Source: Eutreptiella sp. 'Long Island Sound 2002'
Taxonomy: Eukaryota; Protista; Euglenida
Assembly (NCBI GenBank): GCA_964036045.1
Contig: OZ038379.1
Location: forward strand, 57,908,001 to 57,972,000
Direction of reading: 5' to 3'
DNA: 64,000 bases
Part shown: in pieces, positions 1 through 64,000 of the stretch
Numbering within the stretch: position 1 is the first letter of the stretch
How the letters are laid out: every line of letters starts with the position of its first letter
Made by a program: the position numbers and the translations under genes
Notes under the pieces: model-generated
The model's database searches: none
Seen by the model: the letters and a program-made list of their open reading frames with translations, nothing else
Told to the model about the DNA's origin: nothing

Positions 1-199
1 GTCGGCCTCGCAGAGCTCGGCGTTGGTGTACATGGTCACCCAGGATTGCGGGTCCCATCCGTGCGCCAAGGGGGCTGCGGGAGTAGTAGCCCGGCGGTAT
101 AGGGTCTCCAGGTGCCCTGCTGGGTCCAAGACGATGCAGCCATCAATCGTTGCGACGGTGCATCCCAGCAGCGCGTCTCGCATGGGGAGAGTGAGGGGC

Positions 200-2635
200 C
201 CGGCCTGGTCCAGGAACTCTTTGGCAAGGCAATGTGCCCGCTGGTTGAGGGTCGCCAGGGGGTCGACGGCTCATGTGGAGTGCTGGGAACGCACCCAGAC
301 GTCCCTGCAGGCAAGGTGGGAGCATGCTGAGTGGGCGTACTTGAAGTACCGACTGAGGATGGAGCGCTCCTTGGGGCCCCGGGTGAAGCGGTGCGTACAC
401 GTGTCTTGGCTGTCAGTGACGAAGATGACCGTGCCGCGCCAGTGTCACAGTTGCCCGAGGGACACTAGACGAGCCAACCATTCCCCATCCTTGCTGGTGG
501 GCTGGAACACGTGACAGGCGAAGCACAGGACCATCAGTTCACCAGCACATGGGTGCCAATAGGTGGCAGCCCCAGCCACCCGGTTGCCTCGTACCGCCGC
601 GTCGTAGGCAACATAGATGACATGCATGCCCGCCAGAGCTGCCAAGGAACCTGAGATGCGAAGCGGGCAGGGAGTGAGGGAGAGGTCTGGGACGTTGTGC
701 ACTTGTAGCCCGTGGGGCTGGAGGGCGGCAATGAGGGTCGGCGTGTTGGAGAGGGGACGGCCATCATGCAGAAGGTAATGGGCAGCAGCCCGGGCCAGCG
801 GGTGCCTGCAATATGCCGCGTGGAGCATGGTGGACATGAGCTGGACGGCATTGTGCAGCGGTAGGAGCGGGCAGCCTGGACCACCGGCTTGCACGGGCGA
901 GTGGAGGAACCAGAGGGGGGTCCATTTGGGGAGTAGGTATGTGCGTCGCCAATGACGGCGGGCGACCACCTGTACGCTGGTGAGGTTCGCGGAGGGGAAA
1001 TATGCACCATGAGACACGTAGTTGAAGGATGATAGGGCGTACATGGTGAAAGCCCGGATGCGTAGGAGGGGGTTCATGCGGTGTTCTGCGCCCGCTCGTG
1101 CCGCTACTCGCTTGAACTTGCGTAGGAGCCGCCCCACCGTCTGGCTTACTGGCAGTTGGCTGAGAAGGGGGATACCGACGAGTGTGGGTGTTGTGCGCTC
1201 GGTGTGTGTGTCGAAGCCGGGGACTTCCAGGCGCTGCAAGGCAGGGGAAAGGGCTTGAAGTCTGATGGCGGTGCACTCCAACTTGTGGGGGTTGGGTGTA
1301 CGCCCGACGGCTCGGGAGTACTGGACACAATCGTGCACTGCCTGGGTCAAGCGTTGCAGCGTGGGGGCCAAGAAGATGCGGTCGTCGCTGAAGCTGGCAC
1401 GTGAGCAGGGGAGCAGACCACGTGTGCTTGGGACCATCATGTCAGTGAATTGCCGCATGGTGGTGTTGAGGCATGTTTGCGTGCCCTGAAAGCACTGGTC
1501 GGCAGCATCCCTGATTGGCGCCCTCTCCGGTCACAATAGGCTCCGTGAAGCCCACATCTGTCAATATCCGGATCTGAAGGCCTGCGTAGTACGCGCCGAA
1601 CCAGTGGCCAAAGTTCCAGGTGCCAGGAGTGAGCTGCAGTGTTTCTGTCGCTGCCTGTCTAGGTATGCGGAAGTAGGCATGTGACTCGTCCCATTTGGCC
1701 AGAGTGACTTGGGATCACTGCAGTAGGCTGCAAAGCATAGCCGCGCGGACGGCGTACACCATGAAGGGGGGCTAAATCTCTTTGCGATAAGCGAACAACT
1801 CCGGGGTGGCGTTGCCTGATAGCTCGAGAGTGGCCCGTATGAGCTGCCACGCCGAGGCGGCTTCAAACGAGGCTAAAGGAGATGACACCGAAAGAGGCCT
1901 GTGGGACTCGAAGAGGTGGGCAACTTTTGGGGCGCCTTTGTATGACCCATACTGTACCGCTGTGCTGACAAAGGTGGCGACGCCATGCCGTCGTGCCTGC
2001 GCGATGCGTTGGCAGGCCCCATGGAGGCCTTTCTCTGCGCCATGGAGGATGCCGGGGGGGGAATCATCTACTGCTGTGGTCAGAGAGTGGAAGCGTTTGA
2101 GTGCTGCATGCACATGATATGGATGCAGTGGCCAAGGGGCTGCGAGGTCGCTAGCGAGTCGGACGAGGTCATCCTTGTTCGACGGTGAGCGTCCATGGTG
2201 CAGGGCGAGGAGGACCAGGTTGCGGGGCAGGTCCGTGGCCGGTTGCCAGAGCGCTTCCCACGGCTGCACGGTAGATGTTCTCCGCAAGGCCGCAAAGTCT
2301 ACGAGTACATGGCGGTCTTGTTGGACCCCCAGGGCCTGTCGTTGCGTCTCCGTTAGTTGTGCACGCGCGTAGGGCATGTGGGCATCCGGTCGGGGGAGGA
2401 TGCCTGCATATGGTCGGAGGGGCTTGCTGGGGGGGCGACATATCGATGGCCACGGCATCAATGGCGACACGTTGGAGGGCTTCAGTTTTGGACAGGGTCT
2501 CATGCGCAGCTCGCCGGGACCTGAGGGTCCCAGCAATGCGGTGCAGCTGGGATTGGTCGTAGGGGGGCGGGGGCAGGTGCAGCTTGTCGAGCAGGGAGCG
2601 CGCGCTGTCGCGGGCGAGGATGTATTGGCGGGCAT
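200..2635 (-). pseudogene. Reverse transcriptase + RNase H domains of LINE ORF2 (frameshifted)
   Basis: ORFs 1772..2635 and 445..1458 carry RT subdomains with catalytic FSDD, followed by RNase H VIYVAYDAAVRG...DGEWLARL...VIFVTDS. Confidence 0.88.
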
Positions 2636-2833
2636 AGTGATGGAACAAGTCGAGGTATTGATCCGGTGATGCTGGGGTGTGGTTGAGGCAACCCCACGTC
2701 ACCCCACGTCATTGACCACGGCCGCCAAGGATCGGATCTGCTGGCTGTCTGTAGAGCGCCACCTGTACCGTTTCCAGGCGAAGGGATCAGGCTTGGCATC
2801 CGTCGCGGTCAGCTACGCGAATAGCGCCAGGTG

Positions 2834-3610
2834 TCAGTGCCACAAGGGGAGGAGGGCATAGGTGCTGGACGACCATGACCCGTACAAGAGGATGTGGTCA
2901 ATTGCAGTGGCTGCTGGCACTGCAAGGGTGGTGGTGTAGTTGGTGGCGCAGTCGGCAGGCAGCAGCGGGGTGAATGAGGCCAGCGCCCCCGAGGGCCGCA
3001 GCACTTGCTCCAAGGGGGTGCCGGAATCACGCGGCATATTCATATCGGCTTGGATGAGGGCATACCGGAGTTTGGTTGTGGTACGTAGAGTGGCCCAGGC
3101 ACGCATGAAGCCGTGGCGCGCCCGATCAGGAAGCTTTGGGGGCAGGCGGGCACTGTTCACCAGGATATCTCCGTAGGCGCGCGTCGGAAGGAGCAGGGCA
3201 AAGTTCTCACGGGAGTCAAGGAGGGGGGGCGGGGTCTGTGCCGGTGGGGCACAGGGCGCGCGCCCATGCTATAGCCAAGCCCGTTCCTTGTCCGCTCACA
3301 TGGCCTGCTTTGTATGTCATGTGGGGCGGAAGTGCATCTGGGATGTGGTCAGGGTTCCAGACCTCTTGTAGTGTGACAATGTTAGGGGAGAGGGCGAGTA
3401 ACCAAAGGCGTACTATCTGCAGCTGGGACTCGAGGCCCCCGACATTGGCGCCAAACAGGCGCAAGGGCTGGAGGTCCTGGCCCACGGGGCTGAAGGACGT
3501 GGGGGCCAAGGCCAACATGATGCGGGGCAGCCCCGTAGTTGGCTGGGCGTCAGTCGCGTACGCATTGGTGGCCCCATGGCAGTGCACTGTCGTCAACGGC
3601 GGGGCATGAC
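2834..3610 (-). pseudogene. Apurinic-like endonuclease (APE) domain of LINE ORF2
   Basis: LRLFGANVGGL, IVTLQEVW, GTGLAIAW (ORF 3216..3962) and IQADMNMP, TNY...AIDHILL (ORF 2834..3160). Confidence 0.85.
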
Positions 3611-4467
3611 TGCTGTTGGCTAGATGGAATGGTGTAGCAGCGTGCGTAGGCCTCTCGTGTGGTGGGGGCTCCTCGCGATGGGTCGGGGCAAAAGGCCCGT
3701 GGGTGAGGGGGGAGGGGGGCATCGGCGGGCATGACCACAGTGTGCAGCATAGGGCGTGAGCAGGTTGGGCATGTGGACGCAGTGAGCACCACAGGCGTAA
3801 CGGGAGTCGCTGGCTGTAGAATCCAAGGGCCGTCTGGTCGGTCATGACGTCGGTACATCCATCGTGAACTACCGGTGCGGGGTACCGCACCTGAGTCTTG
3901 GTCCCAGAAGGTGAGCACGGTGGTACCCACTTGGACGGGCACAGACAGCAGGATACGTCCACGTTGCCGGGCCAGTTGGACTGCCTGGGCCAGCCGGTTG
4001 GCTAGTAGGGGATGAGCCAACGGATGTCTGGAACCGTCGGTTGGGGTTGTTTGCTGGGCACATGGGGGGGGCAGGACTGAAGTGGCCGTGCATTGCGGGC
4101 ATGGTCGGGGGCAGGTGTGCCATTTTGGGATAGGGGTGCCGCAACTGGGACACACAGCATCGTCAGCGGGGCCACAGGGGGTCTCATCTCGAGGCGGAGG
4201 CGCGCCGCTGAGCCCAAAATCCTCGGCGACGACATGCTCGATGGGTGTCGTCGAGGCGAGTTCCTGCAGGGCGTGCAGTAGGGCGTGGACAGGCGCGCAG
4301 CAGGCTGGCAGAAAGGACGGGACGAGTAGTCACCTGTGACGGAGCCCCTCCCAAGGCATGCCGCGAGCGTACTGTACTGTGCGACTTGCCTGCTGGTCGA
4401 CACGTGGGACCGCTTGCAATTGAGCCTCTGCGTTGGCGGCCTTTGGGGGGTTTGTGGCGCGCGAGGG

Positions 4468-6582
4468 TCAGCCTTTGTTTTTGGCCCTGCATTGGGCCTT
4501 GGAGAGCTTGGGGGTGGTGGTGAGTTGGCGCTTCTTCGGTCGCGTCACCGGCAGGCGTGGTGCAGGGGGTAGATTGAGGTGGTTATCTTCGGCTGTGACG
4601 AACGGCTCCTCGTTGGGACCGTGGGCCACCAGGGTGCAGTTGGTCCCTGAGGGGAAGGTGTAAACGCGTTTAGGGGACGTGGTAAAGAGGTTGTTGTACA
4701 CCTCAGGGGCTATGGTAGCGAATCCAAAGCCTCGGGATACATCTCGCGGGTCGATGTACACGGGAGTGCCCAACTCGCTGGTGGACTCGACCGGGTCGCA
4801 TGCATCTAGTCCGGGGAGATACGCACGCACGACGTCGCCGGCATCGCCGTTGGGGGTTGGAACCCAGGGGTGACAGCGGTGGGAAGCGCTAGGGTTCGTG
4901 ATACACTGTGGGCAGGGGCAGTGGGGTGCTTTGTGGGGGGGGAGCTCCGATGGCGGGTGCATTAGGGCGGAGTGCGCCCGCAATAAACCAGTCCGTGGCC
5001 GAGGGGCTGGCTGCTGTGAGCGCTGCTGTGACTTCGCGGACAAGGGCCTCGTGGTGCGCGGTGGTGGTGACGAGGTCTAGAGCGCCACGCACGTTGCGGC
5101 GGAAGCTGTGAACGTCGACGGCCGATGCCATGGGGGTGAGTTTGGACGCGGGGCAGGCTTTCACTTCGACTGATGGCCGCGGCTGCTGCAGACCACGCGG
5201 TGAAGCCGCGTTGTTGAGCCGACATGATGATGGGAGCGAGTTGGCTCAGGGTGGCGGTGATAGTGGAGGCATCTATGGCGGGTCCATAAGCGGTCATGAC
5301 CTCTTTGATGAATTCCGTCAGCCGGACTCGGAGGCGAAGGCGCTACGATGCACAGCTGGCTGACCAGGCAGAATTGGCCGCCAGGGATAGCTCCGCGGAC
5401 TGTACCGCAACACGCGTTCCGAGATCAAAGCCCCATTTAGTGATGAGGGCGAACATCCCAGCTGCCATCACAGGGGCAGTAGTCTCAGGGAGTGTGCGAA
5501 GGGCATCAAGATGTTTCAGCACGTCAGCGTCCTCCATCACTCCACCGGAGTCAAGGAGACGTTTCCATGCGGGCGACGTCGCGGAGGATGCATTCGCACC
5601 TTTGTCTTCCGGTACCAGAGAGAGGGATGTCGGCCGGGTTCGGGCGTCTAGGGTGCACAGGGCCCCAGAGGTTTCGTGCTTGCCCAACTCCGCTTGCCAC
5701 TCACGGCAGGAAAGGGGCGCGGGTCCGAACGCCCAGCCGACCTTGTCGCCCTCCTTCGCGAACTTCAGAAGGTTGGCGTAGGCCAGGGTCTGCCCATTGC
5801 GGCCCGCTTGCCAGGAGGACAGCCAGTGCAGTGCCGCTACGCGTAGCAGCTTGGGTGTGACCTTCTCAGTCCCGGCTAGGAGGCTGACCATGCCGTTGAA
5901 GTCGAGTGCTGCGACCGGCCCATCTCCAAATTCGGAAAGATGGCTGCGACACCCACGGAGGAAGGCCCGTCGATCCTCTGGGCCAGCCTGTGCGGCCCAT
6001 TTCAGCAATTGGGCCATCAACTGGCGGTACGGCAGCCATTGATGGCGGGCATCATGTTCTTGCAACGCCTCCAATTCCATGTTGGTGATGTAGCCGGCTG
6101 TCATGACATACCACCAGAGCTGGGGCCCGATGAGCAGGGGGTTGGCCTCCAAGCTGATGAGCTTGACGTCCACCTTCGTCGCATGGTGTCGGACATCACC
6201 CAGAAGCTGCCTGTGCTGCGGGTCCTAGGTGACGCGCAACACGGGCCACGCTTCCGCAGGGCGAAGCTGTTCGCGTTGCTGTTCCGGGGAAAGGGAGCTG
6301 AACGCTGGGATGGTGTCTGTGGAGAAGGGGGCACGGTGTGGAGTGGCTGGAGGTGTCTTCTACGGCTCCACCACTCGGCTGCCCTCCGCTTCCGGGGATC
6401 CGGTCGGTCGCTGGCCCTGTGAGGGAACGCGTGCAGGGTCGGGTACACCGCGGGTCGGGCTGCGGTTGAGGGCTGCGGTGGAGGTGGTGGTTGGTGTGTT
6501 GGTCCCTGTGCGCAGCACGCGTTGGTCGTGCTCGGTCTGCGCGCGCCTCGGCGGTTGCCGCGATTCGCACCACTCTGGTCAT
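4468..6582 (-). pseudogene. LINE ORF1-like protein, frameshifted, with Cys/His cluster (CPCPQC...HRCH)
   Basis: Located upstream of APE on the same strand; ORFs 5343..6173, 4889..5164 and 4468..5043 appear to be one broken frame. Confidence 0.55.
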
Positions 6583-6944
6583 GTTCCCCCTGCAGTGTGT
6601 GGTGGTGGGTCGGGGTGGTGTTAGAGGACGCCCTCCCTCGGCAGGGGGTGGCTCAGCACTAGACTCCCAGCATGTTTGGGGCGCTACTTCCCACCATGTT
6701 GCATGGTGCCACCGCCGCGGGGTTTGGGACCGCAGTGAGGTGGGGTGTTACTTGTCGCACTGTGCGAGGCTGCCTGTTGTGGTGGTTGTGTCACCCGTGA
6801 TCCTTTTTCTGGGATCACTGCGGGCGCCAGCTGAGCTCGGTTTCCTCGCATCGGCTGTCGACGGACTCCCGTCTCATCCTCAGGGCTGAGCCTGCCCGAG
6901 GCGGGGCTGCCTCCTGTTCGCCAGCACAGAAGGGTGACACCGGG

Positions 6945-8327
6945 TGGTGGGGGGGGACCTCAACTTGAAACTTGACTACCCGCTGCGGGCATCGGCGTCT
7001 GTTTTGGCGTCCCCCCTTACCCGCCGGCTGGTGGACACGGACCTTGAGCTAGCGTCCGCCCTCGGGCGGGACCCGCTCTGCTCATACCAGGGCCCGTAGG
7101 GTACACGCCCCTCGCACATGGACGGGCTGCTTGTCCACACGCAGCTGGCAACATTGCTCCTTGTGGCGAAACGGCTGCTGCACGGGGCCCTCCCGGGCCA
7201 TGCCCCGGTACGCTTCGACCTCCACATGAGAGGCTCGTTACAGCGGGTGGTGAAGTTCGTCCACCCCAAGCCGGTCGCGATGGCTCCGCGGGAGGAGCAT
7301 GAGAGGCTCCTGCTCACGCGACGCCTCGTGGACCCCCTGGAGGCCGGCTGGCAAGCGGCCCTATCCAATGGGGATGTGGAACGGGCCTGGGCCTTCTGGA
7401 CCACGGCCGCGGAAGAGACCCTCCTCGCCCTGGCCTGCCCGGACATCACCCCGGACTCCCTCCCGGTTGGGGCCACGCTCCCGCTGGCTCCCCCTCACCT
7501 CCCCCGCGGCAGGGTTACCAACGAGCTGCTCCGAGAGGTGTGCCTCTACCCCAAGCAGCGCCGGGACACCGGGGGGCCGCTCACCTGCCCTCTGGGGCGC
7601 ATCCAAGCGGCCCAGGACCCCCTCCGGGACGTCCTCCGATGGCTGGAACGTCCGGCGCAAGGCGCGGGTGCGATGCCGAGCAGGGTACAACCGGCGTGGA
7701 CGGCGCTCGGGCGTCGGCTTGGGAGGCTCCGCACGTTGAGCCCACAGTATGCTAGCCTGGAGCTGGACGGCTCGCACGACCGGCTGGCCCCGTGGGCGTC
7801 ACTCTTCCGCCGCCGCACGATGCTAGCGGGCAAGGTCCGTCCCACACTCCGGGCGGAGGACCAAGAGGGCCTTTGCGAGTGGCGCTCCTGGCTGGAGGAA
7901 GCTTGGACCTCCGACCACGTGGCAGTGTACCGGTGGTTCAAGGCTGAGTCCTACGCCCCGCCGGTCACCGTCCTCTCCACGCCGGATGGCACCATCCTGG
8001 CCAATCTGGCGTAGATGGATGGCCTCTTGCACGACGTCTTGCGCCCGATAAACCGCAAGTATGCGATGGACCCCAAGCCGGACCCCAAGGCCTTCCTCCG
8101 CTGATATGGACACCGTGTCCGGCGGGTCCCCATGATTGCCTCACGGCCGGACGGCGCCCGCCTGCGCAAAGGGCTCTCCCGCATCAAGCCCTCGGCGCTA
8201 GGACTTGATGGGTGGAGTTTGCCCGACCTCCGCTCTCTTCCCGACGGGCTGCTGGGCTCGCTAGCGGACCTCCTGCGGGAGGTGGAGCGCCTTGGCAAAT
8301 GGCCGACCCGCCTGGCCTGTGCATGTC
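6945..8327 (+). mobile_element. Truncated LINE of a second family (APE C-terminus to RT N-terminus)
   Basis: GGDLN at ~6955, MDGLLVH...PGHAPVRFDL (APE end), then LRKGLSRIKPSALGLDGWSLPDLRSLPD...VERLGKWP (RT domain 0/1); sequence breaks off at ~8327. Confidence 0.85.
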
Positions 8328-8542
8328 GTGATGGTGAGTGTTGATCACATGTGTTGCAACAGCCATGTTGGAGGGTCTTGAAGACTTGGTGCTCGCCCAT
8401 CCACAGTCCGCGCAGCCTCTGATGGTGCAACTGGCAGTGTGGCCGCCCGCACCTCCTCGTCGACCGACTTCATGACCAGCCGCGGGTACACGTCCACGTC
8501 AGCCTCAAGAGAAGTACCTAAAAAGGCAGTGACGAAAGGGGA

Positions 8543-8735
8543 CAGGAAGTGGTCCAGGAAGGGGGGTTCATGTGCATGAAGGGGGGGCTTCCTGTGCAGG
8601 AAGGGTCCAGGAAGGGTCTAGGAAGGGGTTCAGGAAGGGGGTTCCTGTGTAGGAACGGGGGGGGGCTCTTGTGGAGGAAGGGGGTTCCTAGGGGGTTCCT
8701 GGGACGGTTCCTGTGCAGGAAGGGGGGGGTTCCTG
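8543..8735 (+). repeat. G-rich AGGAA-Gn-TTCCT array 1
   Basis: Tandem imperfect units such as caggaagggggggttcctgtg. Confidence 0.9.
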
Positions 8736-9036
8736 AGTGGCATGCACATGACACAGCCCGCACACTGTGCCTAGTTCCGGCCCTCAAACTACCCTCCCCT
8801 TGCATTGTGACTACCACTGACCCTTGGCAACCAGTACTGACCACATATTTGGCCCGTGGCATTGTAAACCCCCCAACCAATGGCCTTGCAACTCAAAGGG
8901 GACAGAGTGTCAACCCGCTGGCATGTGCACCAAAAGGCCTGCTCTTGCGCCACCTTGGTGGTGCGGAAGATTGCCCCGGGGCCATTAAAAAGCTCGGGTC
9001 CACGGGTCTCGGCTCGGGTGGTGCCATCTCCATCCG

Positions 9037-9960
9037 CTACACGTAAACGTCACTACTCTCCTCGGTACCCCGGGCGAATCCTGCGAAGCGGCCGTTCACC
9101 ACCAAAATGCTCCCAGGTGGCGGAACCAACAAGGCGCGGTAATCCGATCTCGACCAGGGCAGCCACTCACTCTCGTGTGCATGCCGCGCCGGTGGGCAGT
9201 CCTCCAGGTTGGAGGTTTGGTCAGCGGGAATCACATGCGGAGCCGCCGTTGCCTCGTATTGCCCGGTGTAAACCGTCATCCCCTGCGATGGAATCAAACA
9301 GGTCACCATGTGCTGAAGGGCAGGGACAGGACTCGGATCAGCGGCCTCGGCACTCCCTAGATCGGATGTTGCTTCTGCTGCTTCACTGTCGCGCTTGCTG
9401 CACTCGATCCCCGTGTGATTGCGGCAAAGGACTTGGACACCACACCCACAACACCTCTCACTTGCGACAACTCCACAACTCACAGCGGCCTTGTGCGCCC
9501 AAAACGGGGGCGTGATGGCGTGGGTGGTGGCGTAGGACACTGTGTGCGTTGATAGCCCACAAAACCCAATCATACGGCGGGACCCCGGTTCTGTAGCCAA
9601 CGGCAGGCCGCCTCCTTCATGCACCATTGTGGAGCAGATCACCCACATGGAACCCCTTTTCATTGGCATGCGGTGGATGATCCAAGGGCGAGAGAAGGCA
9701 CGGGCAGGCATGGCGACGAACTGTGCGCAATCATCATCGTCAGGGATATTCATTGACAATGCCCAGAACACGGAGAGGGCGATGCCATCCACGGGAAGTG
9801 ACGCTGCTGGGACATCTCGGTGCGGCAGTTGTCGAACTCAGGTGATGGACTCCATGTACCCGTGGGTCACGACTTGCAGCGCCCGCCCCGTCACCTCCAC
9901 CCCGCTCTTTGTCGCGCACCACGACCCCTGTTGGAGCTGCCGAATGACTGGCCCACTGCC
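9037..9960 (-). pseudogene. Unknown protein remnant with Cys-rich segment (CGVVASERCCGCGVQVLCRNH)
   Basis: ORF 9037..9792 extends upstream through one stop; protein-like composition; no family recognised. Confidence 0.35.
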
Positions 9961-10239
9961 CTAAACAGCGACCCCAACCAGCTTGCCAGCCTGCAGCACT
10001 TGTTCATCGGGGTTTTCTTGCTGAGTATGAGGTGGCCCGCATCTTCAACCACAACCGCCCAGTTGCTGGCCGAGCTCAGGACCCGCCGGACCGCAAGATG
10101 GTGTGGGGGGAGCCGGAGGACATGTCCAAGCATCCGGATGCGGAGGACCACATCCACGTGTGGTCCCTGCCGTGCCTGACGTCCATGGTGACGCGGGTGA
10201 AGGCCAAGCTGGAGGCGATCTTGGGCAAGACAAGTAGCC

Positions 10240-10767
10240 CCTTGGCCGCATAGGCACTCGGAACGGTGGGCCCGGGGCCGGCGCCGTCCCACTCCCATGG
10301 TGAGCGACTGGAGAGGGAATAGATGGGGAGGGTCTCCTCACCGGACTGCCGCAGATCGAAGAGGAACAACTTCCTCTTGGCTGCCTCCTTGTACCAACCC
10401 TCCTTGGCGAAAGTGGCGGGCTTGGGCTTCGTGGAAGTGATGCGGAGGGTGGTGGGCGTCTTGGCATTCACAGGGTAGGCAGCCATGTAGTTGCTTTGGA
10501 TCAAGGCGTGGTCGCTGGGCAAGCGGGTGGATAGGGACGCCAGCAAGAGCAGAAGTCCGCTCTGCTGGGCCGCATTTGGAATGCGGTGATGTCGGGGTTG
10601 CGGTGCACCGTATCTGCAATGAGGTCCGAGAGGGCACACAGGTCCCGGTCACGAAGGATGGACTTGGTGATGCGCACCCGGCCAATGGTCGTGCCCGGCG
10701 GCCAAGTCACGGCGGAGTTGGTGTGGATGGCGGTGTCGTGGAACGTCCTCCGGAAGGGAGCAGCCAC
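10240..10767 (-). pseudogene. Unknown protein remnant (one frameshift)
   Basis: ATG at 10767 after a pyrimidine-rich tract; ORFs 10501..10767 and 10076..10639 join near 10560 into one plausible frame. Confidence 0.35.
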
Positions 10768-10851
10768 GTGTACCGGCGTGGCTTGTGATGGCAGCCATCG
10801 AATCCCAATCGAAGGGACAAGCAGAAATTGGGAAAACGGGGCTGACTTTGA

Positions 10852-10973
10852 GGGATAGGAAGGGTCATAGGAAGGGGGGTTCTTGGGCAGGAAAGGGGGG
10901 GGGTTCCTGGGCCGGAAGTGGTCTAAGAAGGGTCTAGGAAGGGGTTTCTAGGGGGGTTCCTAGGGGGGTTCCT
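10852..10973 (+). repeat. G-rich AGGAA-Gn-TTCCT array 2
   Basis: Same unit as array 1; begins gggataggaagggtcataggaagggggg and ends ggttcctgcccga. Confidence 0.9.
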
Positions 10974-11302
10974 GCCCGAGAAAAGTTGACTCCCTTGGTC
11001 GGACACAAGGGTCGTGATAGTTCTTATACGCTTATTTTGACCCCCAAAACACCCCCATAAGTGTGGTCGTTACTTTAGCGGTGCACTACCATGTCATTTT
11101 GGGGGGGGTTCCTAGGCCACCCTTCCTTGGCTGCACCCCACACTCCGGGCAGTCCCACGGGACGCGAACTTCATCCTTGTGTGCCGCGCCGCACGGCACG
11201 CGGAATTGGTACGCGTGCCGTGGCCCGACACCCTGGCCGCCGTCCACAGGGCCCGGGCCTTGAGGCCGCGTAGCACCGATTTCTCCAACTCGGTGGAGTC
11301 TA

Positions 11303-12230
11303 GTGACCAAGCAGGGGGGCACGTTTTGGTATCGTGATTGCACAATAACCTTCCGGAAGGAGAAGGCAGCCACTGCCCTGCAGCTGCAGCTGCCAGTGGC
11401 ATGTACGGACAGTCTCGCCGAGCTGCCCCAGGGGCATGCAAGACATGGCAAGACGTACGTGGTTGCGCAGTACTTGTGCCTTGTTGGCCATGCCAAGGCC
11501 AGCAACACATGGTCTTTCTTGGTGTACAGCGAGCAGACCAGCTTCAAGACACTGAAGAGTCTGGCAAGGCGGATGTGTTTGGATGCCGGTGTCCCCATTG
11601 AGGTGCAGGATGTGGTTGACGAGTAGCTTGAGAAGTACTGCAAGCGGCAAGAACAGGGTCAATTGGGTGCGCGCTCACACGTGAAGAAGGAGCCCGGCAC
11701 GTAGGCAGGCACACAGCCACTGTGGCAGCAACCTTGGGCCGAGGTCAAGTCGGAGCAATCAGAGAGGGCAGCGCGGGGATCCGTGAAGCGACCGACCCCG
11801 ACAGCTGTCATCACTGACTCCCCCTCCAAGCGGCGCGTACCGGGCAGCCCGGGGCGGGCAAGTCCAATGGCAGTGGACATGGGGACAGTGGTCACGCAGC
11901 TGGCACCTGGGTTGCAGTAGAGCGTGCGCAAGGCGTTGAATGAGGTGTTGCTTGATGCCGTTGAGAAGGCGATGGCAAGTGGCGGCAGGACCCGGGCAGA
12001 GCGGGCCACGGAGCAGGCGACCAAGAAGGAGCGGGAAGCACGGGAATAGGTTCTGAAGCACGAGGCGACCATTGCAAGTTTGCGGGCACAACTGAATGCC
12101 TTGGAAGAACGGGTCGAAGCTGCGGAGCACACAGCGTGCGAGGCGCATCCGGCAAGGTCAAGGCCGAGGCTCTGCTGGCGGAGAAAGCCGCGGAATGTGA
12201 CCGGGCATTGAGCATCCTCAACCGGACGTA
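11303..12230 (+). pseudogene. Two unknown ORF remnants (107 aa ORF; coiled-coil-like segment with internal stops)
   Basis: ORF 11303..11626, then a frame reading ...KALNEVLLDAVEKAMASGGRTRAERATEQATKKEREARE*VLKHEATIASLRAQLNALEERVEA. Confidence 0.35.
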
Positions 12231-12826
12231 CGGCTAGGCCCCAGCCCCAGCAATTGATGAGGAGTGGCGAGGCACAGTGGCGTGGTAGTCCGCGAGACGG
12301 GGTGGTGAGGAGGGACTAGAGAGTGACCCGCCGCGGGTGAGAGCGCAAAGATCGGGAGTGCCCCTTTGGCCTTGGCGGCCGTTGAGGGGTGCTCGGGTTC
12401 TGCCAACTTGTCAGGGCATGAGACAACCCCTGGTGGAACGCTGTGACTAGAACACTCCGAAGGTTGCACGCCTGCATGCAAGGCTGCGTGAATGCGCCAA
12501 GGGCTGTGTGATGCAGTGCAAAAAAAATACATACCCTAACGCATATCTAACCCTTATCTTATTTTGTGCGCGAAAGTCGTTTAGGATGGTAGTCATGTCA
12601 TGTGCAGGGCGCGTAAGGTGGTGCCATGAGCGGGGAGCTTCACATACCCTCCCCCTTGGGGGCACCACCGAGATTTCCAAGCTTCATGTCATGAACTGCC
12701 AGCTCTCACTTTCACTTTCACGTTCATTGATCGTATTGTCTGGCCCCATATGACAGCGGTGTTTGAAGGGATCCAGGTGACATCTGTTGTGGTTGCGATA
12801 GGGGCAGTACACCGAAACACCAGGTA

Positions 12827-13046
12827 CAGGAAGGGGGGGGTTTCCTGTGCAGAAAGTCTCTAGGAAGGGGTACAGCATGGGGGTTCTTGTAAAGGAAGGG
12901 GGGGGGGGGGTTCCTGTGCAGGAAGGGGTCTAGGAAGGGGTCCAGGAAGGGTGTTCCCGTGGGGTTCTTGGGACAGTTCCTGGCCAGGAAGGGGGGGGGG
13001 TTCCTGTGCAACAAGGGGGTTTTGTGGGGTTCCTGTGGCGCTTCCT
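12827..13046 (+). repeat. G-rich AGGAA-Gn-TTCCT array 3
   Basis: Same unit; closest in wording to array 1 (ttcctgtgcaggaagg). Confidence 0.9.
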
Positions 13047-13095
13047 GTGCACATCCTGCCCTCACAACTCTTGGCACATTTTCATTTGAAATGTA

Positions 13096-14341
13096 ATGCA
13101 AAAGGTCGCTGCCCATTTCCTTGCCAGTGTCTTTCGTGTGACCCCGTTTTGGGATCTGGAGGTTGATGCAGGGCTACAGAAACGAAAGTACATTCGTGAC
13201 GTTGTGGGCGCTATGCTTGGTGATGACGACATCGTTGTGCGCACAACCGGTAACGGTATAGTGATTGAGTCCAGCAGCCACGATGTGCGCGATGCCGACA
13301 AATAGCATGTCTCCGAGGAAGTGATCCAAGTGTTGCAAACGGCGCACCACATGAGCGTGTACACGCACAACATGTTAAAATTGGAGCGCAATTGCACACA
13401 AAGGGAATTATTGGAGGGGCACAGCAAACTGTTGCCATATGTCGCAACGGCCATGGAGGTTTCATCGGGGGTGGTATCGCGCCAATTCGCCGCTGTATGT
13501 CCACTTCTTGAAGTAGTGCAAAGCCAGCTGACGTTGAGTAGGGCGTGCGGTACGTTTAATGTGCCTCGCCAAGACCGCCTCTTGATTATCCTTTGCGTAG
13601 ATGCCACACAACTGTGGCAGGCATCGGCCACCAAGTGCAACATTCACGTAACCGTTTGGTCAGAGGATGTAGTGGATACAGCCGACGTGCGACGCTGGCC
13701 GACGTGGTGGGCGCTTGATGGTCCGGATGACATGCAACGTGTCCGGGCCATCGACACTCAGGCAAACCTTAATCAGGATGTGTTGGATGTTTTCCCCAAT
13801 GTCGATGTTTGGCACTTGGGGAATCACATCCCCAGTGTATGTGCCTTGACAGGTGATGGCAAAGCCATGCTTTCGGCCAATTATCACAAGGGAAAATGTT
13901 AGGGGCTGCCATTGCATTGATTCCTTGGCACGTGCCAATTCTGTTGCGGCCCAATGCAGGTGGGGCTCATTTTTGAGGGCAATGGGACCATACAACCGCG
14001 CTGGTGACGCGGAGCATAGCTCGTGCCGTATGGCGAACGCGATTGTGAAGCGAGTCAATGAAACGTTGAAAAATTTGATTGAAAACGGTGCACCTGACGT
14101 TGCCCGTGCTGCAAGGGACGAAGGCAAAGCTTTCGTTTTGGAACTTCACAAGTCTTTGGATAAGTTGAAAAACGTTCCTCCAACCACGCGGTTGGCTCCC
14201 TGGCCAACGAAGGCCGAAAATTTTGATATAATAGGTGGCAAAATATTTTTGAAGATAGTGCATTACATGGCCGAGCTGTGGCCGTGTTGCGGGACAACCT
14301 ACCCGACGTGGCCTTTGGTGGCGTTAAATTTTTCCTATTGA
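13096..14341 (+). pseudogene. DDE transposase-like pseudogene (RAG1/Transib/CMC-like motif order)
   Basis: LIILCVDAT (D1), WALDGPDD, VCALTGDGKAM (D2), KC*GCHC, GDAEH (DxxH); ORFs 13096, 13321 and 13853 interrupted by stops. Confidence 0.65.
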
Positions 14342-14834
14342 TGAAGCATGTGATATTATCAATGCATCGAATGCACGCGCTTCGGCGTAAAAGGGATCGG
14401 CTGACGCAGGCCGAACTCAAGGAATTGCAGTCCGCGAGTTAGCGTCTAGGGGAGTGTAGGGGTGAAGTGCAATGTGGTGTGACCAGTTGGGTACATTGGG
14501 TGTGTGTTCACGGCACATCTTTTGCGCGTCGCTTTCGGAGTTTGTACATTTTTCGTAGTATTCTGACGGACTACAGAACCCAACCGTTCAAGCGACATCG
14601 TAAAAACTCGATGCGCGGTTGGTGCCTTCGGCGACCCCCCATCACACGCCTCGGAATGAGGCACCTGGTGCACAACGACGCATTGAGTGTCGGTTTGCAA
14701 TTGTATGAGGCGCGACAAGGCCGCGGTGTGGCCGTTGTCAAGCGACGCAAGCGGCATGTTGACTAGTAACAACATCAATGTGGTGGCACAATGCGATTCA
14801 AGCCCCAGCGAACGCATTTGTGTGCTATTGCCTC

Positions 14835-14976
14835 GGGACAGGAAGGGTCATAGGAAGGGTCTAGGAAGGGGGGTTCTTGCCCAGGAAGGGGTTTAGAGAG
14901 GGGGGGGTTCCTGCCGAGGAACCCCATTAGGAACCCCCCTTCCTGCCCATGAAGGGGGGTTCCTAGGCGGGTTCCT
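14835..14976 (+). repeat. G-rich AGGAA-Gn-TTCCT array 4
   Basis: Begins gggacaggaagggtcataggaaggg and ends ggttcctgcccga, like array 2. Confidence 0.9.
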
Positions 14977-15009
14977 GCCCGAAACGGGGTTTCCAAAAAC
15001 ACCCCTAAA

Positions 15010-16100
15010 TTGGGCATCACCAACTCGGGACGCAATGTCCCCCAAAATAGGCGCCTTGAAGGTGCGGTGTTTGTGTTCAAAGTCTTCGCGTGCCGTTGCA
15101 ACAGCATGTACCTGGTGGTCCTCGCTGCCCGCATGGCAGCCAGCCAGGGGGACCATCCGGGCCATGGGGACTCCCTCTTCCCGGACCAGCCGCGTCCGCT
15201 GGTGCGACTTCGTCGGCCCCCTTCCGGGGGACACAATCCGCCAGCAGCCACGGCTTCGGCCGGGGCTCAGCGGAGCTGGCGGTGGCCCCAGGACTTCATC
15301 CAGGAATGGGTCCGGTGGGCCCGGGCGCTGGCTTGGATGCCGCGGCCGGCGGAAGTCTCCTGAGGTGAGCTGGCCGTGGATTATGAGGCGTTTTTTGGGC
15401 AGGTCTCCCAACCTCCCTAGATCACCAGCTGCGGGGAACGCGCCTGCCGCTGGGGGAGCGAGCCCAAGTCCTACGCAAGGTAGCAGGCCTGACGGAGCGC
15501 CACCCAGTGGCGGGCAGGCTGCTGGGCGGGGCCCCACCGGGGCGCTGCTGCTCACCCCTCCCCCTGGGGGGCCGCTTGTGCGCGGGCCCTTGGCTCGCCG
15601 TTTCTTTGCGGCGCGCCACGTGGTGATGCTGCAGGTTCTGTGCCTGGAGACGCGCTGCGGGGACTCATGGGTCCGGCGCTTGCGCGCGCCTGCCTGCATG
15701 CGGCCGCGGCTGGGCCACCGTTTTCTTATGGACTACTTTCTACGCCCTCTCGCCCCCCCCCCCCTCTCCACGAACACACCCCAAAAGCGTCCCGCTCGTA
15801 GCCCCGCAACGCAGCCGCCCGCCAGGAGCGGGCAGTGGCACCCAGGGCGTGCCCTGCTTGGAGCATGGGGCGCCGTCCCGCGCCAAGTGCAGAAGCTTGG
15901 GCTGCGGCAGCAGCCGCTGCTGCCGGGGGGGCCACGAGGGACACGCCAACCCCGCGGCGGGCCCAGCCTGTCTTAGAGCCCCACCCCGGGTCGCGCCGGG
16001 ACGCCGGGTACTTGTCCATGAGGACCGGTGAGCGGGAGCAGCCGCGCTATCCTCCTCACTGGGGCGGGCCCGCCCGGCCTCCCAAGCCCTCCCAGACTTA
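15010..16100 (+). mobile_element. 3' remnant of a non-LTR retrotransposon
   Basis: SWRWPQDFIQEWVRWARALAW...GELAVDYEAFFG followed by Cys/His cluster PCLEHGAPSRAKCRSLGCGSSRCCRGGH, resembling LINE ORF2 C-termini. Motif recognition only. Confidence 0.5.
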
Positions 16101-17024
16101 GGCCCCCCGGCGACACGCCCGTGTGCGGCCCCTCCTAGAACGCCGGGCACCCGTCTCTCCTTGGCATTGGGGCCAGAAGGCCCCGGGCCCTCGAAGCGCT
16201 AGGCGCCTCACGTCCTGGCTGAACGGTGGGGCTGGGTAGATGAGAGGCCGCCGCGATCGGGTGGGGGGGGGGACGCTGACCCTTTGTCCCCCCCGCCACC
16301 GGCCGGAGGGGACGGTGGCCCCGGGCCGATGCCGGCAGACACCTCCGCCCCCAATGATTCCACGGGGATGCGACCCGCACCGCGGAACCCCCCCCCCCCC
16401 AGAAGAAGAGCACCCCCCCACCACCACCGCAGGCGTCACTCCCTGACGTTTTCAGCCGCATCTCGGCGGCCTACAACTCATGTTGCGGCTGAGAGGGGTT
16501 GTACGCCCAATGACACCAGGGAGCCGGGAGGTACTTCCCTTGGTGTTGTACGGATAGGCTTTATTATATATAAATTTTATAGATTTGAAACACCCTGAAT
16601 TTATGGCCGCCCCGAACTTGATTCCAACCCCCCCGCCCTTCTCCAAAAGCACGTCCTTCACGCCATGTTTATTGACCCATGCACGGGCCACATACCCTTT
16701 TTGCTTGCATTCACCCAACAAATCGTGGTGGTCCGCAGTGATGCAACAAAATTCTACACGAAGTTTAGTGGTGTAGTCAACACTACACTATCTCATAAGT
16801 TCCTTAAATATACATGACGGCAGGGCTTTTAGGGCCTGTGCCCGGTTGGGCACCCCTATTGCATTCACAGTTTTGGGCAACTCCCACCATGTTATCATAT
16901 GTGTGCGACGAGGCACACAGCCCGCAAGAAGGAACCACAATCCCTCAAAATCAATTAGACTTATCTCTAAGTAGCCGGCACGGAAGTCACCAGTCATTTC
17001 CATGCCTAAGACAGGCTTCATTAA

Positions 17025-17995
17025 AAATTCTATTGCCTTTGGCAAGGTACCTCGAAGAGGGGAAGGGGGCGACCGAGGCTGGAAAAGGGCATAAGCGGGT
17101 TGTGCCCCAGCCCACTTGGGAGCTCCGCCCCCCCAACACTCAAATATGGGGGGAAACACATAAAGAAGGGCTAAAGCATGCTTTACATAGGAAATTTCAT
17201 TATTTTGGATGGTCAAAAGATCAAAAAAATCAATTTCGGAGATTTCCATTTTTGAGTTGCCAAGGCTGGAAAACTGCATAATGAGGTTGTGCCCAAGCCC
17301 CCTTGGGACCCCCCCCCCCCGGTCGGAACACCCTAATAGGGTGAGAAACACATAAAGAGGGGCTAAAACATGCTTTACATAGGATATTTGATCATTTTGG
17401 ATGGTGAAGTTATCAAAAAAACGCGTGTCCGAAATTCTATTGCCTTCGGCAAGTCCACGTCACAGAGAATATACCCCAAGCAAAACACACCCAACATAGG
17501 GTAAAAACTACGTAAATACGGGCTAAAACATGCTTTAAATATCTTGGATGGTCATTTCAGGTGCTGACCGTGTCAAACAAGAAACCAGTTTCGATAACTT
17601 CAATTTTTTGAGCTCTCCAGAGTGAAAAACTGCATAAGCAGCCTGAAACCTGCTTTACATACCTTGGATGGCCATGTTAGTTCATCACAATATCAAAAAA
17701 ATAGCTTTTGAAAACTTCGATTTTTGAGTTGCCTAGGGTGAAAAACTGCATAAGCAGGTTGTGTACGAATCCCTTGGGAGACCCCCCCCCCCGCCGGATC
17801 TAATGCCCAAATATGGTGAAAAACACGTAAATACGCCCTAAAACAGGCTTTACATACCTTGGATGGTCATATTGCGTGGCCACAATATCACAAAACCAAG
17901 TGTCGAAAATTGTATTGCCTTCGGCAAGTCCAGCTTGCACACAATCCACTCCAAGCAACACACACCCAAAATAGGCTAAAAACCACATAAATACG
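17025..17995 (-). repeat. Hairpin-terminated AT-rich repeat family, three stacked copies with internal tandem units
   Basis: aaattctattgccttcggcaag at 17025, 17432 and 17907; internal units ttttgagttgcc...gaaaaactgcata, aaatacggc, catgctttacatac...ggatggtcat. Confidence 0.85.
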
Positions 17996-18589
17996 GCATT
18001 CGTCTATTAGTGTCCGCTGGCCTATGTACAGAGGCACAGGGGCGGGGAGGTGGCCCGAGTCGAGTTTAGGCGCCCGTGGCCTCCCCTACAACCCCCCGCC
18101 CGTGTCCGCACGGCGGCCAGGAGGGACAAGCAGAAGGGGATTAGGTCTCTTCCGTGGGAGCCCTACCGTGCTGCAGCCGTGGCGGCAGTGTCGACTGGGA
18201 TGGCGAAGGCGCTCAGGGCACGTTCGCCACTGGGCCACATGAGCTCCCCCCGGCGGCCCCAGCCGCAGCGTGCTGGGGGGGGGGGGGGGGCTACGCGGAG
18301 CATGTCCACTACTGACGTGGTGGCCTGTGGCTGAGGCCGCCTCCGACCCCTGGGCGGGGATCGACGCTGTGGTAATGCTCGGCTACTCAAAGGTATAGCC
18401 CATGTCGCTAGAAGGTACAACCATGGATCACGAGGGCTGGTATTCCCACCATAGTAAGCCGAAGTCATGTCGCACATGCATTTTCAACATGGTCTTTGGT
18501 TGCAAACGCATCTGATTGCTAATGGGTCAACAAAATCAAATCACCTTGCACACGTTGTTCGATCAAAGCCAGGCAAGCGTATATAGGGG

Positions 18590-19737
18590 GAAACGCCACA
18601 TACCCCCCAATTTGGGCCTTTTTGGGCCTCTTCGCGTAACCCAAGCCAAGGGGTTGAATTGTTAGTTTCACCCCTAGTAAAATCATTATTTTGTCCAATA
18701 AACGCATCCCCCAATGAGTTTTCAGTCCGGACCCCCCCCCCCCCGACCCCCCCCCCACTTGAAACCCACTTTTTTGAAGTTTTGAGAGAGGTGGGGGGGG
18801 GGTGGAGGGGGTGCGGGGGTCAAAAATCGAACCCCCCCTTTTTTGGGTCGAAAATCATGAATCTTTTGGTTTTCTTTCGATTTTGAGCCGAAAAATTGTT
18901 TCCAGGTCCCGACTCCATGGGGTTTGTATGGGGCGGAGTGGGACGAGCGCTGCTGCGGTTTACGCACTTTTTAGCCATTTTTGGTATGTTGGCGGTTTTA
19001 GCGACCTAGGTGACCCCTGGTACGCACTGTGAGGGGTGTGAGTGGGCATGTTGTGATAGTTTTTGCCTACTAGCATACGAAAGGACGTTCTTTGCAGTCC
19101 GTAGCCTTGCCGAGGGCCGGTCAATGCCGCGCCAAAGACGCGAAACGACTATTTCCACCAACAATCGCGTAGTGAATGGGCTAGTACACAACCTGCTTAT
19201 GCAGTTTTTCACTCTAGGCAGCTCAAAAATCGAGTTTCGGAAACTTGTTTTTTTGATACCATGATCACTTAAAATGAGCATCCAAGGTATGTAAACCATG
19301 TTTTAGGCCGTATTTACATGTTTTTCGGTATTAGGTCCGGGGGGGGGGGTCTCCGAAGGGATGGGTTCACAACCTACTAATGGGGCAGCTCAAAAATCGA
19401 AGTTTTGGAAACTTGTTTTGATGATATTTGGATCACCTAAAATGACCATCCAAGGTGCGTAAAGCATGTTATAGGCTGTATTTATGTTTTTTTCACCCTA
19501 TTTGGTAATGCGTGGGGGGCTCCCAAGGGATGGGTACACAACCTGCTCATGCTGTTTTTCACCCTAGGCAACTCAAAATCGAACTTTTGGAATTTTTTTT
19601 TTGATATTGTGATCACTGAAAATGACCATCCCAGGTATGTAAAGCATTTTTCAGGCCGTATTTATGTCGTTTTTTCCCTTTTGCGTTGCTTGGGGTAGAT
19701 TCTCTGCGAGGTGGACTTACCGAAGGTAGTAGAATTT
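18590..19737 (+). repeat. Hairpin-terminated repeat family copy, inverted relative to 17025-17995
   Basis: 19170-19737 is the reverse complement of the 17430-17850 units; 18690-18830 is homologous to 60840-60975; ends cttaccgaaggtagtagaattt. Left boundary approximate. Confidence 0.8.
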
Positions 19738-20444
19738 CCACCTACATCTTTTCACAACAACATCTACTTGTGGTGGTTCTAGACGCCTTCGGAGGAAAGA
19801 GGACATCACCAGGGGGTAGCTGAGCCGATGCCTTGTCTGTTGCATGGCCGGGGTTGTGTGCAATGTGCCTATGGAGAATGTCACAGTTGAGATGCATTGG
19901 AGCGACTGATGCCCGCTAGAAGAAGTCACGTGCATGCCAATACACACATTTGGGGAGTGCGTGGCCTAGGGATTCACCCCAACACCTCCAAAGCGCACAA
20001 ACTAGTTGAGGCGAGGGCGGCCAAATTCGGCATGATTCACTTCAACCGTGTTTCCAAGGGTGAGCAATTGCCCGGTTGTTCATGGTAGTGCGAAGGGTAA
20101 TGACTAGTTGCAGGTGCAACGGGCGGATGGGGGGCACAAGTCGCGGCCTTGTCACTCCCATGTCCTCTGGTAGCGGTGGACGGAGGAGCTGCAGGGCCAT
20201 GCCCAACGGTGTTGTTTGATGTCACCTAGTTTGTGCAAGTGAAGCCACAACAGTGCCACCGCCACAAGGGTGTAAGCGATCTAGCTTTTGCAAGGTTTCA
20301 CACTAGTGGTACATACCTTCACATCAAAGTTTACTATCACTCAAAAAGGCGCGAATCGCAAGACAACAATCAAGAAAACCACATTGCTCACGCAACTCGG
20401 CACTTTTACTGTGTTATTTTTTTCCAACATGGGTGTGCAGGTGC

Positions 20445-21130
20445 GAAGGTGTCTAGAACTAGACGCACGGCTTCAAAATCACACCCCATGGTGCAACATC
20501 CATCTCATTAGATGTGTCTAAACCCACTCATCCATCTGAAAACAAGTGGGTGGAAACGTCTGACTAGGATAATGCGTCTAGAAACAGGCGGGACTATGAA
20601 AATGACTGGTGGGGACCTGTCTCCGTTGCTCATGATGGGGGTGTCGTATTATCTAGACCCATACATATTCATGAAGAAGCACTTGCCATACTACGTGTTT
20701 TCATCGGATGTGTCTAGAACCACAACGTTGAGAAAAGGTGGGTGGGTACTCTTTTCCGTTGGTCAATGGATGTGTCCAGAACCAAACACTGTTGTGATAC
20801 TTAGTGGTTGACATTTGTTTGCCGTGGCGGGGTAGGGGGGCCATGTTGTGTAGAACCAAACACACCACTGTACAATTGCATGCACTACGGCTTTTCATTC
20901 GATGTGTCTGAACCCGATATCCCCTTCGGAAAGCATGGGTGGAAACGTTTTCCGTGGACCACATCAATGCATCTAGAACTAGATGCCGCCATGAAATCGG
21001 ACGTGTGGAAATTTGTTTCCGCTGACTTGTGACGCTTTCAAATGTGGCGTTGAGGAACACATTCAACCCCATATCGCCACCTCTTGTAGATGTGTTTTGC
21101 TTCCGCAACATCCAGAACCAAACAGCCATG
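20445..21130. repeat. Degenerate tandem repeat (gatgtgtctagaac core, about 60-70 bp period)
   Basis: Core recurs near 20450, 20510, 20573, 20707, 20770, 20847, 20900 and 20968. Confidence 0.6.
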
Positions 21131-21399
21131 GTAAGTTCCCATACTCTAAGGGGAGCGTGTGTGGGTCCACACACTTCATCCTGTGTTTTGCTTGCCGGGC
21201 CAGTGTTTTGGATGTGATCAAAGATGAGTTGTCTGCCTCAACACACCTTGTTGCTAAATCATGCCTTAGAAACCGTTCATGTGACGTTTTTTTATGGTTC
21301 CAACCACTTTGGTGAACAATTGCATCGCATTTGCATATGAAATTTCGCCCTTTCATGTTGTTGCGCATCGCTGGTACATGGTGCAATGTGGCCGAAATG

Positions 21400-22130
21400 G
21401 GGCCACATGACAAAAAACAAGCCAAAAGTTGCAGTGTGCATGCAAGGTTTGCCCGAAGCAACATTCCCTAAAAACATGCCAAAGCTGATGTTCTCACACA
21501 TTAATGTCCCAAAATGGAACCTTCCCAAAAAGGGCAAAGAATTTAGCTTTGTGCAATCTTATTCTTGCCCAACTACCAGAGGCACCAAAACCGGTTGTGT
21601 CGGGTGGGCTGGGCAATTTGGGGAGTGTAATTTCTTTGAGGTCCCTGAGATTGGTCTAGTTGACCATTTGGTGACAGTAACCAAGACCAATGGTGACCCA
21701 AGTCGTGGCTAGGCCCATGTAGCATGGGTCCTGGCCCGCCGGAAACCCCAAAATTTTTGCTGTCCGGTTTGGTTAGTGGCACCCGATGTTTTTGGATCCG
21801 TGGCCTTTTTGCGAAATCGCTTTGTAGCCCCTCCGATGCGTTTAGGTTATCATTCAATGACAGTACGGGTACTTTTGCATGAAAGCCCTTATATTGCTAC
21901 TGTGTAGGGAAATTTAGTGGCACCTCAAAATGTCCGACAACGTGACATTTCCGAACGCATTTTGTTACCATAGGTTGGTGTGATTCTTTTGTGACAATGC
22001 CGGTTCTTGAGGACCTATAGGGACCTACATAGTGGCCGCTAGGCTCTTCTATCACCTTTGTTCGAGGTGCCTTGCCAAAGGGAATACTCTTAGGCGTCGG
22101 GAAATGATTTGTGTTTCCATGCGGGAAGGG
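21400..22130 (-). pseudogene. Merlin/IS1016-like (ISXO2) transposase pseudogene
   Basis: Minus-strand reading gives AFGNVTLSD, PNRTAKIL (vpnR.a.TL), IGLGYCHQMVN (GY.H..VNH) and a downstream W...R, in the Merlin order; several stops. Confidence 0.55.
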
Positions 22131-23199
22131 TGTTCTATGTTGGTGGTAGATTGAATGACACACGATCTAGGTACTAACATTTTCTCGAGCCACGACAAAT
22201 GCTAATTACGACCTCACTTTCGAGGATTTCAAAATCCAAAAATAAGGGGGCGGGCTTTTTTTGCACCCTGCGAACCAAAAAACCGTGCGTGTAAACGAGG
22301 GGGGGGGGGGGCATTTGCTAGGTCATTGATATCCATTGCACTGTAGCGCTTTTTTTTCTCTTTTTTCAAATTGCTTGCTCGACAAATAGTTTTAGAGGTG
22401 TTTCACAACCAATTTCCCAACGCGGGTTGCCGCGCACTTTTGAATTTTTTTCGAAGTGTTGGGCCCTTCTCTATGTTGCGCACCTGTCCTTCAGGAGACC
22501 CGATGCTGATGGATCATGCATCACTGATATGGTGGGAATTTGCATGAATTGTTGGATCGCACTGCGGTGCGGCACAAGTTTTGTCTGAGAAGTGGATGTG
22601 TGTGTGCATTTGTATGCATTTGTTTTTGGGGTACAGTGATTGATGTTTAAATTGTCATGTAACGTGATCCAAACAGGGTTGATTTTCTTTGTGACGGCGA
22701 TGGTCATAGGTTGCATGAAACTCCACTAACCTTGATTTTGGTTTCGTCTTCTCCATGTGTGACAGGTGTGCATGAACCAAGTATTGAGACAATGTCGGAG
22801 CCATTGGTTAAAAAGACAAAAAAAAACCCTTACGAGTTGTGGGGGATGAAAAACTAGGCTCTTTTTATCCGGTTTTAGGGGTTAGATTTTCTATTTTTAG
22901 AGTTTGTGCATAAACGGCCGCCTAAGATAAAACTGCAGTTTTACCTTGCTTGCGAAGGGTTCCAAAATTTTGCCATATGAACATCAAGAGATCTAATGTT
23001 GCACCCATGAACAATAATGTTACAATTTAACTCGTATCATCCACTTTCAAAGTAAACCACCCCATGAAATAAAATCACGAAGAAAACAATCACGCATGTA
23101 GCATTTCATTGCAAAGGATAGCAATAAAACCATGCATTAGCTGTTGCAAGTCAACCGCTACAAACGGCAACCAATCCTGGCACCCTTGACGCGTTCAAA

Positions 23200-24920
23200 T
23201 GTTCCTCAAACTTTTCAAGGCCTCTGTAACATTGACGCAACTATTGTTATACTTCGTATCTTCATCATTTTGGTTTATTCGAACGGTAGCCCGACCGCTA
23301 GCACCCAAACCCAAAACCACAGCCATCGCAAAGCCAGTTCCGGAGGAAAGGGCCATTGCAAAGGTCTTTGGCGTGACGTAAAGATTTGTGCAACACACAA
23401 TGCGGTGTCTTTGCCGTCCTCGTATAGCCAACCGGTGTGTGCATTTTTGCATGCAGACGCATTGAGCTTCCCGCCACCCTCAACCATTTGGTTGTATAGA
23501 GCATGACGTTCTTCGCTATGACGGGCCACCATGGCATATCAATTGCTTGGAAATGCATGGCTAGCACAGCGGGGCTAGTTGCATACCGTTTACAAGTGCT
23601 ACGGAAAGCATCGAAGGCAGTAGGATAAATGTGGGCACTCACGGAATCCTGCACCACATGTGCCTCCCCGGCGACATTTTGCAAAGGTGTCACCAAATAA
23701 TAAGTGAAAGCATCTCGCATACACACAAAATTGATCACTTTTGTTGAGTTCATTCAAGATTACCAAGACATTGTTGCGTCACTCAGGAACTTTGGTGAAT
23801 GCGGCTTAGTACAATAGCATAGTTCAAATGGAAAGCGACACAATTGTCCTGCTCTTTGCTTACCCCAAGGAGTGCAATCAAAGTCGCCGTCCACCTAAAA
23901 GGTTTTTCATCTATATGAATTACCACATTTTGAGGGCCTTTATGCTCCAAGCTGGCCCCGTGAGTCATCAAACCGGCCAATGAGCAAGAAGTCTCATCAA
24001 AGTGTACCCAAGCCTTCTATGTGATTGGTTGCAGAGACACGTACGTCAAAACCAACTTGTTCAACAACTTGCTCGGGACTTGGTACAGCAACGCCTTCAA
24101 GAAATGGTGCAGCATCTCGTTAAGGTTTTGGTGGAGCAACTGGTTTAGGAACTAGTGCAGCAACCCATTCAATTTCATTGGTAAAACACCTGATTGGACG
24201 AAGTAGCTCCGCAACTGGTTCTACAATTGGTTCATCACCTTGTACAACAAGATGTTTAGCAACTAGGCTTCTAACAGTGGGGTCCATGTGAGTCGCCGCC
24301 CGTTGAACTTGTAGTAACAGAAAATCCACCCCATTTCAGCGGCCCAACAATCATTGACGTCCGGCCCAACAACTGTCTCATGCATAAGCAAGTAGATAAT
24401 GAGAATCAGCATCCATGGTGTCCCACTCAAGCATAAACAACTTGGACTGCCTCGGGTGCACCGTTGCGAAGCGTTTTCTGTTGGAGGGGGACTGGGGCCC
24501 AATGTGGGCCGAAGTACAGTTCGAGGTGGGGAGTCACAAATTGGTCCGGTCTTTCAACAACATTTTCAACGTTGAGTCTGCAGAGGCTCAACGCCGCACG
24601 CCACAAATGCCCCAGCGATGGTAGTCGAAGCCCGGCAATTCGACTTGTCTCACCGAGGCACTTATGCGCTAGGAGGTGGAGAGGCTGGCCGCGCAGATTT
24701 GGCTGTTCGCAGATTTCTACCACATGGCCCAGCCCTAGTGAATGTGTCGCAGGATGCAGCTAACAAGTTTGACCATACCGAAGCGTGCCGGGTACCCTCT
24801 GTTCCGCCTCCTGGTGATTGGTAGGTGCCTTGGTACCATCTTTGCACTTTCTTTGTTTTGTCATGCGAATACCGGATCGCAGTCCAAGCTGGCTCGGCAT
24901 TCGGCGAGGTGAGCGACACA
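23200..24920 (-). pseudogene. DDE transposase-like pseudogene (same broad family; retains C-terminal region)
   Basis: LGHLWRAAL, CLSG-TPWMLILI...FCYY, then AFRSTCKRYA...MHFQ...WLRVAGS, resembling the RAG1 C-terminal helix-H-GS pattern; heavily frameshifted. Confidence 0.45.
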
Positions 24921-26899
24921 CGCTTTGATGAGTTGCATGGGACCTAGGGTGATCCACTTGTAGTTACATCCACACGCTGGCACCATTGTATGCCCCCCCC
25001 CCCCCCTCCGAAAAGGGTTGCCACGCCAAGGTGTGGTTGTTACTCAATGCACACCGAGCACAAGCATCACTGACACATGGTGAAGAATGCAAGCCATCTT
25101 GACGTTGTGCAGGTGCCAGCAGTAAAGGGATTCACGGGGACTCTAGATCAAGAATTTTTGCCAACCTGGCACCAAGTGTTGGTGCTGCGGAGGGGGGTTG
25201 AGGCAACGGTTGCGCTTGCTAACAAGGATATGATGGATACCATTTGTCACCCCATAGAGCTGGGTGTCGCGCCCACCTGGTGCTTCCACCCCGCGTTCCC
25301 CTCGCGAAGCAGCCGTGAGAGTTGTACAGCATCTATGTGAAATTCGTGTGAAATTCCTGCCAGATTTGTGCAAAATGATTGCACACTTCGTGGTACACAT
25401 CACCCACGTCGAAATACGGCCCCTTCGGGCTAAATTCGCGAGAAAATCGCATGCAATGTGTTTACGCAACCATTTATACAGCCCAAATGGATACCTTCAA
25501 CGTCACACCGGAATGTGATAAAACCACAACGCTGATTTTGCTTGCTACGGGAGCTTGCAAGCAGGGGCAGCGTTGACCAGTTGCCATGCCGCTGCTCGGC
25601 GCGTTGGTGGGATGACACCGCCGAGGGCAAAACGGGTGGTGGCGTCCGCGTAGAAGGGCCGAGTCTTGCAGACCGCAAGCTGGTAGGGTCCCCGCCCGAA
25701 AATAACTTTGCCTTCCGCGACCGGGGGGTGGGCGATGTAGGCAGGAGAACTTCAATTTCCCTTCCGAACTGAGAGGCGATTCAAGCGCCATACCGAGCAG
25801 CACCCTAACAAGGCGGCTGCGCAGCAGACAGCTCGCACCGGTCCCAACTAGCTCGCAGTCCGGCCCGGAGCCCCGGGCCGCGTCCGAACCCGAGCCCGAT
25901 GCGCAATCGTGGCATCGGGGACACAGGGTACAGCGGGCGCCAGCTTGACAGGCTGGGTGTTTCCCCACAGGAGGGCACGCCGGTTGCCGGGAAGGCGCCG
26001 CTGCTCCCGGGGAGGGGGGACAATTTTTTGGACATGTACCATGGTCCACATGTTTGCTCGTGAGTGTGGGGATACGGGAATGGGGCCTCGTCATCACAGT
26101 GGGTTATCCTGCCTACGCAGCTGTCCCACTAGGGTTCGCACTTGTCCTATGGGTAGGGATGGTAGAGGCTCCGCCCCCATGTCAGTCTCGTTGTAGCACG
26201 TTGTTGCCCATGACCTACTCGGCATCGTGGGTGAGCCCAAAGCACGCAATCTGCATGGGCGTCTGACGTGCCCCGCATGGCCAATGCATCCAGCCCTCAC
26301 CGCAGTGTCTGAAGGTCCTACGGTGGGAAAGGCATAGGATGGCCCCCGCATCCCGGTGCCCCACCAACCCCCGCAGCCAGTCTGTCACCGTGGACGTCAC
26401 CGGCGACAAGCAGGCGAAGCTTGTGGACTTCGTGCGCAACCTCCACCGATTCTCCGGTAGCTTGGGCGCCCAAAGAATAAGAAGTCGCCGGAGGGGACGG
26501 TAAGAGAGTGGGAGGAGAGGGCGCAGGACGTAAGGGCAAAGGCGGGCTGTAGAGGGTGGCATCACCGGAGGCGTTGCTGGAGAAGGCCAATAAAAAGGTG
26601 GAGGAGAAGCACAACGTGGTGGCTGACCGGGAGTGGGTGGTGGAGGGGTTTGACAGGTGGGTGGAGGACTTGAGGGAAAGGGGGGGGCTAGAGGTGAAGG
26701 AGGAGAGGGAAGAAGGAGTGGGGGGAGTAGGAGGCAGAGGTGAAGAAGGAGGTCGGAGCGAAGGGCATGCCAACAACCTCCCGTCCCCGCCCTCCTTCCC
26801 CCCCAACCCTCCCCCGCCTAATCTCCAGCACCTCCTCCACATCATCCACTCCCGAGGACTTGCAAGCGACAGGGAGGCGAGGGGCTTGCAATAGAGGAG

Positions 26900-29800
26900 G
26901 AGGAAGAGGGGCATGGGGTTGCAGTTCGGCGAGAGGGCGCGCCGTGGGGTGGTGGGAGGTAGGGCTGTTGGGGCGGGCGCGGGGTTGTTGCGGTTTTGTC
27001 CGTGCTTGGGCGAGCTGGGCGACAACCGCATTGTTTGCATTTGTCGCAGCACACACAATGGGATGTGTGTTTCCCACCCCTTCTTGCCTGCATGGCGTCC
27101 CTCCCTTAGCATGGAACCCGGTGGACACCCATGCACGACGATGGCTATGGAGTTTGTTGACCGGCAAGCTAAGGAGGCTTCTCCTTCGGTCCATGAGGCT
27201 TTCTAAGGCCTCCTTTCCAAGACGCTGGCAAAGTAGAGCGTTTATGGGGTAGCTTCCCCGGACGTGGAAGAAAAGACCAATTTTTACGAGGCGTTGCCAG
27301 ATACTGCAAGGTGCCTCGGCATTACGACGGGCTGGGCCAAGTACAAGGCCATCACAAAAATGTGGGACCTCCAATAGGCCCTCAATTGGACATACCAAAG
27401 TCCCGTTCCCTAGAACTGTGCCTCAGCGGCAAAGGATTTCCACCTACTCTGCACCATTGGCACTGCATCATGGCATCTATTGAGCCTTGGGTATGACATA
27501 GATGCTATGTTGCAAAATATTTCGTGGTTTTGGGGTGGCAACCTTTTGTGGGGACATTTCGCAGAGCATCAACCGCTGTTGTGAACCATCGGCACAAGGA
27601 GCATAGCAAGCGAAGGGGGGGGGGATTGTTTCACGGGGATGAGGTGCAAAAGATCTCGGGGCGTAGGTGGTCTGCTATCCATAGGGACACTAGTGTGCAA
27701 ATACAGTGCGAAACATGGCTTGTTGCATAATTGCATGTGTCTAGGGCTGTCAAGTGCTAAATGCACAAGTCAACGAAGGCACCAGGCCATTGCAAGATGG
27801 GTTGCATATTGCAACCGCCGTCTTGCAAGGAAGGCGTCCCAAGGAGGAAGGCCGTGTAATGAGCGTCGTCGCCCCGCCTAGTCCGGTGGATATTTCTACT
27901 CTGCCAAGCCTTCTTTTCGGCTTTCCAAGTCCCTTCAGTGAGCATGGAGCCCGCTCAAGGGTATTTGGACACCCCTATCACCCTCCTTGTCCACCGTTTG
28001 TCCCCTGCAAGGCTTGCATTGGCCTCCTCCTTGGCGACCACCCAATTCACGAAGTCGGTATCGATGACCTCTTGAATCGCGTAAACAAGAGACATTGGTG
28101 GTGGTTAGTTTCGTTCCCATCTAGGCCAACCTATCCTCTGTGGAACGGTGCCCAAGGCTATCTAGTACAAATCCTGAGCCGCCAATGAGCACTCTGCGAA
28201 AAGAACACCTTCCAATGGCCCCTCCAAAAAGACCCAAGGATTTCCATGGCCTCATCATCACATCTCGTTATGCTCAACATCCAAAGTCCCACAAAGAAGC
28301 GGGCCAAGCGGGCAAAATTAGCCAAGGCGATGGTGAGTTGGGTCCAATTGCCTGAAGCAAAGGGGTAGGCTTGTCTCCTGATGATGAATGTCAACGGGAA
28401 GGAGAGGACAATGGAGCTCACTAAATGCGGCCGGGAGACAATGCACTTGACCATAAGGATTTATAAGTTCCGACTTTCACGTTCTGGTCTGCGTTGCAGT
28501 CCTCATGCGCGAGGCCTCGCGCAAAAAAAAGCCCAGAAACTATATTTTTTGTACCATTCGGATGCGTTCGCATCTGATAGCGCTCGTTCACAAACGTCAC
28601 TGAAGCCATGTGTACCTAAGTTGTCATTGATTCATTCAAATTTGCCAGAAGCCGGCACCCCGGGGAGGCGCGAAAACTCTTCTTGAGCTTGGTTAGGTGC
28701 TGCGCTAAGCAGATTGCTTCCCCAGGCACCTTCTTTCTCCGAGTATCCGACATCATCTTGATTATTGGTGTGGTTTGCAGTACATTGCATTTTACTCGCG
28801 GCAAAATCAATTTTTGTGGCCCAAAAACACCCCCCAAAAAAAACCACGCATGGTAAATTTGTATTTTCTTTCCACAATTCAATTTGATTGATAGTCGACG
28901 GCGGGAAGATCAATTTTTCTTGAGCCAAAGCTACAAGGGTGGTCCCTGTCAAGCTCAAGGTCACATGTTGAGTGGACGTGCTTCGTGTGCCACCAGTGAC
29001 ATTCTTGTTTTTGCTTGAAACTTTCCAATGTTCTAGCCAGGAGTCATCAACAGCAATGCTGAAGGATGTACTCTGTGCAACACCTCCAACATATGTGCTC
29101 CTTTTGTTAGGAAGGCAACAACATTAGAAATGACTGCATAAATCATCAATTAGATTTCCAAGGCTTGTTTAGAGCGCTGAGTGTCCGCCCGCATAGACAC
29201 ATGGTACAATGTGATGAAGTCAACGATGCTTGTAATATTACTCTAGTTCAGCTGGCTGCTTGATTCGTAAATTGTACCATCATTACTTGTTTTTGGAGTG
29301 GCAACGAACTGTTGTATGTGCGAGGCCTCGCGCATAGATTCCCCCCAAAAATGCATTTTGTGTAGCCATTGGGACGCACAGGGGTGCAAATTCCTTACGT
29401 AGGAGTTTTTTTTGGTGTTTCAGAAACGGCTTGATTTTTTGCAAGCCAAAGAATGGCTTTTTGTGTGTTTTTTGACGCCCTGTATTTCTGGCACTTTCCG
29501 TCGTTTTATACCATGCCACTTGAGCCGCCTAAGCATAAGTCGAAGGGCCACCGGCCTTTGGCTATACCGTTGCAACGGCGTCATCCCATTCCACATGGCC
29601 CATTAACTCTTTCCAACGGACTTGGAAGTCCCGCTGTGTACAAAGAGGCCGGGTGTAGGAGCCACCGGGGATGGTGCACCGATACTCTAACCAGCAGAGT
29701 GTGTACAGGTCCGTGAGGGTTCCCCAAGAAGACTTCGGGCCATGCAAGTTGAGCACTAGCTCGCACATGGCGGTTGGGTAGAGTATGGAGGCGGCATATG

Positions 29801-30158
29801 CTTCAACGGCGCCCTTGCACACCTCACCCGTAGTGGCGGGGGGGGTGGCGGCGGTGATGTGTTGGATAGCATTATTCAATTGCCGCCATGCTAAGGGCCA
29901 AGATAGGTCCCACGTGGCCAAGTACTGGCCCACGTGGTCATCCTTGAGCCCCGTAGCCCCACTTAAATCCCATAGTGCCCTAGACAATAGGGAGGGGTGC
30001 TCCCTGCTTCCGAATGCGGCAAGCCGGGTAGTGACGGGACGTTTCATTAGAATGAAATACCAAAAATCTACGCGTGAGAGAGGGGAATATGCAACGATGC
30101 ACCATAAGCAATAGCAAGCATGCATGGCAAGGCCACAACATGGCACTTCGTGGTTCAT
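26900..30158 (-). pseudogene. DDE transposase-like pseudogene, paralog of 49263-51410, split by a 1.08 kb insertion and an intron
   Basis: 29562..30158 aligns to the N-terminus of ORF 50547..51410; 28158..28454 gives SFPLTFIIRRQAYPFASGNWTQL; intron 28208-28081; exon resumes AIQEVIDT...ASLAGDKRWTRRVIGV...AGSMLTEGTW; later KEALES. Confidence 0.8.
28458..29533. mobile_element. 1076 bp insertion flanked by CATAAG direct repeats, containing two GC palindromes
   Basis: cataag at 28452-28457 and 29534-29539; removing the insert rejoins WPFDL to VKCIVSRP (1 nt offset), matching WPWASWLRYIASQP of the paralog. Confidence 0.7.
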
Positions 30159-31087
30159 ATTATGTTGTTCTCGTATTTATCTACTCTAGGCTACAACACC
30201 CAAACAATCTAGTTCTAGGCTCTAGGCTCGAGCAACATTGGGTTTTTTGGTGTGTACCTAGGCTTTGGAGCATCAAGAGTTCCAAAAGGTTGGCATATAG
30301 GCAGCTAGCCCTAGATCCTAGGGCCTAGATGCCTTGGTCGGCAACATAGACCGACAAGAAAGGGAGGTTATTGAAGCAGGGTGCAGCCCGGGTGGAGACC
30401 ATCTTGGCAAAATTGGTGTAGGTGCCCTTTTCCCGGATTACTGTTGGCATTGGAGGCGAAGCGCGGGGGCATACGTGGTAGAAACGGTATTCCCGATGCA
30501 CACGCTCATAAAGAAGGGATAACGGCATAGCCGGAAGGTGGCGGTAGATTACGCGACAACCCCACAATAACCTGGTGGTGGTGGATGCAAACCAGCTGCC
30601 CATACTCCCTCGTAATCTACGTCCCGGATGTTGCGCACAAGCGGCTATGGAAAGGCTTCGGCCGGGCGAAGTGGGACAACGGGCCTAAGGGGGTAGAGCA
30701 GGAGTGGATCGTGCAGCGAAGGACATCATCGCCTTGGATGCTTTTGCAAGGCACCAACAGCAATGGTGTGCATTGTTGGCATTATCGCACAAAAAAACCT
30801 CCCCCGGGGACAGATCTGTGGATTCAGGTGGACATCGAGCGACCCATGGTGAAGGTGATGGTGTCATGGTGTCATGGTGTCATTTGCCAGGTCCGGCCCC
30901 CTCAGGAGCGGTTGCCTGCGGTCCCAGCCAGGCCATAGCAGCAAAATACCGTAGCAAGTGCAATGCCATGTCGCGCAGCGCACACACCCCCTCCCCCCCT
31001 TGTTCACTCTCTGTCCAAGGCCGCACGGCCCAAGCAGTCCCGCACGGGCCCCATGGCTCCGATGATGCGGAAGTTCTTCTCTTGTGC

Positions 31088-31955
31088 TCAGGCACACACC
31101 CAATTCCTTCACCTTTGCCAAAAGTGATACATTCTGCATGGGCGCACACCCAATGCCTTCAGTTCTGCCAAAAGTAATAAATTTCGCATGCTCACACGCC
31201 CAACACCTTCAGTTCTGCCATAAGTAATACATTCCACATGCGCACACGTCGAATGCCGTCAGTTTTGCTACATGGGCACACGGCCATTGCCTTCAGTTAT
31301 GCCAAAAGTAATGAATTATGCATGGGCACACGCCCAATGCCTCCAGTTGTGCCAAAAGTAACATATTCTGCATCGGCACACACCCAATGCCTTCAGTTCT
31401 GCCAAAAGTAATAAATTTCGCATGCTCACACGCCCAACACCTTGAGTTCTACCACAAGTAATACATTCCACATGGGGACGCGCCCGGTGCCATCAGTTTT
31501 CCTACATGGGCATAGGGCCATTGCCTTCAGTTCTGCCAAAAGTAATAAATTATGCATGGGCACACGCCCAATGCCTCCACTTCTGCCAAAAGTAACATAT
31601 TCCAATGGGCACACGCCCAATGCCTTCAGTTCTGCCAAAAGTAATAAACTCTGCATGGGCACATGCCCAAAGCTTTCAGTTCTGCCAAAAGTAATAAATT
31701 CTGCATGGGCACACACCCAATGCCTTCAATTATGCCAAGAGTAATAAGTTCTGCATCGGCACACGCTCAATGCCTTCAGCTCTGCCACAAGTAATACATT
31801 CCACATGGGGCACACGCCCAATGCTTGCAGTTCTTCTGCACGGGCACGCGCCCAAGGTCTTTAGTTTTGCCAAAAGTAATATATTCCGCATGCGCACACA
31901 CCCAAATCCTTGTGTCTGCCAGAAGCAATAAATTCTGCACGGGCACACACCCAGT
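31088..31955. repeat. 50 bp minisatellite with 234 bp higher-order repeat
   Basis: Unit catgggcacacgcccaatgccttcagttctgccaaaagtaataaattctg; the variant aaatttcgcatgctcacacgcccaacac recurs 234 bp apart (31186, 31420). Confidence 0.95.
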
Positions 31956-33819
31956 GCCTTCACTTCTATCGCACCACACGGCGGGGCTCCGGGCCACAAA
32001 GCTGTCTATGGTCGCACAACTTCACATATGCGGGTCACCGGAGCTGTGACTCATCACACGACCAACCACTAAATGAGAAATCTAGGGCTTAGCCCAAGCA
32101 CCGCGGCACCTCTTCTGAGATGCCGCAAGCACTGGAGCACTCCTTCTCAGATGCTGCAAGTACTGCAGCTCTCTTTCTCTTCCGCATGGTAGCAGTCTAG
32201 GAGCTGCAGCTGCTGCAGTGCAGCTTGACACCGTCAGCCCCCATTCCCTTATCCATCCAGGTACTATGGGGGGGTACCGCCGCCCACTGCACCCGCCGCA
32301 CGGCGGGCCCTAGTGCCGCAGAGCTGTCCATGGCCAACCGGCGTCACATATGCGGTGTGCTTGGGCTCAGGCTGATCGCATCACCAGCAAAAAGACTCAA
32401 CCCGGAAACCGAGCTCCCGGGACTGCAAACGGGGGTGAAGGTGATAGGTCGTGACTATGAACCTCCGAAATTGGTTCCAACGCGGTTGGAGCTGCTGTTG
32501 GCGCAAGTGGGGCAGGTTAGGGACAACATGAACCTGCCGATGGCAGCCAACATGATGATGGAGGGGATGTTTGTGCTATTGTCGGGGTGTTGGGTACGTT
32601 GAAGAGCGAGTCGACGTCGGTGGTCACGTCCACAAAGTCTTTCGTGAGTGACGAACTATTGGCAAAGGGTGTCGGAGAAGGTGGGGAAATCCGTGAACCG
32701 GAACAAGTTTGTTGCGAGTGCGTACCGGACTCAATGGCCCCCGCTCTCATTCATGGGGATGTAGTTCCGGATAAAGGTGACTTTCTCCAAATTATTAGGG
32801 ATTGGGAACATAGTTGTGTTAGCATGGTGTGGCATATTCGTAACATACAACGAAATGCCCCTACTCAATCAACGCTTGCCCCATAGCCATCGCTTGCTTT
32901 TTTGGTTGCCAAAGACCTCCAAACTCTTGTCTCACCGTCCGGAAAATCGTTTCGCCTGCCCACGGTGGCGGGGCTTGTGCATGGTCGTGCATGGGGGGCA
33001 CCATGCTTGTGGGTTTGGGGGAGTACCACGGTATGCTGCAGAGTATGATGTGTAAGTTTGTAGAGTGATTGTTTTTGGTCAATGTGTTTGCCCGAAAAGG
33101 CGGTGGGATACTTGAGGATCATGTTGGACAATCGAGGGTTAACGCGTCCAAGTTTGCCATTTGGGTGGAGGATGAACTACTAGGCTGTTTGGGCCACAAT
33201 TAGGTACAAAAATTTCAATTATGCACCCGGAGATCCAGAGCTAGCACGCGGCGGAGTTGTACGTTTTGGAGAAGGCGGTAAGGATAGCATGTAATGTGAA
33301 GTGCAGGCTTTTGATGACAACAAGTCGGTCATTTGCCAGCCAATGGCATGCAAATGCCCAACTAGCATGGTTGTCCCAGCTCGAATTGTCGTACGAATTT
33401 CTTACCGGATACACAAGTTTGAGGTGGTGGTATTTGTGCATTGGCTGCTCAGCAAGATGCAACCTGCTAGTCCACTAAGCAGTTTGCAAGGCTAGCCCCG
33501 CAAACTTGTCTGAATTATAATGTTGTTAAAAAAATACAGTTGGAATTTTGAATTTTGTCTTTTTTGGACATCTTCCCTTTTTGATTACAATTTCTTTTGT
33601 GAACAACTTGTGTTGTGCTATTTTCGTACAACACCGCTTGTTGTGTGTGGCCTATGGCACGCTTTGGTGTGCACCGTTGGTAGTCGGGAGGTGTTGAGGA
33701 AGGCATGGTATTGGTGCACCCTGCATGCCCTTGTTTACTTAGTCCCATACTTATTTGCTCTCCCTTTGTGCACTGCAAAAATTAGCACAGCCAAAATTCA
33801 CCTGTATGGGTTGGCCGTG

Positions 33820-34514
33820 ATTGCGGAGTTTTTAGCAACGTTGGTTCGCCTCTCCGGGGTCACAAACCTCTTAGATCCACTTGTGGGCCACGTGCTAGCC
33901 CACTAGTCCTTCTTCTTGCCCCACTACAAGGCTAGATGGGGTGGAAGCCACCATGAATGATTGCCACCAACTCACGCGCAGTGTGGAGAAGGCAGGCACG
34001 TGCCTCTATGCCGAGAATTTTATGCCTCCCATCGTGTGTGTTGAACTTGTTGTGCGCTGGAAAGCCCCCAAGTCCAGCTTACACGTCCATGTCGCACTTC
34101 TTCACTTGGTAGGGTCTTCCATACTCATTTAAGACCAAGCTGTTGGTATTGCGGCCACTTTGCACGCGGGAGGCCCTTAACGTCGAGTGGGGAGCTCTTT
34201 GCCAACCAATGCAACTCGCACCCCCCCGTTACCGCCCACACCCTAGTGTCCTTGGGTGGCTCATGGCCCCTTCCCTCATGGGTCTACTACATTGACTCGC
34301 TCCCGGTTTTCCGCAGCACCATCGATTGGTCACAATCCCTCATTTTGATTGTGTGGTGTGATGCATACCCTTGCGCAAGGTTTAGCTGGAGCCTCTTGGG
34401 CGTCGCCTTGGCCAGTCGCGGGGCCAACCCGCGTACTAATGGGTAATCGGGATGGCGGCACGCAGGGATAAGGATATGGTTCAACTGGGCGCCATTTCGC
34501 GGGTCAACCTCCAA
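33820..34514 (+). pseudogene. DDE transposase-like pseudogene exon 1 (paralog of 49263-51410)
   Basis: LYAENFMPPIVCVELVVRWKAPKSS, IDWSQSLILIVWCDAYPCARFSWSLL, WVIGMAARRDKDMVQLGAISRVNLQ, then GT at 34515 at the same intron position as the paralogs. Confidence 0.8.
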
Positions 34515-35939
34515 GTACCTTGCTAGTGCTCCATTGATGCCCCGCTGTTTTTTTTTTTGAAGGTTCAAACTTCAAAAATTCTGTTAGAAAATGCGCGTTG
34601 CCGTCGGAACTGGTTTTTTAATTAAAAAAAAGGATTTGAACGTTCAAATTTTCGGTTTTTTTTTACATTCTCGAGCACATCTACAACACGGGTTGCTTTG
34701 TGTCGGCCGTTGTTGACAGGTCCGCCACCGTACGTTGCGCTGCGGACGATGGGTTGAGCAACAACAAAGGCACTCTACACATCGCGATGTTGCCCATCAC
34801 CAAGCCTACCTTTAGCACGGCCATAGCATGCAAAATGCGTGTCGTGTTGATGACCATCTGCTCCGATGGCCCGGGACCACGTTTTTGTGTGCATCTTGCA
34901 CTGCATCATGATAATTCGGTGCTTCACAATGCAGTTCTCGGAGGGGCTCTGCGAGGAACGTGGACGAAGTTCCGCAGGAGTGCAGGCAGTCCGGCACGGC
35001 GCGTGGACTGTGGGGTGTCTTGGGTCGACCGCTTCTGCTCATGGGGACGAGTTGTACCACCTCATACAGGCATGGGAGTAGCCGCGAGATGTGTGCTTCA
35101 TGGAGGTGAGCCACCCGGCTCGCGACCCCATCTCGGACATGTGTGAGTTGTTGTTGCAACTGTCCCGCAAATTCTAGTTGGGGCCCCTTGCGGTGTTCTG
35201 CGAGGAAGGGGGTCGGTTTCGCGCGCACGTGGCCCCGTCCTTGGGGTCACACTATCTACTATTCTTTGAGGAGGATTGCGACCCCTTCACTTGCAAGGCG
35301 CGGTAGCCACTACCAAGCTTGCGGGGCAGCGGACGTGACATGAGTCTGCCGCCCCTTCCGGTCAGTAGTAGCAAGTTGGCAGCCAGCTGGCCCATCCACC
35401 TAATCCCTTTAAGTTGTTGGAGTTTGTTGGCGGAAGCGGCTGAAGTGCTCAGCGGGTTGTTCAGCACAGCCCTGTACGAGTACTATCTCCACCGACATGC
35501 AGTTGATAGGTCGAACGCCGCCGCCACAAATGCTGCTTTGTGCCGGACTAGACCGTGTGTATGGGGGGCCTGCTCTCCTATGTGGCGCAACAACCCAGCT
35601 CCCAGGCTGCTACGGGCGAGTCCCGGGTGCGACCCTCGCGCACCCCGAGTCGTCGCGGCGGTACCCACGAGCGGACGACAACCTCGAGGACGGCGCCTGC
35701 ATAGTCCATAGGCTGCTCCTCTTTTTGGGGGGGCTAGGGGGCACGCTTGTACGGTGATAGACATTAGAGCGGTGGGGCTAGTTGGGGCTGGGAGGGCGAG
35801 GGTGTGAGGGGTGCTACCGAGTGACACCCCCTTGGACGGGGTGGCGGTCGCCCGTGAGCAGCTCTCCGTGGAAGGTAATCCTAAGGCCCCAAGCCTGTGC
35901 GTCCTACGCTCTGGACTGTGGCAATGTGTGAGGCCCATG

Positions 35940-36522
35940 CACCTTGGCAAAGCTCGCATGGCTCGCTAGCCTCCCAAGTCCTTGCTCCATTCTCATGTGG
36001 CGATGCCCCGTTTGCACCCTGATGCCGCTGGCGATTGCACACCCCCAAGGCCCACAATCAGATTGGGGAAGGGATGTTGCGGCGAGTCCGGGTGCGCGAG
36101 CCGTTTGCCCGGTTCCACTAGCATAGGGACAAGCAGGGTGTGCACATGGGCTCCTCACTCCACCACGTGTTTCAGGGCCACGATCCTCGCCATTCCATCA
36201 GCGTAGGAGCGTAGCGTGGGAGTCACGATGCACGGCGGTGCCTTGCAGCGCTTCTCGCTGGACGGGCAGTAGCGGTGGTTGGACGGGTCGGAGGCCCGGC
36301 TATTCCCCACCCGCGGCGTGTCACATGTCACCACCTCATACCCGTCGTCCTCCGCGAGTTCACGGCTGCTTGCCGGCCGTGCTCCATGCCATGTGGGCCC
36401 CCCTCACAATTTGCTCCCGCCGTGCGGCACGCTGGGCCCACAGACGAAAAGTGCGGCTCTTTTGTAGCTACTGGGTGACTTGGTGCAACACCATCTTCAC
36501 TCAATCCCAATGTGCGCGTTGA
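35940..36522 (+). pseudogene. Tyrosine recombinase remnant (DIRS/Ngaro/VIPER- or Crypton-type)
   Basis: LAWLASL...IL(RV)GD near 35950; PHNL-RRAARWAH (HxxRR, needs a frameshift) at ~36405; W-x-x-W motif at ~36475. Degenerate. Confidence 0.4.
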
Positions 36523-37809
36523 CACCCGTTGTGCCCCCGGCCACCCCCCCCCCCCGAACCCCCGCTGCCCTACCATGTGCTCTAACCCGAGTACGATGAT
36601 TGTGCCCCCTTCTGCAGCCACGCGGCCCCCTGATTTGCCACCGCCTTAGCATGTCTTCTGCCCCGAGTATGCCCACAATGCCCCCTCTCCAATGTTTTAC
36701 CCCCCCCCCCCTACGCCCCGATGACCTCCATGTGTGGCCGACAAGTGCCGGGCTGGGCGCCTTCTTGGTTGCCGAGATAGCCGCCGTGCGCCACCTTTGG
36801 GCGCCGTCTCCGTGCCCTTCGATGTCTCTTGTGGCCTGATTTGGGGCGTGCCTCTGCCTTGTAACGTGCGTATGCATGTTTCATTGTTTCTCTATATTAG
36901 GTTGTCTCCAGTGGGGGTTTTTTGCTACCAATGTGTGCCTGTGTGACCCATGCATGTCGCCATTGACCTGCTGAGGACCCTTGGAACTTGCCTTGAGCGC
37001 GGTATGGCCGCGCTCTGTGGCCTTGACGAGCGACCTCCGGGGGCTTTCCATTTGTCCCGCTCCGGTTGGTGAATCGGGGGGGCCCTGCTAGCATGAAGGG
37101 TGTGGGTTTCGCTTGCAACGGGACTTTGTTGTGGACTGCGGCGGTTGCGAGCCGCCCAAGGGCGGGGTGCTTCAGTTGGGCCACTTGCTGCGTCGGCAAC
37201 TCATTGTTGTGCAATAGCGGCTTCCTTTGTTTGCCCGCCTTTGGTCCTATGCGTGCGGGGATTCAGCCTGCCCCGGTGCGCCCTCCCGTCCCTTCGCCCC
37301 ATCCTTTGCAGGTCATTTCCGACTTCAACAACCTTGGTGGATCGTCACAGCTTGGCCAACAAGCCTGAGGTTGCTTGTGCAGTCGCATGTGTCTACAAGG
37401 TGTCTGCAAGGTGGCTGCGCCCACTAAGTGCACTGCCACACACGAGCCCGCCAAGGTGGGCGTCCCGGGGATCCCGCTAACCCAAGCGGTTGTCCGGGGT
37501 TTTGGGGTGTGGTTCTTTGTGTTGCGCAGGGCGACCGAGCCCATGGATCGCGTGGTGCTCTCCACTGTGCACCCAATCTTCTCATGAATCTCCATGAAAG
37601 AGCTTCTGACCTAGCTGCGCAACGAAATGCGAGTTTGGTCCCCGGACGAGGAGCTCGTCTTCATGGCCCACGTTGCGGCGGGGGACCAATGGCCACAAGG
37701 TGCGGAGGACTTCCATGTTGCGGCCCACGGCGACCCTGGCGCCATTCCGCTGATCCTCAACTAGGCCCCCCTCCCGTCGGCCTTCCCGAGGATCAAGGCC
37801 ACCCTCTCC

Positions 37810-38472
37810 TTGCTAGGTTTTTGTTATGCCCTGTGTGTTGTGTGCGCTAGCTGGGCCCGCTACACGGTGTCCTCGGATGGGTTTGTGGACGAGGCCGGCC
37901 TCCCAACGCACCTGACCGCGGATGCTGACACCCTTCGGTCTATAGTAGGCTCGCTACACGCTGTTGTCAAGCTTGCCCCTCTCTTTCCATTGCGGACTGC
38001 CGTCCATGCCTCTCAGTTGGCCGAGTTTGCCATTGGTCTTGCTGCGGACAAGAAACTTGGGCCGGGGTTTGTGCCCCCGTCTCTCCCTTCGGCCCGGCCA
38101 CAATTGGGGGCCCCGGCGGTGTGCACACACCTACTGCTGTTGGTCGATGAGTTTGGAGCCCACTGCCAGCGCCTTCCCGCGGAGTCCGCTGACGCGGCGG
38201 GGCCGACCCGCACTTCTTCTTCGAAAGTGTGCCCAATGCTCGCTCCTTGCCGTGCTCCTCCGCGTCCAGGACAAGCCGGAGCTCACGTGCCTATTGTTGG
38301 CCCAAGCTCCCTACTTTGGCACCGATCCAGTGGCGGTACAGGGACAACCTTGCGCTTGGAAGTCCAAGGTGATTCCAAGGTGCTCATCGGGGTGTTGGTG
38401 GGTGGCTACTTTGAGACCTTCTGTGAATGGATGGTCTCCCAAGTTGCCGCCCTAGCCCCAAACATTGACTAG
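37810..38472 (+). CDS. Hypothetical 220 aa ORF, probably element-derived
   Basis: Open frame with protein-like composition; non-ATG start; no family recognised. Confidence 0.25.
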   Translation: MLGFCYALCVVCASWARYTVSSDGFVDEAGLPTHLTADADTLRSIVGSLHAVVKLAPLFPLRTAVHASQLAEFAIGLAADKKLGPGFVPPSLPSARPQLGAPAVCTHLLLLVDEFGAHCQRLPAESADAAGPTRTSSSKVCPMLAPCRAPPRPGQAGAHVPIVGPSSLLWHRSSGGTGTTLRLEVQGDSKVLIGVLVGGYFETFCEWMVSQVAALAPNID

Positions 38473-41400
38473 TCTAGTATTGGGGCTGACCTAGCGGTGG
38501 GCCTCTCCTCATCACTGGAGGTTCGTCATGTGGTCATGGTAGCCACGACGTGTGACCAACTACGGGACTCCCTCGTGGTCGCGGTAGCCATGGCCCCCAA
38601 CGACAAGCTTGGGTGAGCAGGGCCACATCCTGGGAGTTCCGCGCAAGGCGGCTAGCTCAGCCTCGCGGGTGCCTTTACCGGTGTGTGTGTGGGGGGGGGG
38701 GGGGGGGCGTCCTCAGAAAAACCGGCACCCGGGTGGGGGACAGGAGTGACGGCTAGGGGGTCACCACGGTCTCGGGGGTGGAGGGGCTCACTACAAGGGG
38801 CTGATGGGTTGCTAAGGACGTCTCAGGGGATTGCGGGGTCGCGGAGGTTGTCTTCGGAGGGGTAGAGTGGAGTGCCGTTCACAGGCCTTTCTGATACTCC
38901 ACAATGAACCCAAAATGCACCACAGCAAAGGATTGCATGACTAGTTGGATGCCCCAAAAAAATTTGGCAAATAGCGTTCGAAATTCAAAAAACCAATTTT
39001 TCTCTGAAAGACACTATAATTTTGGTAGGTTTGCAGGGAGTTGTGAGGGGGATAGGAGGAAGGCAACTGCGAGGGTGTGGCGAATATATGATCCTTTCAG
39101 GAGACAAGGATCGACTCAAAAGAGGTCGCACAATACATGGGTGTGCTCAGAATGTGTGTTCTGTTGAAGTCACTGCAACTGTGGGCCAACAAGAAAGTGC
39201 CGTAGGAGCCAAGAGGAAGCAAACTTACGTGAGGGGTGTGTGTGCATCAGCCACGGTTGGTTGAGTGTCTGTGTTTCGCGGTTGTGCGCCATTGCCGGGT
39301 GGTGGTGCTTTGAGCCATCTGCCTGAGCCTATGGAGCTGTTGCGCTTCCCTTCAGGTTTTCTTTGATGTGTGGCAGAGGATGAGTGCCCTGGCTGTAGCA
39401 CCTGCAACCGCGTGCAGGAATACATAAAACCACTGAGTTGGACAATGGCATGAGGATTTCATTCACCAATGGTGGTGGCACCAACTTTGGTGTTGCTTTG
39501 TGAGGGAAACTGAAGTTTTTCAATAAAATTTGAAGGTTCCCCATGCATTACTATGTCTTGTTCTTGTGCAGTCTCTTTGTCTGTATAGACATGGCTGGAA
39601 ATGCCCAGCCCACCCTCCCACCCTAGTTGGGAGCTGCATAATGGGCCCATTTGCCCTTGTACTTACATGTACACCTCAACGACCCAACCCCACTCAGTTG
39701 GATAGCGGTATGAGGTTTTTTTTCCAGCCCACTCAGTTTGGATAGCAGCATGAGGATTTCATTCAGCAATGGTGATGGTAGCAGCTTTGGTGTTGCTTTG
39801 TGAGTCAATTTGCATGAACCATGTTTTCACCCCAGAGGATCATTGAGCCGCTGTTTGGGTCCGTAAGACACCTAACGGTGCCCCAAAATGTTGTTATGAA
39901 CATCTATGTTGTTTTAAATGCAAATCGCTTTTGATTGCATGTACTCTACCTACCATAAACTGCAAGCCCAAATGGCATTGGGCCATTTTTGACAGTTTCG
40001 GAAATCCACCACCTGCACTCGCACGCCCTTAGCCGGCTGCCACCGGTGAGTTTTTTGCTCAAACTTTGTGTGATTCAACTTCATACTTTGAGGATCAGTC
40101 ACTACAATTTAGGCAGAAACCAAACCCCAACAACAAAGTTCTGGTTTCTTAACATTGCACCCTGCTGCACCATGCACACTGCACACTACGCACTGTGTGC
40201 CCAGCATGCTATGCTATCCCACTCCTCGCAAAGTGCACACTCTTCGATTCCTACACATTACACATCGCACATGACACACTAAATGAGCTGCTCAACTCAA
40301 ATCAGCTGTCTCAACTAGCACACTGCAGCACTACCCGCCTGGAATAGTTGCGTATCCAGTTCACATACAGGGGTTGTGTAGCCAAGTTACTCTTCTTCGC
40401 TTTGGAGAATTGATTGACAATAGGCAAGTGCCTAGACCTATGTGTACACCAAGATGCCTCCACAGAGGTTAAAATTTGGTGCTGGTTGCCTGGATGGCAT
40501 CAATGCAATTCAACTCACTGTCAACCCAAGAAACTCAGTATCTTGAGGAAAAGGCCCCAGACTCGCGGAGGTGCAAAACATTGCACTGTATGGGCGGCAT
40601 TCCCTGTGCACACTGCAGCTAAGAGCAACTGTGACAGCTGCACTTGGCTGTCACACTTGCCATTCACTGTCACACATGCTCTTGGCTGGGTGCATTACCC
40701 CGCACGATCGCACTTGCATTTAGCTGTTGCAATCTCACTTGCCCTTGGCTGTCACGGTCCAGGTCGGGCACAACTACCTGATTGACGAGGAGTAAAGCTG
40801 AACGTCCTGAATGCCTGAAAGCTATCCACAGGTTGCGGGTTGGAATCCAAGGTTTGGCACCTATGGTTGTAAACATGCCTCTTCTTACACTAGTGTGTTG
40901 GCAAGTGGTCCTCAGAAATATGGTTCATGCTTTAAAACACCCTGAAACTGCCATTAGATACCTTATATAACCGCCATTAGCCTGGGCTTCAACCAAACCT
41001 GCCTATAACAATCTCTCTCAAGCCCCCACCCTCATCTCACTGCCTCGTTTTCCAACAACATGGGGTGTTGGACCTGCTGTGGCACATCTGCTTTCAGGAG
41101 GCACTGAATACGAAAGTGACCATTCTGATGAGACGGCATATAGAATCAGTACCCCCAGTATAATGGAATGTGGTGCAAACGATTTCGTGTACAGAACAGT
41201 GCACGATGACGAAAGTGAGGTAGCTACTCTCTGTTTTTCACTGGTTGTAATGGAGCTGAGGGCATTGAGGAGGGGATGCAGATGTTCAGGGTTAGGGTAT
41301 GGTGGTGCATGAATTCATGGATGGGGGACTGCAGGTGTGGGCATTGGATGGAGGGGCATGGGGTTGCAGGCACTGAGATGGGTGCAGTATGTGTGGGTTT

Positions 41401-41839
41401 GCTGACTAGGCGGAAGAAATGGGTTGTGGGTGCGCATGGGGTTGCGGTCATTTGAGGTGGGGCGCAATGGGGTGCAAATGCACACATGAGCCGATGGCTT
41501 GATCCGACCCCCCACCTTGCCACCTGCCTCACCAGGATCCTTCACTTCCATCTCCTTCGTAGTTGAATCTTGCGGCACAGCAGCCGTTCGCTTTTCAATG
41601 AATCTGGCGGCTGGTCCGTCCACTTTCTGACTTACACCAGGGAGTAAATCTGATGAAATGGATTCTACCACGTTGGGGACAGTAGCCACATCCTCCTTCA
41701 TGGAGGCGCTGCACCACATGACATGCTCCAAAAAGGTTGCAATAAATATGTAGTGTGCAGTCCACCCAAAAGGTTGTTTTAGCTCCTGATCCATACCATC
41801 CTCCTCCGAGCTCACCAACTGTCATTCATGATCTTTCCG

Positions 41840-42620
41840 CCATGAAGTACTCCAGAAAGATTGCAATGTGTGTAGCCTGCGGTCCAAAAGGTCGGGGCGC
41901 CCCTTGATCCATACAATGCCGCTCGCTCACCAATGGTCATTGATGATGTATCCCCAAGAACGACCGCAAAAAAAGTGCAATTTCTGTGTGGTGTGTAGTC
42001 TAGAAGCTTGCTGTAACACTTGATCCATAGAATCCCCCTCGCTCATCATTTGTAGTTAATGATTTAGCTCCCATAAGATGGTTGCAAGTTCTCTGTAGTT
42101 TGCGGTTGAAAAGGTTATGGTATTATGCATTGACTCATGCACCCCCAACCCTGGAACATCCATCCCTCATGATATCCCCCCCATGAAATGGCGCAGAAAA
42201 GTTTGTGTCATTTGCGATTGAAAAGGTCCTTGTACTCCTGGATCCATACTAGTTCTCAACCCTCACTTGAGACTTTTTGGAGCATTTTGTGGGGAGAAGT
42301 TCTGAATGGGGATGGTGAGCAAGGTGATTGCGTGCATCAAGAGGTAAAACCATTTTTTGGACTACAAACTCGACAGAAATTGCAACTGTTTGGTGCATTT
42401 CACGGGTGGCAATCATTAATGATGCTTGATGAGTGTGGTGGATCAACTTTTTGGGCAGTTAAAAACTTTTTTGGGGGCATTTCATCCGGGGGAAATCATT
42501 CAGGAAACCTGGTCAGCATGGGGGATTGTATGGATCAAGGGTACAACCACTTTGTTGCCCACAAACTACAGAAATTGCAACCTTTTTGGAACATTTTATG
42601 AGGGTAAAACCATTAATGAC
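41840..42620. repeat. Foldback: degenerate tandem units in inverted orientation around ~42270
   Basis: ttgcaatttctgtg...cttgatccata units on the left; atggatcaag...caaactacagaaattgcaa units on the right. Confidence 0.7.
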
Positions 42621-44099
42621 TGATGTTTGGGCACATCATCCTCCAGTCACCATCAACAAGTGACAGGAAGGTGTGAAAGTGGGTGAAATTCAGCTGAAAG
42701 GGGCAGAGCCGTGTTTGCAACAAAAGCTTGGCAAGCTGGACAAGTAAAGTTGGTTTGGTGATGGCCAGTGAATTGCCCATATTTTCCAAAGGGCTACCTT
42801 AGGAGTGTGTGTCCGCCCATGGATGTTAGGTATTATGCTGCGAAATTATGGAGAATTATAGGGGAAGTATGGGAAATTATGGGGGACCTCTGTAAGACAA
42901 TGGGGACTGATGGGGGAAGTATCGGAGATTATGGGGAATTATTGGAATTATGAGGAAATTATGGGGAGTGACAAGCAAAAATCCTTGAACAATGCCCATG
43001 ATTTAGGACGCTTAAGTTTTGTGATGAATGGGTTGTTTCGCCACTTGTGGCCCATGGACAAGGCCATGGATCTATCAATGTCATGCAATTTTGTGGTGCA
43101 CAAGCTTTAAAACCTCGAAGGGTCAAAAAGGGTGAAAAGTGTTTGCCACAGAACAGGTCTCATGCCTGATGACGCTCACACCCCTTGGGCAACACTTTCG
43201 TCGCAATGCACCCATCCATTTTCACATCCACACCCACACGCACGTTCGTGCGTGCACACACATAGCTATCGTGCTGAGAGGGAGGAAAGGCCGCCAGGAA
43301 TGGATCAACCAAATATTGTTGCAGTGTGGACAGAGCTGTAGAGTGGTGATGCATGTGAGCGAACGCTGGGATGCTTTTCTCAAAGATGTTGGGCGTCACA
43401 TTCGCACAATCACACACATCCACACACACCTACACACACCTGTGCACACAAGCACTCATCCCTACCCCCCTCTCCACACACCGCAACCCCCGCTCCACAC
43501 ATATTCTCACATACCTGTGTGCGCACACCTCTACCGACCCTTATACACACACAGTGTGGACGGTGCTTATGCGTACTGAGGGTGCATATGATTGTGGGAT
43601 TGTGGTCTCTTGTGCAGTGCTCTGTGGAGTATTATGGTTCGGACTGCTCATCTGATGAGGACAAACCCAAGCCGCACCCACTACCCCAGAAGGACCTGTC
43701 GGATGTGAAACCTTCCATGGCAGGTACGAGCTGCTTGCACCTTCCCACAGACCATGGTAGGGACCGCCCTTTCTCCTCCCTACTCCTGTAAGTGCAGCTG
43801 AGGGAGGTGGGCAATGTGGACGCAGGTGCTGCGAACATGAGTCGCGGTTACAACGAGTGCTTCCAGTACGCATCAAATACTTGGAGACAAACGAGTGACT
43901 GTTGAGGGCCCCTAAGATATGCATGTCATTTTGTCATGCAGGGCGGAAATGTTCAAGCGTGCAGCTATATGATGAACTCCAAACGTATATTGGTGATCAA
44001 GCAAACACCAAACATATTATGGACGCCATAGCACATGTTTACATTCTGGGATTCCCCTGTAACTGGAGCCTTGTTTTCCTTGTGCTTGCTGCTTCTGCA

Positions 44100-44720
44100 G
44101 ACCCTAGCCGGCAGCATTGAACACTTGCCGTGTGATGACGAACTGAAAGTAGTTTAGGTGTGGCGTGCATTGGGACACCCCTCTCGATGGTGTATGATGG
44201 CTGCGCTGCGCATGGGCACGGCAGTGCATGGTATCCAATGGGACAGTCTGTCCCATTGCCCAATAACTGCCGAATTGCTTCCTGCTGAATAGGGACCAGC
44301 TGCAATCCCCTTCGTGTGTAGCCAGCCAGATAAAAGTGACAATGGAGAAACAATACAAAGAGAAATACTAAAAGGAGAAAACATGAGAGCAGACAGAGGG
44401 ATGGTCTTTCTAACACACCCATGAGACCCCTCGACCCATGAGACCCCGTCATTTGCCTTTCTCCAATAGTTGCCACCATTCTACGAACCCCACGGAAGGT
44501 CATGCCTGTGAGGCACGCAATACAAGAACCTATCCCCATTGGTGTTTGTTTGGTGGCATTTCACATTTCGCTTGAACAAGCGCATTTGGACAAGGGGAAC
44601 GTCAAATTGATGATTCTTCTCATCGTGGTCATCATCTTGTGGCAGAAGCCAGGGCCACCAATGTAGCCGTTGTGTGAACGCTTGAGACAGACAATATAAG
44701 CAGTTGTTGTGCCCAAAGAC
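44100..44720 (-). pseudogene. DDE transposase-like remnant
   Basis: gcgtgcctcacaggc(at)gaccttccgtgg(g)gttcgtagaatggtg reads ACLTG-DLPW-VRRMV after two small indels; downstream TVPLDTMHC (DxxH). Confidence 0.55.
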
Positions 44721-46049
44721 ATATAGACACAATCATTCCAAGGAGAAAAACTTCACGGGACGCAGGTGTTTCCTTGTATTTTGTCTTCACTGAACTCTTT
44801 TTCTGCAAGTGGTATTGAACAGGGCGCATCATCAACCCCATGGTACAAGTTTTGCCATCCACAAAACATAAGGCAGATACACGGATTGATATTCTGTGAA
44901 GTAGGACCATGGTTCTGTTCTTTCGTGGCACATTGCATGCATCTTTGGTTTGTTGCGTTCTGCATCGGCAATTCTGCTAATGATGTCTTTTTTGACAAGC
45001 ACAAAACATTTTTAATGAGGACACTTTTGTTTATGCCACTTATGGCGTGTCGGATAATGTCTTTGCTTACGCAGCATGAAGCATCACCTTAGAAGTGTGT
45101 CCTCACACACTTCCATTATTAAGTGCAAAACATAGTGTGGATTGGCATCACAGTGCATTTTTTTTTGCAGTTCGTTGTGCATTTCCCACCACAACAACAT
45201 GGCATTACATACAAGTGCCCTCCTGCTGCAACACGCACTTAGTGCCGTCCCTTTGCAGCTAGGTTCATTACTGTGTGCCACTGAGCCACAGCAGTTGGTT
45301 CTGGTCCAAGCCCTTGCGCTCAGCGACCGAACCTGATCCCAACCACTATGTGCCCCTGAGCCGCAGCACTCTGTTTGTGGTTAGAGCCATAGCGCTACTG
45401 ACCCAAACTCTCCCACAACGGCATCATGTGGATCAGCTGGCGAGCATGAGGAGAAGCCGGCCTGGCACTTTGAGTATCAAGGGCCTGCGCTTGAAACTAG
45501 CACGGATCCTAGTTCCGGTTTTTGAGTTTTTTTTTGGTCATTCCACCCGAAATCCAAGCCTAAATGCTTTTGTTGCGGGTTTGTTCTAGTATTATTCTAG
45601 CGACGGCCGGCGGTGATGGCTAGAACAATACTAAGGCACTTCCCGACAGTGGCCAGAACAATACAAGAACAATACTGCGGAACTATGTAGAATGCTCCCA
45701 CCGCTCGTCAAAGAGAAGCTGATATGTCTACCATAAGCAACCGTGGCCAAGCACAGGTTCCCGATGCTCCCCGGGCTACAAGACGGGTGCCCTACGTCTC
45801 GCTATGGTGGGCTAACCGGGCTAATTGGGCTAACCCACGCCAAGGGACCGGTGCCGGCCTCGAAGTGACCCTCCAAGTGACCATCGCAATGGGGGGCTAA
45901 CCGGGCTAATGAGGCTAACCAGGAGTGGAGGGATGGGTTGGCGGAGGGGGGGGGGGGGGCTCTGGGAGATAGCCGCATGCACTAGTACTTTCATTTGGTA
46001 GGTGCTCCGTCTCCCTTGTCTCTCCCCTCCTCCTCTCAATTGTCCCCTG

Positions 46050-47600
46050 TGTCCTCTGCCACCGACCCATCTGTTGGGTGCTCAGGGGCGTCCTCCTTTG
46101 TCCTGGCTCCCCTTGGCTCCGGAATCCTGCAACACCACGTCCCATCCCCCTAGCACCAACTCCTCATCCTCATCCCCCGTCACGTTGCAGCTGCTCACCG
46201 TCCCCACACTTCCCCTTTGGCCCACGGCACATGCCGGACCTCCCTCGGGTCGGGCAACTCGCCATAGGGGCTACCCATACCTTTGCTCGAGTTGAGGGGG
46301 ATTGTTGGGGGGGGGGGAGTCCTCGGCCGATGGCTTGGCCCTCTTTTTCTCCTTCCCCCTTATCTTCTTCCCACTTGGCTCTCTTCCCCCATTCATGTCC
46401 CCTTTTTGCGCTTCTCCCTCTCCTCATTTTTCTTCTTTTGCTTTTGCTTCTGCTTCTCCTCTTGCGGCTTGGCCTTGGTGTTGGCCTTAGCTTTGGGGCC
46501 TTCTTGGGGGGCACCCAAGGGGACCTTTGGTTGGGCAGGCACAATGGTGGGTCCTCCGTTGCTACTGCTTTTGCGAATGTGTCTGCTGTTGCTACTACAA
46601 ATTCTATCGGTGGTGCTCGCCCCCTCCAAGTTGGACCACCTTGTCCGCCGGGTGTCCAACCCGGAGTTCCGCCACCCTGCCTCCCACCATGTCAAATTAA
46701 CCCCCCATTGACAAGAGCGCCAAGCTGTGGTCCGTTGCCAGCATGGAGTAGAGCTCGGAGAGCCGTACCAGGTGGTGTACCCCCGTGCCCCAGCCCCCCA
46801 TCCGTCTAGACCACCCGCATGACCCACATAAGCATTCCCGAAGCAACCCCGCATGTCCCTCGAGGTAGGACGGGGGCTGACACGGGGGTGCACGTGGCAC
46901 GGAAGGGACCGATCACGGGAATGGTGCCTTCATACCCCCTAGATTGCTAGCATCGCGGCGAATTTGCCCCTCTGCCACAATCACCCCCCATGTGGAGGTC
47001 CGCCCCACCACGTTCATCCCCATGATTTCGAACCACCACCAACACACGCAGAGGAAAAAGAAATCCCCCTCCTTCTCCCGCGTTCATGGACTCCCGGTTG
47101 AAGACATTGAGTTTGGCCAAGTCAAAGATTTTCACGCCCTCCTCCATAACCCCCCGGGGGGCCCTACCTCAACCTCCCCCTCTTTCATCCACCCGCACTC
47201 CCCTTGCACAATTCTTACCCCCCAAGGACCACCTTGGCATCCTCCTTGCTGGCCCCTCACCCGTCAAGTGTCTACAATTTCGGGAATTCCATACGGAAGG
47301 ATTGACACATTCTCGTTTGGTTCTAGACTAGATGTCCTAGTCTGGTCTAGTATGCATCTACGGAATGGTGGCTTGCGGTAACTAGAAGAAACCTAAAATG
47401 GAACCCTCGGAGTACGCGGACAATATGTGGAGACAACACCTTACAAATGTCCTTTCATGGTGTCCCAAGTGTACCCAAGAACTTGTCACAATTGGCCATG
47501 CTGAACACCCACTGACCTGCTAGGGAGCGGGCCATGCGGCCAAAGTTGGCTAGTAACGGCCAAAGTTGGCCAATAAAATGCCCAGCTGGGCCACATTGTG
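46050..47600 (-). pseudogene. DDE transposase-like pseudogene with Pro/Lys-rich C-terminal replacement (sister of 49263-51410)
   Basis: FLFPLRVLVVVR, GNGPQLGALVNGG (cf. TPAPQVGSLYNEG), LDTRRTRWSN (cf. LATRIEGWGS), then PKAKANTKAKPQEEKQKQKQK; many frameshifts. Confidence 0.55.
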
Positions 47601-48590
47601 GCAGAGCATTTCATGAGAACAACACAATAGAAAATTTGAATTCCCATGGAGTACACATGTAACAATGTAGCAGGGGCACCAACAACAAGCATGCACGACA
47701 TTGCCATTTGGTTTCTCGTCCTAGTAGTGTTCTCATCTTAGCCAGAACATTCTCGGCTGGAAGTTCTAGCCTAGAACCAATTTGGGTGTTGTAGCGTGTA
47801 CCAATGGTGTCCGACAAAGTTTTCTTTGGCATATGGTGGTGTCCAATAGGGGGTGGGGTTTTTGTGTGGTGGCGTCTGACAACAGAGGGGCGGCGGGGGT
47901 GGGGTGCTGCGGGGCTAGCATCCGGTGTCATCCGGCAAACGAACATTGCCATGTAAGTGTGGCAAACATAATGCTTCCCTTGGTGAACGCTACACCTCAC
48001 CAAGCCAGCCGGCATGACAGAGCCCACCTGGCCAGGCCGTGGCCTACCCGATCATATTTGAGGATGTTGGGACCACGCAATTTCCAAAGTGCCTTGAGCA
48101 ATAGGGAGCGACCCTCCTCATTTTAGGATTGTGTAGGGGGCTGGTGGTAGAGCGTTTCATGAGACCCACACAATAGAAAATTGAATTATCATGGAGTACA
48201 CGTGCAACATTGTAGCACAGGCACCAACAACACACACAACAGGCATGCACGATAGTGCAAATGAAATGACAAGTTGACAATTTGGTTTCTTGTTCTAGTA
48301 CTATTCTAATCTTAGCCAGAACATTCTCAGCGGGAAATTCTAGCCTAGAACGAAATTGGGTGTTGTAGCGTGTACGAATGGTGTCCGGCAGGTGTTCTTT
48401 GGCATATGGCGGTGTCCAATAGGGGGTGGGGTTTGTGTCTTGTGGTGTCTGGCAAGAGAGGGGCTCCGGGGAGGGGAGAGGGGGGGGGGGGGGGGCTAGC
48501 ATCCGGCGGCATCCGGCAAACGAACATGGACAAGTTACTGCGGCGAACGTAATGCTTTCCTTCCTGGCTGTTTTTGCACCTCACCACCAT
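47600..48590. repeat. Tandem duplication (about 550 bp period), each copy containing a TIR-like end of the DDE family
   Basis: 47600-48010 aligns with 48147-48590; gaaccaatttgggtgttgtagcgtgtaccaatgg (47774-47807) resembles the right TIR at 51885-51918. Confidence 0.85.
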
Positions 48591-49262
48591 CCCCGAATGT
48601 GTTTAGCCCGCGTGGAGTGGGGCACCAAGCAAGGTTGTGATGGCTGTTGCGAGGGCGGACAATTGCCACGGGCAAGGGTGAATTAAGTACTGGCCAAGCC
48701 ACTGGCCAAATGGCAAATAAACACGTTTATGTGTTTTTTTTTCGAAAAACGCCCTTTTTGGGGGGATAACCGTTGTTTATCGGCGTTTATTGATGTTTAT
48801 TGACATTCCCGCATATATTGCTGATGGTTTCTGTACCTTGTGTGATGTAATTTTAGAGCATTTGTGCATTCCCTTGGTGCGCGTTTAAAACCCAATGTTG
48901 TTCCGGCCAAATTGTTCCAATGTTCTAGGCTATCTGGCCGGAGCAAAAAAAGTTCAAAATTTATTTACCCCCCAACCAAGCCTACCCGTACATGGTGGCA
49001 AAATATGTTGTTTTGCTAGCCTTGGGGGTCCCCGCTGGTATGCTCATATTTGTTGCCCGGCGCGTTGCCACGTGAAAAAAACTTGTTTTCAAAAACAGTT
49101 TTTGTTAGAACACCATTGGAACACCGCTGGAACAAGTTATTGGAACGTCGCCGGAACAAGCACTCTATAACAAGAGCAAAGCACAAGGAAGGGTAAAATG
49201 GTAACATACATTGTTGTGTAGGGTGCCCCCGGGGGCCCATCGGGTTAGTCTCTTGTTCTCAC

Positions 49263-51410
49263 CTAAAAGTCCTGCGTGGTCGGGGGCCCGGCGGGCGCCC
49301 CCGAACTCTTGTCACCCGCCCCACTATCCCCCCCATCTCCCTCACCGACCACCACCCCTTCACCCACCACCCCTTCACCCTCCACCCCTTCACCCACCAC
49401 CCCTTCACCCTCCACCCCTTCACCCTCCACCCCTTCTCCCACCACCCCTTCACCCGCCACCCCTTCGACCTCCATCCTTTCCCCCTCCACCCCTTCGACC
49501 TCTTCCCCGACGCCCCCATCCCGGTTAGCCCCGGTAGCACCCAAACCTGCCCCTGGTCCATCCCCTTTGTCTCCCCCGTCCCCGTCCCCGTCGTTGCTCT
49601 CGTCCCCCTCCTCGTCCGCGTCCGCGTCGTCCCCTTGTCCTCCTCCTCGGCCGCCATCATCTTGGCGAGAAACTTCTTCGCCTGCGTCTTGGTTTTCCAA
49701 ACCGACGCTCTCGGGATGGCGAAGAGTTCGGGGTCTTTGGGGAAGGCGATCCACGTCTCCCCAACCCCGGGGGGGCCACCCGCGGCAAGGGCCTCTTTGC
49801 CCTGCTCGATCCCCCACTGCCCATTGTCCCGAAAAACTACATACACTTGCTCCCCCGCTTTGTATTTGCACCCCCCCCCCCCCTCTTGCCTTTGGCTTGG
49901 CCTTGGGTTGGGGTTGGGGGGGCTGGGCCTTGGGTTGGGGGGGCGCGGCTCTCTTGGGAGCCTTGCGAGGGGGTTTGGTGGGCTCCTTGGCCGGGGGGCG
50001 GGGCTGGGGCTCCTCGAACGCCGAGGAGTCGGTGGTGGACCCCGAGGAGGAGTCCGTTGAGGAGTCGCTGGGCGACTCCTCGCTGGAGGACTCCCCCGGG
50101 AGCCTCTTCCTTTTTTGGGGGGCTGGTTTGGGGGCGCTCTTGGGTTCCCGCTTGGGGGGGCGTTGGGGTTTGGGTTTGGGTTTGGGTGCTGTTTGGGGGG
50201 CTGGGTGGGGGTTCGGGGGTTGGGGTTGCACGGGCGGTGCACACGCGGGCGGGGGGGGGGGGGGCTCTGCGGCCACTTGTTGGCAGTGCGGCGGCGCTGG
50301 GGACATGTCGCCAATGCTGCCCCACCCCTCGATGCGCGTCGCGAGAACGCTGCCGCGGGCTTTGCCCCGCCACACAGCGGCGTCGGAGTCCCAAATCCCC
50401 TCGTTGTACAGTGACCCCACTTGTGGGGCCGGTGTGATCCCGACAATGCGGCGCACCCACGGGGAATCACCACCGAGCCAGGCATCGGCCGCTTCCTCAT
50501 GGGAATTGAAGACCACCCGGTGGGTGTCCACGACCTCCTGGATGGCCTAAGAAAAAAACATCAATTTTGTTGGAACCAAATTGTTCCGGTGGCGGTTCCA
50601 ACGAAACACTTGAACGTCGCCGGAACGTCGCCGGAACAAGTTATCGGAACGTCGCCGGAACAACACGGTGTGTGCGCGGCACACCTTAATATTGTCTTCC
50701 CAAAGGGTTGCTAGGGTCGCCATCGCTTTGTCCCCGCAGATTGCGAGGCCGATGACCCACACGCAGGCGGGAATTCGTCCCCAAAGGCCCATGTTGGCGA
50801 TGGACACAGACAATTGGGACCACTCCCCGCTTGCGCAGGGGTAGCCATCCCCCCTGACAATGAAAGTCAGGGGGAACGACCAATTGATCATGCGGCACAA
50901 CGGGGGTTGGCTAGCAATGTAGCGCAGCCATGATGCCCACGGCCAACTGATGCCCGTGGCCTTGGGATCCGAAGTGCTCACCGCGGGGGCCAGCTCCAAG
51001 GGGGCCAGTAGAACTTGCCAGCGCTGCTGGAAAGCCCTCTCAAAGCAAATCGGACGGGCGAATGGAAGGCCCGTGGTCGCGGTGTACTTCAGCCCCCGGA
51101 GAGTGTACACTTCCGAGAGCGTGCGCCAAGCGGATTCGGGCGCACGCAGGTTGAGGATGAGCTCGCAACACTCATCCGGGGGGAGCACCTCGGAGGCGTA
51201 CTTGGCGATTGCCCCCTGCTGTATCTCTCGTACACAGCTTGGTTGGGCCAAGCGCACGGCCACCGCAAATTGGCGGCGGGCGTGTGGAGAGGAGATGGCC
51301 CATTCCGCTATGAGCTCCCCAACAAGATCCCCGTCCCGGAGGCCAACAGCACTAGCCAAATGGACGAGGTGGGTGGTTAGTGGCGCAACGCGGGTTTGCG
51401 ATCTAGCCAT
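49263..51410 (-). CDS. Two-exon DDE-like protein: N-terminal half with D1 (LTFIVRGDGYP) and D2 (WLGGDSPW), Pro/Lys/Ser-rich linker, Tudor-like domain, acidic EGEG tail
   Basis: ATG at 51410; exon 1 is 242 codons; GT-AG intron 50684-50547; exon 2 is in frame with ORF 49263..50531; the Tudor-like segment KYKAGEQVYVVFRDNGQW...WIAFPKDPELFAIPRASV is in the adjacent frame after a poly-G run at ~49870. Confidence 0.75.
50547..50684 (-). other. 138 bp phase-0 GT-AG intron
   Basis: attaag|GTGTGC...ttttttttcttAG|gccatc; splicing removes the in-frame TAG and restores alignment with the 28 kb paralog (AIQEV). Confidence 0.88.
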
Positions 51411-52237
51411 GATGAAGCTACAACAATGAACGACGAAGCGAAATTTGGCAATGCATACCTACAGGGGAAGATGCCCGTAGACCCACCGAGCATTCAGGCA
51501 AGGAACAAATACCAAAATGGGACCCTAGGCATGGCCACAATGCACAAATCAAACGGGAGAATGGGGACACCAACGTTGAAAAGTCATACAACGCTGCGTC
51601 TGAACTACAAGAAACAGTAGGCTTGCAAATGGATACAAAAAGTTCGAAATGTGTACACCTAGTGGAAGGTGGCACCAACGGCTCACAATATGGCAACATG
51701 GCCCCGATGGGAAAGACAAGCCTTGGACGCGTTATAAAGGCAAGAAAGAGACAAAAAACATCATTTACGAACTTGGAAACTCATGGTGATGGATCTGGTT
51801 ATCTGGCCTGCGACACTTGTTCCAGTGGTGTTCCCAACGAGATTGTTCCGGCGGGAATTGTTCCCATTGGGAATATTCTAGTCGGGAACAACATTGGGTT
51901 TCAAACGCGTACCAAGGGTTTGTGCACGTTTGAGGGTACCAAAGTTAGAATGTGGTGCAGGGAAGGGTGAATAGTATTGTGTGTCGGCCGGCATGGTGCA
52001 TCATAGCGGGAAGATCTAGCATGTGGCTCATGGCATGAAAGGACACACGGACACACCATGTACACTCATTCATGCCCCGCATTCATGTCATGTGCATGTG
52101 TGCATGTGTGCCATTAACATTTTTTATTGTTCCGTATATCCCTGTGTCATACTCCTTTTCCCTTCCTCATTGTTCTCATGGGTTCTGAAGTATGGATGCG
52201 CCCACTTGGCCCGGTTGCGGCTGAGGGTGCGGCTTGA

Positions 52238-52460
52238 TTGCACTTCCACAGTGTTGCCGAGGCCCTCCGTTTCCTGCATTCCGAGGCGGGAGGGTCTTTG
52301 CGGCACCTCAAGCACACCCAAGTCGCCCGTGCAGCCAAAAGCGACAGCACCCGGGACGGCTATTCCTTCACCTTCAAGGAGCCAGTGTCCACTGTTTGGC
52401 CCATGCTGAACAGTTGTTTCCCTTGGGACCAGGGGGTCTGTCCTCTTGCCGTTTTGTTAG
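52238..52460 (+). other. Possible exon with NUMOD1/IENR1-like DNA-binding motif
   Basis: HFHSVAEALRFL...QVARAAK...GYSFTF resembles F.S..eAa..l......i..a......gy.f; followed by a candidate short GT-AG intron (about 52461-52501). Confidence 0.35.
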
Positions 52461-53346
52461 GTTCTTTAACCTTTTGAGTATGTTTAATATGCATGTAGCA
52501 GGTTACATGCGGATTGGGGGGGGGTGGATGGCAACCCCCTCTACGATTTCGACACGAGCGGGCCCCCAGGGGCATACGAGACGGGCGGTTGGGCGTGAGT
52601 GCCTACCCGCTGGAGTGCCCAGCCGATCTTGGGGCTCACGACAAGCCATGTGCCGCGGGGATGGACGGGTTGCAGCCTCCGGTGGAGCCTACGCGAGAGG
52701 GGGCCGGCATGGGTGGTGATCATGGCTGGATGCACCCCCGGGGTGGTGCTAAATCTGAGCTCTACAAGCGGCCCCGGGGGGGGAGTTCTTCTTTGAGGCG
52801 AGCAACAAGTGTGATCTTTGGAGGCCCGACGATCAATTCGACATGGAGTGGCGAGAGGCTGAGCCCAGGCGACTCCTACGACTGCCCCAAGGTTGATGTT
52901 GGGGGGGGGCAGTTCCAGGAACCAAGGGTCGGGGTCCCCAGGAGCCACCGAAACAATCACAACGGTGGGCATTCCGCCGAGGCCGAGGGGCCCTGGCCTA
53001 AGGGGATCGGGGCTGCTTCCCTTCCGGCGGATGCTGAGGAGGCGGAAGTGGGGGTAAGCATTTGGATTGCGGGCCCAAGTGTTAGTGGCAAAAGGCATGC
53101 GGCGGGGGCCGGGCTGTCGGGTGGAGGCCGAGGTCAGAAGCGACCCCGGGTGGCCGGCACTGGCAAGGGTGCTGGCGGGGCTCGCGGGGGTGGCCGTGTG
53201 GCTGGCCCCTAAACTGGGGGTCCCTTTTGACCGGATCTTGGGCCGGGGGGTGGTATTGGCGGAGAGGGTGATGGCGGCAGCCGAGGACTGGGGCGTGGAT
53301 GAGATTGTTTCTGTGATGTTGGGGGTATTGGGGGAGATGACCGAGG

Positions 53347-54786
53347 ATGCGTTCGACTCCTTGGCCCATCTGGGGACTTCGCCGCGACCGCGCAAGGCCC
53401 AAGTCTCGGAGGAAATACTCCGTAAGGTCCATGCTTGTCGCTAGGCCCGCGCGTCCGCAGCCGGCAGCCACACCCACTTTGGCATCATTTGGGCTGACTG
53501 CTGTGCGTTGCGCTTGTTGCGGTGCGAACATATGTGGTGTGCGACACTCTAGCACCAGGTGTAATGCGACTGTCGACGAGGCTTGTATGGCCCGTGTCGG
53601 CACCGAGGTACACAGCTTCACATGCACGTGTCGGGCTTGCAGGCGTGCACTAAGCGGCCACTTGGTGCAATGCCGGAAGTGCAACTTTCGGGTGCATGGT
53701 GAATGCACCACAGATGGCCTTTGCACCCTTTGTAGTGCCGCATGCGCTTCCAGTGGGAGTGCTACAGTGCGCAAGCCGCGCAAGTTCAATCCAAGGTGGC
53801 TCTTGTCAAGGCCTTGGCTTCGGTACGACCCGGTTTGTGTCTTGATGTGGTGCGAGGCTTGTCGCACGCATCCACAAATTGGCTGTTCGGTGCCTTTTGT
53901 CCAAGGTACCTCGATCTTCAAGCTGTTCTCTTTGAAAGAACATGGTAAATCGGGCACCCATTGCGTCTCTCTTGCCCTGTGGAAGACCGGTTGCCGTGTC
54001 AGCTCGGTAATTCGTACGTTGCCAACTGAGGTACAAGATGGGATCATGGGTTTGTTTCGCACGGTGTATAGACTCGTGCAATCCTATGAACCCATGACTA
54101 ACCTTGAGGGTAATTCTGAATTGGTAGCGCTCAATGGGGGCCACAATCTCCCCAGTTATCGCTCCCGCGTCTCAGGTGCTGAGATTTTGAGGTTCATTGT
54201 TCACCCCCTCCGTGCCTCGCAGGGTGCCATTGTGACTGAATGTGAATTTTTCGCCATCGCATCAGATTCGTGTACCGACCGTTCATCAAAGAAGGAGGAG
54301 CTTTTTTATGCTCGTACGGTCGTGGATGCACGAATGGTGACCAATTTTTTTTCATGCCAACCCCTCCCCGCGGGTAACGCCAATGGCATCGTCACCGCTT
54401 TGAAGCGTAGTATGGCCGCTGCCGGGGTGGATCTTGAAACGTGGTTGCCAAAGATTTTTTTCCATTGTGGCGACGGTGCAAGTGTTGTCCAAGGTGAACA
54501 TGGTGGGGTGGTTGCCATCCTTGGGGAGTTGCAGCAACAATTAACAGGGTATAACGTGATTGTGCCTTACCATGCGAGTTGCCACAGGTGTGACCTGGCC
54601 TTCAAGGCCGCCATGCAACTTGACCACGCGTTTTTGGATCTTTTGGCAGATACCCTGCAATCTGCCGCGTCATTTTGGAATAACGCAGCCTCTAGGCTAA
54701 AAACCTTGCAGACTGTTGCACAGAGTCTTGAGGCGGCTGCCCTGAAGTTGGGTGTCTTGCACACACTTGCCACCTCGAGGAAATAG
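53347..54786 (+). CDS. hAT transposase with N-terminal PHD-like fingers, C-terminally truncated
   Basis: CRAC...VQCRKCNFRVHGEC...CTLC (PHD); RKFNPRWLLSRPWLRYD...WCEAC (TTF-like zinc finger); FFAIASDSCTD, GDGASVVQGEHGGV, HASCHRCDLAF; stops just before the expected RW motif. True start uncertain. Confidence 0.9.
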   Translation: MRSTPWPIWGLRRDRARPKSRRKYSVRSMLVARPARPQPAATPTLASFGLTAVRCACCGANICGVRHSSTRCNATVDEACMARVGTEVHSFTCTCRACRRALSGHLVQCRKCNFRVHGECTTDGLCTLCSAACASSGSATVRKPRKFNPRWLLSRPWLRYDPVCVLMWCEACRTHPQIGCSVPFVQGTSIFKLFSLKEHGKSGTHCVSLALWKTGCRVSSVIRTLPTEVQDGIMGLFRTVYRLVQSYEPMTNLEGNSELVALNGGHNLPSYRSRVSGAEILRFIVHPLRASQGAIVTECEFFAIASDSCTDRSSKKEELFYARTVVDARMVTNFFSCQPLPAGNANGIVTALKRSMAAAGVDLETWLPKIFFHCGDGASVVQGEHGGVVAILGELQQQLTGYNVIVPYHASCHRCDLAFKAAMQLDHAFLDLLADTLQSAASFWNNAASRLKTLQTVAQSLEAAALKLGVLHTLATSRK

Positions 54787-54789
54787 CTA

Positions 54790-55090
54790 GCGCAAATGAA
54801 GTTGCAAAAAGCATCAGGTAATAAGCAGTTTTACACTTTTTGACAAAAAAAACCAAAGAGCAGTGTGTATTTCAAGGCAATGTGGATGAAAACAACCGAA
54901 AGGACATAGGAAGCGCAAATGAAGTAGCAAAAAACATCAGGTAATACGCATTTTTGACACTTTTTGACAAAAAAAACACAAAAAAAACCAAAGAGCAGTG
55001 TGTATTTCAAGGTAATTTGGATAAAAACAACCTCAAGCAAGTAGGAAGTGCAAATGACCTTGCAAAAAGCATCAGTTAATTGGCAAAAAT
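54790..55090. repeat. AT-rich tandem duplication in the hAT right subterminal region
   Basis: gcaaaaagcatcaggtaat...acactttttgacaaaaaaa...ccaaagagcagtgtgtatttcaagg repeated twice plus a partial third copy. Confidence 0.8.
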
Positions 55091-57474
55091 GACAAAAAAA
55101 ACACAAAATAAACAAAAATAAACATTAAAATCAGTACTTTACTGGCCACTGGCCAAAAACCCTTTGGCCAGTGTTTAATTCACCCGTGGCCACGGGTGCC
55201 TCACCCCTCCCTCAAAAACCTCAAAAGAGCAATCAAAAGTCGGAAGCACAAAATGTTTTATGCGGACAATTTTTTTTGGGGAGCAGGGGTGTGATGTGTG
55301 TGCCACTGGGTCATGCCTCTGTGAGCCATGTCGGACAAGGGTGCTGTGCATAATACGTTGATGGTGCCCATGCAGGTCTACCATCACGAACAACTATCTT
55401 GTCATGAAGACTCTTGGCTACAAAGGGCAGCCAATCAAGTACGATTCAAACAGCTAGCAATCTTGAACACCGCCATTTTGTATCTTTTTTCGTATGCATT
55501 CCGGGAGTAGCACCTATTTCTAGGTGGTTTATTTCTTGGGAAAGCATGGTAGAAAGCAAGTACATACAGTCTTGCACTTCATGGTGCCAATGCTTCTGGA
55601 AAACATTGTGGTGACTATTTCTCCGCGCCCACCATAGGTACCTTACTCCAGGGACTGTTGGTAGTGCAGGGATAGTGACCAATACAAGGACAGTGGGTGC
55701 TGCAAAGGTCGACTTGCCTCAATCATGTGCTCGGCATGCGGATCTACTGCCGTTGGTTTGCTTAACAAAGATGTCCCTATCAACAGAGTGTGGCAAGGCC
55801 CTATTGCCCACCCTTGCCACAACAAAGGCTGGCGCCATGGACCACGTGCAGTGACATGCTGTTGGCACCATTAGTAAAATCATGCCAAATTGTGATGTAG
55901 ACTAACACAAATGGTTCAATCTAGAGCTGAAAATTGAGGTGACGGATGTTGAGGTGTGCATTGCCTTTCGGACCACTCTGATTGACAGCCCCCACGAGGC
56001 CATTGATGGCGGTTGCTCAACCGGTTGACCGTTGCTCTTGGCCATCACATCTGCAATGCAAGGTTCTTGAGGAGTGGAAAAAGTTGGCCACATCTTGGAT
56101 GAGGCTTTTCACATTACACCTCTGTCCAATGTTGAGCAGTTTGCACTGTTTGATGGCCGTACCTCATATAATGCCGTCCCGAGATGGCCAAGGTTAGGAG
56201 ATTGCCACAATGATATGGTGGCGGCCAACCACAAGCTTGCTAAAGACCTTGTGCCAACAACCCGTTTTTGCTTCTTGGAGCCCCACTGGCCATCTCCAGG
56301 TCACAGAGGAAAGGCGAACAGGAAAATTTAATGTGAAAAATGATTGCAAATTTAATGATAAAAATGATTGCAAAAAACAAGATTCATCTCCTAGCTCACG
56401 GAACCATGGACGACGAGTTTGTGGTCAAATTGTTCGGGCCATCAGTGCATGATGCGAGCCATGTGATCCACTTTGCCCTACAAGATTGGTCAGCAGCCAA
56501 AAAGCGCCGCTTGTTGTGCGGCTTGTTGTGTTTCTATTGGGGCGTGCCTGCAAAAGATGCCTTCGGCGGCAATTCACAAGCGATTGATATTATGAGGTGT
56601 CAACTGCAGGAGTTTTGGCCACAAAATCTAGTTTGTTTGGTGAAGCCTCCGGTGCCAACCGTGGATCAACATCTGCAACAGCACCGGGCGCAATCTTTGA
56701 AGATGAGTGGGCGTTGCTTGTTCAGCCCTGAGTCTATACCTCCACAACTTGTTGTAGCCGTTCCTGTGGAGTTGCTGATTCATAAAACATTGTGCCCCAG
56801 CTTCTTGCAGCGGCGAGGACAATATAGGCCACAACTGAGGCCTTACATCTGAGACATATTACCTAGACACTGTGCACTATTGGGGCAGCATTGAATGGCA
56901 TGTGACCCCATGAAGTCTCTGGTACCCACAGCCCGAAGATTCCCAAGCCAATGATACCTTGACTTGCATCTTGTGCCTGAAAGAAATTTCGTTCTTCCCC
57001 ACCTGGGTACTGCTGTTTTCTCGCCCACCTGATTCCTTCCCACTTGGAGACCCCTGAGATTGCAGGGGGTTCTGTCTTTCTTTTGCCTGCCTGCAACCGC
57101 CCCCATTCAGCGCCAAGGGGCAGCCCTGGATCTGCCACATCTGCAACCAATCCATCACGTGTGATTGTGGTTTTAGTCCTGCAGGCCCAAACAGCTTTGC
57201 ATGGATACCTGCAGTCAGTTTCCTCTGCAACGAGGGCACTGAGTTTTTTTGCTGTGTGGTGTGAAGTTGGTGTACTGCACCTCGGCGGCAAGACTCTTGG
57301 GAGATGCCCGTCATTTTGACATGGTTCGCGTCTGGCAGTGTCTAGCACGGGGGGGGGGTTCACGTCCGGCGGCGTTCAGCACAGGGATAGGCTCGTGTCG
57401 GTTCAACGTATGGTTTGCTGGACACTAGCACCAACTCTGCCCAGGATCTCATTTCACCTCTACTCACCTCACCC

Positions 57475-57630
57475 TCACACCGCCCCACACACTGCCCCAT
57501 GCAGTGCTCCACACACTGCTGCACGCACCGCCCCATGCAGTGCTCCACACACCCACCGCCCCACTGAGTGCTACACACACTGCCCCATGCACTGCTTCTC
57601 CGTGCGATGCTCCATGCCCACCTCCACACA
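57475..57630. repeat. Short degenerate minisatellite (ccccatgcagtgctccacacac)
   Basis: Four to five imperfect units. Confidence 0.75.
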
Positions 57631-60099
57631 CTGCCTACCCGCTGGCCCATACCGTGCTCCGTGCATTGGATTTGATGGGGTCCTGGTGGTTTGAGGTGAG
57701 GTGGGGAAGTGCTTCTTGATACACTGCTGATACCTGTAATGACCTTCCCTGCCCCAATGCCCACTCCCAAGTGTGACCTCCTCCACCTCTGCCATGCACC
57801 AGGCATCTCCGCAGTGCACCAGTACATGAAGAATCTGAGTCTCAAGGGAGACTTCCGGGGTTTGTCTGCTCTGATGACCATCACAGGCAAGGCTGTGGAC
57901 CCAGATATCAATGGAAGACCTGTGCAGGGGAGCAGTGGGCTTTAGGGGCGGGTGGGGTGGGGCTGTTGTCGGAGTGCGCCCATGGATGGGGTGGTTTGGG
58001 ACACGTTGTGCAGTGTGTGCTGCAGCATGCCACAATAATCAAATGGTGTAATATTCCCATGTCCTCACCGATCTCCCACATTTGCAATTGGAGTACAGTA
58101 GGCGATATGTAGCCACTTTCAATGCCTTGTTTGCACAGTGACCACACCTACAAGTTGTTTTGTTGGATACACAATCAGGGACTCTAATCCAGCAGTCCCC
58201 TTAATGGTGGCGGTTGCACAGAGAGCATCAGGGGCTGTAGCGGCTGCGCAAGGCACAAAACACGCGGTGCACCCTTCTTGATGATATCTTTGACCTACCC
58301 CTCCCCTTCCTTGAACAATGCCTACCTGTGCACAGGCCCTAAGCAGGGACACTGTCGATCGCCAAGTTTTGGAGACGGACGGGTTTGCGCTTGTATCCTT
58401 TTTGGCATCCATCCCTACCCCAGCCCCCATCCCCCCCATCCCCCACCCCCCCTGAACAGTGAGTTTTTCAAGTAAGGGGTGTCTGAGGTGGTATGTCCAA
58501 AAAAAAAACCCTCTGGTGCATCTTGGGGGCTGTTAGGTACGTTTCAGGACGGCCAGCTTTCACATGTGCCCTGCACTGTAGCCTTCTGTTTGTGCTGATG
58601 GATTGTGGCATTTTTTTAATGCACGGCTGCTGTGCTGCCTCAACGATGTGCTGAAACGGAATCACATAGTTCCTCGAAGGACAGCGCGTTGCTTTAATTG
58701 TAAGCCAATCGTCTGTGCGGCATATACAACAGAATGGGACCTTATTGGTTGGTTCTGCATCATCCTCACCTTTACCCAGCTCCCCAGGCCCCGGTCGTGC
58801 CGCAAGTGGCACCGGCTATGTTGATGCCAGCGCGGGCGATGCCTGGCCCCTCCGTCCTGGCGCAGGCGCCGCGCCGCAACCGCAGGGGCACTGGCAGGCC
58901 ATCCGGTTGCTGGGGTGTTGCTGCAGAGCGGATATGGCGGGATACCTGGAGCTCTAGGAGGCGCAGCGCTGCCGAGGGCGGGGTCTGGGCACGGGTTCCC
59001 ACGTTCACCCCCTCAGGAGTTGGCATGCGTGGGGCTCTGCCAACGATGCCAATGGGCCCAAGCGTACCTCGGGGCCTCGGGCGCAGGCGGGGGCCGGGAG
59101 TGACAGAGGGGGCGCCACACCTCTCCCCCGCGGGGATCCTCCCCGTGAGTGCATCCGAGGGGCAGGTGCCAAACGTCCGGGGGCAACCCGTGCAAGAGGC
59201 CCAGGGTCCCGTGCCAGCGACCCATGTCCCACCGCCCAAGGTGGGTGCCCCGTTGGAGCCGCTGTCGCGGGGTCCTCTGTACCCGAGCGTGGGAGTGAAG
59301 AGGACTCCCGGCTGGGAGGTGATGCGGGAGCAGGTGTTGCTGCAGCACCTGGCAGCCTTCGGCCCAACGGGGCGCCGACCGGGCCGGGATCGATGCTTTC
59401 CCGCGGCCGGCCTATAGGTGCGCCTTCGGTCCCGGAGGGCAGTGTGGCCCTCGCGGAGGCGGACCTGCCAAGCGGGACGGGCAATGGCACTCCTGGAGGC
59501 GGAGCGCGTAGCATGGACGTCCGGGAGGCCGAAGGCACGCAACCCGGGGAGTAGAGTGCTAGGCTTGAGGTACCCGAGGAGTGGATGAGGGAGTGGAATG
59601 AGTAGAGGGAGATCGTTCCGGGGGTACCTTGCCCGGCAATCCTCGAGTACTAGATGAACTTGGGACGCTGGGAGGATCCGGCTGTCCATGCTTCTGCCGC
59701 TTGCGGCGAAGGGGCAGAAGGATGACGACGAGGACGGAGGGCGGACTGCCCCTGGCGCCGTTCCTGCCCCACCGGGAGCCAACGCCGCGAGAGCAGCCTG
59801 TTTCGAGGGGGTCCCCGTCGGCAGATCGGCAGCAGGAGCAAGTGGAGGAGGTAACGGAGAGCAAGGGGGCCGAGCGGGAAGGCCCCAGGGCGGACAGTGA
59901 CAGGGGGGCCTACAATTTTGGCGAATGGACCGTGGCGCTCCTTTTGAAGGTGACATGCCGGACATGAACGCTAGCATGGAGGAGCACCCGGGGCCCCTGC
60001 TGCCGATGCCGGCAGCCGTGGCACCACCGCCTCACCCGCAGTGTGAATAGCCGCTTTCTTGTTTCCACGCCACGGTGTGAGCCGACTAGCACCGCCTCT

Positions 60100-60650
60100 T
60101 CCCGTGGGCGATGCGGAATGCTGTGGGTCTCGCCCGGGCATTGCAGTGGTTTGAGCTCTCTCCGCTTGGGCAGGTGGCGAGGGTGGCGAGGCCAAGCTAC
60201 GTCAATGTAGCTGGGGGCTTAGGTCCATTGTGTCTAGCTGGGGTACGGGCCGATCTTGGGCCACCGCATTGGTAACCTCCGCCCGTCCGAGGACTGCCAG
60301 CACCCTTCGTCGTGCAGATGCCGGCACTACACGTCTACCAAGATGTGGGGCTAGAGGGCGTAGAAGAGGGCCCCCGCACGGCGTTCTAGAGCTGTGCTGA
60401 GGTGGGGCAAGGGGGGTTCACGTACTCCCTTTTTGCTTTGGGGATAGATGCGGTCCTCTGCGTCCTGCACCAAGATGCACCAAGAGGGGCTGTACATCAT
60501 CTTCGCCCCTGGCGACGCAGAGGTGGTGGCACTGCAACCTTTTCAACCGCCATCTTCGTTCCCATGATCTGTAGGTACTGGTTGGCGACTGCCGGTGCCT
60601 GGCTGAGGCTGTTGCTAGTCGCTTGTATGAGTCGACCACCACACCAAGGG
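60100..60650 (+). pseudogene. Tyrosine recombinase remnant
   Basis: GLSSLRLG (first R), HHLRPWRRRGG (HxxRRGG-like), RCLAEAVASRLY (RW.S....Y-like); frameshifted. Confidence 0.45.
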
Positions 60651-61025
60651 GATGGGCGTGCCCACCCTAGTGCCGCTTTTTGGCTGTGGATCGCAAGGCG
60701 GCTATGTTAGGGGAACTAGGAGGAATCACCTCGGAGAGAGGTTGTTAGATCAAGCACAGGCGCGGGCGTCGTATACCCCCCCTTTTTTGGGGTCATTCGC
60801 GTAGCATACCCCAAGGCATGATATTGGATGTCCAACCCGTTTTAAAATCATTATTTTGCCCAATAAGACCATCCCCCAATGGATTTTTTGATTCTGAGGG
60901 CTCTACCCCCTAAAAATGGATATCACTTTTCTGAGGGGGGGGTGGGTGGGGGGATGGGGCGGGGGGTCAAAAATTTTCGCTCAAAAGGCTACAAGCAGTG
61001 GAGAAGCATATTGCTATCACACCAT

Positions 61026-61092
61026 CAGCGGTCCAGTGGTAACGCAGCTGACGTAAAGTTTTTGGTCGGTGGTTCGAATCCTGGTCGGCCGA
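61026..61092 (+). other. tRNA-derived sequence (pseudogene or SINE head)
   Basis: A-box-like gtccagtggtaa and B-box ggttcgaatcc; no convincing cloverleaf or anticodon. Confidence 0.6.
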
Positions 61093-61118
61093 CTCTTGGC
61101 GGCGGCGGCGGCGGTGGC

Positions 61119-61197
61119 GGCGCCAAATTCGCCCGATCGGGGTTCGAACCGCCAACCAAAGGCACTCCGGCCGGCTGCACTACCACTCGGCCACTGC
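61119..61197 (-). other. tRNA-derived sequence (pseudogene or SINE head), inverted partner
   Basis: Minus strand: tggccgagtggtag (A box) ... ggttcgaacccc (B box). Confidence 0.6.
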
Positions 61198-62207
61198 TTG
61201 GTCTTAGATGCAAAGCCTCCCTGCTCCTTTGTGCCGCATCTGCCACTGACAAAAAACCCAAACTGTGTGTTTCTGTCTGACTGCCTGCTGGCCTGGCTAG
61301 GGACTGATTGGCTGACTGTCAATCTCTCTTCGAGGTGCACTGCCGAAGGCAATAGAATTTGCTAGAGGCGTGGCTCTGTGTGGCAATATTTAGGGTGGGG
61401 ATTTTGGTTGGTTTTATAGTGAGGCTGGGGGTGGGGGCTAGGTTGGGGTTCGCAGGGGTGGGGGATGGGGGGTGCTGTTTGGTGCTTTGTTGTTGCCATT
61501 CAGTTAGGGGGCATTTTTGGGTGTGTATGTTTGTGTGTAGCAGGGATGGATGTTTTAGTGATGCATTGCTTGTGGAGGGGGCGTGGGAGCAACGAGGATG
61601 AGGAGGTCTGAGATAACCAAATGATGGTCCATGAAATGCAGTTGTCCACTGCAAGTATGTGCAATAGTTGCGTGCATTATTGGAAATTCTGGCATCAGAG
61701 TTCGATGAATATGCATGCACACTTTTCCAGCATTGTCGTCAGTAGCCATTTTGCACGTTTTTTTTCGCTTTTGTTTGGTGCACGGCAATCATCAACAATA
61801 TCTGCCCCGCTCTGCAGCGAGATGGTCACCCCGGAAACCCTCTGGCTTTTTTGTTTTTTTGTACTTTCTCGTTTAGTCCGGGACATGGCTTTTTTGGTTT
61901 GCTTTTTGGTGCTGCTTTATGGCTTTTTTGGGCTATAATAAGTAACTGTCTACTGTTTGTTGTTGTTTAATTTTTGCCGTTGTAACCGTTTTTTTGGAAT
62001 GTTTTGCTTTGCGCTAAATGGAAACAATGAAAGGAGGCGCAAAAGCGTGGATAGCAGATGTGTGTCGACATGATTTCGACAACTGTACAAGGGCTGATTG
62101 CAACAATCACGAACAACGTGACAACAAGTAGGCCGCTAAGGCGGCTCGGTTTTCAGTATCAGAAGCTACATGAAGGCGGCAAAGGCGAGTTTGCGTGACG
62201 GCAAGGG

Positions 62208-62423
62208 ATGTGTAGCTACGGCATTCCATGTCCGCTTATGCTGCTACGAGATGCGCAAAACCAACTTTGTTGGTTGGTTGATGTAATTTTTTGTTTGTCG
62301 GGTGGTGATGTTTGGTGCATGCTTTCCGGTTTGATTAGCAGTGCAACAACGCTGGTCATTTCATGTCCGACTTGGGTTTTGCATGCAAAGGAGTGGAAAA
62401 CACAACAAGAATTTTGCAAATGA
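62208..62423 (+). pseudogene. DDE (Transib-like) transposase fragment
   Basis: VDVIFCLSGGDVWCMLSGLISSATTLVISCP matches the v.f.l.GD....l.Gl.sa....CP pattern around the second catalytic Asp. Confidence 0.45.
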
Positions 62424-64000
62424 ATATGTTAGTAACACGCTTGTAGAGAACACCCACTCTTTTTGGTTTGCTAAATTGCTTTCTCCGGTTTTTTGGTAAC
62501 TGTGCTGCACAGGGGTTTGGCCATTTTAGGGAGATTTTCTTTATTAGAACACGGAGAGGTTTTTTGTAGTGAGTGTCCCCATTTTAGCATTTGGTTTTTA
62601 CGACACAGGGTTTTTTTTAAACTTCAACAAGAACATTATTTCTCGGTGCATCTTCATTACAGATAAGGGATTTTCTCCGACCAAATGACGGGCACGGTAG
62701 GTGGGGGGAGGGGTTGGTTCTGTTTGGTAGGATTACCAGCTGGGAAGGGTTTCCTCTACCGCTTTGCCGGTAGCCGGCAGATGCGACCGTGAAGGCTGTG
62801 GCATTCAAGTTTCCGAGTTTGCTGCACAATATCGCTGACATGGCAATTTGACCAGCCAAAGGGCTTTGCCCGGCGCACGTTGAGAACATGTATCGGGGGT
62901 TTGTAGTGAAGACGGTAGCGCCGCTTGCACACCACCGGTCGGTCGTGGTCGGGGCTATTCTAGGAGACCTACGCAGGCAGTTTGGAGAGTGTAGACAATT
63001 TGATGATTTGCATAGAAGGTTCTCGTGAGCATTTGTAACCCGTGGTCGCTTCTCGCAAATGTTTATTTCGACCTGCACTTTGCACAATGACAACATAACA
63101 TGCTACACAAGATGGGCACAAGACCCGCAGGTGGGTTGGCGATACATATGAAGGAGCCAACTGTTGAACCATGTTGCAGCAGGTCACAGCCTGTCCTTTA
63201 GAGGCCTATCGGTGGGACTGCGGCATGCTCAGGGTCGTGTGACACACAATGTGACCGGTCACCTCATTTTTCAACTAGTATGCGTTCTATCTTTCGCAAC
63301 ACCAAGGTGTTGGATTGTCTGTATTACCTTTATCGTCTGAAATCCGTCTGTAGTGCATTTCTTTTTAAATCGCAACTTTGAACGTTAAATTGTTTATTTT
63401 TGGAGGCATGCCAAGAGACAAATCGGTATACATCAATATTGCTCAAGAACAATAAAGTCTCGTCTTGATCCGTATCTGTGAAGAACAATACAATGCACGG
63501 AGCTGCAGCTACAATAACCGTATCCAAAGAAAAATTATTCAAGTCTAGATACATATGAAACGTACAAATGAAATTTATCGCTCACATGCCCTCCTGATTT
63601 CCACATCAAAATTTGTATACTGTATGACGAACATTTGAAAACAGTAGAACCACTAAAAATAGTAAACAACACAAATATTTCCTTGACATGTCTCAGTAAA
63701 GATGCCTCAAACAGAGAATTCTGCGCATACCTTTGCGCTTCCACCCGTGCGATCCGGTGGCAAAAAAAGAGATCATGCTTTCACCAAGATTTGCATTCAC
63801 GGTGCGTCCAGATACATACATCCATTTTCCGTTTCATTAGATTCAGCGGTGCACTTGAAAACTAAAAGCACACCATTGCTCGCAGTGCGTCCAACAATAG
63901 CGACTTTACTAGTGTTTTGTTTCGAGCATGGTAATCATCCACGATGTCTGCCAAGCTCTGTAGTGAGATGGTCACTACGGAAAGCGTATGGCATCTTTGT

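Follow-up and report, generated by a model that had tools for sequence, protein, structure and literature searches.

The interval from 48871 to 51918 of the window (the whole 64,000-nt stretch of Eutreptiella sp. 'Long Island Sound 2002' contig OZ038379.1 analyzed here) very probably derives from a ~6.5-kb cut-and-paste transposon by internal deletion, which has left it non-autonomous, and the odd gene within it would be a by-product of that deletion. The original prediction held that this gene keeps half a DDE core and adds a chromatin-reader domain. The supposed reader segment belongs to a separate 3' gene of the 6.5-kb parent, brought against the transposase gene by a 3,421-bp deletion. The 'half-DDE plus reader' gene is no new kind of protein, and its value for annotation is cautionary, in that one internal deletion can make a convincing chimeric open reading frame (ORF). 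Coordinates of all features are collected in Table 1.

Table 1. Features of the deleted element and its target site, in window coordinates.
Feature	Position	Strand	Remarks
Target site duplication (TSD), 2 bp (TT), left copy	48869..48870	.	flanks read TT-element-TT
Terminal inverted repeat (TIR), 3' end in gene orientation	48871..48904	+	terminus CCCTTGG; 34 nt, 32/34 complementary to 51885-51918
Subterminal GGAACA/TGTTCC repeat cluster, 3' side	48899..49160	.	
Acidic Gly/Glu/Val-repeat tail and stop of parental 3' gene	49263..49632	-	in frame with the assembled fusion ORF
'Tudor/KOW-like' segment (CKYKAGEQVYVVF...ETWIAFPKDPELFAIPRASVW...)	49633..49870	-	native to the parental 3' gene; out of frame here
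Homopolymer, 13 G on the coding strand	49871..49883	-	frame shift ahead of the Tudor-like segment
Parental 3' gene from codon ~57 (ARGSVLATRIEGW...), then Pro/Lys/Ser-rich linker	49884..50360	-	arrangement identical to P0274-P0278
Deletion junction	50360..50361	.	parental positions 1560-4980 (3,421 bp) missing; 1-2 bp (AG) microhomology only
First 62 codons of transposase exon 2	50361..50546	-	carries the second candidate catalytic Asp
Putative intron	50547..50684	-	138 nt, GT..AG, phase 0; built from GGAACA-type repeats
Transposase exon 1	50685..51410	-	242 aa; helical N-terminal region and first candidate catalytic Asp
Subterminal TGTTCC/GGAACA repeat cluster, 5' side	51818..51884	.	
TIR, 5' end in gene orientation	51885..51918	-	pairs with 48871-48904
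TSD, 2 bp (TT), right copy	51919..51920	.	

The element measures 3,048 bp between its TIRs, and its termini are CCC...GGG, with CCCTTGG at the start of every copy examined. No further TIR matches were found in the window (chance expectation 0), and the same TIR stands at the ends of copies L001, L004, L005, L010, L011, and L012. The earlier description of 34-bp TIRs (32/34) around one spliced gene holds, the gene being a two-exon gene on the minus strand. GGAACA/TGTTCC motifs occurred 14 times in the element, compared with 1.2 expected from shuffles, and were clustered at both ends and in the intron.

Four of the five complete copies have a 2-bp TSD (TT, TC, CC, and CA); L003 and L004, which are rearranged or truncated, are uninformative on this point. 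An empty-site allele was recovered in X6 and X8 contigs from public runs, which join 48868 to 51919 and so skip 3,050 nt, that is, the 3,048 bp of the element plus 2. Because this allele exists the insertion is polymorphic, and the parent transposon family could be active today and accessible to experiments. A longer, 8- to 10-bp TSD (TTTGTGCATT versus TTTGTGCACG), pointing to MULE or hAT elements, was considered and rejected: the empty-site contigs already carry TTTGTGCA twice in tandem, the joint skips the element and 2 nt, and four other copies show a 2-bp duplication or none. Neither a hAT-type (8-bp) nor a MULE-type (8- to 11-bp) TSD was thus found.

Within the gene, both acidic motifs of the original prediction are present, RGDGYP in exon 1 (D188, codon 50847-50849) and LGGDSP, the GGD motif, in exon 2 (D269, codon 50466-50468), and they fall on the family's two best-conserved Asp columns (65/74 and 58/58, respectively). 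The 138-nt intron between them is probably spliced, judging from a gap-free alignment of the spliced product across the splice point with the intron-less homologues P0150 and P0221; among RNA contigs over the element no spliced form was seen, and those covering the intron were unspliced. Transposase homology does not stop right after TRIEGW, as had been proposed, but after ...AAVWRGK (aa 304, window position 50361). The element protein has no helical insertion domain and no conserved D..ES.N..LK motif, and the CILH and PDGEE blocks conserved in the family are likewise missing from this copy. The third acidic residue is therefore absent, as predicted, and only the first two Asp are kept. Without that residue and the whole insertion domain, the fusion protein would be unable to catalyze transposition; since both TIRs and the GGAACA subterminal repeats are kept, mobilization in trans is still possible, and full-length relatives could provide it. 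The paralogue at 27-30 kb does extend further, as had been claimed, and is itself degenerate.

Comparison with full-length copies accounts for both parts of the gene. The parent, represented by L001, L005, and L012, is ~6.47 kb long, and these copies are 97-98% identical to the window copy, the closest being L005 (97.8%). L001 matches element positions 1-1559 (97.3%) and 1558-2947 (97.1%), but the two segments lie 3,421 bp apart in it, and all three full-length copies show 97-97.8% identity on both sides of this one 3,421-bp gap. Past the junction point the parental transposase continues from ...WRGK into DVV...CILHCCMAMGRL...PDGEE...DIVESLNRFLK. In the window copy, transposase codon 304 is instead joined in frame to codon ~57 of the separate parental 3' gene, the sequence after the junction corresponding, from codon ~57 on, to parental ORFs with the start MEDIQVNPSD. 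Both halves of the gene are thus of parental origin and meet at a deletion. The ends and the internal sequence next to them are shared with a longer, coding-complete element of the same genome, in agreement with the earlier reading of a non-autonomous TIR transposon.

One gene of the parent would be a two-exon DDE transposase of about 590-670 aa; the parent probably also carries a coiled-coil ORF and a 3' gene in which a Pro/Lys/Ser-rich linker and a short beta-rich segment precede an acidic tail at the end. A single 3,421-bp deletion would have cost the element its coiled-coil ORF along with the C-terminal half of the transposase and the beginning of the 3' gene, presumably by abortive gap repair or end joining, for which 1-2 bp of microhomology is typical, leaving two reading frames that would have been joined in phase by chance. 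An alternative is that the deletion or the fusion frame is an artifact of long-read assembly, through repeat collapse or homopolymer errors; we regard this as extremely improbable. Repeats are dense in the region, and contigs of other runs disagree with the window on homopolymer length at 49871-49883 and near 50251. However, no long repeat that might promote collapse lies at the junction, which has just the AG microhomology, comparable independent deletions occur at other loci, the flanks and TSD are coherent with the empty-site allele, and the homopolymer doubt touches only the frame of the 3' part and not the deletion. No contig bridging the junction was present among the contig pieces listed.

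Downstream of the junction, ARGSVLATRIEGW comes from the parental 3' gene itself, and P0274-P0278, which share the arrangement, begin upstream of it at MEDIQVNPSD.... Three proteins (P0275, P0278, and P0282) read in frame into the Tudor-like segment. In the window copy a frame test placed the segment outside the frame of the assembled 669-aa ORF, and two indels relative to other copies flank it (13 G versus 12, and one base missing after 49632). The G run at 49871-49883 is 1 nt shorter in an X8 contig and five X6 contigs, and a run of 12 G would bring the fusion ORF into CKYKAGEQ.... The acidic tail matches the tails of P0278 and of the L001 3' ORF. The fused ORF stays open for 669 aa, a possible hint of function; this GC-rich stretch, however, has every frame open for >400 aa.

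The 'Tudor-like' identity itself drew no sequence support from Pfam, PDB sequences, or the Atlas. The segment matched no Pfam family at E<=5 to 10 and, among PDB sequences, gave a weak galectin match only (E 0.018), with no stretch passing alone; in the Atlas the best Tudor/Agenet cluster ranked 30 with a score of 0.58. Language-model Atlas searches gave no score above 0.65, whether the query was exon 1, the Tudor-like segment, or the upstream portion of the 3' gene. The 3' beta-rich segment of family A showed no significant similarity to that of family B. A 2OG-Fe(II) oxygenase signal was likewise looked for in the 3' gene of the parent and not found.

These observations bear on the proposal that the fusion is a functional, selected product, namely, a catalytically dead protein that binds the element ends as a repressor, helper, or chromatin-targeting factor in the manner of the P-element KP repressor. 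Truncated P-element transposases are established repressors. The two parts are fused in frame and the ORF is open, a helical N-terminal region of ~150 aa, potentially DNA-binding, is retained along with the 5' region of the element, and the tail of the 3' gene is kept in all deletion derivatives. We nevertheless consider a selected function very unlikely. Exon 1 has a pN/pS of about 1 (0.8-1.2) relative to the parents, so that its divergence is neutral with no sign of selection, the supposed reader domain is out of frame with no detectable Tudor signature, and no spliced transcript was seen among the RNA contigs. Nor does the kept 3' end point to selection on the protein, because any mobilizable derivative needs it. 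A second copy with the junction was not present in the sample, and the other derivatives have different breakpoints.

The copy sample comprised seven copies and 322 ORFs. It included three A-family deletion derivatives with three breakpoint pairs, the missing segments being 577-3969 in L010, 1569-4600 in L011, and 1560-4980 in the window copy. L011 is 95.6% and 92.6% identical to the window copy, below the full-length copies (97-97.8%); its left breakpoint is 9 bp off (1568 versus 1559) and its right breakpoint is different. None of the 322 fetched family ORFs contained the junction, whereas parental left context was found in 11 and right context in 6; the junction being absent from these ORFs, the fusion looks like a one-off. 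The copy at 46-48 kb, said to switch at the same point, belongs to another family (~50% amino acid identity), and its transposase homology ends about 50 codons earlier, after ...IPEIVDT and before the GGD motif. The idea of a propagated truncated-plus-fusion subfamily therefore fails on its own terms in this sample, with three differing breakpoint pairs and no second ORF that carries the junction.

It is also very unlikely that the deletion form is a propagated non-autonomous (MITE-like) subfamily missed by this small sample. The intact TIRs, subterminal repeats, TSD, and empty-site allele indicate that such a copy could have transposed, the left breakpoint of L011 is only 9 bp away, and copy-number information is weak, as the best runs in word-based searches hold 50-64% of the element's words. 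Against this stand the different right breakpoint and lower similarity of L011, the 0/322 count, and X8 (organism B) contigs that reach the junction point and run into parental sequence on both sides. We therefore retain the single internal deletion as the origin of the window copy.

The interest lies in the parent, whose transposase has, by its predicted fold, a RAG1-type architecture that neither Pfam (with its 2025 RAG1 domain models) nor PDB profile searches pick up. A model of the catalytic core plus helical insertion domain, based on a deep alignment with fragments trimmed by a local HMM (A3), reached a pLDDT of 76 and a pTM of 0.80, with residues 48-85 (strands 2-3 of the RNase H core) poorly resolved; an earlier model (P0087 with alignment A1) had a pLDDT of 52.6 and was poor outside the insertion domain. 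The best 48 PDB matches to the model were all RAG1, BbRAGL, or HzTransib, RAG1-labeled Atlas clusters matched at a TM of 0.60-0.69, and one Plavaka cluster was among the structural neighbors (TM 0.54). The modeled core and insertion domain of the parent transposase thus show the RAG1/Transib fold. The candidate triad consists of two Asp, those of RGDxYP and GGD, and the Glu of D..ES.N..LK, three conserved columns whose conservation and spacing suggest catalytic roles. In P0150 numbering these residues are D47, D128, and E359, and their presumed counterparts in RAG1 are D600, D708, and E962.

Sequence searches, in agreement with the earlier view that no named superfamily fits, matched no named model. 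Pfam searches with single proteins and with sets of 49 and 150 family members (E<=10 for the 150) returned nothing, including for RAG1 and RAG1_RNase_H, the Transposase_21, Plavaka, and KDZ models gave no match, and PDB sequences searched by phmmer and by a family profile (150 sequences) yielded nothing for the transposase. MULE/IS256, suggested by the motif around the last Glu (S-N-D-I-V-E-S-L-N-R-F-L-K), was ruled out by the lack of a Pfam match, the 2-bp TSD, and the RAG1-type structural neighbors. Conserved Cys/His columns are C190, C208-x-x-H211, C311, and H321-C322; no conserved CxxC or HxxxH pair occurs in the family columns.

In public environmental and genome data the parent family forms 1,157 clusters at 50% identity, all unannotated. 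It is relevant to how broad and how old the RAG1/Transib/CACTA ('CMCT') assemblage is, and to which features of that assemblage (zinc motifs, cut spacing, and accessory genes) are ancestral. One tentative reading, possible though far from favored, is that these transposons make up a deep sister lineage to Transib/RAG1, divergent in sequence and abundant in protists, with a different zinc-ligand pattern and a 2-bp staggered cut, and accompanied by a coiled-coil gene and another conserved gene. If true, this lineage would extend the RAG1 fold well outside animals and offer a new outgroup for the evolution of end recognition and target-cut spacing in RAG1/Transib. As a weaker sub-case, deletion fusions of the transposase N terminus with the 3' gene tail may act as trans-dominant regulators.

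Among known systems, the window copy resembles the internally deleted Ac/Ds elements and P-element derivatives (KP) in having termini shared with, and 97-98% identity to, an autonomous element, one missing internal segment, minimal microhomology, differing breakpoints, and a chimeric ORF that results from deletion. It differs in that the parent belongs to another transposase lineage, and the regulatory role of the KP protein has no counterpart in the evidence here.

With RAG1, ProtoRAG (BbRAGL), and Transib (HzTransib), the parent transposase agrees in the order and roughly in the spacing of its candidate Asp, Asp, and Glu residues, and the predicted model has the RAG1-core-like three-dimensional architecture. 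The motif around the last acidic residue, like D/E-x-x-E-S-x-N-K/R, presumably also resembles that of RAG1. In contrast, there is no sequence-level match to a Pfam model or PDB chain even with the 150-sequence profile, the TSD is 2 bp in the parent family rather than the 5 bp of Transib, and the termini are CCCTTGG rather than a CAC-type heptamer. In place of CxxC or HxxxH zinc motifs, the parent family keeps G-C, C-x-x-H, and H-C, and its extra genes show no RAG2 likeness as far as examined.

[quoted passage not shown] The parent family differs from this clade in not having C(2)C and H(3-4)H as conserved columns, in its CCC..GGG rather than CA..TG termini, and in the absence of a Transposase_21, Plavaka, or KDZ Pfam match. 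It is like the clade in its DDE transposase, where a long insertion separates the second Asp from the Glu, in its RAG1 likeness by structure-aware comparison, and in a 2-bp TSD within the 2-5 bp range, and like CACTA in forming multigene elements with subterminal repeats. Given its 2-bp TSD and CCC...GGG termini, the parent family is an unnamed lineage near the CMCT clade and not Transib proper.

As originally predicted, the element is bounded by 34-nt TIRs (48871-48904 and 51885-51918) with 32 of 34 positions complementary and encloses one gene; this gene lies on the minus strand, and a further match to the TIR was neither found nor expected by chance within the window. In the assembled sequence, splicing gives an ORF of 669 aa. 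No spliced RNA was seen for the intron, and contigs of two metatranscriptome runs extend into it. Support for the intron/exon model comes from an ungapped alignment of the spliced product (...LWEDNIK|AIQEVVDT...) with P0150 and P0221, two homologues that have no intron. The element carries 14 copies of the hexamer GGAACA/TGTTCC (1.2 expected from shuffled sequences), concentrated at both ends and within the intron. Acidic residues D188 and D269, the first two of the three candidate catalytic residues, are present in the protein and the remaining conserved set is absent. The observation behind the original prediction was largely correct.

Gene features of the window element, and complete copies of its family (A family) with their flanking dinucleotides.
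Feature	Coordinates	Strand	Description	Flanks (left/right)
Exon 1	51410..50685	minus	242 aa	
Intron	50684..50547	minus	138 nt, GT..AG, phase 0	
Exon 2	from 50546	minus		
Window copy			A family, complete, without parental 1560-4980	TT/TT
L005			A family, complete, full length, with reverse-transcriptase-bearing insertion	TC/TC
L010			A family, complete, without parental 577-3969; most diverged	AC/CG
L011			A family, complete, without parental 1569-4600	CC/CC
L012			A family, complete, full length, 6,852 bp	CA/CA

The ORF calls contained 81 relatives of exon 1, none annotated and every one from a Mb-scale contig of a single ENA assembly. The full-length locus L001 was matched at 97.3% by element positions 1-1559 and at 97.1% by positions 1558-2947, but 3,421 bp lie between the two segments in that locus. 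The joint falls between codons K304 and A305 (50361|50360), with a microhomology of AG only. Beyond ...AAVWRGK, the parental protein continues through ...GTPSLKAAGCS..., ...CILHCCMAMGRL..., ...PDGEE... and ...MFSNDIVESLNRFLKQAFNEHSARGGG..., and the transposase is followed 3' by a coiled-coil ORF and then by a 3' gene. Intact copies of this 3' gene (P0275 and P0278) begin MEDIQVNPSD..., include ...MMDYVA|ARGSVLATRIEGW..., and proceed from a Pro/Lys/Ser-rich linker through CKYKAGEQVYVVF...ETWIAFPKDPELFAIPRASVW... to an acidic tail. Searches of the 3' gene detected no sign of a 2OG-Fe(II) oxygenase. Because the parental 3' gene contains the post-joint sequence, the whole window protein after residue 304 is native sequence of this separate gene, and the similarity noted as far as TRIEGW does not reflect homology to the transposase. 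The flagged element is an ordinary, apparently one-off deletion derivative.

A propagated truncated-plus-fusion subfamily had been proposed; the derivatives differ in their breakpoints, and none of the 322 fetched family ORFs contained the window junction (parental left context was found in 11, right context in 6). The window copy is nearest to the full-length copies (97.8% to L005 versus 95.6% and 92.6% to L011), and its deletion form therefore had an independent origin. Contigs from the public run X8 that arrive at 50360/50361 run on as parental sequence on both sides. Another copy in the window, at 46-48 kb and said to switch at the same point, belongs to a second family (B family, ~50% protein identity), and its transposase homology stops right after ...IPEIVDT, ~50 codons ahead of the window element's breakpoint and short of the GGD motif. 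A copy can be mobilised only with its 3' end, so all derivatives keep it, and the 'Tudor-like' part therefore recurs. Against three parents, the exon 1 that remains has diverged neutrally (pN/pS 0.78-1.18). A dead chromatin-reading fusion protein carried by a propagated subfamily is not supported.

Contigs also point to other deletion forms. Those of a second public run, X6, jump 179-180 nt within exon 1 (51035-51214) at high summed depth, with ends that are not GT..AG on either strand, suggesting an abundant family sub-variant with an in-frame 60-codon deletion. An X8 contig runs from the 3' subterminal repeats into the intron repeats (49157-50681), leaving out 1,523 nt and including 19 filler letters; it represents a further deletion form, with breakpoints in GGAACA-type repeats.

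The assembled fusion ORF and the 'Tudor-like' segment (about 49633-49870) are in different frames. The 13-G run at 49871-49883 has 12 G in an X8 contig and five X6 contigs; with 12 G the ORF enters CKYKAGEQ... yet then misses the acidic tail. One base is also absent after 49632 relative to six X6 contigs. Both indels may be either mutations or homopolymer errors. The proposed reader domain found no support: Pfam gave no match of any kind at E values up to 10, a PDB sequence search returned nothing relevant, and the best Agenet/Tudor cluster in the Atlas search ranked only 30th (score 0.58). The corresponding segments of the A and B families showed no significant similarity.

No Pfam model matched any of the 49 or 150 family members at E ≤ 10, in a Pfam copy that included Transposase_21, Plavaka, KDZ and the recent domain models of RAG1, and a 150-sequence family profile found no PDB chains. 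When 1.84 billion cluster representatives were searched exhaustively with a profile, 1,157 clusters passed E ≤ 1e-3 and 729 passed E ≤ 1e-10; these are without exception unannotated fragments, drawn from genome, metagenome and Logan assemblies. Structure was modeled with AlphaFold2 for the 434-aa, intron-less P0150 using an evenly covered alignment, A3 (pLDDT 76, pTM 0.80). The best 48 Foldseek matches in the PDB were all to RAG1, amphioxus BbRAGL or HzTransib (E values down to 1.4e-5). In the ESM Atlas, a search by shape reached TM 0.60-0.69 with RAG1-labelled clusters and with unnamed clusters from animals, and 0.54 with a cluster of Plavaka. Structural comparison values were 14.0 for the RAG1 core (371 residues; model 1-412 versus RAG1 503-1004), 13.4 for BbRAGL, 9.6 for both HzTransib and the P element, and 5.3 for Hermes. 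The most conserved columns, in P0150 numbering, were D47 (RGDxYP), D128 (GGD, 58/58), C190, C208-x-x-H211, D259-G-E261, D356-x-x-E359-S-x-N-x-x-L-K, H372 and RGGG. From conservation and the aligned ranges, we infer that D47, D128 and E359 match RAG1 D600, D708 and E962 in order and rough spacing. The parent family is an uncatalogued, moderately interesting RAG1-fold transposase lineage with a 2-bp TSD.

P0150 lies on near-identical 1.8-1.9-kb contigs from five separate runs, with ~270 nt 5' and ~300 nt 3' of the ORF, and resembles either a transcript or a short conserved unit without the N-terminal region. Among these contigs are loci L006-L009, which come from four Logan runs and are ~1.85 kb in length.

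The B-family copy at 27100-30270 (minus), about 60% identical in amino acids to the B-family locus L002, has a ~1.1-kb insertion in exon 1, several stops, an altered first catalytic Asp motif (RRQAYP versus RGDAYP) and an inverted portion (27138-27750). A third, far more diverged and frame-shifted relative of this transposase lies at 33820-35282 (plus; 27% over exon 1, 36% over the CILHC region). The decayed B-family deletion derivative at 46000-48400 (minus) has a duplicated 5' leader (about 48.0-48.5 and 47.6-48.05 kb) and retains only exon-1 fragments, the first ~8 exon-2 codons, a Lys-rich linker and a remnant of the beta-rich segment at the 3' side. Directly upstream of the L002 element are ~27 tandem copies of a ~211-bp repeat (L002:48-5766), with one inverted copy downstream (10450-10660); the array is either part of the element or a satellite into which it landed. 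The insertion in L005 (4927-9612, ~4.7 kb) carries an RVT_1 gene and is flanked on either side by a ~19-bp duplication of transposon sequence (parental 4428-4446). A truncated A-family copy is preceded, ~1.2 kb upstream, by a piggyBac-type transposase gene (DDE_Tnp_1_7; L004:6394-7425).

All copies have the termini CCCTTGG...CCAAGGG. Contigs of X6 and X8 connect 48868 to 51919, skipping 3,050 nt (3,048 + 2); this joint is the empty-site form, and the insertion is therefore polymorphic among the sampled strains or populations. Together with the flanks, which are duplicated in the window copy, L005, L011 and L012 and not in L010, it sets the TSD of the family at 2 bp. An 8-bp TSD, from TTTGTGCA on both flanks (48861-48868 and 51919-51926), was rejected: the 8-mer is a feature of the target and was not made by insertion, because empty-site contigs already hold it twice in tandem.

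The CMCT clade comprises EnSpm/CACTA, Mirage, Chapaev, Transib, Plavaka, ESTA, Lanisha and RAG1, with features including mostly CA..TG termini and TSDs of 2-5 bp; ESTA is linked to RAG1 by HHpred only (Kojima 2025, PMC12730594). Like CMCT elements, the family described here combines a cut-and-paste DDE enzyme, RAG1-type in its core, with a short TSD, and its elements also carry subterminal repeats and additional genes. However, it lacks a sequence match to the named lineages, its termini are not CA-type, and it has no conserved CxxC or HxxxH pairs; its TSD of 2 bp, rather than 5 bp, counts against Transib. Since several membership features of each named lineage are lacking, the family, to which the original prediction had likewise given no superfamily name, is classed here as an unnamed lineage, within the CMCT assemblage or adjacent to it, and not as Transib.
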